NCBI GenBank assembly: GCA_965237415.1 | Contig: CBDEFM010000002.1 | Span: 480,001 to 544,000, forward strand | DNA from: Alphaproteobacteria bacterium | Lineage (GTDB): Bacteria > Pseudomonadota > Alphaproteobacteria > UBA828 | Length of the DNA stretch: 64,000 bases | Direction: 5' to 3' | The notes under the pieces: generated by a model | What the model was told of the DNA's origin: nothing | The model's database searches: none | What the model saw: only the letters and a program-made list of their open reading frames with translations | Shown: positions 1 through 64,000 of the stretch, in pieces | Layout of the letters: every line of letters begins with the position of its first letter | Numbering within the stretch: the stretch's first letter is position 1 | Translations under genes and position numbers: made by a program

Positions 1-2
1 GC

Positions 3-581
3 GCCGACGAGAAGGTGATGGCCCACGTCCACGAGGCGCCGGCGATCATGTGGGTGCCGCTCGTCGGGCTTGCCATCGGCGCCATCGTGATCGGCTACCT
101 GATGCTGCCGATGGTGGCGACCGATATCGATTTCTGGGGCACGTCGATCCTCGTCCTGCCCATCCACAACGCGCTGGAGGAGGCGCACCACGTCGACTTC
201 TGGGTCAAGGCGCTGCCGATGGCGGTGGGCGTGCTCGGGATCGGCAGCGCCTTCCTCTTCTATGTGCTGAAGCCGGAGCTGCCGGGTTTGCTCGCCACCC
301 GCGCGCGGCCGGTCTACCTCTTCCTGCTCAACAAGTGGTACTTCGACGAGCTCTACGATTTCCTCTTCGTGCGCTCCGTCAAGTATCTCGGCCACAACCT
401 CTGGAAGCAGGGCGACGGTGCCGTGATCGACGGCATCGGCCCGGATGGCATCGCCGCCGCGACGCTCTCCGTCGCGCGCCGCGCGGTAAAGCTCCAGTCA
501 GGCTATGTCTATCACTACGCCTTCGCGATGCTGCTCGGGCTTGCGGCCATCGTGACTTGGTTTCTGATCGCGGGCAGGTAG
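3..581 (+). CDS. nuoL: NADH-quinone oxidoreductase subunit L (C-terminal part, runs off window start)
   Basis: HEAP, NKWYFDELY and QSGYVYHYA motifs; directly upstream of nuoM; frame open to window edge. Confidence 0.95.
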   Translation, partial: ADEKVMAHVHEAPAIMWVPLVGLAIGAIVIGYLMLPMVATDIDFWGTSILVLPIHNALEEAHHVDFWVKALPMAVGVLGIGSAFLFYVLKPELPGLLATRARPVYLFLLNKWYFDELYDFLFVRSVKYLGHNLWKQGDGAVIDGIGPDGIAAATLSVARRAVKLQSGYVYHYAFAMLLGLAAIVTWFLIAGR

Positions 582-585
582 CGGC

Positions 586-2124
586 ATGACCGACTGGCCG
601 ATCCTGTCCACCGTCACGTTCCTGCCGCTGGTCGGAGTTTTCTTCATCCTGCTGATCCGGGGCGACGAACGGCAGATCGCGGCCAATTCCCGTCACGTGG
701 CGCTCTGGACCTCGGTGGTCACCTTCGCGCTCTCGATCGTGCTCGTCGCCGATTTCGACACCTCGACGGCCGAATTCCAGTTCGTCGAGTTGGTGCCGTG
801 GCTGCCCGAGCACAACATCGGCTACCACATGGGCGTGGACGGGATCTCGATCTTCTTCCTGATCCTCACCACGTTCCTGATCCCGATCTGCATCCTCGCT
901 TCGTGGGAGGCGATCGCGACGCGCGTGCGCGAGTTCATGATCGCTTTCCTGGTCATGGAGACGCTCATCGTCGGTGTCTTCTGCTCCCTCGACTTCGTGA
1001 TGTTCTACATCTTCTTCGAGAGCCAGCTGATCCCGATGTTCCTGATCATCGGCATTTGGGGCGGCGCGCGGCGAGTCTACTCGGCGTTCAAGTTCTTCCT
1101 CTATACGCTGGTGGGCTCGGTGCTGTTCCTGTTGGCGATCCTCTTCATGTACCTCGACGCCGGCACCACCGATATCCCAACGCTCCTCGCCCACGACTTC
1201 GCGCCGGCGGTGCAGACCTGGCTCTGGCTCGCGCTATTCGCCTCCTTCGCCGTCAAGCTGCCGATGTGGCCGTTCCACACCTGGCTCCCTGACGCGCACG
1301 TGGAGGCGCCGACGGCGGGCTCGGTGATCCTCGCCGGTATTCTGCTGAAGATGGGGGGCTACGGCTTCCTCCGCTTCTCGCTGCCCATGCTGCCGGACGC
1401 GAGCGCCTTCTTCGTGCCCTTCATCTATTCGCTGAGCATTGTCGCGATCATCTACACCTCGCTGGTCGCGCTCATGCAGCAGGACATGAAGAAGCTGATC
1501 GCCTATTCCTCGGTCGCCCACATGGGGATCGTCACCATCGGCATCTTCACCTTCACCGGCCAGGGAATCGAAGGCGGCATCATTCAGATGCTGAGCCACG
1601 GCATCGTCTCGGCGGCGCTCTTCCTCTGCGTCGGCGTGGTCTACGACCGCACCCACACCCGCGAGATCGCGGACTATGGCGGACTGGTGCACCGCATGCC
1701 GATCTACGCCTTCGTGCTCATGGTGTTCACGCTGGCTGCGATCGGGCTGCCCGGCACCAGCGGCTTCGTCGGCGAGTTCATGGTGCTGGTGGGCGCCTTC
1801 CAGTCGAACACCTGGGTCGCCATGCTGGCCCTGACCGGCGTGGTCCTGGGCGCCGCCTACATGCTCTGGCTCTACCGGCGCGTGATCTTCGGCGAGCTCA
1901 CCAAGGAGAACCTCAAGTCGATCACCGACCTCAACTGGCGCGAGATGGGCATCTTCGCGCCACTAGTTTCGCTGGCGCTGGTGCTCGGGCTTTATCCGGA
2001 GCCCTTCCTCGATGTCCTCCACGTCTCGGTCGAGAACCTGATCGCGCAGACCAACGGCGCGCCGCCGCTGCCGATTGCCGAGCCTAAGAGCGTGCCGGTG
2101 CCCGCGCTCGCGGCTCTGCAATAG
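586..2124 (+). CDS. nuoM: NADH-quinone oxidoreductase subunit M
   Basis: [32 protein letters not shown] motifs; 512 aa hydrophobic. Confidence 0.97.
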
Positions 2125-2134
2125 GGGTTTGACG

Positions 2135-3595
2135 ATGCAACCCTTCGTCGAGCCCGACTACCTGCCCGCGCTGCCCGAGCTCTTCCTCGCCGGCGCTTCG
2201 GTCACCCTGCTGATGGCGGGCGTGTTCATCGGCGATCGCTCGACCCGGCTCATGACCTGGCTCGCCTGCGTCGCCATGGCGGTGGCCTTCGTCATGGTGC
2301 TGGTCCTCCCCGACGAGCGGACGACGACCTTCTTCGGCCTTTTCGTGGTCGATCGCTTCGCCGCGTTCATGAAATGCCTGGTGCTGGTCGGCGCAGCGGT
2401 CACGCTCATCATCGGAATCGGCTACGTGCGGCGCGAGGGAATGAACCGCTTCGAGTTCCCGGTGCTGATCGTCTTCGCCACCCTCGGCATGCTGCTGATG
2501 ATTTCGGCGAACGACCTGATCGCGCTCTATGTGGGGCTCGAGCTGCAGAGCCTCTCGCTTTACATCGTCGCCGCGTTCCGCCGCGACTCGGTGCGCTCGA
2601 CCGAGGCGGGGCTCAAGTATTTCGTGCTGGGCGCAATCTCCTCAGGCCTTCTGCTCTACGGCTGCTCCATGGTTTACGGCTTCACCGGCGTGACCGGATT
2701 CGAGGGGATCGCCGAGGCGCTGACCACCACCGTGCCGGGCAACGTGGCGGCCGAGACGGGCGTCCTGATCGGGCTCGTTTTCATCGCCGCGGCACTGGCC
2801 TTCAAGGTCTCGGCGGTGCCCTTCCACATGTGGACGCCGGATGTCTACGAGGGAGCGCCGACTCCGGTCACCGCCTTCTTCGCTGCAGCGCCCAAGGTCG
2901 CCGCCATGGCGCTGCTGCTCAGGGTCTTCCTCGGCCCCTTCCACGAGCTCGCCGGCCAGTGGGACCAGATCGTGATCTTCGTCTCGGTGGCCTCGATGGG
3001 GCTCGGCGCCTTCGCCGCGATCGGCCAGAAGAACATCAAGCGGCTGATGGCCTACAGCTCCATCGGCCATGTCGGCTATGCGCTCGTCGGGCTCTCGGCC
3101 GGCACGCTGGAGGGGATCCGGGGCGTGATCGTCTACATGACGATCTACATGGTAATGACGCTCGGCGGCTTCGCCTGCATCCTCGCCATGCGCCGGCGCG
3201 GCCAGATGGTCGAGGAGATCAGCGACCTCTCCGGCCTCTCCAAGACCAACCCGCCGCTCGCGCTCGCGCTCGCCATCTTCATGTTCTCGATGGCGGGCAT
3301 CCCGCCGCTCGCCGGCTTCTTCGGCAAGCTGTACGTCTTCCTGGCGGCGGTAGACGCGGGGCTTTACGGCCTCGCCATCTTCGGGGTGCTGGCGAGCGTC
3401 GTCGGCGCCTACTACTACATCCGGATCGTCAAGGTGATGTACTTCGACGAGCCGACGGACGGGTTCGACCGCCCGGTCGGCGTGGAGCTTTCCGCCGTGC
3501 TCGCGGGCACGGGCATCATTACGCTTCTCTTCTTCGCCTATCCGGCACCCATCCTGGCCGGGGCGGAAGCCGCCGCCGCGGCGCTCATGCCCTGA
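2135..3595 (+). CDS. nuoN: NADH-quinone oxidoreductase subunit N
   Basis: [29 protein letters not shown] motifs; ATG at 2135 after nuoM stop. Confidence 0.96.
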
Positions 3596-3612
3596 CGACG
3601 AGATCTCTCCTC

Positions 3613-4392
3613 ATGCCGCCGACGGCGCTGCCGCAAGGCTATGCACTGATCGCCCTCGACGAGGCCGGCAGCACCAATGACGAGGCGAAGGACCGCGCGG
3701 TGGCGGGCGCGCCGGAAGGCACGGTCATCTGGGCTCGGCAGCAGCGGGCCGGGCGCGGCCGCCGGGGACGCGCCTGGGTCTCGCCGCCGGGCAATCTCTA
3801 TCTCTCGGTGATCCTCCGCCCCGCTTGCGAGGCACGGAGTGTCGCGCAGCTCTCCTTCGTCGCGGCGCTCGCCGTCCTCGACCTCGTGGATGGGCCTTTG
3901 CCCGGCCGGGCGTGCTGTAAGTGGCCGAACGATATCCTCGTGGACGGCGGCAAGGTCGCCGGTATTCTGTTGGAATCGGCGCTGAGGCCCGAGGGGCGTG
4001 TAGACTGGGTGGTGCTAGGGATCGGCGTGAACCTCGCGAGCCACCCACGGCTCGAGGGGCCCACTCCGCCGACGAGCTTCGTCGACGCCGGCGCCCAACC
4101 GCTCGCGCCGGAGGATGCACTGCCGTCGCTGCTTGCGGCGCTTGCCCGGCGGCGACGGGACTGGGAGACGCAGGGTTTTGCGGCGGTGCGACGTGCGTGG
4201 CTCGCCCGCGCCCACGGACTCGGCGGCCCGGTTACAGTCGCCAACGGTAACCGGCAGTTGGTCGGAATTTTCGAAGGACTCGATGCGGAGGGGGCGCTGG
4301 TGCTGCTGCAGGCAGACTCTGAACGAGTTTCGATCGCAGCCGGCGATGTCTTCTTCGGCGATGCGGAGACGGTGCATGCTGCTCGCGGTTGA
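3613..4392 (+). CDS. birA: Biotin--[acetyl-CoA carboxylase] ligase
   Basis: STNDEA, GRGRRGRAW, KWPND, KVAGIL motifs; conserved position after nuoN. Confidence 0.95.
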   Translation: MPPTALPQGYALIALDEAGSTNDEAKDRAVAGAPEGTVIWARQQRAGRGRRGRAWVSPPGNLYLSVILRPACEARSVAQLSFVAALAVLDLVDGPLPGRACCKWPNDILVDGGKVAGILLESALRPEGRVDWVVLGIGVNLASHPRLEGPTPPTSFVDAGAQPLAPEDALPSLLAALARRRRDWETQGFAAVRRAWLARAHGLGGPVTVANGNRQLVGIFEGLDAEGALVLLQADSERVSIAAGDVFFGDAETVHAARG

Positions 4393-5167
4393 CACCGGCA
4401 ACACCAACACCGTCTTCGCCGTGTTCGACGGCGGCGGGGAAGAGGACGAGGTGCCACTCGGCCAGTGGCGCGCCATGACCGACGCACGGCGCACGAGCGA
4501 CGAATACGCGGTCTGGCTGGGACAACTCCTGGCGCAGGCGGGCCTCAGCCTCGCCGACATCGATCAGGCGATCGTCTCAAGCGTGGTGCCGCAAGGTATC
4601 GGCGCGCTCAAATCGCTCTGCGCCGATCATTGCGGCTGCATGGCGCAGGTCATCGGCGAGCCAGGGGTGGCGCTGGGCATCGACGTCAACGTGCCGCGGC
4701 CGGACGAGGTCGGCGCCGACCGGCTGGTCAATGCGGTCGGCGCGCATGTCCGCCACGCGGGCGCGTTGATCATCCTCGACTTCGGTACCGCGACCACCTT
4801 CGATTCCGTGAGCGCCGAGGGCGCCTACGAGGGCGGCATCATCGCGCCGGGCATTGCGCTCTCGCTGGAGGCGCTGCACCAGGCCGCAGCGCAGCTGCCG
4901 CGCATCGCGGTCAAGCGACCCGAGGCCGTAATTGGACGGGCCACGGTGCCGGCCATGCAATCCGGCATCTATTGGGGCTATGTAGGGCTTATCGAGGGTA
5001 TCGTCGCGCGCATGAAGGCGGAGATCGATGCGCCCGTGACGACAATTGCGACCGGCGGACTGGCCGGCCTCTTCGGCGACGCAACGCCCGTCATCGACGC
5101 GGTCGATCCGGATCTGACGATCCGGGGTCTCCGCGAGGTCCACTGGCGCAACCGGGAGAAACAATGA
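4376..5167 (+). CDS. coaX: Type III pantothenate kinase
   Basis: MLLAVDTGNTN, VGADR, DFGTATT, ATGG motifs. Confidence 0.95.
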   Translation: MLLAVDTGNTNTVFAVFDGGGEEDEVPLGQWRAMTDARRTSDEYAVWLGQLLAQAGLSLADIDQAIVSSVVPQGIGALKSLCADHCGCMAQVIGEPGVALGIDVNVPRPDEVGADRLVNAVGAHVRHAGALIILDFGTATTFDSVSAEGAYEGGIIAPGIALSLEALHQAAAQLPRIAVKRPEAVIGRATVPAMQSGIYWGYVGLIEGIVARMKAEIDAPVTTIATGGLAGLFGDATPVIDAVDPDLTIRGLREVHWRNREKQ

Positions 5168-6849
5168 ACGTGCCCCCGCCGTCGGCAGCACCCAGCGTCC
5201 AGCGCGACGCACTGCACTTCCTGCCCCTCGGCGGGGCAGGGGAGATCGGCATGAACCTCAACCTCTATGCCTGCCAGGGCACGTGGTTGATGGTCGATCT
5301 CGGCATCACCTTCGCGGGCGACACGCTGCCTGGGATCGACGTGATCATGCCGGACCCGGCATTCATCGAGGAGCGAAGGGAGGACCTGCTCGCCATCGTG
5401 CTGACCCATGCACACGAGGATCACTTGGGCGCGGTGGCCTATCTCTGGCCGAGACTCCGCTGCCCTGTGTACGCGACCCCGTTCGCCGCCGCGATCCTGC
5501 GCGAGAAGCTGCTGGACGCGAAGCTGCTCTCGGAAGTGCCGCTCACCGAGGTGGCGCTTTCGAGCCGTCTCGAACTCGGGCCATTCGCGCTCACCTTCAT
5601 TTCGCTCACTCATTCGATCCCGGAGCCCAACGCGCTGCTGATCGAGACGCCTTACGGGCGTGTCATGCACACCGGCGATTGGAAGATCGACCCCGACCCT
5701 CTGGTGGGCGATCCCCTGGATGAGGCTGCATTGCGGCAGGCGGGCGAGGCCGGTGTGCTGGCGCTGGTCGGCGACTCCACCAATGCGACGGTCGAAGGCG
5801 AATCGGGCTCGGAAGGCGAGGTGCGCGAAACGCTCGCGCGCCTGGTCGCCGAACGCGAGAACGGCCTGGCCGTGACCCTCTTTGCCTCCAACGTCGCCCG
5901 GCTGGAATCGGTCGCGCTTGCTGCGCGGGACGCGGGGCGGGAGCCGGTGCTCGTCGGGCGCTCGCTGCATCGCTATGTGCGCGCGGCGCGCGCGTGCGGC
6001 TATCTCGAAGACGTCCGGTTGCTCACCGAGGACGAGGGCGCGCAGCTTCACAACAGCCAGGTGCTCTATCTCTGCACCGGCTGCCAGGGCGAGCCGCGCG
6101 CCGCGATGGCCAGGATCGCCAGCGACAGTCATCCGCGCGTAAGCCTTTTCGACGGCGATACGGTGATCTTCTCGTCGAAGATCATTCCCGGGAACGAGCG
6201 GACCATCGCCGATCTTCACAACAGGCTGTTGCGGCGGGGCATCGAGGTCATCACGGAGAAGGACGCGGGCGTCCACGTCTCAGGCCACCCGTGCCGGGGC
6301 GAGCTGCGCCAGATGTACCAGTGGATCCGGCCGCAGATCGCGGTGCCGGTGCATGGCGAGGCACGTCACATGCAGGCCCACGGCGCGCTGGCCCGCGCGC
6401 TCCAGGTGCCGGAGCCGGTCTTCGTTGAGAACGGCGACCTGTTGCGGCTTGCGCCGGGACCGGCTGCGGTAATCGGCCGCGCGCCGGCCGGCCGGCTCGC
6501 GCTGGATGGCGAGAATATCGTCGCGACCGACCACGTCTCGATCGGTGCGCGACGCAAGTTGATGCACAATGGAGCGATTTTCGTCTCGGTCGTTGTCGAC
6601 CGTAGCGGACGGACCCTCGTGTCGCCCCTCGTTTCGGGCCGAGGAATCCTGGACGCGGACGATCAGCAGGCGGCGCGGGAGGCGATTGCGGCGGACGTGG
6701 CAGACGCGGTGGATTCGCTGACGCGGGCGCAGGCGCGCGACGCGAGCGCGATCGAGGAGGCGGCGCGGCGTGCTATCCGGCGCGCGCTGCGCGAGAGCCA
6801 CGGCAAGCGCCCGGTAATCGACGTACAGATCGCGCGCGTGCCGGGATGA
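5164..6849 (+). CDS. rnj: Ribonuclease J
   Basis: PLGGAGEIGMN, THAHEDH, HTGDWK, HVSGH, PVHGE (MBL/beta-CASP motifs). Confidence 0.95.
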   Translation: MNVPPPSAAPSVQRDALHFLPLGGAGEIGMNLNLYACQGTWLMVDLGITFAGDTLPGIDVIMPDPAFIEERREDLLAIVLTHAHEDHLGAVAYLWPRLRCPVYATPFAAAILREKLLDAKLLSEVPLTEVALSSRLELGPFALTFISLTHSIPEPNALLIETPYGRVMHTGDWKIDPDPLVGDPLDEAALRQAGEAGVLALVGDSTNATVEGESGSEGEVRETLARLVAERENGLAVTLFASNVARLESVALAARDAGREPVLVGRSLHRYVRAARACGYLEDVRLLTEDEGAQLHNSQVLYLCTGCQGEPRAAMARIASDSHPRVSLFDGDTVIFSSKIIPGNERTIADLHNRLLRRGIEVITEKDAGVHVSGHPCRGELRQMYQWIRPQIAVPVHGEARHMQAHGALARALQVPEPVFVENGDLLRLAPGPAAVIGRAPAGRLALDGENIVATDHVSIGARRKLMHNGAIFVSVVVDRSGRTLVSPLVSGRGILDADDQQAAREAIAADVADAVDSLTRAQARDASAIEEAARRAIRRALRESHGKRPVIDVQIARVPG

Positions 6850-6877
6850 GCGGGGAGGCGATGCGATGAGCCGGGCC

Positions 6878-7282
6878 ATGATCGGACGCTTGAACCATGT
6901 CGCCATCGCCGTGCCGGACCTCGCGGCGGCGACCACGCTCTATCGCGGGACCCTGGGCGCGACCGTCTCGGAAGCGCTCGACCTGCCGGAGCACGGGGTC
7001 ACGACGGTTTTCGTCACGCTGCCGAACACCAAGCTGGAACTCCTGCACCCGCTCGGCGAGGGCTCGCCCATCACGGGCTTTCTTGCCAAGAGTCCGGTAG
7101 GCGGCATCCACCATCTCTGTTACGAGGTCGACGACATCCATGCAGCGCGCGATCGCCTCGTCGCCGAGGGCGCGCGGGTGCTTGGCGACGGCGAGCCACG
7201 CACGGGCGCCCACGGCAAGCCCGTGATCTTCCTGCATCCCAAGGATTTTTGCGGCACGCTGATCGAGCTGGAGCAGGCGTGA
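6878..7282 (+). CDS. mce: Methylmalonyl-CoA epimerase
   Basis: MIGRLNHVAIAVPD, GGIHH, GAHGKPVIFLHPKDF, TLIELEQ. Confidence 0.95.
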   Translation: MIGRLNHVAIAVPDLAAATTLYRGTLGATVSEALDLPEHGVTTVFVTLPNTKLELLHPLGEGSPITGFLAKSPVGGIHHLCYEVDDIHAARDRLVAEGARVLGDGEPRTGAHGKPVIFLHPKDFCGTLIELEQA

Positions 7283-7292
7283 GGGCGACGCC

Positions 7293-7535
7293 GTGGACGT
7301 CTTCGGTATCATCGTCGTCTTCGTGATTGCCTGGTGGCTCTCCTTCTTCGTCGCGTTGCCGTTCGGGATCAAGGCGATCGAGAACCCGGAGCCGGGCCAC
7401 GCGCCGGGCGCCCCCCAACGCCCGCGACTCTGGCGCAAGGCGGCGATCGCGACCCTGGCCGGCGGCGTGATCACCGGCGCCATCGTCGGCGTCGTCGATG
7501 CCGGGTGGCTCTCGATGGAAACCTTCGCGGAATAG
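7293..7535 (+). CDS. DUF1467 family membrane protein
   Basis: WWLSFFVALPFG...PGAP..P.L..K pattern; conserved position after mce. Confidence 0.85.
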   Translation: MDVFGIIVVFVIAWWLSFFVALPFGIKAIENPEPGHAPGAPQRPRLWRKAAIATLAGGVITGAIVGVVDAGWLSMETFAE

Positions 7536-7552
7536 GCGCGGAGCAAGGCGCC

Positions 7553-8098
7553 GTGACGAGCTATTGCGATATCGCCCCGGGACATCCCTTTCACGGCCCC
7601 TATCACGATCGAGAATACGGCTTTCCGGTGCGGGACGACGACCGCCTGTTCGAGCGTCTCGTGCTGGAGATCAACCAGGCCGGGCTCTCCTGGCTCACGA
7701 TATTGAAGAAACGCGAGGCCTTCTTGGCGGCCTTCGACGGGTTCGAGATCGGGCGGGTTGCGGCTTACGACGACGTGGCGCGGTCACGCCTTCTCGCCGA
7801 TGCGGGCATCATTCGTAACCGTCTCAAGGTCGATGCCGCCATCGAAAACGCGCGGCGTATTCAAGCGTTGCAGGCGTCACATGGCTCCTTCGCCGACTGG
7901 CTCGACGCCCATCATCCCCGGCCCCATGCCGAGTGGGTGAAGCTCTTCAAGGCTCATTTCAAGTTCACAGGAGGCGAGATCTGCCGCGAGTTCCTGCTGT
8001 CCACCGGCTATCTCGAAGGCGCCCACCGGCCGGACTGCCCGGTCTATGCCGAGATCCTGAAGCGGGAACCGCCCTGGCTGCGTTCCTCCAGCGGATAG
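7553..8098 (+). CDS. tag: DNA-3-methyladenine glycosylase I
   Basis: [30 protein letters not shown] motifs; GTG start. Confidence 0.9.
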
Positions 8099-8115
8099 CG
8101 CGACCGCGAAGCCAG

Positions 8116-8269
8116 TCAATGGAGGCTGGCGAGGTCCTCCCCGGTCTCTTCCTCGATCCGCTTGCCGAGGATGATCATGCCGAGCACCTGATCCTTTGTG
8201 ACATCCTGCGTTTTCACCGTGTCCACCACCTGCCCGCCGTTGAGCACGGTGATGCGGTCGGAGATCCGC
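8116..8269 (-). pseudogene. C-terminal remnant of a sugar ABC ATP-binding protein (XylG-like)
   Basis: [14 protein letters not shown]...VLGMIILGK matches the C-terminus of sugar ABC ATPases; no Walker A/B part; joined out of frame to the xylF remnant. Confidence 0.75.
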
Positions 8270-9079
8270 GGGCGTTCCCTCCGCAAGGGCGATGGCAACG
8301 TCCACGCCGGCGCGGCCTAGGTCGCGGGCGTTTTTCCACGCGCTCACCGTCTGGTAGCCCTCGGCGATCCGGTTGAGCGCCGCGATGTCGCCGTCCTGCC
8401 CGGAGACCGGAATGTTGCCCGCCAGCCCCTGCGAGGCGAGCGCCGCCACCACGCCGCCGGCGGTGCCGTCGTTGGAGGCGACCACCGCGTCGACGTTGTT
8501 GTTATTGGCGGTCAGGCACTGCTCCATGTTGATCTGCGCGTTCTCGGGCAGCCAGCCGTCGGAATAGAGCTCGCAGACGATCTCGATGTCACCCTTCTCA
8601 ATGTAGGGAGTAAGGATCTCGACCTGTCCGCCCCACACGAATTCGGTGATCTCCATGGTCGGGCTGCCCTTGATGTAGGCGAAGCGACCCTTGTTCACGA
8701 CATCGACCACGCCTCGCGCCTGAATGCGGCCGACCTCGGCATTGTCGAAGCTGAGGTAGAAGATTCCTGGCTCTTCGATCTGGATGTCGTAGCCAACCGT
8801 CGGAAGGGCGTTCACGCCGCGGCTGATCAGCGTCTCGATGTTGGCGCTCTGCTTCTCAGCAGACGCGTTTGCATCCGTGGAGATGTAATCCCAATCGGGA
8901 TACTTCTTGAGCTGATCCAGCATGCAGGCTTCGTCGTACTTCTTCCAGCGCTCCTCGCGGAAGTGCTGTCAGCTCACGCCCAGGAGCTTGTCGGCGGCGA
9001 GGGCCGGGCCGGCCGTCGCCCCGATGATCGCACTGATGCCGAGCGCCAGTGCGCCGGCCGCGAGCGTCGATACCTTCAT
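8270..9079 (-). pseudogene. xylF: D-xylose-type ABC substrate-binding protein (XylF-like), pseudogene
   Basis: Signal peptide MKVSTLAAG..., then [11 protein letters not shown] with in-frame TGA at 8969-8971; [10 protein letters not shown] and VSGQDGD motifs; 3' end truncated. Confidence 0.8.
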
Positions 9080-9199
9080 CTGAAAGATCTCCACTCGTGG
9101 TTGATGTGACTTACGATCGTTCTCGATACTCCGTTCCCTGTCGACCTCCGCCGCGCATGACGATTTCGGAGAACGGTACGCTCGAGGTGTGGTCTGGAC

Positions 9200-10372
9200 C
9201 TAGACGGCGATCTCGCTCACCTTCACCCAGCGCCGCTCGGCGTCGGAAAGGATGCAGGCGTCGATCACGCGCTGGACCTCCGCCGCCCATCTGAAATCGG
9301 GATAGGCCGGCCTTCCGGCGGCAACCGCCTCGATGAGGTCTTGAACCTCCATCACCTTGTAGTCGTTGTAGCCGGCGCCGATACCGGGCACCGGGAAGAA
9401 CGCGGCGTAGCGCGGGTCGGTGGGGCCCATCGAGATGTGCTTGAAACCCCGTGTATCTTGCGCACCTTCCTCCTTGTAGAGCTGCAAATCGTTGATGCGG
9501 TCGTAGAAGTAGCGAAGCGCGCCCTGCGTGCCGGTCAGCTCGTAGCCGATATCCATGCGCTTGCCGAGCGAGACGCGGCTCATCTCCATGTGCCCGGTCA
9601 GGCCGCCCGCGGTCCGAAACATCGCGGTCGCGACGTCGTCCGTATCGACCTGCACCATCTGCCCCGTGCCGCCGGCGTCCTGGCTGAAGCCGCCGTGCTC
9701 CGCCGGTGCCGGGCGTTCCGGAATGACGATCTTGAGATCGCAAACCACCTCCTCGACCGGCTGATCGACGAGGTGCCGCAGATAGGCGAAGCAATGGGCG
9801 CCGATATCGCCGATCACGCCGGAGCCGGCCTTCGCCTTGTCGTTACGCCAGGAGAAGGGGATCTCCGGTCGGCCCAGAAAGTCCGCGCTGAAGGAGCCGC
9901 GGTAGTAACTCGGCTCGCCGATCTCGCCGTCTGCCACCAGCCGGCGGGCGAGAGACTGGACGGGGTTCTTGATGTAGTTGAAGCCGACCATCGTGATGAC
10001 GCCCGCCTTCTCGGCGGCCTCCGCCATCGTGAACGCAGTCTTCGCGTCGTTGGCGAGGGGCTTCTCGCAATAGACGTGCTTGCCGGCAGCGATCGCGGCC
10101 ATTGCGATGTCGAAGTGGAGATCGTTCGGGGTGTTGATGTCGACGATGTCGATGGTCGGATCGTCGACGATCTCCCGCCAGTCCGCCGTATGGCGGCGGA
10201 AGCCGAACTCCCTGGCCGCGCGGCTCGCAATTTCGTCGTTCACATCGGCGAGCACTTCGAGCACGGGAACCGCCGGCCGAGCGCCGAACGCGAGCGGCTG
10301 GGCGCGATAGCACATGGCGTGGGCCTTGCCCATCCAGCCGGCACCCACGAGTCCGATTTTCAGCTCTGGCAT
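9200..10372 (-). CDS. Gfo/Idh/MocA family oxidoreductase (inositol dehydrogenase-like)
   Basis: IGLVGAGWMG, KHVYCEKP, GVIGDIGAH motifs. Confidence 0.9.
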   Translation of the reverse strand: MPELKIGLVGAGWMGKAHAMCYRAQPLAFGARPAVPVLEVLADVNDEIASRAAREFGFRRHTADWREIVDDPTIDIVDINTPNDLHFDIAMAAIAAGKHVYCEKPLANDAKTAFTMAEAAEKAGVITMVGFNYIKNPVQSLARRLVADGEIGEPSYYRGSFSADFLGRPEIPFSWRNDKAKAGSGVIGDIGAHCFAYLRHLVDQPVEEVVCDLKIVIPERPAPAEHGGFSQDAGGTGQMVQVDTDDVATAMFRTAGGLTGHMEMSRVSLGKRMDIGYELTGTQGALRYFYDRINDLQLYKEEGAQDTRGFKHISMGPTDPRYAAFFPVPGIGAGYNDYKVMEVQDLIEAVAAGRPAYPDFRWAAEVQRVIDACILSDAERRWVKVSEIAV

Positions 10373-10836
10373 TCGGTGCTCCAACTCACGATTGATCTTC
10401 CCTGGCCAGCCAATCCGCAGCGAGGGTGGCCTCACGATTGGACGCCGCGCTGCGACTGCCGCGCGACGTCCGTGCATCGCCCCGTATCCTACCAAGCACC
10501 CTGACTCTGTGCCAGATTCGCCGGGCGACGAATCGAGTGATTTCCAGACCAGGGTGGCGCTCACCGTTGCGCTGGGCGTTTCCGCCCGCGCTGGCCGCCG
10601 CTCCGTTGGCCGGATGGCCACACCGCGCGCTTTGAAGACATGCAGCCCAATACATTCGTGACGCTCAGCCGCTGAGGCAGCCCGCGGCCGGCGAATGGGC
10701 GCTGGCCTTGGTACCTGCGATCGGTCACCATATCGCGCAGCTAGGGTCCCGGTAGAGCTGGCGGCAATCGCACGCTTCGGGATTGGGAACGGTGCGCCGC
10801 GGTCTCCGCGCGGCGCCGAAGATGAGGGAGTGACTC

Positions 10837-11598
10837 ATGGATCTCGGCTTGAAGGGCAGAAAGTCGCTGGTGACGGGTGGCACCAAGGGAATCGGCCGGG
10901 CGATCGCGAACGAGCTCGCGGCGGAGGGCGCCGATGTCGCCATCTGCGCGCGCACCGAGGCCGACGTGGAGGCGGCGGTCGCTGCGCTCAGCGAGACCGG
11001 CGTGCGCGTCTCGGGACGGACGCTCGATGTCGGCGATGGGCCGGCCGTGCGCCAATGGGTCGATGACGTCGCCGAGGAGTTCGGCGGGCTCGATATCGTC
11101 GTCCCCAACGTGAGCGCGTTGGCCGCGACGCCCGAGCTGGAGTCCTGGCAGAAGGAATTCAGCGTCGACTTGATGCACACCGTGAACACGGTGGAAGCCG
11201 CTCTGCCACATCTCGAGAAGTCCGATGCCGGCTCCATCGTGGTCATTTCCAGCGTGTCAGGTATCGAGATCGACTTCGCCGCCGGCCCTTATGGCGTATT
11301 CAAGGCGGCCCTGATCCACTATTCCGCCGGCCTCAGCCGGCAGCTTGCGCCCAAGGGCATCCGCGCCAACTCGGTCTCGCCCGGCAACACCTATTTCGAC
11401 GGCGGGTTCTGGCAGGATGTGGAGAACAACAACCCGGACCTGTTCAATCTGGCGTTGAGCCTCAACAAGACCGGGCGCATGGCGACGGCCGAGGAGGTCG
11501 CCAACGCGGCAGTATTCCTCGCCAGCCCGCGCGCGAGCTTCATCACCGGCACCAACATCAAGGTGGACGGCGCGCTCACCAACAGCGTGCAGTATTGA
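10837..11598 (+). CDS. SDR family oxidoreductase
   Basis: TGGTKGIG, YGVFK (YxxxK), NSVSPG; GAGGGAG RBS. Confidence 0.92.
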   Translation: MDLGLKGRKSLVTGGTKGIGRAIANELAAEGADVAICARTEADVEAAVAALSETGVRVSGRTLDVGDGPAVRQWVDDVAEEFGGLDIVVPNVSALAATPELESWQKEFSVDLMHTVNTVEAALPHLEKSDAGSIVVISSVSGIEIDFAAGPYGVFKAALIHYSAGLSRQLAPKGIRANSVSPGNTYFDGGFWQDVENNNPDLFNLALSLNKTGRMATAEEVANAAVFLASPRASFITGTNIKVDGALTNSVQY

Positions 11599-11627
11599 CC
11601 CTGCCTGCCGGGATTGCGGGGGCAGCG

Positions 11628-12098
11628 ATGGCGGAAGCGGGGTGGACTGTCTACCTCTCGGGCGAGATACACACCGACTGGCGCGATCAAATTCGCGCCG
11701 GTGCCGACGCAGCGGGTCTCGACGTCGCGTTCGTCTCTCCGGTCACCGACCACGCGGCGAGCGACGATTGCGGCGTCGCCATCCTGGGCGTCGAGGAGAG
11801 GCCGTTCTGGAAGGACCACAAGGGTGCGCGGGTCAACGCGATCCGCAACCGCACCCTGATCCGGCGCGCGGATATCGTCGTCGTGCGCTTCGGCGACAAG
11901 TACCGGCAGTGGAATGCGGCCTTCGATGCCGGCTACGCCGCCGCGCTCGACAAGCCGATTATCACGCTGCACGAGCCTGCGCTCACCCACGCGTTGAAGG
12001 AGGTAGACGGCGCCGCGCTCGCCGTTGCCGAGACGCCGGAGCAGGTGGTCGAGCTGCTGTGCTACGCAATGACCGGCGCCCTGCACTCCGCCGCGTAG
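11628..12098 (+). CDS. YtoQ family protein
   Basis: VYLSGEIHTDWR, FGDKYRQWNAAFDAG, HALKEVD. Confidence 0.88.
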   Translation: MAEAGWTVYLSGEIHTDWRDQIRAGADAAGLDVAFVSPVTDHAASDDCGVAILGVEERPFWKDHKGARVNAIRNRTLIRRADIVVVRFGDKYRQWNAAFDAGYAAALDKPIITLHEPALTHALKEVDGAALAVAETPEQVVELLCYAMTGALHSAA

Positions 12099-12109
12099 GG
12101 GTCCTTGGC

Positions 12110-12571
12110 ATGCCGAAAATCGACATCGACCGGGTGCCGGTGAAGACCGGCTCAATCTATCCGGCGCCGTTCAAGGCGATGGCCGATGCGCGCTCCCGCC
12201 AGGCGTTGGGGGATGCGGCCGGGCTGACCCAGTTCGGGGTCAACCTGACGCGCCTGCCGCCAGGTGCCGCGACCGCGCAGCGCCACTGGCACGAAGCCGA
12301 GGACGAGCTGGTCCTCGTCGTTTCGGGCGAGCTGGTCCTGATTGAAGATGCCGGCGAAACGCTGCTCCGGGCAGGCGAGGCGGCGGCCTTCAAGGCCGGC
12401 CACGCCGACGGCCACCACCTGGTGAACCGCTCGGGGGAGGATGCGGTGGTGCTTGAGATCGGCACCCGCGCCGGTGAGGAACGCGCCCACTATCCGGACG
12501 TCGATCTCGTCTACGAGAAGCGCGGGGGCAAAATCCGCTTTACCAATAAGGCGGGCGAAGTCTACGACTGA
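12110..12571 (+). CDS. Cupin domain protein
   Basis: LGDAAGLTQFGVN, RHWHEAEDE, GHHLVN. Confidence 0.88.
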   Translation: MPKIDIDRVPVKTGSIYPAPFKAMADARSRQALGDAAGLTQFGVNLTRLPPGAATAQRHWHEAEDELVLVVSGELVLIEDAGETLLRAGEAAAFKAGHADGHHLVNRSGEDAVVLEIGTRAGEERAHYPDVDLVYEKRGGKIRFTNKAGEVYD

Positions 12572-12595
12572 TTCGCGCGGATTGGCCGGAGCCGG

Positions 12596-13006
12596 CTACT
12601 CACTCATGGCCGGCCGGTAAGTGCCGAAATTCCAGAGGTGGCCTTCGGGGTCGCGCGCGGAGTAGTCGCGCGAGCCGTAGGGCGTGTCCTGCAGCTCACG
12701 CACGATCTCGGCGCCGGCCGCGGCGGCACGGTCGTAGTGGGCGTCGGCGTCCTCGACCACGATATAGATCGACTGCGTGACGCCGCCGAGGTCGCACGGA
12801 ATCCTCATCGCGAGTTCGTCGTCCCTCTGCGAGCCCACCATGATCAGGCCGGAGCTAAATGCAAGTTGAGCATGGGCGATTGTGCCGTCCGGCCCCGGCA
12901 CGATCATGTTTTCGGTGAAGCCGAAGGCCTCCTTGAGCCAGGCGATCGCGGCAGGCGCGTCGCGGTAGCTGAGGCATGGAACGATGGCTGGGCCTGTCTC
13001 GGTCAT
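12596..13006 (-). CDS. VOC/glyoxalase family protein (in frame with the upstream SBP ORF)
   Basis: PCLSYRDAPAAIAWL, HAQL, DTPYGSRDYSARDPEGHLW; own ATG at 13006. Confidence 0.8.
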   Translation of the reverse strand: MTETGPAIVPCLSYRDAPAAIAWLKEAFGFTENMIVPGPDGTIAHAQLAFSSGLIMVGSQRDDELAMRIPCDLGGVTQSIYIVVEDADAHYDRAAAAGAEIVRELQDTPYGSRDYSARDPEGHLWNFGTYRPAMSE

Positions 13007-14410
13007 GGCGGGTTCCGTCTTGAGCGTTAGCAGGAGATGGTGTCGAAGTGTATCGGCCGGGTCCTCACGCGTCTCAACGTCCTCGTCTGCCTCCGGCGTT
13101 GGCTCTTCGGCGGGCGCCTCTTCGGCAATCTCGGTTTCCGATGGCGACGGTTGCGTCTCGGCCTCGGGCAGGGCGTGTTCGGGGCAAAGGGTATTCGCTC
13201 GGCTGGGCGGACCGAGGGCGAGGAAATCATCGCGCGGGAGGCCGAGCGTCTGTTCCACGTCGGAGACCGTATGGACGGTCTTCTGCGTAAGAGCGCCGCC
13301 CGCCGCTTCGACGACTTCCACGATGAACGTGCTGGTCACGGCCTGGCGGTTTGCGTCGAGTTCGACCGGGCCGCCGAACGGGGTATCGAAGCTTAGCTCG
13401 GCGAGAGCGCCGCGCAGACGCTCGTGCCCGTCGCCGAGGTCGCCGTCGATCTCGTCAAGGGCGAGAAGCAATGCCTTGGTATTCACGTAGTAGCTGAGGG
13501 CGAACAGGCTTGGCGAAAGTCCTGCATCCGGAAAGCGCTCGCGGTAGCGCTCAGTGAACTCGGTCCAGGCTTCATTGTCGTCGCTCTCCGAGATCGGCAG
13601 CGCCGAAATCGCCCCCTTCAGCAGAGGGCGGATGGCGCTTGCTTTGAGAAGGCTGCCGCTCAGGGTCGTGGCGCCCGTCACAATGGCAGCCTGTCCGCCG
13701 GCCTCGGCATAGGCTTCGAGAAACCTTTTGGCCGCACGGGGCTCCAAAGCCAGGAACAGCGCGTCTGTCTCCGTACCGGACACTGTCTTGGCGATGCGCG
13801 CGGCGTCGCTCGCGCCGGTGGAGATCCAGTGCCGTGCCAGCACTTGGCCGCCAAGGGCGCAGTAGTCCAGCATGAAGCCCATGAGCTGCGTGTAGGGAAG
13901 GGAATAGTCCTCGGCGACCGAGACGATCGTGCGGATATCTTTCTCCTCGTAGGCATAACGCCCGAGCCCGGCGATCCACTGCATGCTGTCGGGATTGAAG
14001 CGGAAGAAGTTGTCCGCCGGCGCACGCAAGGTGGCGTCCTGCGCTGCCGAGGCGCCGTTGATGAACGTCACCTCAGGCACGCTCTTGGCGAATTCGCGGA
14101 TTGCGATGCCCTCGATCCCCGCAAGGGGACCGATGAGGATGCTGGCACCGCGGTCGATCAGCACGCGCGCCTTCGCGATCACCGAGTCCGGGGTTCCGTC
14201 GGTCGATTCGACGAATGCTTCGATGGGTCGCTCGCCGGCGCGTTCCTCGTGCTCGCTCAAGGCCAGCTCGTAACCGCGCACGGCGTCCATTCCAAGGGAC
14301 CTAAACGCCCCTTCGAGAGGGGCGAGCACGCCGATCTTCAGGCTGTGCGTGTCGGCCTTCGCCGGAACGACGATCATCGTCAGCGCGGCAACGATAATCG
14401 ACCACGCCAT
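13007..14410 (-). CDS. Branched-chain amino acid-type ABC substrate-binding protein; reads through into the VOC gene without a stop
   Basis: Signal peptide, KIGVLAPLEG, ILIGPL, NFFRF, VAEDYS, P.G.V.LDANRQA motifs; start uncertain (14410 or 14488). Confidence 0.75.
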
Positions 14411-14680
14411 GAGGCGATGGGCGCGTGCCGCAAGAATGCGGGCTCGTCCGCGACGCCGGTTTCCCGGAGGTGGCGGCGACTTCGTCACGCTACGTCGATC
14501 ATGTTAAGTTGGCAGTAAATCAGGGCATTGAGACACTTGTCGCGCGTATGGTCGCTCGCTCGACATTGCCGCCAGACCTTATAGCGGCCCGTACCGGCCA
14601 TTGCCATGCGCACGTCGCGTGGGCTGAGCCGCCGGCCACACCACATGAAGCCGCGACCCTCTTGCGCCCAGCGAATGTCG

Positions 14681-14713
14681 CGCGGACCATGACATTGGTG
14701 AGAATTCCGGGCT
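14681..14713. repeat. Solo degenerate terminal inverted repeat of the MITE-like family
   Basis: CGCGGACCATGACATTGGTGAGAATTCCGGGCT matches the TIRs at 19700 and 19870 at 26-27/33; followed by AG (CTAG). Confidence 0.65.
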
Positions 14714-14788
14714 AGGCTAGGCACAGCGGGTTGTCGGCGCACGGCGCAACGCGCCCTGGCTGACGCCCAACCCAGGGAGGAGGCAATC

Positions 14789-16087
14789 ATGGCAAAGACC
14801 ACAGAGCATCGGAAGCAGGGACCGAGCCGGCGCACAATGCTCAAGGGCGCCGCGGCGATCGCCGGCGTCGCGGCCGGCACCAAGGCTCTTGGCGGATTTC
14901 CAACCGTCTGGGCGCAGGACACGAAAGACATCGTGATCAACCATTCCGGCATGTCCTATTCGACGATCATTCAGATCGCCGAGCAGGCGACGGTGGATCT
15001 GCCGTTCTCGGTGGAGATGGCCGTCACCGATCACGCCGGCATGCTCAACCGGCTGACCACGCAGTCCGATTCGATCGATGTCGCCGACATCGAGCTGTGG
15101 ATGCGGGTCATCACCGTGCCGCGCGGCATCTACCAGGCGGTCGATCCCGCCAAGATCGCGCATTGGGACAAGACCACGTCGCTCTATCGGGACGGCACGT
15201 TCGACGGCAAGCAGGTCTCGCGCCAGGGGGTCTCGCCCCATGAGGTGATGTACTTCACCGATGGCGACGCCAATGCGCTTGCCGACGGTACCACCGATTA
15301 CGCGACGATGACCCCCGGCGTGTTCAATGCCGATACGCTCGGCATCCAGCCGGTCGAGATCGGCCGCCCGATCAACAATTGGCACGAGCTCTTCAACGAA
15401 GAGTTCAGCGGCCGGGCGGCGGGCATGGATATCCCGCCGATCATGATCATGGACGCTGCGCTCGCCATCGAATCGACCGGCGAATACACCTATGCCGACA
15501 AGGGCAACATGACCAAGGAAGAGATCACGATGACCGTGGACCGGCTCATCGATCTCAAGCAGAAGGGCCATTGGCGGTCGATGTGGGGCACCTTCGACCA
15601 GTCGGTGCAGCTGATGACGTCGGGCGAGGTGGTGATCCAGTCGATGTGGTCGCCGGCTGTGACGGCCGTGCGCGCAGCAGGCGTGCCCTGCATCTACCAG
15701 CCGCTCGCCGAGGGCTATCGCGGCTGGGGCAACGGGCTCAGCCTGATGAGCCACCTCGAGGGCAAGAGGCTCGGCGCGGCCTATGACTATCTCAACTGGT
15801 ACTATGACGGCTGGATGGGCGCCTTCATCGCCAAGCAGGGCTACTATCTGGGTGTCGCGGAGACCGCCAAGAACTTCATGCAGCCCTACGAGTGGGATTA
15901 CTGGTACGAGGGCAAGCCGGCGGCCGACACCATCAAGGACCCCTACGGCAACCCGATGGAGAAGGCGGGGCACGTCCGCGACGGCGGCTCGTTCTCCAAT
16001 CGTTTCGGCAACATGGCGTGCTGGAACACGCTGATGGATAACCAGCAGTTCCTGCTCAAGAAGTGGACGGAGTTGCAGACGGCCTGA
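14789..16087 (+). CDS. PotD/PotF-like ABC substrate-binding protein, Tat-exported
   Basis: SRRTMLK twin-arginine signal; NADTLG, SGEVVIQSMWSPA, EGYRGW motifs; GGAGG RBS. Confidence 0.88.
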   Translation: MAKTTEHRKQGPSRRTMLKGAAAIAGVAAGTKALGGFPTVWAQDTKDIVINHSGMSYSTIIQIAEQATVDLPFSVEMAVTDHAGMLNRLTTQSDSIDVADIELWMRVITVPRGIYQAVDPAKIAHWDKTTSLYRDGTFDGKQVSRQGVSPHEVMYFTDGDANALADGTTDYATMTPGVFNADTLGIQPVEIGRPINNWHELFNEEFSGRAAGMDIPPIMIMDAALAIESTGEYTYADKGNMTKEEITMTVDRLIDLKQKGHWRSMWGTFDQSVQLMTSGEVVIQSMWSPAVTAVRAAGVPCIYQPLAEGYRGWGNGLSLMSHLEGKRLGAAYDYLNWYYDGWMGAFIAKQGYYLGVAETAKNFMQPYEWDYWYEGKPAADTIKDPYGNPMEKAGHVRDGGSFSNRFGNMACWNTLMDNQQFLLKKWTELQTA

Positions 16088-16102
16088 ACGGCCTTATCCC
16101 TG

Positions 16103-16140
16103 CGGGCGGGGCCGGCGTACCGGCCCCGCCCCGTTCTTTC
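16103..16140 (+). terminator. Intrinsic terminator / stabilising hairpin after the SBP gene
   Basis: GGGCGGGGCCGG-CGTA-CCGGCCCCGCCC stem-loop followed by GTTCTTTC. Confidence 0.75.
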
Positions 16141-16163
16141 ACCCGATTGGATTCGGTCTCGCG

Positions 16164-17039
16164 ATGAGCAACGGCACCGGCAGGGGGCGGCGGCCGTTCG
16201 TGCGGGTGGCCCCGCTCGGCCTCGCGCTGGCGGTTTTCTTCGTGGTGCCGCTGGGCGTTCTGGTGGTGGTCAGCTTCTTCGAGAGCGACATGATCTTCGG
16301 CATGAGGCCCGCGCTCACGCCGGAGAGCTATGTCGAGCTGTTCACCACCATGAACACCCTCTGGCTCTATTTGAGCACCCTCAAGTTCGCGGCGATCGTC
16401 TGGGCAGTCACGCTGCTCATCGGTTTCACCATCGCCTACTTCCTGGTGTTCCACGTCCGCTCCCTGCTGATCGCGATCGGGCTCTTCCTGCTCTGCACCG
16501 TGCCGTTCTGGACTTCGAACATCATCAGGATGATCTCGTGGATCCCGCTGCTGGGGAAGCAGGGGCTGGTCAATCAGGCGCTGATGGGCCTCGGCATCGT
16601 CGACGAGCCGATGGAGTGGCTGCTGTTCTCCGACTTCTCGGTGGTGGTGAGCTACGTCCACCTCTTCACGTTGTTCATGATCGTCCCGATCTTCAACTCG
16701 ATGGCGCGCATCGACAAAGCGCTGATCGAGGCGGCGCGGGACGCGGGCGCAAGCTCTCTTCGCATCATGTGGGAGGTCATCATTCCGCTCTCCCGCAGCG
16801 GCATCGCGCTCGGCTCGATCTTCGTCATCGTGCTGGTAATGGGCGATTTCTTCATCATCAAGGTGATGAGCGGCGGGCAGAGCGCCTCCGTCGTCTCCGC
16901 CATCTTCGAGGACATCAACGTCTTGCTCTATCCGTCTGCCTCGGCGAGCGCGGTGGTGCTGCTGATCGTCGTGGTGATGATGGTGATGGGCGTGCTGCGG
17001 GTGGTTAACATCCGCAGGGAGCTGGCGGGCAGCACGTAG
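16164..17039 (+). CDS. ABC transporter permease (PotB-like)
   Basis: VPFWTSNIIR; EAARDAGA EAA loop. Confidence 0.9.
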   Translation: MSNGTGRGRRPFVRVAPLGLALAVFFVVPLGVLVVVSFFESDMIFGMRPALTPESYVELFTTMNTLWLYLSTLKFAAIVWAVTLLIGFTIAYFLVFHVRSLLIAIGLFLLCTVPFWTSNIIRMISWIPLLGKQGLVNQALMGLGIVDEPMEWLLFSDFSVVVSYVHLFTLFMIVPIFNSMARIDKALIEAARDAGASSLRIMWEVIIPLSRSGIALGSIFVIVLVMGDFFIIKVMSGGQSASVVSAIFEDINVLLYPSASASAVVLLIVVVMMVMGVLRVVNIRRELAGST

Positions 17040-17049
17040 GAGAGGGGGC

Positions 17050-17901
17050 ATGGCGCAATCATCGAAGACCCATAAGCCTCGTCCCTGGACCTTCTATCCG
17101 CTGGCGGCGTTCTTCGGAATTTTCGTGCTCTTCCTCTACGGCCCGATGTTCTGCATCTACATTCTCTCGTTTCAGGGGCCGAACGCCTCGCTGGTGTTCC
17201 CCATGCAGGGCGTCTCGATCCACTGGTTCGAGGCGCTGTTCGGCCAGGCGCGGACCGGCGATGTGGGCGGCGCGTTCGCGCGCTCGCTGCCGCTCTCACT
17301 CATCATCCTTTCCGTCACCGTGCTCTTCTCGGTGGCGGCGGGGCTGGCCTTCCGCAGCCGGTTCTTCGGCAACTCGGTGATCTTCTACACGGCGATCGGG
17401 AGCCTTGTGGTGCCCGGCCTGGTGCTCGGCGTCGGCATCACGCTGCTTCTCCAACTCCTGGGCTGGAACGCGCACTGGTATTCGTCGGCGCTCGGCGCGC
17501 ACCTCACCTGGACGCTGCCCTTCGGGCTGCTCATCATGTTCGCCGTGCTGAGCCGCTTCGACCCGCGCGTGGAGGAGGCGGCGCGCGATCTCGGTGCGAG
17601 CAACCTGCAGTCCTTGCGCTACGTGATGATCCCCATCCTGCTGCCGGGCATCATCGCGGTGGCGCTGTTCGGCTTCACCCTCTCCTACGACGAGTTCCCG
17701 CGCAGTACCTTCACCGTCGGCGCGCGCAACACGCTGCCGCTCGAAATCTGGAGCATGACCACCAACGTCACGTCGCCGGCGCTCTACGCGCTGGGCACCG
17801 TGACGACGGCAATCTCCTTCTTCATCATCGTCGTCTCGTTGACCGCGATCGGCGTGATCCAGGCACGCCGCCAACGCGCCGGGAAGCGAGCGAGGCCGTA
17901 G
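17050..17901 (+). CDS. ABC transporter permease (PotC-like)
   Basis: LFLYGP, EEAARDLGA, FTLSYDEF, TLPLEIW. Confidence 0.9.
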   Translation: MAQSSKTHKPRPWTFYPLAAFFGIFVLFLYGPMFCIYILSFQGPNASLVFPMQGVSIHWFEALFGQARTGDVGGAFARSLPLSLIILSVTVLFSVAAGLAFRSRFFGNSVIFYTAIGSLVVPGLVLGVGITLLLQLLGWNAHWYSSALGAHLTWTLPFGLLIMFAVLSRFDPRVEEAARDLGASNLQSLRYVMIPILLPGIIAVALFGFTLSYDEFPRSTFTVGARNTLPLEIWSMTTNVTSPALYALGTVTTAISFFIIVVSLTAIGVIQARRQRAGKRARP

Positions 17902-17925
17902 ACGCTTGCCGCAGACGGCGTCGCG

Positions 17926-18465
17926 TCAACTCCGACGGCGGGTCACCATTCTCTTGGTCCCCTCGTAGCGGAGGCTCTTGCAGAGGCGGGCGAAGCCGTC
18001 GAGGTTCTCGACGATCCGTGCGAAGATGCAGCCCTGGTTTGGGTGCGGCGTGTCGCCGTACCAAAGCGTGGTGGGGAAGCGCATCCCGGCGTGGCGGCCG
18101 TAGGCGAAGGTCACCTCCCTGAGCCAGGGATCCCAGATGAAGTCGCCGGGGGCCATCCTGGTCTGCCGGTTCTCCAGCTCGTAACCGAGCGCAGGCACCA
18201 TATCGATCCGGTCGAGGTAGAAGGCGGCGTGACCGAAGAAGGCGCAATGGATGATGTAGGCGTCGATCGGCATCATCTGCCAGAAGGCTTCGCAGGTCTT
18301 GGGCGCGGCGGTCTCCAGCAGCGCGCCGACGCAGACCTCGCCGTCGATCTCGATCTCGAAGCGGCGGAAACTGTCGGGGATGTCGTTCGGGATCTCGAAT
18401 TGGTCGTACCACCATTCATCCCACATCTCGCGCTGGGCAACCGTATCGACCGGCTTGTCCGCCAT
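17926..18465 (-). CDS. DUF3830-like (cyclophilin-like fold) protein
   Basis: APKTCEAF...P....IH, LENRQT..APGD, FAYG pattern; GGAGG RBS. Confidence 0.65.
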   Translation of the reverse strand: MADKPVDTVAQREMWDEWWYDQFEIPNDIPDSFRRFEIEIDGEVCVGALLETAAPKTCEAFWQMMPIDAYIIHCAFFGHAAFYLDRIDMVPALGYELENRQTRMAPGDFIWDPWLREVTFAYGRHAGMRFPTTLWYGDTPHPNQGCIFARIVENLDGFARLCKSLRYEGTKRMVTRRRS

Positions 18466-18485
18466 GAATGCCTCCGTCGTTTTAG

Positions 18486-19687
18486 GGAAAGTCTGAACAA
18501 CCCCATGTTCGCGGTTTCGAGGGGGAGAGGCGGCTTGGATGTGAAGCTCGACGATATTGCCGACAGGCCGGGGGCTGCTTTGGTCACGGGATACGGAGCG
18601 AACGGGCGATATCCGCGTCGATCCGCCTCCTTCCCCGCCGTCCCGCCAGCGGCGGGCAGACTACTCCCCTGTCATCCCGTCGCGTAGCGGCCGGCGATCA
18701 GCAGATTCGAGAACCCCAGCAGCAACGCGATGCGCTGCCTGTTCTTTGCCACGCCCCGGTAGCGCACCTTGGCGTAGCCGAAGTGCCGCTTCACGTACAG
18801 GAACGGATGCTCAACCTTCGCCCGCACCGACGCCTTGCGCTTCTCGGCCGCCTCTTCGGCGACGCCCTCGCCCAGCAGCCGGCGCCGCCCCGGCTTCATC
18901 GCCACACGCCACTCGACACCGCCGTCCCGGTGCTCGGGACGCTTCTCCACTCCCTGGTAGCCTGCGTCGCCCCACGCCGTCGTCTCAGCGCCATGCAGCA
19001 GCGCTCCCGCCTGCGTCACGTCGCTTGCGTTGGCCGCCGTCGTCGTCAAGCTGTGCGCCAGACCCGACCCGGCGTCCACCCCGATGTGCGCCTTCATCCC
19101 GAAATACCACTGCTTGCCCTTCTTCGTCTGATGCATCTCAGGGTCCCGTGCGCGGCGCCGGTTCTTCGTCGACGACGGCGCGTCGATGATGCTCGCGTCA
19201 ACGATCGTCCCCGTGCGCAGCCGATGGCCGCGCGACGCCAGGTGCGCATTGATCTCCTCGAACAGACCCTCGCCCAGGCCGTGCTTCTCCAACAGATGCC
19301 GGAAGTTCAGGATGGTGGTCTCGTCGGGCAGCGCCTCCGTCAACCGCAGCCCCACGAAACGCCTCACCGACTCCACCTCGTAGAGAAGGTCCTCCATCCC
19401 CGGGTCGCTCAGGTTGTAGAACAACTGCACGCAGTGAACACGCAGCATCACCGAAAGCGGGTACGGGCGCCGACCGCGCCCCGCCTTCGCATAGAACGGC
19501 TCGATCCGTCGCTCCAGCCGCTCCCAGGGAACCAGCTTGTCCATCTTCTCAAGGAACAACTCACGCCGCGTCCGGCGCTTCTTCAAGTCGTGCTCCAGTT
19601 CCGCAAAGCTTGCCTGTGCCATGGCTCGATCATCCAATCCGCGACTCCTGCGCAAATTATGGCACACGCAACTTGATCAGACCTTCC
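18486..19687 (-). mobile_element. Complete IS5-family insertion sequence (1202 bp)
   Basis: Terminal IRs GGAAAGTCTGAACAAC and rc GGAAGGTCTGATCAAG (13/16); TTAG target duplication at 18482-18485 and 19688-19691; encloses an intact transposase. Confidence 0.93.
18672..19622 (-). CDS. IS5 family transposase
   Basis: PDETTILNFRH, IVDASII, WYFGMKAHIGVD, GDAGYQG, RAKVEHPF (DDE triad), KVRYRG. Confidence 0.96.
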   Translation of the reverse strand: MAQASFAELEHDLKKRRTRRELFLEKMDKLVPWERLERRIEPFYAKAGRGRRPYPLSVMLRVHCVQLFYNLSDPGMEDLLYEVESVRRFVGLRLTEALPDETTILNFRHLLEKHGLGEGLFEEINAHLASRGHRLRTGTIVDASIIDAPSSTKNRRRARDPEMHQTKKGKQWYFGMKAHIGVDAGSGLAHSLTTTAANASDVTQAGALLHGAETTAWGDAGYQGVEKRPEHRDGGVEWRVAMKPGRRRLLGEGVAEEAAEKRKASVRAKVEHPFLYVKRHFGYAKVRYRGVAKNRQRIALLLGFSNLLIAGRYATG

Positions 19688-19699
19688 TTAGCGCCTGCC

Positions 19700-19902
19700 A
19701 GCCCGCATTTCTCATCACGGTCATGGTCTGCGCGCCGCCCTCCGGGTCGCGCCCAGGCGCCCGCCCGCGTCGGGCGCTCCGCGCGCGTCCCGCGCGACGT
19801 CGCGGGCCTCAACCGTAGCAGCGCTACGCTTTTCGGCCCACTCCTAGCGGCTCGAACGCCTGGACGCGACGCAGGCCGTGACCGTGATGAGAATTGCGGG
19901 CT
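19700..19902. mobile_element. MITE-like non-coding element with 33-bp terminal inverted repeats
   Basis: 19700-19732 vs reverse complement of 19870-19902 match at 30/33; internal palindrome CGTAGCAGCGCTACG; no credible ORF. Confidence 0.75.
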
Positions 19903-19919
19903 AACGGCGCGCCGGCGAC

Positions 19920-19925
19920 TATAAT
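19920..19925 (+). promoter_or_regulatory. -10 box (TATAAT) of a probably leaderless gene
   Basis: Perfect TATAAT 8 nt before ATG 19934 with no Shine-Dalgarno sequence. Confidence 0.5.
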
Positions 19926-19933
19926 AGCGCCCC

Positions 19934-21310
19934 ATGAACCTTCATCGGATGCTCGCGGATCGCGAACGGGACGGAAAGCCCGTGCGCGTCGGACTGATCG
20001 GCGCCGGCAAGTTCGGCACCATGTTCCTCGCTCAGGCGCGGCGCACCTCTGGTCTCCACGTGATGGCGGTGGCCGATCTCGAACCTGCCCGGGCCGAGGC
20101 TGCGCTGACGCGCGCCGGCTGGCAGGAGGATGAGCGCCGTACGCGCTCTTTCGCCGCGGCGCTGAAGAGCGGCGGCACCCACATTTGCGACGATGCGTTT
20201 GCGCTGATCGCGGCTGACGGCCTGGACGTCGTGATCGACGCGACCGGCCACCCGGCTGCCGGCATCGCCCACGCCCGTGCGTGCTTCGCCGCCGGGCGCC
20301 ACGTGGTGATGGTCAACGTCGAGGCCGACGCCCTCGCCGGGCCCTTGCTCGCAAAGGAGGCGTCGGAGGCAGGCGTGGTCTATTCGCTCGCCTACGGCGA
20401 CCAGCCGGCGCTGATCGCGGAGATGGTCGACTGGGCGCGCGCGTCGGGCCTGGATGTCGTCGCCGCCGGCAAGGGCACCCGTTATCAGCCGGGCTTCCAT
20501 CATGTCACGCCCGACGACGTCTGGACCCACTACGGGCTGACCCCGGCGGAGGCGGAAGCCGGCGGCATGAACCCGCAGATGTTCAACTCCTTCCTCGACG
20601 GCACCAAGTCGGCGATCGAGATGACCGCCGTCGCCAACGCCACGGGGCTCACACCGGCGCCGGAGGGGCTCAGCTTCCCGCCCTGCGGGGTCGACGACTT
20701 GCCGACAGTGCTCAGGCCGCGTGAGGATGGTGGCACCCTGCACCACAAGGGCCAGGTCGAGGTGATCGCGAGCGAGGCACGGGACGGCAGCGTGCTCAAC
20801 GGGCATCTGCGTTGGGGGGTGTATGCCGTGTTCGAGGCCGGCACCGACTATGTCGCCAATTGCTTCCGCGAGTACGGGCTCTGCACCGATTCCACGGGGC
20901 GCTACGCGTCGATGTACAAGCCTTATCACCTGATCGGGCTGGAACTCGGTATCTCGGTGGCCTCCGTCGCGCTGCGTGGCGAGCCGACCGGCGCGCCCAC
21001 CGGGTTCCGCGCCGATGCGGTCGCTTGCGCCAAGGCGCATCTGCAGGCCGGCACGCGGCTCGATGGGGAAGGGGGCTACACCGTCTACGGCCGGCTGATG
21101 CCGGCGGCGGCGAGCCTCGCCGGCGGCCATCTCCCCATCGGCCTTGCCCACGGTGTCAGGCTCACGCGTGCCGTCGAGCCCGACACGCCGCTGACCTGGG
21201 CCGATGTGACTGTCGACGAGGACGATGCGGCGGCAGAAGCGATACGCGCTCGACGCGCCATGGAAAAGGCGTTCGCCCCGGAGGAGCCCGCGTCGGCGGC
21301 GATCGCCTGA
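19934..21310 (+). CDS. Homoserine dehydrogenase-like NAD(P)-dependent oxidoreductase with C-terminal SAF domain
   Basis: GLIGAGKFG, NVEADAL, YGDQP, FLDGTKSAIEM, LDGEGGYTV, LPIGLA. Confidence 0.88.
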   Translation: MNLHRMLADRERDGKPVRVGLIGAGKFGTMFLAQARRTSGLHVMAVADLEPARAEAALTRAGWQEDERRTRSFAAALKSGGTHICDDAFALIAADGLDVVIDATGHPAAGIAHARACFAAGRHVVMVNVEADALAGPLLAKEASEAGVVYSLAYGDQPALIAEMVDWARASGLDVVAAGKGTRYQPGFHHVTPDDVWTHYGLTPAEAEAGGMNPQMFNSFLDGTKSAIEMTAVANATGLTPAPEGLSFPPCGVDDLPTVLRPREDGGTLHHKGQVEVIASEARDGSVLNGHLRWGVYAVFEAGTDYVANCFREYGLCTDSTGRYASMYKPYHLIGLELGISVASVALRGEPTGAPTGFRADAVACAKAHLQAGTRLDGEGGYTVYGRLMPAAASLAGGHLPIGLAHGVRLTRAVEPDTPLTWADVTVDEDDAAAEAIRARRAMEKAFAPEEPASAAIA

Positions 21311-21321
21311 GAGAGGAGACC

Positions 21322-22146
21322 ATGCCCAAGCACCTTTCCGCGGAGGCCGTTGAACGCTACGAGCGCGACGGCTTCTACTTCCCAATTCAGGTGATTTCAC
21401 CGGCAGAGGCGCGGGCGATCCGCGCCGATGTCGAGGTTGCCGAGCGGTACTTCGCCAAGCAAGGGGAGCGGATACGGCACCGGCCCCATCTGCTGGTGAC
21501 GGCGCTCGACCGCCTGATCCGCAACGAGACGGTGCTGGACGCAGTCGAGGACCTGATCGGCCCCAACATCCTGTGCTGGACCTCGCTGTTCTTCACCAAG
21601 GACGCGCACGATCCGGCCTTTGTCTCCTGGCACCAGGATTCGACCTACTGGGGCCTCAGTACTGCCGAGGTGGTGACCGCCTGGATCGCGCTCTCGCCCA
21701 GCACGGTCGAGTCGGGGGCCATGCGGTTTGCCCCCAGCACCCACAAGCTGGACCAGATCGCGCACCGCGACACCTTCGACGAGCACAACATGCTCACGCG
21801 TGGCCAAATCGTCGAGCATGAGGTGGACGAGGCCGAGGCGGTCGATGTCGTGCTACAGCCCGGCGAAGCCTCGTTACACCATGTGCGCCTGATTCACGGC
21901 TCCGGTCCCAACAACTCCGACGACCGGCGCATCGGCTTCGCCACCCGCTACATTCCGACCCATGTGCGCAACGTCGTCGGCCGCGACTACGCGGCGCTTG
22001 TGCGCGGGGTCGACGAGTACGGCTACTTCGATAGCGAGCGCCGGCCCGCGCGCGATATGGAGCCCGAGGCGCTGGCCGCTTACGAGGCTGCGAACGCGAG
22101 CCACAACGCGGTGCTTTACGCGGGCGCGGCCCAGATGCGGGGCTAA
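21322..22146 (+). CDS. Phytanoyl-CoA dioxygenase (PhyH) family Fe(II)/2OG dioxygenase
   Basis: WHQD (HxD), TAWIAL, HGSGPN..DDRRIG; GAGGAG RBS. Confidence 0.9.
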   Translation: MPKHLSAEAVERYERDGFYFPIQVISPAEARAIRADVEVAERYFAKQGERIRHRPHLLVTALDRLIRNETVLDAVEDLIGPNILCWTSLFFTKDAHDPAFVSWHQDSTYWGLSTAEVVTAWIALSPSTVESGAMRFAPSTHKLDQIAHRDTFDEHNMLTRGQIVEHEVDEAEAVDVVLQPGEASLHHVRLIHGSGPNNSDDRRIGFATRYIPTHVRNVVGRDYAALVRGVDEYGYFDSERRPARDMEPEALAAYEAANASHNAVLYAGAAQMRG

Positions 22147-22386
22147 GCCCGTCCCTCTCGACGGAGCATGGTGCGGTGCACGGCACGCGGCATCCGAGCC
22201 AAAGTTGCGCTATGGAACGAGAGAGTGCGCGGAGTACGGCAAGTGGCGGAGGCAGGTTGAGGGGGCGAGTGTCGGCGGCGCGGCTGCCGCCTGTCCCGAA
22301 GAATCCCACTTATCCCACTTAATCCCACTTAATCCCGCTAAGGAATTGAGTCTCGGCGGGTTGGTGGGGGGCGAGACGACGGGAGG
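22146..22386. repeat. Degenerate copy of the intergenic element at 33185-33528 (opposite orientation) with decamer tandem array at 22302-22336
   Basis: Shares CATGG.GCGGTGCACGGC, TGTCCCG..GAATCCCA.TTATCCCACTTAATCCCACTTAATCCC and GCGAGACG..CGGG blocks; boundaries approximate. Confidence 0.7.
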
Positions 22387-22463
22387 CGAAGCCGCGCCGC
22401 ATTGCGCTTTGTCGCAGCCTTGGGCATAAACGCGGCGCGGTCGATCGGTGCGAGGCTTCGGTT

Positions 22464-23780
22464 ATGCGGCGTTCACGTTACTTCCTGCCGACCCTGAGAG
22501 AGAACCCGGCCGAGGCGCAGATCGTCTCGCACCGGCTCATGCTGCGCGCCGGCATGATCCGGCAGTCGAGCGCCGGCATTTACAGCTGGCTGCCGCTGGG
22601 CCATCGGGTGCTTCGCAAGATCGAGCAGGTGGTGCGCCAGGAAATGAACGCCGCCGGCTGCCAGGAGATCCTCATGCCGGCGGTGCAGCCGGCCGAGCTT
22701 TGGGAGGAGAGCGGCCGCTACCAGGACTACGGCAAGGAGATGCTGCGCTTCACCGACAGGCACGACCGCCCGATGCTCTTCGGCCCGACCCATGAGGAGG
22801 TCGTGACCGATATCTTCCGGCAGTCGGTGCGCAGCTACCGCGACCTGCCGCAGAACCTCTACCAGATCCAGTGGAAGTTTCGCGACGAGCTGCGCCCGCG
22901 CTTCGGGATCATGCGCGGACGCGAGTTCTACATGAAGGACAACTACTCCTTCGACATCGACCATGCGGCTGCCGTGCGCTCCTACAACAAGATGTTCGTC
23001 GCCTATCTACGCACCTTCGCCCGGCTCGGGCTTACATCGATCCCGATGCAGGCGGAGAGCGGGGCCATCGGCGGCGACTACAGCCACGAGTTCATCGTGC
23101 TGGCGGCTACGGGCGAGAGCGCCGTCTATTGCGACCGCGCCTGGCTCGATACCGACCCGCTGGCAATGGGAATCGATTACGAGGCCGACCTTCAGCCGAT
23201 CGTCGATGAATGGACCCGGCTCTACGCCGCCACCGACGACAAACACGACCCCGCCGCTTGTCCGGTGCCCGAGGACGCGCTCTATCAGGGCCGCGGGATC
23301 GAGGTCGGCCACATCTTCTACTTCGGCACCAAGTACTCGAAGGCCATGGGCGCCACGGTGACCGATCCGGACGGCGCCGAGGTCGCGGTCGAGATGGGCT
23401 CTTACGGGATCGGCGTCTCCCGCCTCGCGGGCGCCATCATCGAGGCGAGCCACGACGAGGCGGGCATCATCTGGCCGGAGGTTGCGGCGCCCTTCAAGGT
23501 GGGCCTCATCAACCTGCGTGTCGGCGATCCGGCGTGCGACGAGGCGTGCGACTCGCTCTATGAGCGTCTTATCCAAGCAGGCGTCGAGGTCCTCTACGAC
23601 GACCGGGACGAACGCGCGGGCGTCAAGTTCGCGGAGATGGAGCTGATCGGGCTGCCCTGGCAGGTCGCGATCGGCCCGCGCGGCGTCAAGTCGGGCACGG
23701 CGGAGTTGAAGGCGCGGGCCGGCGGCGAGGCCGAAGCGCTCTCCTTCGAGTCGGTCTCCGCACGTCTGATCGGGGACTAG
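22464..23780 (+). CDS. proS: Proline--tRNA ligase (short alphaproteobacterial type)
   Basis: [43 protein letters not shown]. Confidence 0.97.
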
Positions 23781-23792
23781 CGGCCCCCGCAC

Positions 23793-25037
23793 ATGTTCTC
23801 GGCTTTCGAACGCCTCGTCGCGTTTCGCTATCTGCGCGCCCGCCGACAGGAAGGCCTCGTCTCGGTCATCGCGGCGTTTTCGCTCATCGGCATTTTCCTC
23901 GGCGTCGCCACGCTCATCATTGTCATGTCGGTGATGAACGGATTTCGCGAGGAGTTGCTTGCCCGCATTCTCGGGCTCAACGGCCACATGACGGTCTACT
24001 CCTTTCAGGACGGCTTTACCGATTTCGATCCGCTCACGGCTCGCATCAAGGCGGTGGATGGCGTCGTCACCGTCTCGCCCACCGTCACGGGACAGGTGAT
24101 CGCGGCAGCGCACGGCAAGGCCACCTTCGGCCAAGTGCGCGGTGTGCGCGACAGCTACCTGGAGGCGCGGCCGCTGCTGACCCAGAACATCGTCGCGGGC
24201 CGGCTCGAAGACTTTATCGCCGGCGACGGGGTCCTGATCGGCGACCGCATGGCGCGCAGGCTCGGCGTAGGAGTCGGCGATTCCATAACGCTGCTCTCGC
24301 CGGAAGGTCGATCGACGCTAATGGGTACGGTGCCGCGCTCGCGCGCCTACTCTGTGGTGGCGACGTTCGACATCGGCATGTTCGAGTACGACTCCACGTA
24401 CGTCTTCATGCCGCTTGACCTCGCCCAGGTCTACTTCAGGAAACAAGGTGAGGTCACCGCCATCGAGCTGACGGTCGCCGATCCCGATCGCATACGGGAG
24501 GTCGAGGCCGGTGTGAAGGGGGTCATCGGCAACCTGGGGTGGATCGTCGACTGGCGGCGGGCCAATGCGCAGTTCGTCAACGCGCTTGAGGTCGAGCGCA
24601 ACGTCATGTTCGTGATCCTGACCTTGATCGTGCTGGTGGCCGCCTTCAACATCATCGCCGGGTTGATCATGGTCGTGAAGGACAAGGGCCGCGACATCGC
24701 CATCTTGCGGACGATGGGGGCGACGCGCGGGCAGATCTTGCGAATCTTTTTCATGAACGGCGCGGCGATCGGGTTGGCAGGCACCGTTCTCGGCGTTGCG
24801 GGCGGTATCGCCTTCGCCGCCAACATCGACAGCATCCGGGTGTGGCTCGAGAGCATGACCGACACTGCGCTGTTCCCGGCCGAGATCCGCTTCCTCTCGC
24901 AGCTCCCGTCGCGGATCGATCCGGTCGAGGTGGTGATCGTGGCGGCAATGGCGATCGGACTCTCGTTCCTGGCGACGATTTACCCCGCCTGGCGGGCTGC
25001 GCGGCTCGATCCGGTGGAGGCGCTGCGCTATGAGTAG
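23793..25037 (+). CDS. lolE: Lipoprotein-releasing ABC transporter permease LolC/E
   Basis: AFRYLRARR, VMSVMNGF, AAFNII, ILRTMGA, LDPVEALRYE. Confidence 0.93.
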   Translation: MFSAFERLVAFRYLRARRQEGLVSVIAAFSLIGIFLGVATLIIVMSVMNGFREELLARILGLNGHMTVYSFQDGFTDFDPLTARIKAVDGVVTVSPTVTGQVIAAAHGKATFGQVRGVRDSYLEARPLLTQNIVAGRLEDFIAGDGVLIGDRMARRLGVGVGDSITLLSPEGRSTLMGTVPRSRAYSVVATFDIGMFEYDSTYVFMPLDLAQVYFRKQGEVTAIELTVADPDRIREVEAGVKGVIGNLGWIVDWRRANAQFVNALEVERNVMFVILTLIVLVAAFNIIAGLIMVVKDKGRDIAILRTMGATRGQILRIFFMNGAAIGLAGTVLGVAGGIAFAANIDSIRVWLESMTDTALFPAEIRFLSQLPSRIDPVEVVIVAAMAIGLSFLATIYPAWRAARLDPVEALRYE

Positions 25038-25713
25038 CGCGCCTACTCTCGAGCTCCGCCAGGTGGTGCAGACCTTCTATCAGGCTGGAAACGCGATCGA
25101 GGTGCTGAAGGGTGCCTCACTCTCGGTCTTGCCTGGGGAGATGGTCGCCTTGGTCGGGCCATCGGGGGCGGGCAAGTCGACGCTGCTCCAGATCGCCGGG
25201 CTGCTGGAGCGCCCGCGCGCCGGCGAGGTTGCCATCGCGGGCGAGCGCTGCGAGCGATTGCCGGACCGGCGCAGGACCAGGCTACGCCGCGAGCGGCTCG
25301 GCTTCATCTATCAGTTCCATCACCTGCTGGCCGAGTTCTCGGCGCTGGAGAACGTGGTCCTGCCGCAGATGATCGCGGGTCGCTCCAGGCGTGTGGCGCG
25401 AGAACGGGCGCGCGAGCTGCTGGCCCGTCTCGGGCTCGATGCGCGCGAGAGCCACCGGCCTTCACGCCTCTCAGGCGGCGAGCAACAGCGCGTCGCCATC
25501 GCGCGCGCTATTGCCAACGCGCCGACCGTGCTGCTCGCAGACGAGCCCACCGGCAACCTTGACCACGAAACGGCGGACTCGGTGTTTGCATCGCTGCTCG
25601 ATATCGTCCGCACGACCGGGCTCGCCGCGCTCGTTGCCACACACAACATGCCCCTTGCAGAGCGCATGGACAGGCGCCTTGCGCTTGAGAACGGCGTTCT
25701 CGTCTCGCTTTGA
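25030..25713 (+). CDS. lolD: Lipoprotein-releasing ABC transporter ATP-binding protein
   Basis: GPSGAGKST, GFIYQFHHLL, LSGGEQQR, LADEPTGNLD. Confidence 0.93.
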   Translation: MSSAPTLELRQVVQTFYQAGNAIEVLKGASLSVLPGEMVALVGPSGAGKSTLLQIAGLLERPRAGEVAIAGERCERLPDRRRTRLRRERLGFIYQFHHLLAEFSALENVVLPQMIAGRSRRVARERARELLARLGLDARESHRPSRLSGGEQQRVAIARAIANAPTVLLADEPTGNLDHETADSVFASLLDIVRTTGLAALVATHNMPLAERMDRRLALENGVLVSL

Positions 25714-25732
25714 ATGTCCCAGGCATGAGCAG

Positions 25733-26458
25733 ATGAGCCCCGACCCGTCAGCTCCGCCCGTGCTGCTCGTGACGCACGTTACGGCCATCGATGCGGGCGC
25801 AGTCCCGGATCTGCTCGCCGGCCTGGGGCGGCGGTCCTGCATCATCAGGGCAAACAAGGGGGAGCCGTTTCCGGAGGACGTCGAAACGCTCGGAGGTGTC
25901 GTCAGCTTTGGCGGGCCGCAGAGCGCCAACGACGATCACGTCGACTACGTCCGGGCGGAGTTGGACTGGATACCCCGCGTGATGGCGGCCGGTGTGCCGC
26001 TGCTCGGCATTTGCCTCGGAAGCCAGATGGTGGCACGCACCCTCGGCGCCACGGTAGGCCCCGACCCGAACGGGCTTTATGAGTTTGGCTACTACCCGAT
26101 CGAGCCGCTCGACGGCGCAGCCCAAGACCTGGCCCTCGACGCGACGCTCAACGTGGCGCACCGCCACGGCGAGGCGTTCACGATGCCTGCCGGCGCCCGC
26201 CGGCTTGCACGGCGCGATGTGTTCGAGAATCAAGCCTTCCGCTATGGGGCGACGACCTGGGCTCTGCAATTCCATCCAGAGGTCAACGACGCTGTGCTGG
26301 CGCGCTGGGTCGACAGCGACCCACCCGCCGAGGACTTGAGGCGGACCGGCGCGCAGACGCCGGCGGAACAGCGCGCAAACCATGCTCGCTATCACGCGAC
26401 CGTGCATGAGTGGCTCGGGCGATTCCTTGCGCTCTGGCTCGCCAGCGCGGAGCAATGA
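25733..26458 (+). CDS. Class I glutamine amidotransferase-like protein
   Basis: GGPQSAND, LGICLGSQ, QFHPE (Cys-His-Glu triad). Confidence 0.88.
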   Translation: MSPDPSAPPVLLVTHVTAIDAGAVPDLLAGLGRRSCIIRANKGEPFPEDVETLGGVVSFGGPQSANDDHVDYVRAELDWIPRVMAAGVPLLGICLGSQMVARTLGATVGPDPNGLYEFGYYPIEPLDGAAQDLALDATLNVAHRHGEAFTMPAGARRLARRDVFENQAFRYGATTWALQFHPEVNDAVLARWVDSDPPAEDLRRTGAQTPAEQRANHARYHATVHEWLGRFLALWLASAEQ

Positions 26459-26492
26459 CAGCGGCGCGGACCTGAGGAGACGGAACGGCACG

Positions 26493-27086
26493 ATGGTCAA
26501 CAGCCTGATCGTCGGCATTACCGGCGCGAGCGGCGCCGTCTACGGCGTGCGCCTGCTCGAAGTGCTGAGTGAGACCCCGGTCGAGACGCATCTCGTCGTC
26601 AGCAAGTGGGGCCAGCGGACGCTGGAGCACGAGACCGGCAAGAAGCTCGACGATCTTCGTGCGCTCGCGGATCATCACTACGGGGCAGGGGACATGGCCG
26701 CCCTGATGTCGTCGGGCTCGGCTGCGATCGACGGCATGGCGATCGCGCCCTGCTCGGCACGAAGCCTTGCGGCGATCGCCTGTGGGCTCAGCGAAAACCT
26801 GATCCACCGCGCGGCCGACGTCATGATCAAGGAGCGTCGACCGCTCGTCCTCCTGGTCCGTGAGACGCCGCTCAGCGCCATCCACCTCGAGAACATGCTC
26901 AAGCTGGCGCGGCTCGGCGTGACGATCTTTCCTCCCGTTCCGGCGTTCTACAACGAGCCTGGATCGATCGATGAGATCGTCGACTACACCGTGGTCAGGG
27001 CGTTGGACCAGTTCGGCCTGAAGGTCGACCTGGGCGAGCGCTGGCGTGGCGGGCTCACCCGCCGCGTAGCATCGTCGGAGCATTAA
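26493..27086 (+). CDS. ubiX: Flavin prenyltransferase UbiX
   Basis: GITGASG, SSGS, APCS, RAADV.IKERR, RETPL, PAFY. Confidence 0.93.
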   Translation: MVNSLIVGITGASGAVYGVRLLEVLSETPVETHLVVSKWGQRTLEHETGKKLDDLRALADHHYGAGDMAALMSSGSAAIDGMAIAPCSARSLAAIACGLSENLIHRAADVMIKERRPLVLLVRETPLSAIHLENMLKLARLGVTIFPPVPAFYNEPGSIDEIVDYTVVRALDQFGLKVDLGERWRGGLTRRVASSEH

Positions 27087-27110
27087 GGCTGAATCGGGCC
27101 GGCCCTCGAA

Positions 27111-27779
27111 CTAGAACGTGTGCGCCGCCGCGATTGCGATTGCGCGTTCGATATCGGCGATCGCGCCGGCCATCTCGCGGCCGATCAGGTCCATCTTGCG
27201 GAGCTGCTCGATGCGCCGCTCAGCACGATCGATTTCCCTCTTCGAGAAGATCGTCGGCAGGATGTTGCAGCTGTCGACGAGGCAGATAAGCGCCACGTCT
27301 CTGGGGTCGGGAATGTCTTCCGTGAACAGCACATCCGCGATGCGCTTCTTCGCCTCCTGCTCGACCTTGCCGTCGATGGTCGGGTAGCGGCGGGAGCGAA
27401 AGACCCACAGGAACTTCTCTTCCCGCCGCTCCAGAACGCCACGCTCTACGAGCTTGTCGAGCGCGGTCGCCCGAATTGTCACCGCGTGCCGTGCCGATGC
27501 CTCCTCGGCAGACAGCGTCTCGATCCACGTTCTGCTGTTGGCGGTGGCTTTCTCACTCGCGATCCGCGCCAGGGTGCGGTCGAGCAGAGCATCGCCCGTC
27601 GGGGTGGAATCGATCACCACCAGCCGCTCGGGGTCGGTATCGATCCGGTTGGCCAATGCGAGGTCCATGAGGACCGCGCCCGTGAGCGCACGGTTGAGGG
27701 TATGCTCGCTGACCGGCAGGAAGGTGCCGTTCTCGTCATGGAGAAGGAGCACCATGATCTCTTCGTAGAATGTCAGCAT
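27111..27779 (-). CDS. GPP34 / GOLPH3-like protein
   Basis: LT..EEI.LLL, GAVLMDLAL..RI, PTGD.LLD, LVERGVL...KFLWVF...RYP, PDPRD pattern. Confidence 0.8.
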   Translation of the reverse strand: MLTFYEEIMVLLLHDENGTFLPVSEHTLNRALTGAVLMDLALANRIDTDPERLVVIDSTPTGDALLDRTLARIASEKATANSRTWIETLSAEEASARHAVTIRATALDKLVERGVLERREEKFLWVFRSRRYPTIDGKVEQEAKKRIADVLFTEDIPDPRDVALICLVDSCNILPTIFSKREIDRAERRIEQLRKMDLIGREMAGAIADIERAIAIAAAHTF

Positions 27780-27831
27780 GAAACCGATTCCCGAGGTCAG
27801 GGGCAGGGTCGGAGGCTGTGGGAGCGGCGTC

Positions 27832-28167
27832 TCAAGCGACTGCGGCGAGCGCAGCCTCGTTCGTTTCGTGGCACTCGATGATCGACAGGAAACCGCTCAT
27901 TTTCATGACCGACCGACACTCGGGTTGCAGGGCTGCGATGGCCAGCTTCCCACCCCCTTGCTGGCATTGTCTGGCGCTGATGAGCAAGACACGCAGGCCA
28001 GCGCTGCTGACATAGGCCATCTGGCCACACTCCAGCACCACGCGCACGTCGCCACGCTCGACGATCGCGGCAATCCTGGCCTCCAGGTCCGGCCCGCTGA
28101 CTCCGTCAAGCCTACCGTTCAGGGAGACGACGACTGCCGTTCCCTCTGTCCGTTCCTCGATCTCCAT
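27832..28167 (-). CDS. STAS-domain anti-sigma factor antagonist
   Basis: GRLD, YVSSAGLRVLL (phosphoacceptor Ser), MSGF. Confidence 0.88.
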   Translation of the reverse strand: MEIEERTEGTAVVVSLNGRLDGVSGPDLEARIAAIVERGDVRVVLECGQMAYVSSAGLRVLLISARQCQQGGGKLAIAALQPECRSVMKMSGFLSIIECHETNEAALAAVA

Positions 28168-28253
28168 CGCGGCCTCGCCTTCCGCTTTGGGGCCTCCCGC
28201 GCTCGTCCGCGGGCGCGGCCACCATACGCCGTTCGCATTGCTTTCTGCAATGG

Positions 28254-29486
28254 TTACGGGCCACCGCCGTCGCGCCAAAGTCGCGGCCAGCGGAGGCCGA
28301 GCAGGAAGGCGGCGACCAGACCCTCCGCCGCGACGATGCGCACCGCGTTGGCACCGCCGAAGAGCTCGCCCATGAGGCCAATATTGGTGAAGCCGATCAC
28401 GCCCGCGCCGATCGTGAGGGAGAGGATTCCGAGCAGGCGGCCCCGCATCTCCGGTGGCGCGATCCCGTAGATCAGCGTGGTCTGCATGGTCGAAAACCCG
28501 GCCGCGCCCAAACCGGCCATGAAGATGACCACGGCCATCGGCGCGGTTTCCGTCATCCAGCCGACGACGAAGGCGAACGCGGAGTAGCTGGCGGTTCCGA
28601 AGAAGTAGAGGCGTCGGTACCATCCCGGCCGTGGGCCGAAGGTGGCGATCAGCAGCGCGCCGGCGAAGGCGCCGCCGCCTTCCAGCGCGGCGAGGCCGCC
28701 GATGGCGGCAGCGCTCAGGCCAAGCTTCTCCGTGCCGATGACCGGGATCATCGAGACGAAGGGGAAGCCCCAAATGTTGAAGATCACCGTGACGTACAGG
28801 ATGCGACGGACCTCCGCTTCCCGGGCCAGGTATCGGAAGCCATCGCCGAATTCGCCCAGGAGCCTCGCGGAGCGCTGGCCGACGCCAGAGGCGAGGAACG
28901 CCTTGGGCACTCCCGGCGTTATGATCAGACAAATCGCGTAGAGGCCCGCCGCCAGGCCGAAGGCCCCGCCGAGGCCGAGCCACTGGTAGAGCAACCCGCC
29001 GAAGAGCGGGCCGATCAAGCGCGTCGCATTGCTCGTGGCGCTGTCCAGGCTCATGCCGGCGGCGATCCGCTCGGGCCCGGCGACATCGCCGATCAGACGC
29101 CGCCTGACCGGCATGTCCGTGGTCCAAACGACGCCGGAGAGGAAGGTCGCAAGCGCTATGTGCCAATAGGCGACCATGCCCGAGAGCGCGAGGCCGAGAA
29201 CGACGAGCGAGACCAGCGTCGCCGTTACGAGCGAGGCGTAAAGCAGGAAGCGCGGCGCCACGCGGTCGGCGAAAGTGCCGACGAAGGAGCCGAACACGGC
29301 GAGCGGCAGCATGCGCAGGATGACGAGCAACGCCACCAGCACCGGCGATCCCGTCGTCTCAAACGCGAAGATGCCCACCACCAGCATCTCCAGCCAGCGG
29401 GAGCCCATGCTGAAGAGGCCGATGAGCCAAAGGCGCAAAAAGTGGGGATTGCCCAGAAGCTCGGTCAACCGGCGCGGCAGGATCAT
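28254..29486 (-). CDS. MFS transporter
   Basis: About 12 TM segments; GTFADR, RLIGPLFGG, PEMRGR motifs. Confidence 0.88.
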   Translation of the reverse strand: MILPRRLTELLGNPHFLRLWLIGLFSMGSRWLEMLVVGIFAFETTGSPVLVALLVILRMLPLAVFGSFVGTFADRVAPRFLLYASLVTATLVSLVVLGLALSGMVAYWHIALATFLSGVVWTTDMPVRRRLIGDVAGPERIAAGMSLDSATSNATRLIGPLFGGLLYQWLGLGGAFGLAAGLYAICLIITPGVPKAFLASGVGQRSARLLGEFGDGFRYLAREAEVRRILYVTVIFNIWGFPFVSMIPVIGTEKLGLSAAAIGGLAALEGGGAFAGALLIATFGPRPGWYRRLYFFGTASYSAFAFVVGWMTETAPMAVVIFMAGLGAAGFSTMQTTLIYGIAPPEMRGRLLGILSLTIGAGVIGFTNIGLMGELFGGANAVRIVAAEGLVAAFLLGLRWPRLWRDGGGP

Positions 29487-29699
29487 CGATGGCGGCTCAA
29501 GTCACGCGATGCTGTCGAGAGGGCAGAGAGCAGGACGGAGGCCGGGGCAGACTGCGGGTGGCACGGCTCCGAGGGTGCCGGCACGGCGCCACTATGGCAC
29601 GAACCGGCAGGAATCCCGGCTCATCAAATTGGTGTCGGCGCGGTCCCTGCGGCGCGCTATGGTGCTTTGGTAGCCGTCGGCGAGCAGATGAGGTGTGCG

Positions 29700-30416
29700 A
29701 TGGGCGAGAGCGATCGCGGCAACGTCAAAGAGGGGTGGAGCGCCTGGTGGAGCTTCGCGCGCATTCCAGAGTTCCCGGTCGAGGCGGACAAGATAGCCCT
29801 GATCGTCATCGACATGACCTACCAGCAGGCACACCGGGACTACGGCCTTTGCAAGCGGATCATCGAGGCGGGCCTCGAAGACGACCTCTCCTACTACCTC
29901 GACCGCATCGACCGCGTGGTGGTGCCCAACCTCGTGCAGCTCATCGCGGCGTTCCGGGCGCATAGGGCGCCGGTGATCTACACGCGCTGCGCCTCGCTGG
30001 TGGGCGACGGCTCGGACCAGACCTGGCGCCACCGTCATTTCGGTGTCGTCACGACTGTCGACTCGAAGGACGCACAGATCCTTGCGCCGCTCGTGCCGCA
30101 AGAGGGCGACATCATGCTGACCAAGAGCGGCTCGGCGGTCTTCCCCTCGACCAATTGCGAGCATCTTCTGCGTGTCAAGGGAATCACCACCATCGTGGTG
30201 AGCGGGATCTTCACCAACAGCTGCGTCGAGGGCACAATTCGGCTCGCGGGCGACCTCGACTTCCGCTGCCTGATGCCCGAAGACTCCTGCGCCGCGATGT
30301 CGCCGAGCGGCCACGCCAACGCGGTCGAATATCTCGACGGCAACTTTTGTCATGTAAGGCCTACGGCGGAGATCATCCGCCTGCTGGGTGAGGGGCAGGG
30401 CGCGGCCGCCGCTTAG
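29700..30416 (+). CDS. Isochorismatase-family cysteine hydrolase
   Basis: ALIVIDM, K.GSAVF, GIFTNSCVEGT (Asp-Lys-Cys triad). Confidence 0.88.
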   Translation: MGESDRGNVKEGWSAWWSFARIPEFPVEADKIALIVIDMTYQQAHRDYGLCKRIIEAGLEDDLSYYLDRIDRVVVPNLVQLIAAFRAHRAPVIYTRCASLVGDGSDQTWRHRHFGVVTTVDSKDAQILAPLVPQEGDIMLTKSGSAVFPSTNCEHLLRVKGITTIVVSGIFTNSCVEGTIRLAGDLDFRCLMPEDSCAAMSPSGHANAVEYLDGNFCHVRPTAEIIRLLGEGQGAAAA

Positions 30417-30418
30417 AA

Positions 30419-31591
30419 TCACGCCGTCTGCCGGATGACGCCGTCGCGGGCGAGCGCCCTGCATTCGGCCTCGTCGTAGCCGCTCTCGCGCAGGATCGCG
30501 GTGCTGTGCTGGCCGAGGGCAGGCGTCTCATGCGCGATCCTTCCGGGTTCCTCCCGGAACTTGATCGGGATGCCGAGGTGGGAGGCGCCATCGCTGTCCC
30601 GTTCGCGCATGCCGCGCGCGGCGAGGTGGGGATCGTCGAATGCTTCCTTGAGGTCGAGGACCGGCGCAAAGCAGATGTCGCGGCCATCGAACCAGGCGAC
30701 CCACTCGGCCTGGGTCCGCTGGGCAAAGGTCTCTTCGAGGAAGGCGTGAAGCGGCGCTTGCGCCGGGCCGGCGTGTTCGCGGCCGAGGGGGATCAGGTCG
30801 GGCCGTCCCACGCCTTCGAGGAAGTTGATGACGAATTTCATCTCGCCGCCGCCGAGGGTGATGTAGCGGCCGTCCTTGGTGCGGTAGGGGCGGTAGAACG
30901 CGGCGCCGCCCTGGGTGCGCTCGGCCGATGGGTCCGGCGCGCGGCCGTCGGCAAACACGCGGCCGGCCACATGCGCCGTCCATGACACCACCGTGTCGAA
31001 CATGGAAAGGTCCAGGTAGTCGCCGCGCCCGGTGGTCTGGCGGCGCAGCAGGGCCATGAGAATTCCCGCCAGCGCCATGAGCGAGCCCCCCATGTCGGAC
31101 GGCGGCAGGCACGCCATGGCCGGCTTGCCGTCGCCATCGACGCTGAGGCTGGCGATGCCGGCGAGCGCATTGACGCTGAGGTCGTGGGCCGGCCGGTCGC
31201 GGTAGGGTCCCGACTGGCCGAAGGCGGAGATGGAGGCGTAGACGATCTGCGGTGCGCGGGCGCACACGGCCTCGTAACCGATCCCGAGGCGGTCGACCAC
31301 GCCGGGACGGAACGTCTCGAGGATCACGTCGGCGGTCTCGGCGAGGCGCATGAAGGCCTCGCGTCCGGCCTCGCTCTTGAGATCGACCGCGAGGCTCCGC
31401 TTGCCCCGGTTGGCATTGCGGAAATAGACCGTGTGGCCGCCCTCGGCGGGCCCGATCACGCGCGCGGGATCGCCGCTCTTCGTGTCCTCGACCTTGATTA
31501 CGTCCGCGCCGTGATCGGCCATCATCATCGCCAGATGCGGACCCGGCAGAAACCGGGAGAGATCCAGCACCCTGATCCCTTCGAGCTTCAT
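30419..31591 (-). CDS. CaiB/BaiF family III CoA-transferase
   Basis: LEGIRVLDLS, GADVIKVE, NRGKRS, FRPGVVDRLG, PAHD, PALGQH. Confidence 0.93.
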   Translation of the reverse strand: MKLEGIRVLDLSRFLPGPHLAMMMADHGADVIKVEDTKSGDPARVIGPAEGGHTVYFRNANRGKRSLAVDLKSEAGREAFMRLAETADVILETFRPGVVDRLGIGYEAVCARAPQIVYASISAFGQSGPYRDRPAHDLSVNALAGIASLSVDGDGKPAMACLPPSDMGGSLMALAGILMALLRRQTTGRGDYLDLSMFDTVVSWTAHVAGRVFADGRAPDPSAERTQGGAAFYRPYRTKDGRYITLGGGEMKFVINFLEGVGRPDLIPLGREHAGPAQAPLHAFLEETFAQRTQAEWVAWFDGRDICFAPVLDLKEAFDDPHLAARGMRERDSDGASHLGIPIKFREEPGRIAHETPALGQHSTAILRESGYDEAECRALARDGVIRQTA

Positions 31592-31776
31592 GGGTCGCCT
31601 CCGTGCTCTCGTTCGCTTTCGGTAGGCGCCGACATACCCCGTGGCCGCCGCCCGCGCCATAGCGCCGGAGCCCATTTCCAAGCACTCGGGCGGAGGTGAA
31701 GGCATGTCATTGGCCGGGCGCGGAACGTGCCGGTATGGTCTGCTCCGATCGCGCACCGAGTCGCCCGGGGGACGTC

Positions 31777-33186
31777 GTGCATGGACTCGCGGAATCGCTC
31801 GCCGTCTATTTCGAGCGGCGGATGGCCCGCATCCTCCTTCTCGGGATCATCAGCGGCTTCCCCTGGGTCCTCATCGGGAGCAGCCTCACTCTCTGGCTGA
31901 CGGAGGACGGCCTCAGCCGCAGCACGATCGGCTGGGCCGGCCTCATCTTCGGCGTCTACGCGTTCAACTTTCTCTGGGCCCCGCTCATCGATCGTGTCCG
32001 GCTGCCGTGGCTTTCGCAGCGACTCGGCCAGCGGCGTGCCTGGATTCTCGTCCTTCAGGCCGCAGTGCTGGTGTGTCTCGTCATGTGGAGCGCGTTGGAC
32101 CCTTCCGAAAGCCTCGGTTCCGTCATTGCCGTCGGCCTCGCCATCGCCGTTGCCTCCGCGACTCAGGACATCGCCATCGACGCGCTCCGAATCGAGCAGA
32201 TCGGGAAGACGGAGGGCGAGGCGATGGCCGCCGGTGCTGCCGTTGCTGTCGTAGGCTGGTGGAGCGGCTTCAAGCTCGGCGGCATCGTCGCTCTGGAAAC
32301 GGCCGAGGGGTTCCAGAACGCAGGCATCGAGAACTACTGGCAGGCGACGTTTCTCGTGCTGGGCATCGTAGTCGTCCTCTGCAACGTCGGCCTCCTGTTC
32401 GTCCGCGAGGCCGCCTCGACGGAGCGTATCGCCGCCCAGGCCGAGGATGAGGAGCGAATCGCCGCCCGCCTGCGCATGTCCGGCCCGCTCGGGCGTGCCA
32501 CCGCCTGGCTCGGCGGCACGGCCGTGGCCCCCCTGATGCGCTTTTTCGTGAAGAACGGGGTCGCGATTGCCGCCGCGGTGCTGGGCTTCGTCTTCCTGTT
32601 CAAGATCGGCGAAGCCTTCATGGGGCGCATGTCGCTCGTCTTCTACACGGAGATTGGCTTCACCAAGTCGGACATCGCGCTCTACTCCAAGGGCCTCGGC
32701 TGGATCGTTACCGTGGCGTTCACGGTGCTGGGCGGCCTCGTCGCGATCCGGATCGGCCTTGTGCGGGCCATGTTCGTCTCCGGGATCGCCATGGCGCTCA
32801 CCAATCTCATGTTCGCCCTGCTGGCGTGGTCCGGAAAGTCGGAGGTGCTGTTCGCGGCGGCGGTCGTGATGGACGACCTCACGAGCGCGTTCGCAACGGT
32901 CACCTTCGTCGCCTTCATCTCGATGCTGGTGGACAGGACCTATACCGCCACCCAGTACGCGCTGCTCGCCTCGCTCGGCACTGCGGGCCGGACGCTCCTC
33001 GCCGCCTCCTCCGGCGAGTTGGTGGACTGGCTGGAGGGCGATTGGGGAACCTTCTTTGTGATCACGACGCTAATGGTGTTGCCCTCTCTGGTGTGCCTCT
33101 GGGCGATCCGCGCGAAGCTCCGCGACCTGCTGGCCGGCGTGCGGGTACGGCTGGTGGGAAAGGACGCGGAAGACGCGCCCGGCTAG
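31777..33186 (+). CDS. ampG: AmpG family muropeptide MFS permease
   Basis: LLGIISGFP, FLWAPLIDR, SATQDIAIDALRIE, YTATQYALL. Confidence 0.88.
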   Translation: MHGLAESLAVYFERRMARILLLGIISGFPWVLIGSSLTLWLTEDGLSRSTIGWAGLIFGVYAFNFLWAPLIDRVRLPWLSQRLGQRRAWILVLQAAVLVCLVMWSALDPSESLGSVIAVGLAIAVASATQDIAIDALRIEQIGKTEGEAMAAGAAVAVVGWWSGFKLGGIVALETAEGFQNAGIENYWQATFLVLGIVVVLCNVGLLFVREAASTERIAAQAEDEERIAARLRMSGPLGRATAWLGGTAVAPLMRFFVKNGVAIAAAVLGFVFLFKIGEAFMGRMSLVFYTEIGFTKSDIALYSKGLGWIVTVAFTVLGGLVAIRIGLVRAMFVSGIAMALTNLMFALLAWSGKSEVLFAAAVVMDDLTSAFATVTFVAFISMLVDRTYTATQYALLASLGTAGRTLLAASSGELVDWLEGDWGTFFVITTLMVLPSLVCLWAIRAKLRDLLAGVRVRLVGKDAEDAPG

Positions 33187-33528
33187 CCCGCACGTCTCGC
33201 CTCGGTCGCGGTCCGGCTCCCCGTTCCGCCTCGGGCAAGATTAATTGTTGTGCGGGATTCGCCGGGATTAAGTGGGATTAAGTGGGATAAATGGGATTCC
33301 GCGGGACAAGGTCGGGCACGCCGCGTCGCGCGTGCCTGAGTCGCGCACGCCTGAAAGGTCGTGCGCGCGGTACATAGGATCACGCGCGCCCGCATACTCC
33401 ACCTTCCGTGGCCTGCTCGCTCTCGCACTGCATGACCTATCCTGGCGCAGAAGCCCGGCGCCGTGCACCGCTCCATGGTCCGGGAAGTGGGGAGGGGGAG
33501 GCCCGGACCGTCATGAGAATTCCGGGCC
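33185..33528. mobile_element. Long MITE-like element with degenerate TIRs and internal (GGGATTAAGT)n array at 33264-33298
   Basis: Left end 23/33 and right end 26/33 identical to the TIRs of the 19700-19902 element; begins in the CTAG of the ampG stop codon. Confidence 0.65.
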
Positions 33529-33626
33529 AGCGGTGCGTTCGGAGCCGTTGCCCGCGGTTCGGCGTTGCGACAGACTCAGTTCATGCGCCCCCTTGGCAGA
33601 CGCTCTCGATCAAGGACGGCAGGCGG

Positions 33627-34319
33627 ATGAATAGAGAAGGAGACTGGGCTGAACTCCTCAGACCCTGTTCCGGCGTCATGAGGCGCTCGGCGCTCGTTCT
33701 ATTTGCCTTCTTGCTGGTTGCGCTACCGGCGCACGCCGAGCCGCTTGTGTTGGAGTGGCCATCGCCTGGCGACAGCGGGGACTGGGAGATCGAGGAATTC
33801 GAGGGCGAGACCCAGTACCGCGTCGTCGAGCTCGATGGGCGGCGTGTGCTCGAGGCCGACAGCGCTTCCACGGCGTCCAGCCTCTACCTCGAGAGGGAAA
33901 TCGATCTTATGGCGACGCCGATTCTGGAATGGAGCTGGCGCATCGAGAAGCCGCTCGCGGTCAGGGACGAGCGGATCAAGGACGGCGACGACTTCGCCGC
34001 CCGGGTCTATGTCGTCGCGCCCGGAGAGGGAATGTTCGGATTGCCGCGAGCGGTCAACTATGTGTGGGCAAATCGATCGGAGATCGGCGACGCCTGGCCC
34101 AACCCGTTCACCTCCAAAGTCATGATGGTCGCGGTCGATTCCGGCGATGGAGACGCCGGCACCTGGCGCACCCACAGACGGGATGTTCGTGCCGACTTCC
34201 GCCGCCTGTTCGGGATGGAGGTAGAGGAGCTCGAAGGCATTGCCGTCATGACGGATTCGGACAACTGCGGGCAGAGCGCCCGCGCCTGGTACGGCGAGAT
34301 CGCCTTTCACCCCGAATAG
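33627..34319 (+). CDS. DUF3047 family secreted protein
   Basis: Signal peptide; TPILEWSW, DDFAARVYV, NYVWAN, WPNPF, AVMTDSDN, WYGEI; start may be 33678. Confidence 0.85.
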   Translation: MNREGDWAELLRPCSGVMRRSALVLFAFLLVALPAHAEPLVLEWPSPGDSGDWEIEEFEGETQYRVVELDGRRVLEADSASTASSLYLEREIDLMATPILEWSWRIEKPLAVRDERIKDGDDFAARVYVVAPGEGMFGLPRAVNYVWANRSEIGDAWPNPFTSKVMMVAVDSGDGDAGTWRTHRRDVRADFRRLFGMEVEELEGIAVMTDSDNCGQSARAWYGEIAFHPE

Positions 34320-34356
34320 GCCGAACCGGCTCGGTCAGGGCGTGGGCGCGCGGCCG

Positions 34357-34926
34357 CTACCATCTGTGGTCATGACGATGCTGGTGCCGTTGAGGATGCA
34401 CGTACCGGGACTGCTCATGAACCCGCTGGCTGTGCCTCTGGCGATGCTGGTGCCGTTGAGGATGCACGTACCGGGGCTGCTCATGAAACCGCTGGCCGTG
34501 CCACTGGCGTTGATGGTGCCATTGAGGATGCACGTACCGGGGCTGCTGGTGCACCCGCTGGTGCCACTGGCGACGATGGTACCGCTGAGGATGCACGTAC
34601 CAGGGCTGCTGGCGAACCCGCTGGCGGTGCCACTGGCGTTGTTGGTGCGACGGCCGGTGATACCATCCCGCGTGGTGATGATGGGTGGTGAACTGACCAC
34701 CGTAGAGGGTTCCCAACACCGCGGCGATGCTGACCGCGGCCAAGCGGTCGTGCCTCTTGCCGGTTGTCGAACCGATCAATCCGCCGATGACGCCACCCAC
34801 GACCGCTCCCTCCCACGACCGTGCGTGATCGGCCCGAACGGATGTCGCCGCCATGGTCGAGCCGAGCACGATGGCAGTCGTGAGCGCAATTCCTCCGACG
34901 AGGCGCTGTTTCCAGCTCTGAATCAT
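34357..34926 (-). CDS. Secreted glycine-zipper protein with His/Gln/Arg-rich C-terminal tandem repeats
   Basis: GGAGG RBS 6 nt upstream; signal peptide ending VRA-D; GAVVGGVIGGLIG...AAVLGTLYGG zipper; four YVHPQ repeats. Confidence 0.8.
   Translation of the reverse strand: MIQSWKQRLVGGIALTTAIVLGSTMAATSVRADHARSWEGAVVGGVIGGLIGSTTGKRHDRLAAVSIAAVLGTLYGGQFTTHHHHAGWYHRPSHQQRQWHRQRVRQQPWYVHPQRYHRRQWHQRVHQQPRYVHPQWHHQRQWHGQRFHEQPRYVHPQRHQHRQRHSQRVHEQSRYVHPQRHQHRHDHRW
34377..34645 (-). repeat. Four tandem 63-66 bp coding repeats
   Basis: Core TGAGGATGCACGTACC occurs four times with in-frame unit lengths. Confidence 0.9.
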
Positions 34927-35055
34927 TGCCATCCTCCGATCTTGATTGCCAGCCTGCGAAGTGGCGCCCCATCCTATTGAGGTCGTCAGACGGGGTATCT
35001 TAGACATCGTTCGCAAGTAGCGATATAAAATCAAGAGATATGCCGTTTCGGCGAC

Positions 35056-35075
35056 GTAAAGAATTGTAAAGAATT
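35056..35075. promoter_or_regulatory. OmpR/CpxR-type direct repeat GTAAA-N5-GTAAA
   Basis: GTAAAGAATT twice in tandem in an AT-rich divergent intergenic region. Confidence 0.5.
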
Positions 35076-35366
35076 GTGTTTCATAAAGTACACTGACTGA
35101 CTTCGGCTCTTCCATAACCAAGACAGGAAAAACTCTGGCGACGCAGATTGCTGCGACGATCGAGACTCTGCCGATAGATTTCCGTAGCGCCGGCCTGCGG
35201 GAAGATGCCGGTGCGCTCCTCGACCGAATCACTCGCCACGTCTGTAGTCTGAAGACGAATTCCCAGAGCGGCTGGCTCGAGCAGGGTCGATCCTGCCGCC
35301 GGTGCCGGTCGGCTTGATCGGGGCGGTGGGCTGTGGTTGTTTGGCCGCAGCGTCCCCGGAGCTCCC

Positions 35367-36251
35367 ATGCAACTGCACCGCACCTATCTGTTCGCCCCCG
35401 GAAACCACCCGCGCAAGGTCGCCAAGGTCTTTGGCGCCGGCGCCGATGCCGTGATCCTCGACCTGGAAGACGCCGTCGCGGTGGCTGAGAAGGAAGCCAC
35501 TCGGGCGGTCGTCGTCGAGGCGCTGCAGGCACCCCGCGCCTGCCTCGGCTACGTGCGCGTGAACGGGCTCGACACAGACTATTGCTACGGCGACCTCCTG
35601 GCCGTCGTGACGGCCGGCGTGGACGGCGTCATGCTGCCCAAGGTCGAAGCGCCGAGCCAGCTGGAGACGGTGGACTGGCTGCTCTGCCAACTGGAGCGCG
35701 AACGGGGGCTGAATCAGGGCGCGATCGACCTGGTGCCGATCATCGAGACCGGCCCGGGCGTCGCCGCGGTTCAGGCAATTGCCGGTGCGAAGACGCGGGT
35801 GCGGCGGCTCTCCTTCGGCGCCGGCGACTACACCCGAGACATGGGGATGGTCTGGACCGGGGCCGAGGCCGAGCTCGCCCACGCCCGCGCGTGCACCGTG
35901 CTCGCCTCCCGCGTCGGCGGGTTGGAGGCGCCCATCGACACGGTCTTCATCGATATCGCGGACGCAGACAACCTGGAGCGTTCGGCCCAGACTGCGCTCA
36001 GCTTCGGCTTCCAGGGCAAGCTCTGCATCCACCCCAAGCAGGTGGAACCGGTAAACCGCGTGTTCACGCCGAGCGCCGACGCCGTGGCCCAGGCGGAGAA
36101 GCATGTCGCCGCCTTCAAGGAGGCAGAGGCTGCGGGTTCGGCGTCGATCCAGGTCGATGGCTACTTTGTTGACTATCCGATTTACGAGAAGGCCGAGCGC
36201 GTGCTGCGGATCGCCGATGCGGTCCGCCAGCGGGAAGCGCAGGCCGGTTGA
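35367..36251 (+). CDS. CitE/HpcH family (citryl/malyl-CoA lyase-like) protein
   Basis: RTYLFAPG, ILDLEDAV, VRVN, LPKVE, IIET, FGAGD, GKLCIHP.Q. Confidence 0.9.
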   Translation: MQLHRTYLFAPGNHPRKVAKVFGAGADAVILDLEDAVAVAEKEATRAVVVEALQAPRACLGYVRVNGLDTDYCYGDLLAVVTAGVDGVMLPKVEAPSQLETVDWLLCQLERERGLNQGAIDLVPIIETGPGVAAVQAIAGAKTRVRRLSFGAGDYTRDMGMVWTGAEAELAHARACTVLASRVGGLEAPIDTVFIDIADADNLERSAQTALSFGFQGKLCIHPKQVEPVNRVFTPSADAVAQAEKHVAAFKEAEAAGSASIQVDGYFVDYPIYEKAERVLRIADAVRQREAQAG

Positions 36252-36265
36252 GCGGAGGACGCGGT

Positions 36266-37813
36266 ATGTTGATGTCCGGCGAGGAATACCGGGAATCGCT
36301 GAGGCGCCTCGCGCCACGCGTCTATGTCAATGGCGATGAGGTCGCGTCCGTCGCCGACGAGCCGCGCTTCGGGCCGGGCGTGGCTGCGCTCGGGCTCACC
36401 TACGATTTCGCGCGCGACGAGCGCCACCGGCACGCGATGGTAGCGGTGGAGGAAAGCACCGGCGCCAAGGTCAACCGCTTCCTCCACATCAACCGCTCGA
36501 CCACCGACCAGCTCCACAAGCTGGAGGCGGTGCGCCTCGTCTGCCAGTACACCGGCTGCGCCCAGCGCTATCTGACTCAGGACGGGCTCAACGCGTTACA
36601 CCAGGCGACGTGGCGCATCGATCAGGAGACGGGCAGCGCCCTGCACGAGCGCTTCCTCGCCTATCTCCACCGCGTGCAGACGGAGGATCTCACCCTCGGC
36701 GTCGCCATGACCGACGGCAAGGGCGACCGCTCGCGCCGCCCCCATGCCCAGGCCGTGCGCGATTCTTACGTGCATATCACGCGGCGCCGACCCGACGGCA
36801 TCGTGATCCGGGGAGCAAAGGCGATCGTCACCGCCGCGCCCTATGTCCACGAGTATCTGGTTATGCCGTGCCGCAACATGACCGAGGACGACCGCGACTT
36901 CGCGCTCTGCTGCGCGGTGCCGGTGGATGCCGACGGCATCACCATCGTCGCGCGCCCGGCGGGCCGGCCGGGGGAGAAGGCGGCGAAATTCAGCGCCCGC
37001 TACGGCCAGTCCACCGGCGTGGTGATCTTCGACGACGTGTTCGTCCCGTGGGAGCGCGTGTTTCTCGCCGGCGAGTGGGAACACTCGCAGTTCCTGACCC
37101 AGGCCTACGCGACGCACCACCGGCATTCTTGCATCGGCGCGCGCGCGGGGTTCGGCGACCTCTTGATCGGCGCCGGCGTGCTGATGGCCGAGGCCAACGG
37201 CCTCGAAGTCGAGCACACGTCGCACCTGCGCGACCGCATGGTGGAGCTGATCAAGATCGTCGAGGGCTTTTACGCCTGCGGTGTCGCAAGCTCGGTTTAT
37301 GCAACGGCGGACGGCTCGGGCTGCGTCGAGCCCGATCGCGTCTTCGCCAACATCGGCAAGCTGCTGCTGTCGACACAGATCTACGACATGCACCGTATTG
37401 CCCACGAGGTCTCGGGCGGGCTGGTGGTGGCTCTGCCGGGGCCGGATGAGGACCACAATCCGGCGACCGCAGGCTCGCTCACCGAGATGCTGAAGGGGCG
37501 GGAGGACTTGCCCTATGGCGAGCGCATGGAGGTGGCGCGCCTGATCGAGGACCTGACCGCCTCCGGCACCGCCGGCTGGTACTCGGTCATCAGCCTGCAC
37601 GGCGGCGGCTCGCCGCAGGCGACGGGGCTCGAAATCTTCCGCAGCTATCCGATCGAGGACAAGGTGGCGCTGGTGGAGAAGCTGCTCGACCGGGGCGTGC
37701 TCGCCGACGAAAGCGGCGCCGAGAGCCGCGACCGCCAGCCGGGACGGTGCTGTCCCGTCGGTTGCAAGGAGCCGGAAGAGGCGCCGGCGCCAGCGAAACG
37801 CATCGTAAACTGA
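36266..37813 (+). CDS. 4-hydroxybutyryl-CoA dehydratase / 4-hydroxyphenylacetate 3-hydroxylase family protein
   Basis: EEYRESL, VNRF.HI, AMTDGKGDRS, IRGAKA, FDDVFVPWERVF, LHGGGSP. Confidence 0.88.
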   Translation: MLMSGEEYRESLRRLAPRVYVNGDEVASVADEPRFGPGVAALGLTYDFARDERHRHAMVAVEESTGAKVNRFLHINRSTTDQLHKLEAVRLVCQYTGCAQRYLTQDGLNALHQATWRIDQETGSALHERFLAYLHRVQTEDLTLGVAMTDGKGDRSRRPHAQAVRDSYVHITRRRPDGIVIRGAKAIVTAAPYVHEYLVMPCRNMTEDDRDFALCCAVPVDADGITIVARPAGRPGEKAAKFSARYGQSTGVVIFDDVFVPWERVFLAGEWEHSQFLTQAYATHHRHSCIGARAGFGDLLIGAGVLMAEANGLEVEHTSHLRDRMVELIKIVEGFYACGVASSVYATADGSGCVEPDRVFANIGKLLLSTQIYDMHRIAHEVSGGLVVALPGPDEDHNPATAGSLTEMLKGREDLPYGERMEVARLIEDLTASGTAGWYSVISLHGGGSPQATGLEIFRSYPIEDKVALVEKLLDRGVLADESGAESRDRQPGRCCPVGCKEPEEAPAPAKRIVN

Positions 37814-37859
37814 ACCGACAACACGCCAAGGCCAGATCACGACGAAAGGGGAATTGAGT

Positions 37860-38348
37860 ATGTCCGTCGAGCAACGTCTTCAGCGCCTGGAGGATATCGA
37901 GGCGATCAAGCAGCTTATCGCGCGCTACGCCACGGCAGCAGACCACAATGCCGATCCGGCGATGATGGCGCCGTGCTTCACCGAGGACGCGGTCTGGAAC
38001 TGCGAGGGGATCGGCCGCTGGGAGGGGCGTGCTTCCATCGTCTCGGGCCTGCGCGAGGTCTCCACCACGCAGCTCTCTTGGGCGTTGCACTACATGACCC
38101 AGCCGATCATCGAGGTGGCGGACGACGGCCAGAGCGCCACGGGCGAGTACTATCTGTGGGAGCTCGCGAAGGCGGTGCAGGAGGATGGCGGGCCGGATCA
38201 GGACACCTGGATCGGCGGCTGGTACGAGTCCAAGTTCCGCAGGGAAGGCGGTGACTGGAAGTTCTGCCACATCGAGCTGATCCTGAAGCTGCTCAGCCCC
38301 GCCAACGCGCCTTCGTGGGAGACGCCGATCCCGCCCTGGAAGGGGTAG
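37860..38348 (+). CDS. SnoaL/NTF2-like protein (LinA/BaiE-like), paralog 1
   Basis: RLEDIEAIKQL.ARY...D, FTEDAVW, LHYMT, G.Y....RR..G.WKF. Confidence 0.88.
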   Translation: MSVEQRLQRLEDIEAIKQLIARYATAADHNADPAMMAPCFTEDAVWNCEGIGRWEGRASIVSGLREVSTTQLSWALHYMTQPIIEVADDGQSATGEYYLWELAKAVQEDGGPDQDTWIGGWYESKFRREGGDWKFCHIELILKLLSPANAPSWETPIPPWKG

Positions 38349-38367
38349 AACTGCGGAGGAGCGTGCA

Positions 38368-38859
38368 ATGGATATCGCGGAGCGGCTCCAGCGCCTCGAG
38401 GATATCGAGGCGATCCAGCAGCTCATCGCGCGCTACGCCAAGGCCGTGGACCATAACGGCGACCCGGCGCTCGTCGCGCCGCTCTTCACCGAGGATGCGG
38501 TGTGGCATTGCGAGGGCATCGGCCATTGGGAGACGCGGGACGGCATCGTGCGCGACATTCGCCCCAACTGCACCACCTTCATGCCCTGGGCCATCCACTA
38601 CATGACCCAGCCGATCGTCGAGGTGGCGGCTGACGGCCTGAGCGCCACCGCGAATCACTATTTATGGGAGCTCGGCAAGGTAGCGCCGGCGGAGGGCGGC
38701 CCGACCGAGGATACCTGGATCGGCGGCTGGTACGACTCCCGGTGCCGCAAGGAGGGCAGCGTCTGGAAGTTCGCCCGCATCGACCTCACGCTGAAGCTCT
38801 TCAGCCGGGCGGACAGCCCTTCCTGGCAGACTCGGATCGCACCCTGGTCTCCTGAATAG
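38368..38859 (+). CDS. SnoaL/NTF2-like protein (LinA/BaiE-like), paralog 2
   Basis: Same motifs and colinear with the upstream gene; GGAGGAG RBS. Confidence 0.88.
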   Translation: MDIAERLQRLEDIEAIQQLIARYAKAVDHNGDPALVAPLFTEDAVWHCEGIGHWETRDGIVRDIRPNCTTFMPWAIHYMTQPIVEVAADGLSATANHYLWELGKVAPAEGGPTEDTWIGGWYDSRCRKEGSVWKFARIDLTLKLFSRADSPSWQTRIAPWSPE

Positions 38860-38874
38860 CGGGCGGCCTGTACG

Positions 38875-39639
38875 CTACTTCGGCGCCATGCGGAGCGCGC
38901 CGTCGAAGCGGATCACCGAGCCGTTCATGAAGGTGTTCTCTGCGATGTGCACGGCGAGCGCCGCGTACTCGTCGGCGCCGCCGAGGCGCTTGGGGTAGAC
39001 CGTCGTCTCCAGCAGCGATTGCTTCACCGGCTCGGAGAGGCCCGCCATCATCGGCGTGTCCATCAGCCCCGGCGCGATGCAGTTCACGCGAATGCCCTCG
39101 CGGGCAAGCTCGCGTGCGAGGGGGATCGTCATTGCCGCAACGCCGCCCTTGGAGGCCGCGTAGTCGAGCTGGCCGATCTGGCCTTCGAAGGCGGCGACCG
39201 AGGCGGTGATGACGATGCAGCCGCGCTCGTTGTCGTCCATCGGGTCCATCGCAGCCATGTCGGCGGCGGCGAGCCGGCACGAGTTGATCGTGCCGATCAG
39301 GTTGACGTGGATCGCGCGGGTGAGTTTTTCGAGCGGGCTTGCGTTGCCGTCGCGGCCCACCAGCTTGGCGCCGGGCGCGATGCCCGCGCAGGCAACCATG
39401 ATGCGTGCGGGCCCGAGCGCCTCGCGCACCGATGCCACGGCGGCTTCGTGACTGGCCGGGTCGACCACGTCGCATACCGCAGCCGCGCCACCGATTTCGG
39501 CCGCAACTTTCTGCGCCAGGTCCTCGTTCATGTCGAGGATGCCGACCTTGGCCCCGGCGGCCGCGAGCGCGCGCGCCGTCGCCTCGCCGAGCCCGGACGC
39601 GCCGCCGGTGACGATCGCCGTTTGCCCGCTGATGTTCAT
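38875..39639 (-). CDS. SDR, 3-hydroxyacyl-CoA dehydrogenase type II (HSD10-like)
   Basis: TGGASGLG, TASVAAFEGQIGQ, YAASKGG, DGALRM. Confidence 0.92.
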   Translation of the reverse strand: MNISGQTAIVTGGASGLGEATARALAAAGAKVGILDMNEDLAQKVAAEIGGAAAVCDVVDPASHEAAVASVREALGPARIMVACAGIAPGAKLVGRDGNASPLEKLTRAIHVNLIGTINSCRLAAADMAAMDPMDDNERGCIVITASVAAFEGQIGQLDYAASKGGVAAMTIPLARELAREGIRVNCIAPGLMDTPMMAGLSEPVKQSLLETTVYPKRLGGADEYAALAVHIAENTFMNGSVIRFDGALRMAPK

Positions 39640-39716
39640 GCCTTACTCCTTCGCTGAAGTGCGCGCCTACATAGCAAACCGGCGGTGCATGCAAAAGTCG
39701 CAGGGCGGACCGACGC

Positions 39717-40634
39717 CTACGGGGCTATGGCGCCGGGGCGGCGTTTCCCGAGGAGCGCTTCACGGCGGGCGATGTAGACGGCGCTGGCGACGATGAAGAC
39801 CGCGCCGACCCAGGTCCAGATGTCCGGAAACTCGGCGAACGCGAACCAACCGATCAAGACCGCGAAGGGGAGGCGCGTGAAGTCGAGCGGCACGATCGCC
39901 GTCGCCTCCATGATCGAGAGCGCGCGCGCCATCGAGAAGTGCGCGATCGTGAGGATGCAGCCGATGCCGAGCAGCCAGCCGAGTTGCTCCAGCGTCGGCG
40001 TCTCCCACCACCAGAGCGCCGGGCCAAGCGAGATCGGCGTCATGATCAGGTTCATGTAGAAGACGATAGAGAGCGGCGATTCGTTGCGCGCCAACAGGCG
40101 GACCAGGGCCATGGAGATGGCGAAGAGCAGCGCGGCGAAGATCGCCAGCAGGCCGCCGGCGGAAAGGGTCTCCGCGCCCGGCTGCAGCACGATCAGAACA
40201 CCGGCGAAACCCACGATCGTGGCGATCCAGCGGCGCGGGCCGACGCGCTCGCCCAGCATCAGGATGGCGACGGGGATCATCCAGAGCGAGACCGTGAAGT
40301 TCAGCGTGATGGCTTCCGCGAGCGGCGTAATCTGCAGCGCCGAGTACCAGGCCCACATGGCGAAGACGCCAATTCCGGCGCGGACCGCGAAGAGGCGGAA
40401 TCGGCCCAGGTCGAACGAGCCGAACCCGATCCTGAACATGAAGGGCACCAGGATCAGAGTGCCGATGGCGTTGCGGATGAAGGCGATCTGAAACACCGAG
40501 ATTTCCGCCGAGATGTGGCGGATCGCCGCCGACATGCCGGCGAAGCAGGCGCAGGTGAAGACCATCAGGAGCACGCCCTCCCAGGTGCGCCCGATGGCGA
40601 GGCCGCCTGCCCGTTCCGTCGACTGCGTGCTCAT
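39717..40634 (-). CDS. DMT/EamA family transporter
   Basis: 10 TM segments; LGERVG.RRW, FAEFPD. Confidence 0.88.
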   Translation of the reverse strand: MSTQSTERAGGLAIGRTWEGVLLMVFTCACFAGMSAAIRHISAEISVFQIAFIRNAIGTLILVPFMFRIGFGSFDLGRFRLFAVRAGIGVFAMWAWYSALQITPLAEAITLNFTVSLWMIPVAILMLGERVGPRRWIATIVGFAGVLIVLQPGAETLSAGGLLAIFAALLFAISMALVRLLARNESPLSIVFYMNLIMTPISLGPALWWWETPTLEQLGWLLGIGCILTIAHFSMARALSIMEATAIVPLDFTRLPFAVLIGWFAFAEFPDIWTWVGAVFIVASAVYIARREALLGKRRPGAIAP

Positions 40635-40768
40635 GGCGGGCGGCCTGCTCCCCTGCGCCGCCCGCCCGGCGCCCCTCTATCGAGTGCTTGTCTGTGGGCA
40701 CAGGCGGCGGGTGCGTTCCACCATGCCACATCCGCCGGGCGGCCACAGCCCGCCGACGAGAGCGAGGG

Positions 40769-41881
40769 TCAGTCGGACTGTCTCGCTGACCTGACCGTCA
40801 ACATTGTCTCGTCGCTTCGCTGCTCGATGACCGATTGGAACGGATAGCCGAGACCCCATGACGGGGTGTCGATCGTCCACGACAGGCGACGGCCCGCTTC
40901 CGTGGGCTCGGAAACCACCCGTCCGCTGGCGACCGGCTCCTCGGGATCCATCAGGATGGAAAATCGGCTGGTCGCCTTTGGTGCAGGGCCGGTGAGGGGG
41001 AGGGGCTCGTCCAACGAGATCACCATGCGGTGCGAGCCCACATCGTGGCGATATCGTTCCAGGGCGCCATCGGCATCCAACTCGATGGTTATGCGGTCGC
41101 GATAACCCGGCAGGTCTGCGACGAGGGCGACACCCCCGGTGCGCACCTCGACATCGAAGGAGAGACCGGCCGCGTCGTCGCTGAGGCGTGACTCGCTTGT
41201 CGCGAACGACCACTGCCCGAAGGGAAAGACCACGATCTGAATCCCGGCGCTGTAGGCGGCGACGAAAGGGTGCTTTCCCTCGGGGTCGTCTCCTGCGCGA
41301 AAGGAGAAGTCCCGACCGTCGATCACGACGCTGTTGCGCTCTGTCAGTGAACCGCTCACCCGGTGAAACAGCATGACCAGTTTCTCGGCCGAGTGACCGG
41401 ACTGGTCCGTCAGACCGTCGTCGTGCCTTTTCAACGGTACGCCCTTGGCTTCGATGGCGATCTCGACCTCCTTGCCGTCGAGACCGGAGAACGAGGCATG
41501 CACGCTCTGTCCTTTCCCAGATTCACCGGCGCGTCGATAGTCGATCTCGCGGTAATGGAAGTTGTCGACGTATTCGGCGATCCGGCGGTCGTCGATGAAG
41601 TGGTGCTGGCGCTTCTCCCCGTCACGCTCGGTGAAGATGACCCAGACGAGCTTGTACGGATTGTGAGGCGCGTCGACGGACATGACCTCGACCGCTTCGT
41701 ATGTCGGGTGACGGGGAAGCCACACATACCAGTGATGATCGAAATGAACGTGGTGGCTCGTCAGGGGCACGGCGGGCGCGAACGCGGCCACGCCACGGCC
41801 GGTGGTCGTGAAGGCCATGCAGGCGAGGACCAGCGCTGCGCCGATCAGCAGCCGAGAAAGGGTAGGGGTGTGAATGCGCAT
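40769..41881 (-). CDS. Hypothetical secreted protein
   Basis: Long ORF with N-terminal signal peptide and GC3-rich codons; no family recognised; start 41881 or 41917. Confidence 0.7.
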   Translation of the reverse strand: MRIHTPTLSRLLIGAALVLACMAFTTTGRGVAAFAPAVPLTSHHVHFDHHWYVWLPRHPTYEAVEVMSVDAPHNPYKLVWVIFTERDGEKRQHHFIDDRRIAEYVDNFHYREIDYRRAGESGKGQSVHASFSGLDGKEVEIAIEAKGVPLKRHDDGLTDQSGHSAEKLVMLFHRVSGSLTERNSVVIDGRDFSFRAGDDPEGKHPFVAAYSAGIQIVVFPFGQWSFATSESRLSDDAAGLSFDVEVRTGGVALVADLPGYRDRITIELDADGALERYRHDVGSHRMVISLDEPLPLTGPAPKATSRFSILMDPEEPVASGRVVSEPTEAGRRLSWTIDTPSWGLGYPFQSVIEQRSDETMLTVRSARQSD

Positions 41882-41961
41882 TTTTCGGATGACTCCCAAG
41901 TCAGTATTGGTGGTCACTACGCCAAGGGGCTGTCAATCGGGCTGAATCGCCCGCCGCCTCA

Positions 41962-42672
41962 TCACTCGTAACAGCCGAAACAGGTGAGCTCGGCGGGGTT
42001 GTGCGGATCGTCGAGCTGTCGTTGCGCCATGAGCGCGTACCTGGACTCCGGCAGCTCGGCGATCATGCGGTGCAGATATACCCGGGCGTCGTCGTGCCTC
42101 TCCAACCGCCAGAGGACTTCCGCGAGCCCGCCGAGAAGTTCGCCCCGGCTGTGCACCGTGAGGGAATCGAACTCGGGCGTGCGCAGCTCAAGGATTTTCG
42201 TGTAGTCCTCGACCGCGGTCTCCAGGTAACGGTTGCGCGACGCAGCATCCTCTGTGTGTCGTGCGACCGACAGGAGCACGGAGGCTCGCGGGATCCGCGT
42301 CTGCAGGCTGTCCGGCGCAAGCGAGACGGCACGGTCGAACTGGGCGAGGCTCTTGTCGAACAGCGCCTGCCCCGTATTCCAGTCGCCCCGTGCGAAGGCC
42401 ATGCCTGACTGGAAGCTCCAGCCCGTTGCCTGCCAGACCAGGGCGCCAGGATGGTCCGGATCCGCCTCCAGCGTCTCGTCCACGTACGCCATGCCGCGCT
42501 CCAGCGCCTCGTCGTTGCCGGCGAAGCCCGCGGAGAAGAGTTCCCGGACCGTCTCGTTGAAGCGCTCCGGCTCATTGGCCATGGTCGGGGCGGCCAGCAG
42601 GAGGCCCAGCAACAGCGCAACGAGGCCTAGAATGCGCGCGTTCCGGCGCTGATACGTCTTCGATGATCCCAT
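41962..42672 (-). CDS. Secreted TPR-like helical protein with C-terminal CxxCY
   Basis: Signal peptide; helical repeats (DPDHPGALVW, AVSLAPD, ELPESRYA); ends LTCFGCYE; GGGAG RBS. Confidence 0.78.
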   Translation of the reverse strand: MGSSKTYQRRNARILGLVALLLGLLLAAPTMANEPERFNETVRELFSAGFAGNDEALERGMAYVDETLEADPDHPGALVWQATGWSFQSGMAFARGDWNTGQALFDKSLAQFDRAVSLAPDSLQTRIPRASVLLSVARHTEDAASRNRYLETAVEDYTKILELRTPEFDSLTVHSRGELLGGLAEVLWRLERHDDARVYLHRMIAELPESRYALMAQRQLDDPHNPAELTCFGCYE

Positions 42673-42689
42673 GTCTTTCTCCCTTTCGT

Positions 42690-42995
42690 TCAGGCGCCGG
42701 CGCCTTCGCCCTCCAGAATGTCGCGCAGATAGGCCACATGGTTCTGGAAGGCGCGCCGTCCCGGCGCGGTGATGCGGACTCGCGTTCGCGGCCGCTTGCC
42801 TACGAAATCCTTCACCACGGTTACGTAGCCGGTCTTCTCCAGGGTCGTGAGGTGCGATCCGAGATTGCCGTCGGTGGCGCCGGTGATCGCCTTCAGCCGA
42901 ACGAATTCCAGCATTTCGCGGCGTGGCAGGGCGTTGAGCGCCGACATGATCTTGAGCCGCGTCGACTGGTGGACGATCTCGTCGGGTGCGCTCAT
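42690..42995 (-). CDS. Winged-helix transcriptional regulator (HTH_34 / MarR-like)
   Basis: IVHQSTRLKIMSAL, TDGNLGSHL..LE..GYV, KDFVGKRPRT, T..GRRAF. Confidence 0.9.
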   Translation of the reverse strand: MSAPDEIVHQSTRLKIMSALNALPRREMLEFVRLKAITGATDGNLGSHLTTLEKTGYVTVVKDFVGKRPRTRVRITAPGRRAFQNHVAYLRDILEGEGAGA

Positions 42996-43558
42996 CAGGC
43001 ACGTCTGAACCAGAAGCCGCCGAGGATGAGGGCACCGCCGCCCACAAAGGGAACGATTAACGGCAATTGCTCAGGCGCGAGGTGAAAGACCCCGACGGCG
43101 AGGCCGGCCAGCGCAACGCCCACGACCGCATAGCGAACGCCGACCCAGCACCCAGCGACGGCGTAGACTGCCGCCACTACAAGGGTGATGAGCATCAGAA
43201 CCTCGTCGCTGGACACCGGTACGAAAACCATGAGCGATAGCCCGACAAACGCCGCCAGCACAGCGAACGTCCCGAGGTAGCGGAGCAGGCGAACGCGGTC
43301 GTCGCGATTGTCGGATCGGCGCGCGTAGCGCACGACCAGAATTGCACTGCCGAGGAGGCCAATGACGTCGACGGCGGCCCAACCGATACCGACGTTGGCG
43401 GGTGAAAGTGCCCCAACGGCACCGGCAACGATCCAGAGAGCGCCCCACAGCATGAAGTAGGGACTCGCCAGGCCATACAGAAACAGCGTTTGACTGCGGC
43501 GTTCTGCCGTCTCGACGTCGTGCAGCGCTGACTGGGCTTCGTCCTTGCTCACGCTCAT
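42995..43558 (-). CDS. Hypothetical membrane protein (about 6 TM)
   Basis: Hydrophobic with LWG..W motif; stop/start overlap with the wHTH gene. Confidence 0.8.
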   Translation of the reverse strand: MSVSKDEAQSALHDVETAERRSQTLFLYGLASPYFMLWGALWIVAGAVGALSPANVGIGWAAVDVIGLLGSAILVVRYARRSDNRDDRVRLLRYLGTFAVLAAFVGLSLMVFVPVSSDEVLMLITLVVAAVYAVAGCWVGVRYAVVGVALAGLAVGVFHLAPEQLPLIVPFVGGGALILGGFWFRRA

Positions 43559-43610
43559 GGCTTGCTCCGCGCTTTCGGGTATGCGCTAGGCAGGAGCATA
43601 GTCGGACTAC

Positions 43611-43627
43611 ACTCTGCAATACAGAGT
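43611..43627. promoter_or_regulatory. Palindromic operator ACTCTG-N5-CAGAGT
   Basis: Perfect 6-5-6 inverted repeat about 53 bp upstream of the wHTH operon. Confidence 0.6.
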
Positions 43628-43646
43628 AATCTGTATGCCAAAACGG

Positions 43647-43675
43647 CTTGATTTGCGTCTCCGCTATTCCCACAT
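43647..43675 (+). promoter_or_regulatory. RpoH (sigma32)-type promoter of the small heat shock gene
   Basis: CTTGAT-N16-CCCACAT resembles the RpoH consensus; lies upstream of ibpA. Confidence 0.6.
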
Positions 43676-43762
43676 GGAAGAGGCAAGCGTGGCCAGCGGC
43701 ATGGCAGCTGCCGCAATCGATCGCAACAGGGCGCGCGCCGCCGCCGGGCGCACCCGCCGAGA

Positions 43763-43791
43763 CTCGCTCGATGGAGGAGGGCTGGGCGATG
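43763..43791 (+). promoter_or_regulatory. ROSE-like RNA thermometer (SD-sequestering hairpin)
   Basis: CUC-G-CUC GAUG GAG-GAG hairpin with UCGCU motif opposite the SD, in the 5' UTR of an sHsp gene. Confidence 0.65.
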
Positions 43792-44214
43792 GCACGAATG
43801 TCACCTTTCAGCAGCCCCCTTCTGCTCGGCTTCGATCGCCTGGAAGAAGTGGTCGACCGTCTGACGCGCTCTTCGACCGAGGGCTATCCCCCGTACAATG
43901 TCGTGCAAGTGGCGGACGATCGGTTGCGCATCAGCCTCGCCGTGGCGGGGTTCGATGAAGACGGTCTCGACGTCACGGTCGAGCGCAACGAGCTGCACAT
44001 CAGAGCCCGGCAGGCCGAAGACAACGGCGCCGTCTACCTCTATCGCGGCATCGCAGCGCGCCAGTTCCATCGCACGTTCCTACTTGCCGACGGGATCGAG
44101 GTAGACGGCGCGCACCTCGATAGCGGATTGCTTCACATCGACCTTACCCGCCCCGCCAGGCCCGAGATCGTGAAGACCGTTCCGGTCAAGGGCGCCGGTG
44201 GGGAAGGGAACTAG
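43789..44214 (+). CDS. ibpA: Small heat shock protein Hsp20/IbpA
   Basis: LLGFD, YPPYN, LAVAGF, YLYRGIAARQF, GLLHIDL. Confidence 0.93.
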   Translation: MARMSPFSSPLLLGFDRLEEVVDRLTRSSTEGYPPYNVVQVADDRLRISLAVAGFDEDGLDVTVERNELHIRARQAEDNGAVYLYRGIAARQFHRTFLLADGIEVDGAHLDSGLLHIDLTRPARPEIVKTVPVKGAGGEGN

Positions 44215-44283
44215 TGAATGCGCGTTTTGTGTGAGTGGGCGCGGCGGACGCTGCTGCGGCTTCCGCGCCAGGGTTGAAGGAGG

Positions 44284-44505
44284 ATGGTCATGAATGACGG
44301 CGATCGGGCCACTGCCGGCGAGCAGAGGGACTACGTCCACTTCCTCACCGGCAACGAAGCCTACATCCGGGAAGTCTTGGTGGACGGCGCCGCCGTCTAC
44401 GGCATCCACGCGCCGGACGGCCGCCTCCTCGGTGTCGCGCCGGACCGCGATATCGCGTTCGCCGCCGCCCGCCAGCACCAGCTCGAGCCGCTCAGCGTCC
44501 ACTAG
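44284..44505 (+). CDS. DUF1150 family protein
   Basis: AYIR, IHAPDG, AFAAARQH.LEPLSVH; usual partner of Hsp20. Confidence 0.85.
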   Translation: MVMNDGDRATAGEQRDYVHFLTGNEAYIREVLVDGAAVYGIHAPDGRLLGVAPDRDIAFAAARQHQLEPLSVH

Positions 44506-44535
44506 GCAGAGAAGTCCAAGAACGACGTTGCGAAC

Positions 44536-46245
44536 TCAGTCGGAGTCGGCCTTCCGGACGGAGTCCGCAGCGGGAAGCTCCAGACGAAAACTCGCGCCGA
44601 GGACGACGCCCGCCGGATCGTAGCGGTTGGCGCAGATCAATCGGCCGCCATGTGCTTCGGCGATCTGGTGCGAGATACTGAGCCCAAGACCCGAATGGGT
44701 GCCGAAGGTCTCGCCCTCGGGGCGGAGTGTGTAGAAGCGTCGGAAGATTGCCTCTTCCATCCCGACCGGCACGCCGGGGCCCTCATCGTCGACGCTGACA
44801 ACGACCTCGGCGCCGTCCCGGCGGAGCCCGAGCGCGATCGACCCGCCTCGCGGGCTGAACGAGCGGGCGTTGCTGACGAGATTCTGGAGCACCTGGGCGA
44901 GGCGATCCTCGACGCCCTGCACCAGGAACGGACCGTCGCCTTCGATCTCTACGCGGATGGCCTCGGAACCTTCACTCATCGATGAGGCTACGCCTTGCAT
45001 CTCCGCGAGCGTCGTCAGCATGGCACGAAGATCGACGGGCTCCAGTTGAGCGCGGGCCAGCTCGGTATCGATCTTGGAGGCATCGGCGATCTGGCTCAGC
45101 AGCCGGTCCAGCCTCTTCACATCCTCGCCCACGAGCGCGAGCAGCTTCGCGCGCTTCTCTTCGTCGGTGACGCGCCGGGCCGTATCGACGGCGCTGAGCA
45201 CGGAGCTGAGCGGGTTCTTCACCTCGTGCGCCACGTCGGCGACGAACCGCTCGATCGCGTCCATCCGCACCCACAACGCCTCGGTCATGTCCCGCAACGC
45301 CGCAGAGAGGCGCCCGATCTCGTCGTTCCGCGCCGTGAAATCGGGGATCGCCACCTTGCGCCCGCTGCCGGCACGCACCCGCTCCGCCGCGCGCGCGAGC
45401 CGGCGCACCGGGCGGGTGATCGTGCCTGCGAAAAAGAGGCTGAGGACAATGGTAATCCCGAGCGCGATGCTGAACGCCTGAAGAATAGTGAAGCGGGCGT
45501 TGCGGACGCTTTCCAGCACATCGCTGGCATCCGCCACCAGGAGCAGGGCGCCCTGAACCCGGCGGAACGGCTGGATCGGCGCGGCCACGACGGCGACCAG
45601 CCGGGCGTCCTGCGTTCTGTGCATGGCGCGCCCGGCGCTACCCTGCAGTGCGCTCAGCACCTTGGGGTGGTCGGCCGCGCGCGGTTCGCTGGGCTCGATA
45701 TAGAGGGGGACCGTCGTGCGGGGCGGCAAGCGCGCCGTGATCCACTCATAGGCAGCGTCCGCCGCCCGGCCGAGGACACCGCGGCCTTCCTCCGGGGGCG
45801 GCAATTCCGTCGTCTGCACCGGCGCCATGGGCAGCCGCCACGAGTCGACCGCGAGAGTCCCATCGGCGTTGAAGAGAAGCGCGCGTGTATCGATCGGCAG
45901 GTTCAGCCGGTGGACGAGGGTTGCAGCGTCCGTCGGGTCAAGGCCGGCCTCGGACGTGCCGGCGGTGCCGACCGCGCCCTCGCCGAGCGCCGCGGCCAGC
46001 AAGGTGGCTTCGCGAGAGAGCGAGTCGAGCTTGGCATCCATCAGGTCGAGTTGGAGTTGGTCGAGATAAAAGAAGCCCGCCACCAGGACTCCCAAGGCCA
46101 TGACGTTGATGGCGAGAATTCGAGCCGTGAGCGGAAAGGCGAGGCGCGGCCTGAGGCCACGCCTGCTCTTCGCCTGAGGAGCGTTCGGCGCCGCCTTCAG
46201 ATCGTGCTCGATCGGATCACGGCGATGTGTATCGGTAGCCGACAC
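44536..46245 (-). CDS. chvG: Sensor histidine kinase ChvG/ExoS
   Basis: [13 protein letters not shown] domain (IPDF..RNDEIG), [25 protein letters not shown]; start approximate (GTG overlapping chvI). Confidence 0.9.
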
Positions 46246-46909
46246 CGTAGAGCGTCTCGATCTGCGAGAAGGCCGGATCGATGACCCTGAACTTCTTGCG
46301 GATGCGCTTGACGTGGCTGTCGATGGTTCGGTCCTCGACATAGATCTGGTCGCCGTAGGCGGCATCCATCAATTGGTTTCGGCTCTTCACGTGACCGGGG
46401 TGCTGGGCCAGCGCCTTCAACAGCAGGAACTCGGTCACCGTGAGGGAGAGCGCTTCGCCCCGCCACGTGCAGAGATGACGGTCCTCGTCCAGCACGAGCT
46501 GGCCGCGCACCAGGAGCATACGTTCCGAGTCGGCATTCTTGGCCGGCTCGGCGCGTCGCAGGATCGTCCGGATCCTTTCGATCAAGAGGCGGATCGAGAA
46601 GGGCTTGGTGATGTAGTCGTCCGCCCCCTGGCTCAGACCGTAGAGTTGATCGTCCTCGGCATCCTTCGAGGTCAGAAACACCACTGGCACCGCCGAATGC
46701 TTCCGTATCTGGGCGAGCAGTTCCATGCCGTCCATCTGCGGCATCTTGATATCGAGTACCGCGAGATCGACCGGCCGGCTGAGCAGGTCCTGTAGCGCCT
46801 TCACCGGGTCGCTGTGGGGCCGGACGACAAAGCCTTCCGCCTCGAGCGCCATGGTGACCGAGGTCAGCAGATGCCGGTCGTCGTCCACGAGCGCGATGGT
46901 CGAAGGCAC
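46217..46909 (-). CDS. chvI: Response regulator ChvI (OmpR family)
   Basis: [52 protein letters not shown]. Confidence 0.95.
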
Positions 46910-46940
46910 CGTTTGTCACTCCTCCTCCCAGACTGCCCCG

Positions 46941-46981
46941 ATTATGGGCCGACTGTGGCCATTTTGGGGCGCTAATCCGGC
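46941..46981 (-). promoter_or_regulatory. chvI promoter: four phased GCC repeats plus CATAAT -10 box
   Basis: Minus strand reads GCC-N8-GCC-N8-GCC-N7-GCC-CATAAT, upstream of a GGAGGAG RBS. Confidence 0.5.
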
Positions 46982-47003
46982 CGCTCGCGCTGGCACAGGC
47001 TCC

Positions 47004-48386
47004 TCAATAGCGGGCGATCGGCCGCCGGGCCACGGCGAGGAAGCGGCCCGAGAGAAAAATGCTGGCGGAGAGCGCGCCCGCCAGAATGCCCCACATCAGG
47101 CCGTCGACGCCGATCTCGACCTCGAAAGCCAGCACGTAGCCGATCGGCACCGAGACGCCCCACCACGAGATGAGCTGCAGCCCCGGCGGCACCCAGACGT
47201 CGGCGACGCCGCGCAGCGCGCCCATCAGGACCGCCTGCATCCCGTCGAACACCAGAATGATACCGCAAATGCCGATGAGCGACGCGGCTAACGGCAGAAC
47301 GGCCGGGTCGTCGGTGTAGAGGGTTGCAAGCGGCATGCCGAGGCCGAGGAACGGCCCCGCAAAGCAGGCCATGAGGCAGGCGGTGAGTAGGACACCCGCC
47401 CATCCGGCGCGCGTGATATCGGTCGAGTTGCGGCGGCCCACCGCATTGCCGACCCGGATCATGCTCGCCGCGGCGGTCCCGATCGCGACCATGAAGACGA
47501 GTCCGATCAGGTTGTAGCCGATCTGGTAGGCGGCCAGCGAGGTCGTGCCGAGATGGCCGGCCAGCATCACCAGGGCCCCGAAGGCCAACGTCTCGAGACC
47601 CCGTGCGGCGCCCAGCGGATAGCCGATGCGCCTGAGTCGCTTCGAGATCGCCCAGAAATCCGAGACCGGCTGGTGCATACCGAGCGCGCGGGCATCGGGC
47701 AGGCGCAACACGACGACCAAGAGTGCACCGAACATGACCCAGCGCACCAGCGAGGTCGCGATGGCGGCACCTTCCGCCCCCATCTCGGGGCCGCCCCAGT
47801 TGCCGAAGATGAAGATCCAGTTGAGCAATGCGTTGAGAAGCACCGCGGCGAACATGACCAGCATGCCGGGGATCGGCCGGCTGAGGCCCTCCAGGAAGTG
47901 CGTGCACACCACCCACATCATCAGCGCCGGCGAGCCCCAGGCGATCATTTCGAGCACGCGGCCGCCGCCGATGACGACCTCCGGCTCCTGCCCCGTCGCC
48001 TCCAATGTCCAGCGCCCGAGCAGGCAGAGGAGAGCCATGACCACGCCGAGGACGGCGCCGTGGACGAAGCTCACGCGCCAGTAGGCGCCGCAGGCGGCAC
48101 TGTCGCGCGCGCCGTGCGCCTGGGCGACGAGGATAACCGTGCCCTGAAGCAGCCCGACGCCGATCAGGACCATCACCACCTGTGCGGCGTTCGCCGCGGC
48201 GTAGTAGGCGAGGGACTCGGTTCCGTAATGCCCCAGCATCGCGGAATCGATGGCGACCATGACGAGGAGGCCGGCGCGCGCGAAAATCACCGGGCCGGCG
48301 AGCCGGAGCGTCCGAATCAGGTGGCGCTCGAACGGCATGGCCGTGCTCACCGGCCGCTCGGGCGCGACAGCGACTCCCTTAGTCAT
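47004..48386 (-). CDS. MATE family efflux transporter
   Basis: RLAGP, D.AMLG, LNWIFIFG.WG.PEMG..GAAIAT, RVGNAVG, DGMQ..GALRG..D. Confidence 0.92.
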   Translation of the reverse strand: MTKGVAVAPERPVSTAMPFERHLIRTLRLAGPVIFARAGLLVMVAIDSAMLGHYGTESLAYYAAANAAQVVMVLIGVGLLQGTVILVAQAHGARDSAACGAYWRVSFVHGAVLGVVMALLCLLGRWTLEATGQEPEVVIGGGRVLEMIAWGSPALMMWVVCTHFLEGLSRPIPGMLVMFAAVLLNALLNWIFIFGNWGGPEMGAEGAAIATSLVRWVMFGALLVVVLRLPDARALGMHQPVSDFWAISKRLRRIGYPLGAARGLETLAFGALVMLAGHLGTTSLAAYQIGYNLIGLVFMVAIGTAAASMIRVGNAVGRRNSTDITRAGWAGVLLTACLMACFAGPFLGLGMPLATLYTDDPAVLPLAASLIGICGIILVFDGMQAVLMGALRGVADVWVPPGLQLISWWGVSVPIGYVLAFEVEIGVDGLMWGILAGALSASIFLSGRFLAVARRPIARY

Positions 48387-48698
48387 GGCGCCGGACCCTA
48401 ACCGATTTGCCGGGGCAGTAGACAGGATTGCGCACCGGAGAGTCGGGAATTCGCCCGTGCATGCATCGTCGAAAGCGCCGTGGCGGGCCTCGCTTGACTA
48501 AGCCCGATAGGGGGGGCATGAGTTGGCAGCGAGACGATTGGCGCGGCCGGCCGGCTACGGATGAGGGGAGGGGCTGTGATCTACCGGTACCGGCCGGCGA
48601 CGATCGCGTCATCGGGTATGCGCCTACGGCCTCGCCCTTGGGGCAGCACCGACGCAAGGCCGATCGGCGCTGTGGGCGTGCGAACCGGGTACTGACGC

Positions 48699-49748
48699 GT
48701 GTCCGTGACCACGAGGGAGGGCGCGGCCGGAGGCGAGCGGCCGACGCGCCGCGGCGGCGCCTACACGGTATCCGCCGCGACAATTCGCCACTGGCAGGAC
48801 GACGAGCTTCCCGAATGGTTCAAGAAGAAACGCGGTAGCGCGCGCTCGCTGATCGTCAACCGCTGGGTGCCGCGGGTCATGGTCGGCCTGCCGATCGCGG
48901 TGCTCCTCTTCATCGTCGCCTATCCCACCGTGCAGATGGCGTACTACGCCTTCCACGACATCAATATGGTGAGTCTCTTCAAGGGCGACTACGGGCTGGT
49001 CGGCTTCACCAACTTCGAGCGGGTGCTGACCTCCGACCGCTTCCACGGCTCCGTAATTAATCTCATTCAGTACCTGTTTTTCGGCGCGGTGCTTCAGGTG
49101 ATCATCGGCACCGCGCTCGCGCTCATCCTTCACCACTGCGTGCGCAACAACGCCGCCCGGCTCGTCATTCTGGTCATCCTCGTGATGCCCATGATGCTGC
49201 CGCCCTCGATCGTGGGCGTGCTGTGGCGCTTCCTCTTCAACCCGTCGAACGGCGCGATCAACCAGGCGCTGCTCGATATCGGCCTGATCAAGGCGCATAT
49301 CGAGTGGTTCCAGATCGGCATCTCGCTCTGGACCATAACCATTGCCGACATATGGGAATGGACGTCGCTGCCCTTCCTCATTGTCTTCAGCGGCCGACTG
49401 GGCCTGCCGCCTTCGATCTACGAAGCGGCGAGGGTGGACGGCGCCTCGCCCTTCCTCACGCTCCGGCGGATCACGCTGCCGATGCTGAAGGAGGTCATCG
49501 CCATCGCCTTCATCATCCGCTTCATGGATGCGTACAAGTTCGTCGACAAGGTCTACGTCATGACCTCGGGCGGGCCGGCGCAGTCGTCGGAATTGCCCGC
49601 CTACATCGCCTATCAGCGGGGCGTCAGGGAATTCGAGATCGGCGAGGCGGCGGCCTACGCGTGGATCATCTTCCTCTTTGCCATAATTCTGATCACGCTG
49701 TTTCTGCGCTACCTGAAGCGCGTGCTGCGCGCGCAGGCAATCGCGTGA
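48699..49748 (+). CDS. Carbohydrate ABC transporter permease
   Basis: VGFTNF, PMMLPP, ADIWEWT, YEAARVDGAS, MTSGGP. Confidence 0.9.
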   Translation: MSVTTREGAAGGERPTRRGGAYTVSAATIRHWQDDELPEWFKKKRGSARSLIVNRWVPRVMVGLPIAVLLFIVAYPTVQMAYYAFHDINMVSLFKGDYGLVGFTNFERVLTSDRFHGSVINLIQYLFFGAVLQVIIGTALALILHHCVRNNAARLVILVILVMPMMLPPSIVGVLWRFLFNPSNGAINQALLDIGLIKAHIEWFQIGISLWTITIADIWEWTSLPFLIVFSGRLGLPPSIYEAARVDGASPFLTLRRITLPMLKEVIAIAFIIRFMDAYKFVDKVYVMTSGGPAQSSELPAYIAYQRGVREFEIGEAAAYAWIIFLFAIILITLFLRYLKRVLRAQAIA

Positions 49749-49758
49749 GACCGCCGGC

Positions 49759-50598
49759 ATGAGCCAAAAGAGCTACAGGCTGGTCCGGCTCCTGCTGCTG
49801 ATGTTCCTTGGCCTGTGGCTGGTGCTGATCATGTTCCCCTTCTACTTCCAGATCATCACCTCGCTGAAGGACGTGGCGGAGGTGAACCGCATCGCGCCCA
49901 CGTTCTGGCCCGAAGTGTTCGTGTTCCAAAACTATTCCGCGATCTGGAACGAGCCGGGCAACTTCAAGTCGCTGATCGACAGCTTCATCATCGCCACCGG
50001 CAACACGATCCTGTCGCTGTTCTTCGGCACGTTGGCGGGCTACGCGCTGGCGCGCTTTCCGCGCCAATCGGGCGGCGAGAACGTGGCGATGTGGATCCTG
50101 TCGAACCGCATGTTCCCGCCGGTCGCCGTGCTGTTGCCGATGTTCTTCCTGTTCGAGGAGCTGTTCGGCACCACCGACACGCACATGGCGCTGATCATCC
50201 TCTATCTGGTGTTCAACATGCCGCTCGCGGTGTGGCTGATGATGGTCTTCTTCCGCGACGTGCCGCGCGAGCTGGAGGAGGCGGCTTACGTGGACGGCCA
50301 CAATCCGTTCAAGGTGTTCTTCACGATCACGCTGCCGCTGGTGGGGCCCGGCATGATCGCGGTCGCCATGCTTTGCTGGATCTTCGCGTGGAACGAGTAT
50401 CTGTTCGCCAACATGTTCATCGGCACGGACGTGAAGACCTTCCCGGTCATCATCCCGAGCTTCACGAGCGGCAGCCAGACGCTGTGGAATCTGGTCATGG
50501 CCTTTAGCCTCGTTGCAATGATCCCGCCGGTGGTGCTCTTCATCATCTTGCGCCGCTACATGGTGCGGGGTCTCTCGCTCGGCGTGGTGAAGGGCTGA
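49759..50598 (+). CDS. Carbohydrate ABC transporter permease
   Basis: TSLK, AGYALARF, ELEEAAYVDG, FAWNEYLFA. Confidence 0.92.
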   Translation: MSQKSYRLVRLLLLMFLGLWLVLIMFPFYFQIITSLKDVAEVNRIAPTFWPEVFVFQNYSAIWNEPGNFKSLIDSFIIATGNTILSLFFGTLAGYALARFPRQSGGENVAMWILSNRMFPPVAVLLPMFFLFEELFGTTDTHMALIILYLVFNMPLAVWLMMVFFRDVPRELEEAAYVDGHNPFKVFFTITLPLVGPGMIAVAMLCWIFAWNEYLFANMFIGTDVKTFPVIIPSFTSGSQTLWNLVMAFSLVAMIPPVVLFIILRRYMVRGLSLGVVKG

Positions 50599-50599
50599 G

Positions 50600-51709
50600 A
50601 TGTCGCGGCTGGAACTCCAGGGCATCTGCAAGGGATGGGACTATCCCATCCTGGACGAGCTCGACCTGACCATCCAGGACGGCGAGTTCTTCTGCATCCT
50701 CGGGCCGTCGGGCATCAGCAAGACGACGCTCCTGCGTATCGTCGCCGGTCTCGAATTGCCGGATGCCGGGCGGGTCATCCTGGGCGGCAAGGACATCACC
50801 GACGTGCCGCCCTATCACCGGCCCGTAGCGCTCACCTTCGAGAGCTACGCGCTCTATCCCCACCGCAGCGTCTTCGACAACATCGCGAGCCCGCTGAGAG
50901 CGCAGAGGCTGCCGCGCGGCGAAATCGAGGCGCGCGTTGTCGAGGTGGCGCGGATCCTGCGCATCGAAGAGCTGCTGCCGCGCCGGCCGAACGAAGCTTC
51001 GGGCGGTCAGATGCAGCGAATCTCGCTCGCGCGCACCCTGGTCAAGCGGCCCGAGGTCTTCCTCCTCGATGAGCCGATCAGCCATCTCGATGCGCGCATC
51101 CGCCATGAGCTGCGCCAGCAGTTCCATCGCCTGCAAGCGCTTCGTGCCGTCGCAACCATCTATGTGACTCACGACTATACGGAAGCGCTCTCGTTGGGCG
51201 ACCGGGTGGGCATCATGGGGCGCGCGGGCCTCGTGCAGACCGGCCTGCCGCGGGACATCTTCGAGCGGCCGAACTCGCTCTTCGTCGCTCAGCATGTGGG
51301 CCAACCGCCCATCAACCTGATCGACTGCGAGCTCCGGCGCGTGGACGGCGCGCTGCGCGTGGAGAGTCAGGAAACGCAGCTCTCCTTCCCGCTAGCCGCC
51401 GACCATGTAGCCACCCTGGAGGCGCGCAACGAGCCGACACTGGTCGCCGGCATCAGGCCGCAACATCTTGAGGCGTTGGATGACGATGCGGATGCGGGCG
51501 ACCGGCAGATGCTCGAAGGCCGCGCCGAGCTTTACGAGGCGCTGGGCTCGATGGGTGTGCTTGTCGTCGATGTCGGCGGCGCGAAGCTCACCGTAATCAC
51601 GGCGCCCCATGCGAATTTGGAGCCGGGTCAGCCGCTCCGGATCGCGCTCAGAACCGAGTGCGTGCACTATTTCGACATGCAGAATGGCGTTTCCCTACTC
51701 GACGGGTGA
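50600..51709 (+). CDS. MalK-like ABC ATP-binding protein (variant Walker A)
   Basis: GPSGISKTT, YALYPH, ASGGQ, LLDEPISHLD, YVTHD, C-terminal TOBE-like region. Confidence 0.9.
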   Translation: MSRLELQGICKGWDYPILDELDLTIQDGEFFCILGPSGISKTTLLRIVAGLELPDAGRVILGGKDITDVPPYHRPVALTFESYALYPHRSVFDNIASPLRAQRLPRGEIEARVVEVARILRIEELLPRRPNEASGGQMQRISLARTLVKRPEVFLLDEPISHLDARIRHELRQQFHRLQALRAVATIYVTHDYTEALSLGDRVGIMGRAGLVQTGLPRDIFERPNSLFVAQHVGQPPINLIDCELRRVDGALRVESQETQLSFPLAADHVATLEARNEPTLVAGIRPQHLEALDDDADAGDRQMLEGRAELYEALGSMGVLVVDVGGAKLTVITAPHANLEPGQPLRIALRTECVHYFDMQNGVSLLDG

Positions 51710-51714
51710 CGGCG

Positions 51715-52815
51715 ATGGCGGAAGTCAGACTCAGCGAGGTCAACAAGGTCTATGAGGGCCGCGGCCAGCAGGTTCACGCGGTGCGTGACCTCGATCTCGT
51801 GGTGGAGGACGGCGAGTTTGTCTCGATCGTGGGGCCGTCGGGCTGCGGCAAGTCCACCACGTTGCGCATGATCGTCGGCCTGGAGAAGGCGACCTCCGGC
51901 CAGATCATGTTCGACGGTGCCATGGTCAACGACCTCGATCCGCAGGCCCGGAACGTCGCAATGGCGTTCGAGAACTACGCGCTCTATCCCAACTTCGACG
52001 CCGAGGAGAATATCGGGTTCCCGCTGGAGGCGAGGGGGGTGCCCAAGCAGGAGCGCCGGCGCCGAGTCCGTGCACTGGCGGAACTCCTCCAGATCGAGAA
52101 TATTCTGCACCAGCGGCCCAACACGCTTTCCGGCGGTCAGAAGCAGCGCGTATCGCTAGCGCGTGCGCTCATCCGCGAGCCCGCCGCGTTCATCCTCGAC
52201 GAGGTGCTGGGCCATGTGGACGGGCACCTGCGCTTCCAGATGCTGTTCGACCTCAAGCGCCTCCACCAGTCGCTCGACAGCACGATGATCTTCGTCACCC
52301 ACGATCAGATGGAGGCGATCGCGCTCTCGGACCGGATCGCCGTGCTCCATCAAGGCCGACTCGTGCAGAGCGGCACGCGGGACGAGCTCTATGACACCCC
52401 CGCGACAAGGTTCGTTGCCGACTTTGTCGGCGAGCCCCCGACCAACTTCTTCGACGCCCGGTTCGCCGAGGAGGGAGGTGAGGGAATCCTGCATGCGGAC
52501 GATCTCGCCCTGCGTCCGACGCCCGAAACCGCAGCCCGTCTGCGCTCTCGCGGCGATGAGCGCTATGTCGTTGGCATCCGTCCGCAAAACCTGTTATGCA
52601 CCCCACGAGCGGGCACGACCAGTTTCGACGCCACGATCGAGATCCATGAATATTTGGGGGAGCGCTCCATCCTCACCCTGCGCCGGGGCCGACACAGTTT
52701 CCAGGCCCTCGCGTCGGCCGAGGGAGCGTGGACTGAGGGCGACCCACTCACGCTCTACTACAGGCCCGACGACATCATGGTGTTCGACGCGGAGTCGGAG
52801 GCCTTAATCGCCTGA
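51715..52815 (+). CDS. MalK-like ABC ATP-binding protein
   Basis: GPSGCGKST, LSGGQKQR, ILDE, FVTHDQ. Confidence 0.92.
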   Translation: MAEVRLSEVNKVYEGRGQQVHAVRDLDLVVEDGEFVSIVGPSGCGKSTTLRMIVGLEKATSGQIMFDGAMVNDLDPQARNVAMAFENYALYPNFDAEENIGFPLEARGVPKQERRRRVRALAELLQIENILHQRPNTLSGGQKQRVSLARALIREPAAFILDEVLGHVDGHLRFQMLFDLKRLHQSLDSTMIFVTHDQMEAIALSDRIAVLHQGRLVQSGTRDELYDTPATRFVADFVGEPPTNFFDARFAEEGGEGILHADDLALRPTPETAARLRSRGDERYVVGIRPQNLLCTPRAGTTSFDATIEIHEYLGERSILTLRRGRHSFQALASAEGAWTEGDPLTLYYRPDDIMVFDAESEALIA

Positions 52816-52878
52816 GCGCGGCCGGGCGGAGTACCGAGCGGCAATGTTTCTGGGTTGAAAGCATGAAGGAGACAAGCA

Positions 52879-54426
52879 ATGGGTATGTTTAGCCACATCA
52901 CGCGGCGAAAGTTCCTGAAGGGCGCAGCGGCCGGCGCGGCGGCTCTCGGTGCCTCGGGTGTTGCGGCGCCGCGTCTCGGCCGTGCGGCCCAGGCAGTGCC
53001 GCCTGGCAAGAAGCTCTTCAACGACATCGAGCTCACCTACTTTCAGGATTCCAACTGGCTCCATGCGCCGCTCTGGCTTTCCGACCATCTGATGGCGGAG
53101 GCGGGCGTCGGCATCAAGAGCCGGGAGCAGTACGACGGTGGCGATGCGGTCGCCAAGATTCTGCCGCAGCTCCTCTCGCGCAACCCGCGCTTCGACTGGT
53201 TCCAGTTCCCGAGCCTGTTCTTCGGCGCATTCGCCGAAACCGGCCAGCTCGAGCCGCTGGATAAGTATCTGGAGAAGTACGAGGGCACGTCGGAGTATCT
53301 GGACTGGGTTATGCCCGCCTACAGCGAGTTCTATACGAAGTGGGCCGGCCAGACCTACGGCATCATGCTCGATGGCGATATCCACATCCTCCACTACCGC
53401 AAGTCCTTCTTCGAGCGGCCGGAGCTTCAGAAGAAGTTCTCCAAGCGCTTCCAGCGTGATCTCGCCGTGCCGAAGACTTGGTTCGAGTTCCTCGATGCGA
53501 CGCAGTTCTTCACCGAGGAGCTTAGCGAATCCGAGGGCGTGTACGGCTCCTCCATGGTCATCAATCCGCCGAACTTCGGCTGGGGCTTCTGGATGGACGT
53601 CGCCGCGGGCAACGGGGTCAACTATTTCGACGAGAACATGAACCCCACGATCAACACGGCACAGGCCGTCGAGGCGCTCGACCTCTTCAAGGAGATCGTC
53701 CAGTTCGGCCCTCCGGGCAAGGAGTCCCTGGGTCTCTCCACCAGCATCCAGCGCTGGCAGTCGGGCGGCGACGTGATGTCGATCTGGTGGATCGACCTCG
53801 CCGAGTTCACGGTGCAGCAGCAGGGCATGGAGCGCGCCGAGGATCAGCGCGGCGACATCGTTCCCGGCTGGCCGCAAGAAGACGGCTCCATCAACCACCG
53901 CGCGATCTCGCTCTGGTGCCGCACCGGCGCCATTCCGAAGAACGCACCGGAGGACGTGAAGGAAGCCGCGTTCTACTTCCTCTACCGGATGTCGCATCCG
54001 GACTACTCGGATGACATCGTGGCGGACGAGTATTGCGGCTCCGATCCGTTCGGTCTGAGCCACTACACCGACGCCGCAGCGCAGAAGTATCTGGAGCCCA
54101 ATCCGCAGCGTGGGACTACCGACCTCTGGGCCACGAACTCGGGTATCTTCCAGAACTTCGACACGGCGCGGAACCATCTCGACGCGGGCCTGAAGAACGT
54201 CGAGGTCGGTTATCCTCAGTTCTTCTGGGAGGGTGCCTCCGAGTACGGCGATGCGCTTGGCCGAAATATCCAGAAGGCAATCGCCGGCCGGCTCACCAGC
54301 CAGCAGGCGCTCGACGAGGCGGCCGAGGAATGGGTCCAGATCGTGCAGAAGCTGGGCATCGATAGTCAGATGGCCCAATACGCCAACTTTGTGCAGGGCG
54401 CTCGTTCGCTCGGCTACAAGATCTGA
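52879..54426 (+). CDS. Carbohydrate ABC substrate-binding protein, Tat-exported
   Basis: TRRKFLK twin-arginine signal; LEPLD, DGD...L.YRK, VPKTW, QQALDEAA; GGAG RBS. Confidence 0.9.
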   Translation: MGMFSHITRRKFLKGAAAGAAALGASGVAAPRLGRAAQAVPPGKKLFNDIELTYFQDSNWLHAPLWLSDHLMAEAGVGIKSREQYDGGDAVAKILPQLLSRNPRFDWFQFPSLFFGAFAETGQLEPLDKYLEKYEGTSEYLDWVMPAYSEFYTKWAGQTYGIMLDGDIHILHYRKSFFERPELQKKFSKRFQRDLAVPKTWFEFLDATQFFTEELSESEGVYGSSMVINPPNFGWGFWMDVAAGNGVNYFDENMNPTINTAQAVEALDLFKEIVQFGPPGKESLGLSTSIQRWQSGGDVMSIWWIDLAEFTVQQQGMERAEDQRGDIVPGWPQEDGSINHRAISLWCRTGAIPKNAPEDVKEAAFYFLYRMSHPDYSDDIVADEYCGSDPFGLSHYTDAAAQKYLEPNPQRGTTDLWATNSGIFQNFDTARNHLDAGLKNVEVGYPQFFWEGASEYGDALGRNIQKAIAGRLTSQQALDEAAEEWVQIVQKLGIDSQMAQYANFVQGARSLGYKI

Positions 54427-54439
54427 CGAAACACCAGGT

Positions 54440-54486
54440 GGCCGCGGTGCCGTGCCTTTCGGGCGCGATGCCGCGGCCCTTTGTTT
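54440..54486 (+). terminator. Probable intrinsic terminator
   Basis: GGCCGCGG...CCGCGGCC stem followed by CTTTGTTT after the SBP stop. Confidence 0.6.
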
Positions 54487-54557
54487 GGCGCGTTGCGGGC
54501 CACCGGAGGTTTGGAAGCGGGGCTAAAGGACCGTTCCCCTCTTCCTGAGAGCAGCCG

Positions 54558-56165
54558 ATGAATCAGCGAGGACCCCACATCAGTCGTCACGGACTGGACC
54601 GACACGGCATCGGCAACGTCGCCGCTGCCCACTGGAATTATCGCAGACCCGCCCTCTACGAAGAATCGGTGCGCCGCGGCGAGGCGCAGATCGCCGAGGG
54701 CGGCGCACTTATCGCGATGACCGGCGCCCACACGGGGCGTTCGCCCAACGACAAGTACATCGTGCGCGAGCCGTCCTCCGAGCACGACATCTGGTGGGGC
54801 GACGTCAATCGCCCGATCTCGAGGGACGCCTTCAACGACATCCATGGCCGCGTGGCGGCCTATCTTCAGGGCAAGGAGGTCTTCGTCCAGGACTGCCATG
54901 CCGGCGCCGCTCAGGGCTACCGGCTGCCGATCCGCGTCGTCTCAGAGCTGGCGTGGCACAGCCTGTTCGCACGTAATCTGTTCATAACGCCGGCAGACGA
55001 GGATTTGGCGGATCACGAACCGCAGTTCACCATCCTTCAGGTGCCGGGCTTCAAGGCGCGTCCCGAGACCGACGGGACCAACTCCGAGACCGTGGTGCTG
55101 CTGGATTTCGCCCGGCGCCTGGTGCTCATCGGCGGCACCGCCTACGCCGGCGAGTGCAAGAAGTCGGTCTTCACCATTATGAACTACCTCATGCCGGCAC
55201 GCGACGTGCTGCCCATGCACTGTTCCGTCAGTGTCGGGGAGGACGGCACCCCTGCGGTCTTCTTTGGTCTCTCCGGCACCGGCAAGACCACGCTCTCCGC
55301 CGACCCGCACAGGATGCTTCTCGGCGACGACGAGCACGGCTGGAGCCAGGATGGCCTCTTCAACTTCGAAGGCGGCTGCTACGCCAAGGTGATTCACCTC
55401 TCAGCAAGCGCCGAGCCCGCGATCCACGCCACCACACGGATGTTCGGCACCGTGCTCGAGAACGTCGTGATGGATCCAGACACGCACATCCTCGATCTCG
55501 ACGACGGTAGTCATACCGAGAACACCAGGGGCGCCTATCCGCTGGCATCGATCCCGAACGCGAGTTCTACCGGCGTCTCCGATCACCCGACCAACATTGT
55601 CATGTTGACTGCGGACGCCTTCGGTGTACTGCCGCCCATTGCCCGTCTCACCCCGGAGCAGGCGATCTATCACTTCCTCTCCGGCTACACGGCGAAGGTT
55701 GCCGGGACGGAGAGGGGCCTCGGGCGGGAGCCGCAGGCGACCTTCTCCACCTGTTTCGGGGCTCCCTTCATGCCGCGACGCCCGACAACCTATGCGCGCC
55801 TGCTGCGCGAGCGGATCGCGATGACCGGCGCCGTGTGTTGGCTGGTCAATACCGGCTGGACGGGCGGCCCCTACGGCACCGGCGAGCGCATGGAAATCGG
55901 CCACACACGGGCCCTGCTCAGTGCTGCGTTGGAAGGTAAACTCGACGGCGTGGCCTGCTCGCGCGATAACCCGTTCGGCCTGGCCGTGCCCAGGCACTGC
56001 CCGGGAGTACCGGATACGGTGCTCGACGCTCGCGGCACCTGGGCGGACAAGAATGCCTATGACGAGCAGGCCCGCGATTTGGTGGGCCGCTTCCACGCCA
56101 ACTTCACCCAGTTTTCCCGCGAGGTCGACAAAGGGGTCCAGGCGGCCGCGCCGATGGCCGCCTGA
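54558..56165 (+). CDS. pckA: Phosphoenolpyruvate carboxykinase (ATP)
   Basis: [42 protein letters not shown]. Confidence 0.97.
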
Positions 56166-56267
56166 CTCGGGCGGTCTTGTCTCTCTTCACCCGAAGCACC
56201 ACGTTGGCTGTAGGGTGCGTTCGCAGACCGCACGGCCGGTGCAGGTATCGTCAGGATGGATGACTCC

Positions 56268-57770
56268 ATGAAGATTGCATTTTCCGAGATTTCGACGCCA
56301 TCCAAGGGTGTCATTGCCGTTGGCGTGACGGAGGATCGCACCCTGGGCGCCACGGCGCGCGCGCTCGACGAGCAGAGCGGCGGCGTGCTTGGCCGTGCGC
56401 TTGCCGCCGGCCGCTTCACCGGTAAGCGGGGGACGTCCACCACGATCGTCGCTCCTCATGGGCTAGAGGTCGATGCCGTAACCCTGGTCGGCCTCGGTCA
56501 ACCGGGGAAGATCGACGGCCGCCAGCTGCGGGCGCTCGGCGGAGCGGTTGTCGGCAAGATGAACGCCGCGGGCGCGAAGACGGGCGCCATTGCCGTGGAT
56601 GCGGTCGACGGTGCGGCCATGACGCCACCCGCGATGGCGGCGGAGATCGCCCTCGGCGCGCGTCTCGGCAGCTACAGCTTCGACAAGTATCACACCAAGA
56701 AGAAGGAAGAGGACATGAAGTCACTCGGCCGGTTGACCGTGATGCTCGACGAGCCGGCGGCGGCGGAAGGCGCCTTCGCGCCCAACGGCTGCCTCGCCGA
56801 CGGCGTCTTCGTCACACGCGATCTGGTCTCCGAGCCAAGCAACGTCAAGTATCCCAAGACCATCACCCAGGATATCGAGGCCCTGGTCGAGGACGGGATC
56901 GAAGTGGAACTCTTCGACCGGGAGAGGATGGCGTCGCTCGGCATGGGATCGCTGCTCGGCGTCGCCCAGGGCAGCGAGCGCGAACCCTACCTCGCCATCA
57001 TGCGCTGGAACGGTGCGCCCGAGGGAGCCGACGCGCAGCCTGTCGCCTTCGTCGGCAAGGGGGTGACCTTCGATACCGGCGGCATCTCCATCAAGCCGAG
57101 CCAGGGCATGGAGGAGATGAAATACGACATGGCCGGCGCGGCGACCGTGATCGGACTGATGAAGTGTCTGGCCGGCCGCAAGGCCCGGGTCAACGCGATC
57201 GGAGTCGTGGGGCTGGTCGAGAACATGCCGGATGGCAAAGCGCAGCGCCCGGGCGACGTTGTCACTTCCATGTCGGGCCAGACCATCGAGGTTATCAACA
57301 CCGATGCCGAAGGGCGCCTCGTGCTCGCCGATGCGCTCTGGTACACCCAGGCGACCTTCAAGCCTAAGTTTATTGTCGATCTCGCGACGTTGACCGGCGC
57401 CGTCATCATCAGCCTCGGCACCTACCAGGCGGGCCTCTTCAGCAACGACGACGAGCTGTCGGAGCGGCTGATCGCTGCGGGCAAGGAGAGCGGCGAGGAG
57501 GTCTGGCGCCTGCCGCTCGGCGAGCGCTACGACAAGGACATCGACTCGGCCATTGCGGACATGAAGAACGTCGGCAAGGGGCGGGAAGCCGGCAGCGTGA
57601 CCGCCGCGCAGTTCCTGCAACGCTTTGTCAACGATGTGCCGTGGGCCCACCTCGATATCGCGGGCATGGCGTGGATGAAGCGCGGCGACGATCCGACCGT
57701 GCCGAAGGGCGCGTCCGGCTACGGTGTGCGGCTTCTCGATCAATTGATCCGCGCGCACTACGAGGCCTGA
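56268..57770 (+). CDS. pepA: Leucyl aminopeptidase (M17)
   Basis: VGKGVTFDTGG, MKYDMAG, NTDAEGRL, DLATLTG, HLDIAG; start 56256 or 56268. Confidence 0.96.
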   Translation: MKIAFSEISTPSKGVIAVGVTEDRTLGATARALDEQSGGVLGRALAAGRFTGKRGTSTTIVAPHGLEVDAVTLVGLGQPGKIDGRQLRALGGAVVGKMNAAGAKTGAIAVDAVDGAAMTPPAMAAEIALGARLGSYSFDKYHTKKKEEDMKSLGRLTVMLDEPAAAEGAFAPNGCLADGVFVTRDLVSEPSNVKYPKTITQDIEALVEDGIEVELFDRERMASLGMGSLLGVAQGSEREPYLAIMRWNGAPEGADAQPVAFVGKGVTFDTGGISIKPSQGMEEMKYDMAGAATVIGLMKCLAGRKARVNAIGVVGLVENMPDGKAQRPGDVVTSMSGQTIEVINTDAEGRLVLADALWYTQATFKPKFIVDLATLTGAVIISLGTYQAGLFSNDDELSERLIAAGKESGEEVWRLPLGERYDKDIDSAIADMKNVGKGREAGSVTAAQFLQRFVNDVPWAHLDIAGMAWMKRGDDPTVPKGASGYGVRLLDQLIRAHYEA

Positions 57771-57779
57771 AGCCCGGCA

Positions 57780-58229
57780 ATGGTCGAGATCGCCTTCTAC
57801 CAGCTTCGCCGCACGCCGTTGGAGAAAGCGCTCCCGAAACTCTTGGAGAAAGTGCTGGAGAGCGGCCGCCGCGCCGTGGTGCTCGCTGCGTCGGAGGAGC
57901 GCGCGGAAGCGCTGAACGCAGCGCTCTGGACCTACGATCAGGGCTCGTTCCTGCCCCACGGCACGGCGCGGGACGGCCGGCCCGAGCGCCAGCCGATCTT
58001 CCTTGCGACCGACGACATCAATCCCAATGGCGCCCAGGTCGCCGTCATGGTCGATGGCGTCGCCCCAGCCGATCCCAGCCGTTTCGAGCGCTGCCTCGAC
58101 ATGTTCGACGGGACCGATCCGGCGGCGCTCGAGGCGGCCCGCGGCAGGTGGCGGGCGCACAAGGACAGCGGCGATACAGTCACCTATTGGGAGCAAACCC
58201 AGGGCGGGGCATGGGAGCGGCGGGCGTAG
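57780..58229 (+). CDS. holC: DNA polymerase III subunit chi
   Basis: FYQL, LP.LLEK, LWTY...SFLPHG, AR.RW; follows pepA. Confidence 0.93.
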   Translation: MVEIAFYQLRRTPLEKALPKLLEKVLESGRRAVVLAASEERAEALNAALWTYDQGSFLPHGTARDGRPERQPIFLATDDINPNGAQVAVMVDGVAPADPSRFERCLDMFDGTDPAALEAARGRWRAHKDSGDTVTYWEQTQGGAWERRA

Positions 58230-58243
58230 ACCGGTCGAAGACT

Positions 58244-59617
58244 GTGACCGACAGGATCAGAGCAGATCTCTGCGTGATCGGGGCCGGATCGGGCGGGCTT
58301 TCGATTGCTGCCGGCGCCGTCCAGATGGGCGCCTCAGTGATCCTGATCGAGCAGTCCCGGATGGGCGGGGAGTGCCTGAACACGGGATGCGTTCCCTCCA
58401 AGGCTTTGCTGGCCGCAGCCGCGCGGGGCGACGATTTCGCCGCCGCCTACGACCACATGCGCCAGGTGATCGCTGCCATCGAGCCTCATGACTCGGCCGA
58501 GCGCTTCCGCGGTCTCGGCGCCCACGTGGTACTCGGCAAGGCCCAGTTCGTCGCGCCGCGCTTCCTGAAGGTCGGCGATACCAGCGTCACCGCGCGGCGC
58601 TTCATCGTCGCGACCGGCTCCGCGCCCGTTATCCCCTCGATTCCGGGCCTCGATTCGGTCCCCTATTTCACCAATGAGACACTGTTCGATTCGGCGCCTG
58701 AGCCGCGCCATCTGCTGGTGCTGGGCGGCGGCCCGGTCGGAGTCGAGATGGCCCAGGCCTACCGCCGGCTAGGCGCCGAGGTCACGCTGGTCGAGAGGAA
58801 GCGGCTGCTCGGGCGCGACGATCCGGAGCTCGTGGCCATCGTGCGCGCGCAGCTGATCGAGGACGGCGTGACGATCCACGAGGAGACTCCGGTCACGGCC
58901 GTCGAGGCGGACGGCGCCGGCGTCGCGCTCACCTGCGGCTCGGGCGATGCGAGCCTGCGACTCTCCGGCACTCATTTGCTCGTGGCGGCGGGCCGGCGGC
59001 CGAAGATCGACGGACTCGGGCTGGAGGACGCCGGTGTTGCGCTTAACGACGGCGTGCCCCTGATCGACGCCCGTCTGCGAACGACGAACAAGCGAATCTT
59101 CGCGATTGGCGACGTCGTCGGCCCCTACCGTTTTACCCATACGGCAAGCTATCAGGCGCGAATCGTGATCACGAACGCGCTCTTCCGGCTTCCGGCGCGG
59201 GTCCGCTACGACGCGGTGCCGTGGGTCACCTATACCGATCCCGAGCTCGCCCATGTCGGCCTGAGCGAGGCGGAGGCACGCGCCAAGGGCAACGAGGTGC
59301 GCATCCTGCGCTTCCCGTTCGAGGAGAACGACCGTGCCATCGCCGAGGGTGCCACAAGTGGGCTGGTCAAGGTCGTGGCGACTCCGCGCGGCCGGGTGCT
59401 CGGCGCCTCCATCGTCGGCGCCCATGCCGGCGAGCTGATCCTCCCGTGGGTCCTGGCCGTGAAGTACCGGCTTGGAGTGGGCAAGCTGGCGCAGGCGATC
59501 GTGCCTTACCCGACGCTGAGCGAGGCCAGCGCACGCGCCGCCGGGAGCTTCCATGCGCCGATGCTGTTCGGCCCGCGCACCAAGCGTCTGGTCCGTTTGC
59601 TCGCCCGCCTGGGGTAA
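58244..59617 (+). CDS. Pyridine nucleotide-disulfide oxidoreductase (LpdA/MerA-like)
   Basis: GAGSGG, GGECLNTGCVPSK, GGGP.G.E, AIGD, FTH, YPT; GTG start. Confidence 0.88.
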   Translation: MTDRIRADLCVIGAGSGGLSIAAGAVQMGASVILIEQSRMGGECLNTGCVPSKALLAAAARGDDFAAAYDHMRQVIAAIEPHDSAERFRGLGAHVVLGKAQFVAPRFLKVGDTSVTARRFIVATGSAPVIPSIPGLDSVPYFTNETLFDSAPEPRHLLVLGGGPVGVEMAQAYRRLGAEVTLVERKRLLGRDDPELVAIVRAQLIEDGVTIHEETPVTAVEADGAGVALTCGSGDASLRLSGTHLLVAAGRRPKIDGLGLEDAGVALNDGVPLIDARLRTTNKRIFAIGDVVGPYRFTHTASYQARIVITNALFRLPARVRYDAVPWVTYTDPELAHVGLSEAEARAKGNEVRILRFPFEENDRAIAEGATSGLVKVVATPRGRVLGASIVGAHAGELILPWVLAVKYRLGVGKLAQAIVPYPTLSEASARAAGSFHAPMLFGPRTKRLVRLLARLG

Positions 59618-59700
59618 TCGCCCGCGGTCGGCGTGGCGCTCGCCAGTCGCCGGCTCTATAGTCGAGCAGGCGAAGCAACGGGCGATCGCTCCAGAACGCC

Positions 59701-61146
59701 GTGACTGGGTTTTCCTCTTCGGTCCTGTCGCGGGCCGCCAGCGGCCTCTCGGCGCGGCTGCTCGTGCTCACGGTGCTCTTCGTCCTCTTGGGCGAAATCT
59801 TCATTTACGTCCCGTCGATCGCGCGTCACCGGTTGGTCTTTCTCGAAGAGCGGATCGATGCTGCCCGGATCGCGGCCCTGGCGGTCGAAGCATCGCCGGA
59901 TGGCATGGTGACTGAGGAGCTCCGCGCCGCCCTCCTGGCCCGCGCAGGCGTGACGACAGTCTCCCTCAAGCGGCCAGGCTCGCGCCGGCTCGTGCTTGCC
60001 GGCGACATGCCAGTGACCATCGATGCGAGCTTCGATTTGCGCGAAGCCACGCCGATGCGCCTGATCGGGCAGGCCGCCGATGCGCTGCGCCACGGCGGCG
60101 AGCGGACGATCCGGGTGATGGGCGTAGCACCCGGCGATCCATCCGACACGGTGGTCGACATCGTGCTGCCGGAAGCCCCGATGTTCGCGTCGATGCTCGA
60201 CTATTCGGGGCGGATCCTGTTGCTCTCCATCATCCTCGCCTTCGTTGTTGCGGGTCTGGTCTATCTCTCGCTGCACTGGCTCATGGTTCTGCCGCTCGGT
60301 CGCATTACCGACAGCCTGGTCTCGTTCCGCCGCGCGCCGGAAGATGATGCCGCGACCGTCAAGGTCAGCGGCAGGCGCGACGAAATCGGCCTCGCGCAGC
60401 GGGAGCTTCAGGTCATGCAGCGGCGTGTGCGCGCGGCGCTCCGGCAGCGGGCGCGGCTCGCCGCCGTCGGTGCCGGCGTCGCCAAGATCAACCATGATCT
60501 CCGCAACATGCTGGCCACAGCCGCCGTATTGACCGACCGCCTGGCGGCGGCGCGCAACCCGGAGGTGCAGAAGCTCGCGCACCCTCTCGTCGCGGCGATC
60601 GACCGGGCCATCGCGCTCTGCACCCATACGCTCAGCTTCGCAACAGGTCGCCTGCCGGCGCCCAGTCGCACGTCGTTCGCGCTCGCGCCTCTGGTCGACG
60701 ACGTGCGGGCGGCATTTCCCATCGGCGATGGCGACCCGGTCTCTTGGCAGAACGAAGTATCCTCGGAGCTGATTGTCACCGCCGACCGCGACCAGCTCTA
60801 CCGGGTCATCATCAATCTGGCGCAGAACGCGGTGCAGGCGCTGGCTTGCCGTGAGGGGGGCGGGACGGTGCGCGTGAGCGCCTGGCGCGATGCAGGCGGT
60901 ACGGTCATCGAGATCGCCGATACGGGTCCTGGCATTCCCGCCTCGGTGCGCGACCGCATGTTCGAAGCCTTTGCCGAGGGCGGCCGCAGCGAAGGCACGG
61001 GCCTCGGCCTCGCCATCGCGCGCGACCTCATGCGCAACCATGGCGGCGATATTCACCTCGAACGGTCGGATCCCTCGGGCACCGTTTTCAGGCTGCGCAT
61101 ACCCGATACTCCCGATCGGGACGTCGCCGAGAAACCCGACGGATGA
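59701..61146 (+). CDS. Membrane sensor histidine kinase (HAMP-HisKA-HATPase)
   Basis: Two TM segments, RDEIG, KINHDLRN, NL..NA, DTGPG, GTGLGL. Confidence 0.9.
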   Translation: MTGFSSSVLSRAASGLSARLLVLTVLFVLLGEIFIYVPSIARHRLVFLEERIDAARIAALAVEASPDGMVTEELRAALLARAGVTTVSLKRPGSRRLVLAGDMPVTIDASFDLREATPMRLIGQAADALRHGGERTIRVMGVAPGDPSDTVVDIVLPEAPMFASMLDYSGRILLLSIILAFVVAGLVYLSLHWLMVLPLGRITDSLVSFRRAPEDDAATVKVSGRRDEIGLAQRELQVMQRRVRAALRQRARLAAVGAGVAKINHDLRNMLATAAVLTDRLAAARNPEVQKLAHPLVAAIDRAIALCTHTLSFATGRLPAPSRTSFALAPLVDDVRAAFPIGDGDPVSWQNEVSSELIVTADRDQLYRVIINLAQNAVQALACREGGGTVRVSAWRDAGGTVIEIADTGPGIPASVRDRMFEAFAEGGRSEGTGLGLAIARDLMRNHGGDIHLERSDPSGTVFRLRIPDTPDRDVAEKPDG

Positions 61147-61172
61147 GGGGATAGCGGCTCTCGGGCGTTGGT

Positions 61173-62915
61173 TCAGTGGCCGAGCGCAACCCCTTCGCGG
61201 CGGGGGTCGGCGCCACCCTCGAGCTGGCCGCCCACACGGCGGATGGCGTGCAGGCCGCTCACCAGCGGCCGGATGCGCACCTCGTGCCCCAGCGCCTCCA
61301 GGGAAGGGGCAAGTTGTTCGAGCGCGGTGTTTGCCTCCAGCTCGGTCGCACCGTTCCGGTTGACGTGCCGAGGCAGGCTGAGCGCCGCCTGAGCGTCGAG
61401 CCCCCAATCGATGAGGGCGATGACCGATTGCGCGACAAAACCGATGATGCGCGAGCCGCCGGGGGAGCCGAGCGTCGCGACGAGATTGCCGTTTGCATCG
61501 AAGATCAGCGTCGGCGTCATGGATGAGCGGGGCCGCTTGCCCGGTTGCACCCGATTCGCGACCGCACCGTTTGCATCCTCGGGCGCGAAGGAGAAGTCGG
61601 TGAGCTGATTGTTCAGGATGAATCCCGCAACCATGAGTCGCGAGCCGAATGCGCGCTCGACGCTGGTGGTGAATGAGACGGCGTTGCCGCGCGAATCGAC
61701 GACCGAGAGATGGCTCGTGGAGGCGAGTTCCGGCGACGCGCTATCGGCGCGATCCAGCTCCTCGGAGCCCGGCGGCACGCCCGGCACGGCCTCGCGCATT
61801 GCACGGTTGGGGCCGATCAAGAGAGCCCGCTGGCCCAAATAATTCGGGTCCAGCAGCCCGTCGATCGGAACCGGCACGAAATCCGCGTCCGCCAGGTAGC
61901 GATTGCGGTCGGCGAAGGCGAGGCGGCTCGCCTCGCTGATGAGGTGGACAGCTTCCGCGGAATTGGGGGCGACAGAGGCGAGGTCGAAACGCTCCAGCAA
62001 ACCGAGGATCTGCAGCATCGTCACGCCGCCCGAGCTCGGCGGCCCCATGCTGCAAACCCGGTGGCGCCGGTAGTCGAGACACACGGGCGGCCGTACATGG
62101 GCGCGGTAAGAGGCGAGATCGGCGCGCGCAAGAGATCCCGGATTCACGGGATCGTCCTGCACGGCGGCGACGATCGCAGCTGCGATCTGTCCCTCGTGGA
62201 GAGCGTCCGCGCCGTCGCGCGCGATGGCCCTCATCGTCTCGGCGTAGCCCCGATTTATTAGTATTTCGCCCGCGCGTTTCGGGCTCCCGTTCGGGTGAAA
62301 GAAGTAGGCTCGGGCGGTAGGGAAGCGCGCAAGGCCGAGGTTCTCCTCGATCATATGCGCAAGCCGCGGCGAAATGCCGAAGCCACGCTCGGCGATTGTC
62401 GCAGCGGGCTCGAAGAGCCGTGCCCAAGGCATGCGGCCATGGGCGCGGTGCGCACGTTCAAGCATCGGGACGACGCCTGGCACTCCGACCGGAAGGCCGC
62501 CGACAGCGACCGCCTGCCAAGGGCGCGGTGTGCCGTTCGCATCCAGAAAAAGCCGTTCATCGGCGGCGGCCGGTGCAGTCTCGCGCCCGTCATAGGTCTC
62601 TACGACCCCTCGCGCCGCATCGTAGTAGAGCAGAAAGCCGCCGCCGCCGACGCCGGAGGACTGCGGCTCGACGAGGCCCAGCACCATTTGCGTCGCGATT
62701 GCCGCATCGATGGCGCCGCCGCCTGCTTCGAGGATGCGGGCGCCCGCCTCTGCGGCAGCAGGGTGAGCCGCCGCGATCATCGCGTGCTCCGCGCGGACCG
62801 GGGTGTCGTCCGCGCCGGCACCGACGGACATCGATAGAGACAACAGCGCAAGAAGAAGCAGCGCCGCGACTCGCGCGCGCAACCCGAACCATTGCCCGAC
62901 TGGATTCGCCCGCAT
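61173..62915 (-). CDS. ggt: Gamma-glutamyltransferase
   Basis: GG.AIDAA, EPQSSG.GGG, YDGRE, TSHLS (catalytic Thr), LNNQLTDF, KRPRSSM, GSPGG, DPRREG. Confidence 0.95.
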   Translation of the reverse strand: MRANPVGQWFGLRARVAALLLLALLSLSMSVGAGADDTPVRAEHAMIAAAHPAAAEAGARILEAGGGAIDAAIATQMVLGLVEPQSSGVGGGGFLLYYDAARGVVETYDGRETAPAAADERLFLDANGTPRPWQAVAVGGLPVGVPGVVPMLERAHRAHGRMPWARLFEPAATIAERGFGISPRLAHMIEENLGLARFPTARAYFFHPNGSPKRAGEILINRGYAETMRAIARDGADALHEGQIAAAIVAAVQDDPVNPGSLARADLASYRAHVRPPVCLDYRRHRVCSMGPPSSGGVTMLQILGLLERFDLASVAPNSAEAVHLISEASRLAFADRNRYLADADFVPVPIDGLLDPNYLGQRALLIGPNRAMREAVPGVPPGSEELDRADSASPELASTSHLSVVDSRGNAVSFTTSVERAFGSRLMVAGFILNNQLTDFSFAPEDANGAVANRVQPGKRPRSSMTPTLIFDANGNLVATLGSPGGSRIIGFVAQSVIALIDWGLDAQAALSLPRHVNRNGATELEANTALEQLAPSLEALGHEVRIRPLVSGLHAIRRVGGQLEGGADPRREGVALGH

Positions 62916-62928
62916 GACCGACCTTCGC

Positions 62929-62957
62929 TTGACGTGGCACCGGGGCTTCACTAAGTG
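62929..62957 (+). promoter_or_regulatory. Putative sigma70 promoter of tRNA-His
   Basis: TTGACG-N17-TAAGTG just upstream of the tRNA, overlapped by palindrome GGCTTCAC-TAA-GTGAAGCC. Confidence 0.4.
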
Positions 62958-62968
62958 AAGCCGGCAGC

Positions 62969-63046
<78 letters not shown>

Positions 63047-63293
63047 ACTCTTGCCCCGGGTTTGCAGTGCTTCTGGCGGCGTAGCCCTCGGGCCGATCCC
63101 ATGACAGCAAGAACGTGTGCTTGCCAAGCGAGGGCAGGTATAGCAGCGTGTCGCATCGGCCGTTGGCACATCCGCGCCTCGGATTCGAGCGGAGGGCGCC
63201 GGACTGGCCACGGCGCTGGAGGCTGCGCGGGAACGGCTGCGGCCAACGCGACGGTACCGCCCGCAAGGCCTCCTATCGAGCGAGGACCGAAGA

Positions 63294-63716
63294 GTGGGCG
63301 CGAACCTTACCCTCAATATGGAAGCGAGGTTCGACGAGATCGACCGCATTCACGCGGCGGTCGAAATATTGGCGGCGGCCGAGGGCTGGGAGCCCGATCT
63401 TGTGTTTCAGATCAAGCTCGTGGTCGAGGAAATCGGCACCAACATCGTGAAGTACGGATACGATGACGAGGGAGACTCGGATATTCGGATCACGCTGACC
63501 TCGGAAAGCGACGCCCTCACCATGGAAATCGTCGACGGCGGCAAGCCGTTCGATCCGTTCGCCGAGGCGCCGCCGCCCGACCTCGACTCGCCGATCCCGG
63601 ATCGCCCCATCGGCGGGCTCGGTGTCTATCTCGTGCAAAAGCTGATGGACGAGTCCCAATACCGGCGCGAGAACGGCAAGAACAAGGTGACCCTGATCAA
63701 GCGTCGGAAGCCATGA
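63294..63716 (+). CDS. Anti-sigma factor / Ser kinase (RsbW-like, HATPase_c_2)
   Basis: LVVEE..TNIVKYGY, DGG.PFDP, RPIGGLG.YLV..LMD. Confidence 0.9.
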   Translation: MGANLTLNMEARFDEIDRIHAAVEILAAAEGWEPDLVFQIKLVVEEIGTNIVKYGYDDEGDSDIRITLTSESDALTMEIVDGGKPFDPFAEAPPPDLDSPIPDRPIGGLGVYLVQKLMDESQYRRENGKNKVTLIKRRKP

Positions 63717-63827
63717 CGCGCTGGCGTTCCGCTCTCGCTGCCCCGCTGATCGCGGCTGCTGCCGTGCTTGCGCCATCCTGTTGAGCCGGCGCTGAGGGAC
63801 GGCGCGCGGTCCTCACCGATGGACGGC

Positions 63828-64000
63828 ATGGCGATGCTCTGGAGCGGCCTCGCTGCGGCAGGCGCCGCCATTTGGCTCTGCATCCTCGTGCTTCCCTGGC
63901 AGCCCTGGCGCGTGCGGGAACGGCTGGAGCCGGAGATCGCGAACGATGTAACGGAGTTCGGCCTCGAAGACGTGACGGTCCTCATCCCGGCCCGCGACGA
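63828..64000 (+). CDS. GT2 glycosyltransferase, HpnB-like (N-terminal part, runs off window end)
   Basis: Translated by hand: N-terminal TM IWL...LPWQPW...ERLE, then VTVLIPARDE. Confidence 0.65.
   Translation, partial: MAMLWSGLAAAGAAIWLCILVLPWQPWRVRERLEPEIANDVTEFGLEDVTVLIPARD

Follow-up and report, generated by a model that had tools for sequence, protein, structure and literature searches.

The locus raised the question of why a row of GGGAT-centred repeats was kept almost letter for letter at two places of the window, the whole stretch of 64,000 nucleotides analysed here, while the sequence around it had diverged. The plus strand at 33264-33298 read GGGATTAAGT GGGATTAAGT GGGATAAAT GGGAT, and the minus strand at 22336-22302 read GGGATTAAGT GGGATTAAGT GGGATAAGT GGGAT. 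These two 35-mers were identical at 34 of 35 positions, the one difference being A at 33291 against G, as the first-pass annotation had described. The shared flanks were heavily diverged, with many indels, except for a short core (D core) that matched at 17 of 19 positions. The loops between the G-runs were AT-rich in a genome of 66.7% G+C, also as described. The annotation had reported a 35-bp core in two dispersed elements. The two sequences were real, but the array itself was longer (54 bp) and 67 arrays were found genome-wide. The arrays of the window were as follows.

33254-33307, plus strand: full array of copy 1, GGGATTCGCC GGGATTAAGT GGGATTAAGT GGGATAAAT GGGATTCCGC GGGAC, 54 bp with six cores
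33254, 33264, 33274, 33284, 33293 and 33303, plus strand: core starts of the array of copy 1
22288-22336, minus strand: array of copy 2, GGGATTAAGT GGGATTAAGT GGGATAAGT GGGATTCTTC GGGAC, five cores

The array consisted of direct repeats of 10 bp, sometimes 9 bp, around the GGGAT core. When an array was defined as at least three GGGAY cores spaced by 8-11 bp, the 67 arrays of the 4.75-Mb genome (G000) were divided into 35 on the plus strand and 32 on the minus strand, with 3-13 cores apiece. A census of 276 units gave GGGATTAAGT 100 times, GGGATAAGT 59 times and GGGATTCGCC 36 times, and the extra units were mostly 9 bp long. Chance did not explain the array sequence. The 15-mer GGGATTAAGTGGGAT was found five times in the window with up to three mismatches, against 0.58 expected, and none of 100 shuffles reached five. 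With up to two mismatches it was found 122 times in the whole genome, and the reversed pattern was not found at all. Mean pairwise identity fell from 0.93 over the first 25 nt of the array to 0.57 over the 50 nt flanking the D core and 0.44 over an AT-rich patch next to the array; the array figure is partly circular because arrays were picked by their GGGAY cores. With this limit, the core was better conserved than its flanks across copies, as had been proposed.

The arrays overlapped no called gene in 62 of 67 cases. Convergent genes enclosed 28 of the 67 loci (background 221 of 1215), and 28 arrays were directly 3' of a co-oriented gene. Orientation to neighbouring genes was mixed overall, and the arrays had no replication-strand bias (25 vs 36, p = 0.2). 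The term "telomere-like" was not supported, because every copy was internal and intergenic, and a telomere was dropped as an explanation. Iterons and DnaA boxes were also dropped, as there were about 70 dispersed copies and the unit length was wrong. CtrA sites have the pattern TTAA-N7-TTAA; the spacing here was TTAA-N6-TTAA, and this candidate was rejected. A search of the whole window against Rfam at gathering thresholds gave a tRNA at 62970-63043 as its sole match and none for the arrays. In a literature search with the 10-mer, the matches listed concerned unrelated topics and were assumed to be primer sequences.

Both arrays were parts of a longer element. Its other features in the window are listed here.

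33184-33186, plus strand: TAG stop of an MFS-transporter gene (31735-33186, PF07690 MFS_1), its TA being the putative target dinucleotide abutted by the left end of the element
33186-33236, plus strand: module U, whose outer ~25 bp (RCCCGCAYNTCTCGCC...) are the left terminal inverted repeat
33237-33253, plus strand: AT-rich spacer AAGATTAATTGTTGTGC (family consensus AACTTAATTTTnAnGC), taken from the conservation profile
33308-33399, plus strand: variable filler of GC-rich, REP-like hairpin repeats, e.g. GTCGCGCACGCCTGAAAGGTCGTGCGCGCGG
33400-33483, minus strand: module D, a remnant of the 5' region of a Gp27-like gene, with a few codons and a possible ribosome-binding site
33465-33483: D core of copy 1, GCACCGCTCCATGGTCCGG, within module D
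33431-33433, read on the minus strand: vestigial ATG of copy 1, seen as CAT
33484-33527, plus strand: right terminal inverted repeat, an imperfect reverse complement of outer U (...GGACCGTCATGAGAATTCCGGGC), followed by CA instead of the expected TA
22147-22230, plus strand: module D of copy 2, with the D core at 22161-22179 on the G strand of the element (minus strand of the window)
22212-22214, plus strand: vestigial ATG of copy 2, which opens the ORF MERESAR...
22147-22160: degenerate right end of copy 2
22144-22146, plus strand: TAA stop of a PhyH-family gene (21322-22146), abutted by the right end of copy 2

Copy 1 was 340 bp long, from CCCG to CGGG, with both inverted repeats present (33186-33212 and 33484-33527). 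On the other side of copy 2 (about 22337-22400), no U terminus was recognisable. Inner U (GGTCGCGGTCCGG..CCTCGGGC) was specific to array-bearing elements. Its core was found 31 times genome-wide and, at a looser threshold than that count, upstream of 25 of the 67 arrays. The filler was absent from the orthologous element of the genome G004, and DNA contigs jumped 32-150 bp within it. For 60 of the 67 arrays, module D was found 80-650 bp downstream, always in the same order and orientation. On the gene strand, the full unit ran from module D (5' region with ATG) through a Gp27/TerS-like gene of ~190-250 aa to the array and the AT-rich patch. The 55 short units aligned to this long unit at its two ends only, which were the D end and the array end. 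Of the 67 copies, ~57 were internal-deletion derivatives reduced to these two ends. The unit is dispersed, is restricted to this genus of uncultured Alphaproteobacteria and has the array at one end.

The proposal that the array was spread by a small mobile element was borne out by inverted terminal repeats, the TA flank and presence/absence between species. Many copies were bounded by inverted repeats of ~25 bp abutting TA within YTAR (TAG/TAA), which we take to be an IS630/Tc1 signature. The terminal U motif was found 93 times genome-wide with up to three mismatches, against 3 for a reversed control. Right-end matches numbered up to ~20, of which ~4 were possibly due to chance at the five-mismatch threshold, as estimated from the reversed control. 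Among 166 triplets flanking the termini, TAG was counted 81 times, TAA 17 times and TGA 6 times. In addition, 22 of the 93 U termini were exactly at a stop codon belonging to a co-oriented called gene, compared to 3% of all TAA/TAG. A TA target of this kind in a 67% G+C genome places element insertions at TAG/TAA stop codons. The flanks read YTA/R...Y/TAR, and the terminal bases were complementary in 13 of 14 listed pairs of 262-290 bp, fitting a 2-bp duplication. U-bounded elements without arrays clustered at 262-264 bp, and their terminal bases were complementary. At the array loci, at least one U terminus was present in 39 of 67, both in 10 and none in 28.

The window element was present in G000 and G004. 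The same site was empty in two congeners (G005 and G003), where the same two genes were ~125 bp apart, and the stop codon of the MFS gene at the empty site of G005 was likewise TAG. Copy 1 had TA at its left flank and CA at its right flank, and the empty sites were too diverged for an exact before/after comparison. Between G000 and G004, the flank past 33527 was nearly identical again, and the unit number differed at one orthologous locus. The 11 DDE_3 loci of G000 included no transposase flanked by U termini; a single weak U match was seen ~500 bp outside the IS at C1:409831. An IS630-family IS with five copies was active in G000. It had CTAG/TA flanks, and its ends (TAGTCAYCTGG) were unlike the U termini.

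These data could be read as those of a selfish element, in which a transposase or accessory factor binds the array as a subterminal repeat needed for transposition alone, or the array is a neutral slippage-prone repeat on a MITE, and the Gp27-like gene is cargo. In ~15 copies, the start of the array was 67-70 bp inward of the left inverted repeat, and the range of 3-13 units, with the difference between G000 and G004, was as expected with slippage. Weak constraint on the protein and co-variation of protein and array that linkage could explain, both described below, also fit this reading. However, the ~263-bp MITE family had the same termini without the array, which meant that the termini work in its absence. 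Although 28 of the 67 arrays had no U terminus, module D was kept in 60 of 67. In addition, the array was one-sided, it was the best-conserved part of the element, and its 10-bp period survived four changes of the core sequence. We therefore regarded the selfish reading as unlikely.

We then considered the gene that the long units carry. PF11985 (Phage_Mu_Gp27) had ten matches in G000, and all ten were beside an array, 48-557 bp off, with the 3' end facing it. The gene was either between module D and the array or just past module D. The E-value was down to 6.9e-24. Group-2 copies scored 83-86 bits and group-1 copies 29-40 bits, with a cut-off of 28, and PHROG 426, "terminase small subunit", was matched at 8.8e-26. 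At the six group-1 loci the gene was ~470-560 bp from the array, and the copies examined had a D core between the two; for this reason the adjacency there may be secondary. The gene was solitary. Six annotated gene-bearing loci had housekeeping neighbours and no adjoining terL or portal gene. Around the homologue in a Mu-like phage, the gene order was the Gp27-like gene, a gene for a 519-aa protein and the portal gene. When the Gp27-like protein was searched against a plasmid collection there was no match, and against a phage collection there were two weak DUF3486 matches only. The gene was present in 17 of 20 congeners, with up to 15 matches each, and in none of nine genomes of other genera in the family/order. 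The three congeners that lacked it had 2, 1 and 0 array matches. Values of dN/dS were mostly 0.3-0.7, with two pairs at 1.0 and 1.3, so that the constraint on the protein was weak.

AlphaFold gave helices at residues 24-35, 40-49, 56-115 and 123-156, and block-mean pLDDT was 90-95 over residues 21-70, where the N-terminal HTH is located. The protein is thus predicted to have an N-terminal HTH, modelled with confidence, followed by a long helical hairpin as a putative oligomerisation region, as in small terminases. Foldseek against the PDB gave nothing at E <= 0.001, with the TerS entries 6v1i, 4xvn, 6ejq and 4dzj at E 1-4, and a wider structure search gave generic helical hairpins only (Z up to 8.5). 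Complex prediction with four copies of residues 16-160 scored 0.14 against a mark of 0.42, which was uninformative either way. In the literature outside supplements, we found nothing that linked DUF3486 with a terminase small subunit, and nothing on Defluviicoccus repeats together with a transposase. A search that paired small terminase with miniature inverted-repeat gave phage-satellite work only.

Two sister species (G019 and G020) carried homologous units with other arrays. There, the repeat core had become GAGAY, GGYCC or GGCAC, while the module, its D core and the 10-bp spacing of the repeats were retained. GGGATTAAGT was matched once in G019 and not in G020. GAGACAAAGY was matched 23 times in G019, 18 times in G020 and 0 times in G000, and GGCCCAAAGT was matched 9, 41 and 1 times, respectively. 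For all array types the D core was near-identical and the architecture the same, with a similar AT-rich patch before the GAGAY, GGYCC and GGCAC arrays of the two sister genomes. The proteins were grouped by array type and not by genome (GAGAY pair 99/99, GGYCC 98/93, GGCAC 100/100, GGGAT clade 83/86), and clade-specific substitutions were located in the predicted recognition helix. This pairing of protein clade and array type is also expected from physical linkage and co-inheritance.

The sister arrays had a direct bearing on the proposed structural switch, in which selection would act on an intramolecular G-quadruplex formed by the G strand or an i-motif formed by the C strand. The canonical G3-N(1-7) x4 pattern was indeed present: 66 of the 67 arrays had at least four GGG cores 9-10 bp apart, leaving loops of 6-7 nt, and the arrays made up 73 of the 393 canonical G4 motifs of the genome. 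The GGYCC arrays of G020 would likewise place G3 runs at 10-nt intervals, there on the other strand. However, the GAGAY arrays of G019 and G020 had the same place and the same architecture without any G-run, and the GGYCC and GGCAC arrays had no G3 on that strand. The expectation that G-tracts would be kept in other copies failed in these homologues, where the 10-bp period was retained. In addition, the A and T after GGG were as invariant as the Gs (1.00 and 0.99 at core positions 4 and 5, partly circular because cores were defined as GGGA[TC]). The ViennaRNA G4 model gave only -1.3 kcal/mol for the 35-mer with its 7/7/6-nt loops, and a plain hairpin at -11.6 kcal/mol was preferred for the full array, both with RNA parameters. 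The lack of replication-strand bias and of a fixed orientation to genes was also against the switch. Since GAGAY arrays lack the G-run, we considered a G-quadruplex role highly improbable. The annotation had offered a G4/i-motif switch or a phased binding array; the switch was not supported by the sister arrays, and the phased array was favoured, with binding that we infer. For annotation, this meant that 19% of the G-quadruplex motif calls of the genome were a by-product of one repeat family.

The array could also function as RNA, either as AUCCC repeats from a promoter in module D or as GGGAU in a 3' UTR, and serve as a protein-binding or stabilising element. The short elements retained the start codon (ATG) of the gene that they had lost along with a possible ribosome-binding site, array-bearing contigs were found in two metatranscriptome runs of one study, and 28 of 67 arrays were just 3' of a co-oriented gene. 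In four runs, all consisting of contigs, array bins reached 100-200x the flank depth in the DNA runs, and the RNA-library contigs had arrays with many different flanks. However, the RNA-library contigs were strandless and possibly carried-over DNA. The upstream gene had zero depth there, although in runs made of contigs such zero depth over a flanking gene carries no weight. The arrays had no Rfam family, their orientation to neighbouring genes was mixed, and the strict 10-bp period suited a DNA helix better than an RNA constraint. An RNA role was thus very unlikely.

A coding role appeared barely credible. Here, the array would encode the C-terminal tail of the Gp27-like protein or small ORFs (...ESHLSHLIPLNPGES...), and the 9-bp units would be in-frame expansions. 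The ORF was stop-free through the array in three group-2 copies that were translated, an ORF of 60-79 aa started from the D-borne ATG in 26 of 55 short elements, the array was in the same frame in 5 of the 7 short-element ORFs listed, and the extra units were mostly of 9 bp. However, as read from the sequence, a run of three 10-bp TTAAGT units puts a stop in each of the six frames. The small ORFs were not conserved in their N-terminal parts, and at 67% G+C chance alone often gives long open frames. Moreover, the group-1 genes ended ~260 bp before the array, and the Pfam domain ended well before it.

Based on the above results, we leaned towards the reading that the arrays are helically phased sites for a terminase-like protein and were spread by MITE-like transposition. 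The array would be a row of sites, one per turn of B-DNA, for an oligomeric HTH protein encoded alongside, which would recognise it in the way that a small terminase recognises pac. Copies without the gene would be non-autonomous sites served in trans. Dispersal would occur by MITE-type transposition with a transposase that was not found among the DDE_3 loci of G000, and the G-run would be a by-product of the recognition sequence and not a G-quadruplex device. In TerS rings, the HTH motifs are about one helical turn apart (PMC4737164). The same paper reports that the isolated SF6 DNA-binding domain bound weakly with little specificity for pac repeats. Recognition by TerS therefore goes beyond a single HTH reading each repeat, which is a point against our reading.

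A larger system might stand behind these sites, which we considered improbable. The genus would keep a domesticated Mu-type packaging core, an orphan TerL-portal pair, with Gp27/TerS on mobile cassettes of at least four DNA specificities, and the ~70 arrays per genome would serve as pac-like entry points on the chromosome. Host DNA would be packaged or translocated from starts throughout the chromosome, as by a gene-transfer agent or a lateral-transduction-like system, or the system would act as a decoy for Mu-like phages. G000 had a single Mu-type TerL and portal, at C2:1226465-1230966, with no Gp27-like gene adjoining. The TerL was found by tblastn and carried Terminase_6C; the Terminase_6N family had no match in G000. 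Portal_Mu was matched in 18 of 20 congeners, singly in 13 and with near-identical score in at least 16, and in none of 20 genomes of other genera. All 17 Gp27-positive congeners had a portal match, and of the three Gp27-negative ones, two had none and one had a fragment. Since the congeners are kin, this co-occurrence may represent one or two events. The TerL-portal locus was syntenic at 83-93% identity, between hydantoinase, rubredoxin and pyruvate carboxylase genes, and as part of the packaging reading the pair may have been inherited vertically between these metabolic genes. The Mu gpT, Mu F and HK97 capsid families had no match in G000, which was against packaging. The Mu protease family had none in G000 nor in any control genome and was hence uninformative. 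An RTX-repeat gene inserted between TerL and portal in G000, and a partial portal match with a stop in G020, were counted against packaging. Use of the arrays by this orphan pair, if it occurs, would amount to a new way of mobilising chromosomal DNA.

Returning to phased sites for a terminase-like protein, how small terminases recognise DNA is still unsettled, and these elements offer a natural and simple substrate. Their 10-bp repeats are perfect and come with four or more different cores, to each of which a separate protein clade corresponds, so specificity-swap experiments would be straightforward. They also represent a small-terminase-like gene outside any phage that was amplified with its presumed site as MITE-like elements. 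Throughout this genus of wastewater-type Alphaproteobacteria, the MITE-like elements insert on stop codons.

We compared the elements with known systems. Canonical G3-N(1-7) motifs shared the pattern of the arrays, but the loops here were long, the predicted stability was marginal, and the G-runs were lost in the homologues of sister species. MITEs of the IS630/Tc1-mariner group duplicate TA and have CTAG/TA as target. They were alike in being short and present in many copies, with inverted terminal repeats, a TA flank in YTAR and no transposase. However, the elements here had a one-sided conserved internal array and the remnant of a specific gene, their termini were recognisable in part of the family only, and no autonomous partner was found in G000. 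REP/BIME are intergenic mosaic repeats of proteobacteria with imperfect palindromic units. Our elements were likewise located between genes, with an excess at gene 3' ends, and formed mosaics with GC-rich hairpin units, and palindromic GC-rich units adjoined the array at 33308-33399. In contrast to REP/BIME, the array units were head-to-tail direct and not palindromic, and they were bound to a protein-gene remnant. In the plasmid centromere systems parC/ParR and tubC/TubR, helically phased short direct repeats are also found by the gene of a small DNA-binding protein, and ParR and TubR coat their centromere repeats cooperatively. However, no partition NTPase was seen beside the module here, the sites were chromosomal and dispersed, and the protein family was Gp27/TerS. 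The closest in protein family were TerS/pac systems of pac-type phages (SPP1/SF6 G1P, with Mu Gp27 as a sequence relative). They shared Gp27/TerS family HMM membership, the N-terminal HTH and the long helices, and a cis site of direct repeats in or beside terS, with an HTH spacing that matched the 10-bp repeat (PMC4737164). In contrast to TerS/pac, the gene here was solitary and multi-copy (ten in G000), located between housekeeping genes and not by terL. The repeats were far more regular than described pac sites, and most sites were gene-less and scattered over ~70 chromosomal places.

The motif reported in the first-pass annotation was confirmed at 33264-33298 on the plus strand, where the window read GGGATTAAGT GGGATTAAGT GGGATAAAT GGGAT. 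The second copy was found on the minus strand at 22336-22302, with one difference (G instead of A at 33291). The 35-mer was real, and the full array was longer than had been described, with six cores at 33254-33307 and five cores at 22336-22288. The matches in the window were not due to chance. A 15-mer search with up to 3 mismatches gave 5 matches against 0.58 expected, and 5 was reached in 0 of 100 shuffles. The whole-genome motif search that the annotation had called for gave 122 matches to the 15-mer (up to 2 mismatches) in the genome under study (G000; 4.75 Mb, 66.7% G+C) and 0 for the reversed pattern. The idea of only two dispersed copies did not hold, since chaining of GGGAY cores at 8-11 bp spacing gave 67 arrays of 3-13 cores each, 35 on the plus strand and 32 on the minus strand. 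In a census of 276 units, GGGATTAAGT occurred 100 times, GGGATAAGT 59 times and GGGATTCGCC 36 times. Gene overlap was absent for 62 of the 67 arrays when genes were called with a GC-frame caller. Long arrays (e.g. G000:C2:1251369-1251462 and 2810506-2810630) were lengthened mainly by 9-bp GGGATAAGT units, which leave one C-strand reading frame open.

Repetitive DNA surrounded each array from about -80 to +200-400. The parts of a typical copy, read on the strand carrying GGG, and the two window copies were as follows.

Element parts in order, and window copies
Module U, first part, about 25-30 copies: (TAG/TAA/TGA)CCCGCATTTCTCGCCACGGTCGCGGTCCGGTTCCGC..CCCACCTCGGGC
AT-rich patch, after U and before the array: AACTTAATTTTnAnGC
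Array, after the AT-rich patch: first unit GGGATTCGCC, end GGGATTCCGC GGGAC
Variable stretch, after the array: GC-rich REP-like hairpins
Module D, 80-650 bp downstream of the array, at 60 of 67 arrays: core GCACCGCACCATGGTCCGG
Right end, last part, in some copies only: reverse complement of outer U
33186-33527, plus strand: window copy 1, complete 342-bp element adjoining the TAG of an MFS-transporter gene
22336-22288, minus strand: array of window copy 2, whose other end adjoins the TAA of a PhyH-family gene

No recognisable U was found on the far side of window copy 2. At least two types of tandem GC-rich REP-like hairpin repeat lay at 33308-33399 of the window and downstream of most arrays genome-wide. 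One type had the stem GCGCACG/CGTGCGC and another the stem CGCCCGCG/CGCGGGCG around a CCTGAAAGGT loop. The number of repeats differed among copies, also between G000 and the congener G004 at one locus.

About 12 array loci ran on into a longer low-copy repeat encoding a Phage_Mu_Gp27-family protein (PF11985). The gene copies formed two groups. Two group-2 copies had PF11985 E-values of 6.9e-24 and 4.2e-23, and two group-1 copies had 6.8e-10 and 1.9e-6. The protein also matched PHROG 426 'terminase small subunit' at 8.8e-26. All 10 PF11985 matches in the whole genome were located 48-557 bp from an array, with the 3' end toward it. The array is obligatorily associated with this gene, which resembles a small terminase (TerS), or with its remnant, module D. 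In group 2 (four copies), the ATG lay within module D, and the ORF entered the array in all three copies translated. In group 1 (six copies), the gene lay about 470-560 bp from the array with a second D at its own 5' end, and a D core was present between gene and array in the copies examined. Group-1 proteins scored much lower against PF11985, and those examined (L034, L035 and L036) had a common insertion of about 12 residues within the predicted HTH (…GDGDRSPLIPRARRCARARPAEGRW…).

The neighbours at six annotated gene-bearing loci were housekeeping genes (COQ9 with HemN and RNase PH; purine-nucleoside phosphorylase with FolB; sucCD-sucA), and integrases adjoined only one of the six. In contrast, the order around a homologue in a Mu-like phage was Gp27-like gene, 519-aa protein and DUF935 portal. 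This is therefore a terminase-small-subunit-like gene that occurs on its own. At L032:6460-10038 (G000:C2:3847337-3850915), three tandem tyrosine-integrase genes (Arm-DNA-bind_3 + Phage_integrase) lay directly beside one Gp27-like copy, which may mark an integration hot spot. The AlphaFold model from a 9-row alignment had a mean pLDDT of 76. It showed a confident three-helix HTH at residues 21-70 (block-mean pLDDT 90-95), after which came a helix of 60 residues and then another long helix. This is the layout of small terminases. Structure searches with the model gave no significant match. The dN/dS values among gene copies lay largely within 0.3-0.7, and two pairs reached 1.0 and 1.3. Frames were open in nearly all of about 125 PF11985 matches (stop in 3), which is weak evidence at this G+C. 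The protein is therefore only loosely constrained.

The arrays belong to a dispersed, genus-specific element family, of which the array is the best-conserved part. The 15-mer (up to 1 mismatch) was found in 16 of 20 congeners, with 0 to about 117 matches per genome, and other genera gave single one-mismatch matches only, in 3 of 20 genomes. Of the 20 congeners, 17 had PF11985, each with at most 15 matches. None of 9 genomes belonging to other genera in the family or order contained it, and 11 genomes of the class gave a single, prophage-like match. Array matches numbered 2, 1 and 0 in the three congeners that lacked the gene. Protein relatives in a species-level genome collection came from MAGs titled Alphaproteobacteria bacterium, Rhodospirillales bacterium and Defluviicoccus sp. 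Among 63 fetched gene copies, most of the genus clade had a GGGAT-core chain 46-96 bp past the domain, and five distant prophage-type homologues had none. Several congeners also carried a second 10-bp-period array (unit CATGCCCGGA / GTCCGGGCAT) 200-300 bp from Gp27-like genes, sometimes adjoining a GGGAT-type array.

Second 10-bp-period array in relatives
L066:952-992
L081
L080
L040:1211-1229 and 2136-2156

Two congeners, G019 and G020, had other array types. GGGATTAAGT gave 1 and 0 matches in G019 and G020, GAGACAAAGY gave 23 and 18 (0 in G000), and GGCCCAAAGT gave 9 and 41 (1 in G000). The fetched loci had a common architecture of AT-rich patch, array and near-identical D core, and differed solely in the 5-nt core, which was GAGAY, GGYCC or GGCAC. 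The D core lay at 146-363 bp in 12 of 14 short loci, the other 2 having no D-like match, and at 713-814 bp in four scanned gene-bearing loci. In a maximum-likelihood tree of 24 copies, the proteins clustered by array type and not by genome, and the four array types matched four protein clades. The GAGAY-linked copy of G020 joined that of G019 (99/99), the two GGYCC-linked copies of G020 grouped together (98/93), as did the two GGCAC-linked copies of G019 (100/100), and all 12 GGGAT-labelled rows fell in one clade (83/86) with one G018 copy lacking a detected array. The predicted recognition helix was CSRSAVGRY, CSRSAVVRY, CSRAAVGRY or CSRSAV[N/A]RY by clade. Since gene and array are physically linked, this match is predicted by specific pairing and also by co-inheritance. 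Function was argued for by the 10-bp period, AAGT spacer and D core, which stayed constant while the core was replaced in every unit. Within G000, the arrays at C2:780639-780678 and 2949439-2949478 changed from GGGAT to GGCAC/GGCTC units (…GGGATATAGC GGCACAGAGT GGCACATCGC…). They resembled the GGCAC arrays of G019 and looked like a fusion of two specificities.

One of the two functions proposed for the array in the first-pass annotation was that of a G-quadruplex or i-motif switch. The canonical pattern was present in 66 of 67 arrays, which supplied 73 of the 393 canonical motifs of G000. However, arrays of the GAGAY lineage had no G-run. The A and T following GGG were as invariant as the Gs, a partly circular result because cores were defined as GGGA[TC]. 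With RNA parameters, the ViennaRNA G4 term for 7/7/6-nt loops was -1.3 kcal/mol, and the full array preferred a hairpin of -11.6 kcal/mol. There was no replication-strand bias (25 leading vs 36 lagging, p = 0.2), and orientation relative to neighbouring genes was not fixed. It is very improbable that the array acts as a G-quadruplex, and this framing should be dropped.

The median length of the 55 short units was 364 bp, of which 120 bp was padding. Their similarity to the gene-bearing unit was confined to the array end and the D end, which spanned the 5' region, ATG and a few codons. The short units are internal-deletion derivatives of the gene-bearing unit. A 60-79-aa ORF from the vestigial ATG was open in 26 of 55 short elements, and 5 of 7 printed ORFs translated the array as ...ESHLSHLIPLNPGES...; with so high a G+C content, chance may account for this.

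A wider MITE family has the outer 25 bp or so of U as its inverted terminal repeat. With up to 3 mismatches allowed, U termini numbered 93 in G000, and the reversed control gave 3. Outside 166 termini (up to 4 mismatches), the triplet was TAG in 81, TAA in 17 and TGA in 6. U-bounded pairs without an array clustered at 262-264 bp. The terminal bases, read by eye, were complementary in 13 of 14 listed pairs of 262-290 bp. This fits a 2-bp TA duplication inside YTAR, a pattern characteristic of IS630/Tc1 elements. CTAG was eight-fold rarer than expected (1,854 vs 14,642). Of the 93 U termini, 22 fell exactly on the stop codon of a co-oriented called gene, compared with 857 of 27,254 for all TAA/TAG. 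Convergent genes flanked the array at 28 of the 67 loci; in the background of intergenic spacers >150 bp, they flanked 221 of 1,215. At least one U terminus was found at 39 of the 67 array loci and both at 10, with a threshold passing an estimated 4 or so chance matches on the right side (from the reversed control). One array-less member (199 bp, CCCGCATTTCTCATCACGG...GATGAGAATTGCGGG, flanks CCAG/CTAA) lay at window 19702-19900 (G000:C2:499702-499900); in this MITE family, whose main size class is 262-264 bp, the ends adjoin TAG/TAA, often real stop codons.

The element was present or absent among species at the orthologous site of window copy 1. It was present in G004, with flanks about 95% identical, an array one unit shorter and about 100 bp of hairpins missing. 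G005 and G003 lacked it; in these genomes about 125 bp separated the two genes and the TAG was already present. A 1,190-bp IS630-family IS occurred in five copies (96-99.9% identical) with CTAG/TA flanks and ends (TAGTCAYCTGG) unlike U termini.

Copies of the 1,190-bp IS
G000:C2:3623890, 3662495, 3755729 and 1591157
G000:C1:409831

Several of these lay with other DDE_3 genes in one 200-kb part of C2 (3.62-3.82 Mb). No transposase with matching ends was found in G000, as 0 of 11 DDE_3 loci were flanked by U termini.

Using tblastn with Mu-like phage head proteins, one large terminase (TerL; 37% identity, 442 aa) and one portal (42%, 315 aa) were found at C2:1226522-1230813. Both identities were confirmed by PHROGs, Terminase_6C and Portal_Mu (7.1e-87).

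TerL-portal locus
G000:C2:1226465-1230966 (L114:14466-18967), outside the window

No Gp27-like gene lay beside this locus in G000. An RTX-repeat gene separated TerL from the portal, which directly adjoined TerL in G006, G009 and G011. The neighbours were hydantoinase A/B, racemase, rubredoxin and pyruvate carboxylase, and in most congeners searched the block kept its synteny, with 83-93% identity. Portal_Mu was found in 18 of 20 congeners (single match in 13) and in none of 20 genomes of other genera. Every one of the 17 Gp27-positive congeners had a match, that of G020 being partial with a stop, and among the three Gp27-negative congeners the portal was absent in two and a fragment in one. 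No Mu gpT, Mu F or HK97 capsid families were found in G000, and Mu protease gave no match there or in any control genome. The orphan pair is a possible partner. As a lead outside the main claim, it points toward a bold and improbable reading of the arrays as chromosomal pac-like entry sites for a domesticated Mu-type DNA-packaging core.

The description of the element family, with its array, gene association and mobility features, is very probably correct. The overall explanation, an array of binding sites for a TerS-like protein on a MITE-like element family, has slightly better than even chances. The array would be a row of one-per-turn putative binding sites for an oligomeric HTH protein, gene-less copies would be sites served in trans, and the G-run would be incidental. 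The complex may serve as a packaging entry site, as a decoy or in the element's own spread. In a literature search mostly outside subscription journals, no description was found of a small-terminase-like gene that is solitary and multi-copy and has been amplified together with a repeat array in perfect phase. The family should genuinely interest specialists in phages and mobile elements. The element moves like a TA-duplicating MITE, although no autonomous partner was found. It would work like a TerS-pac pair, except that no terL is adjacent, or like the plasmid centromere arrays parC/ParR and tubC/TubR.
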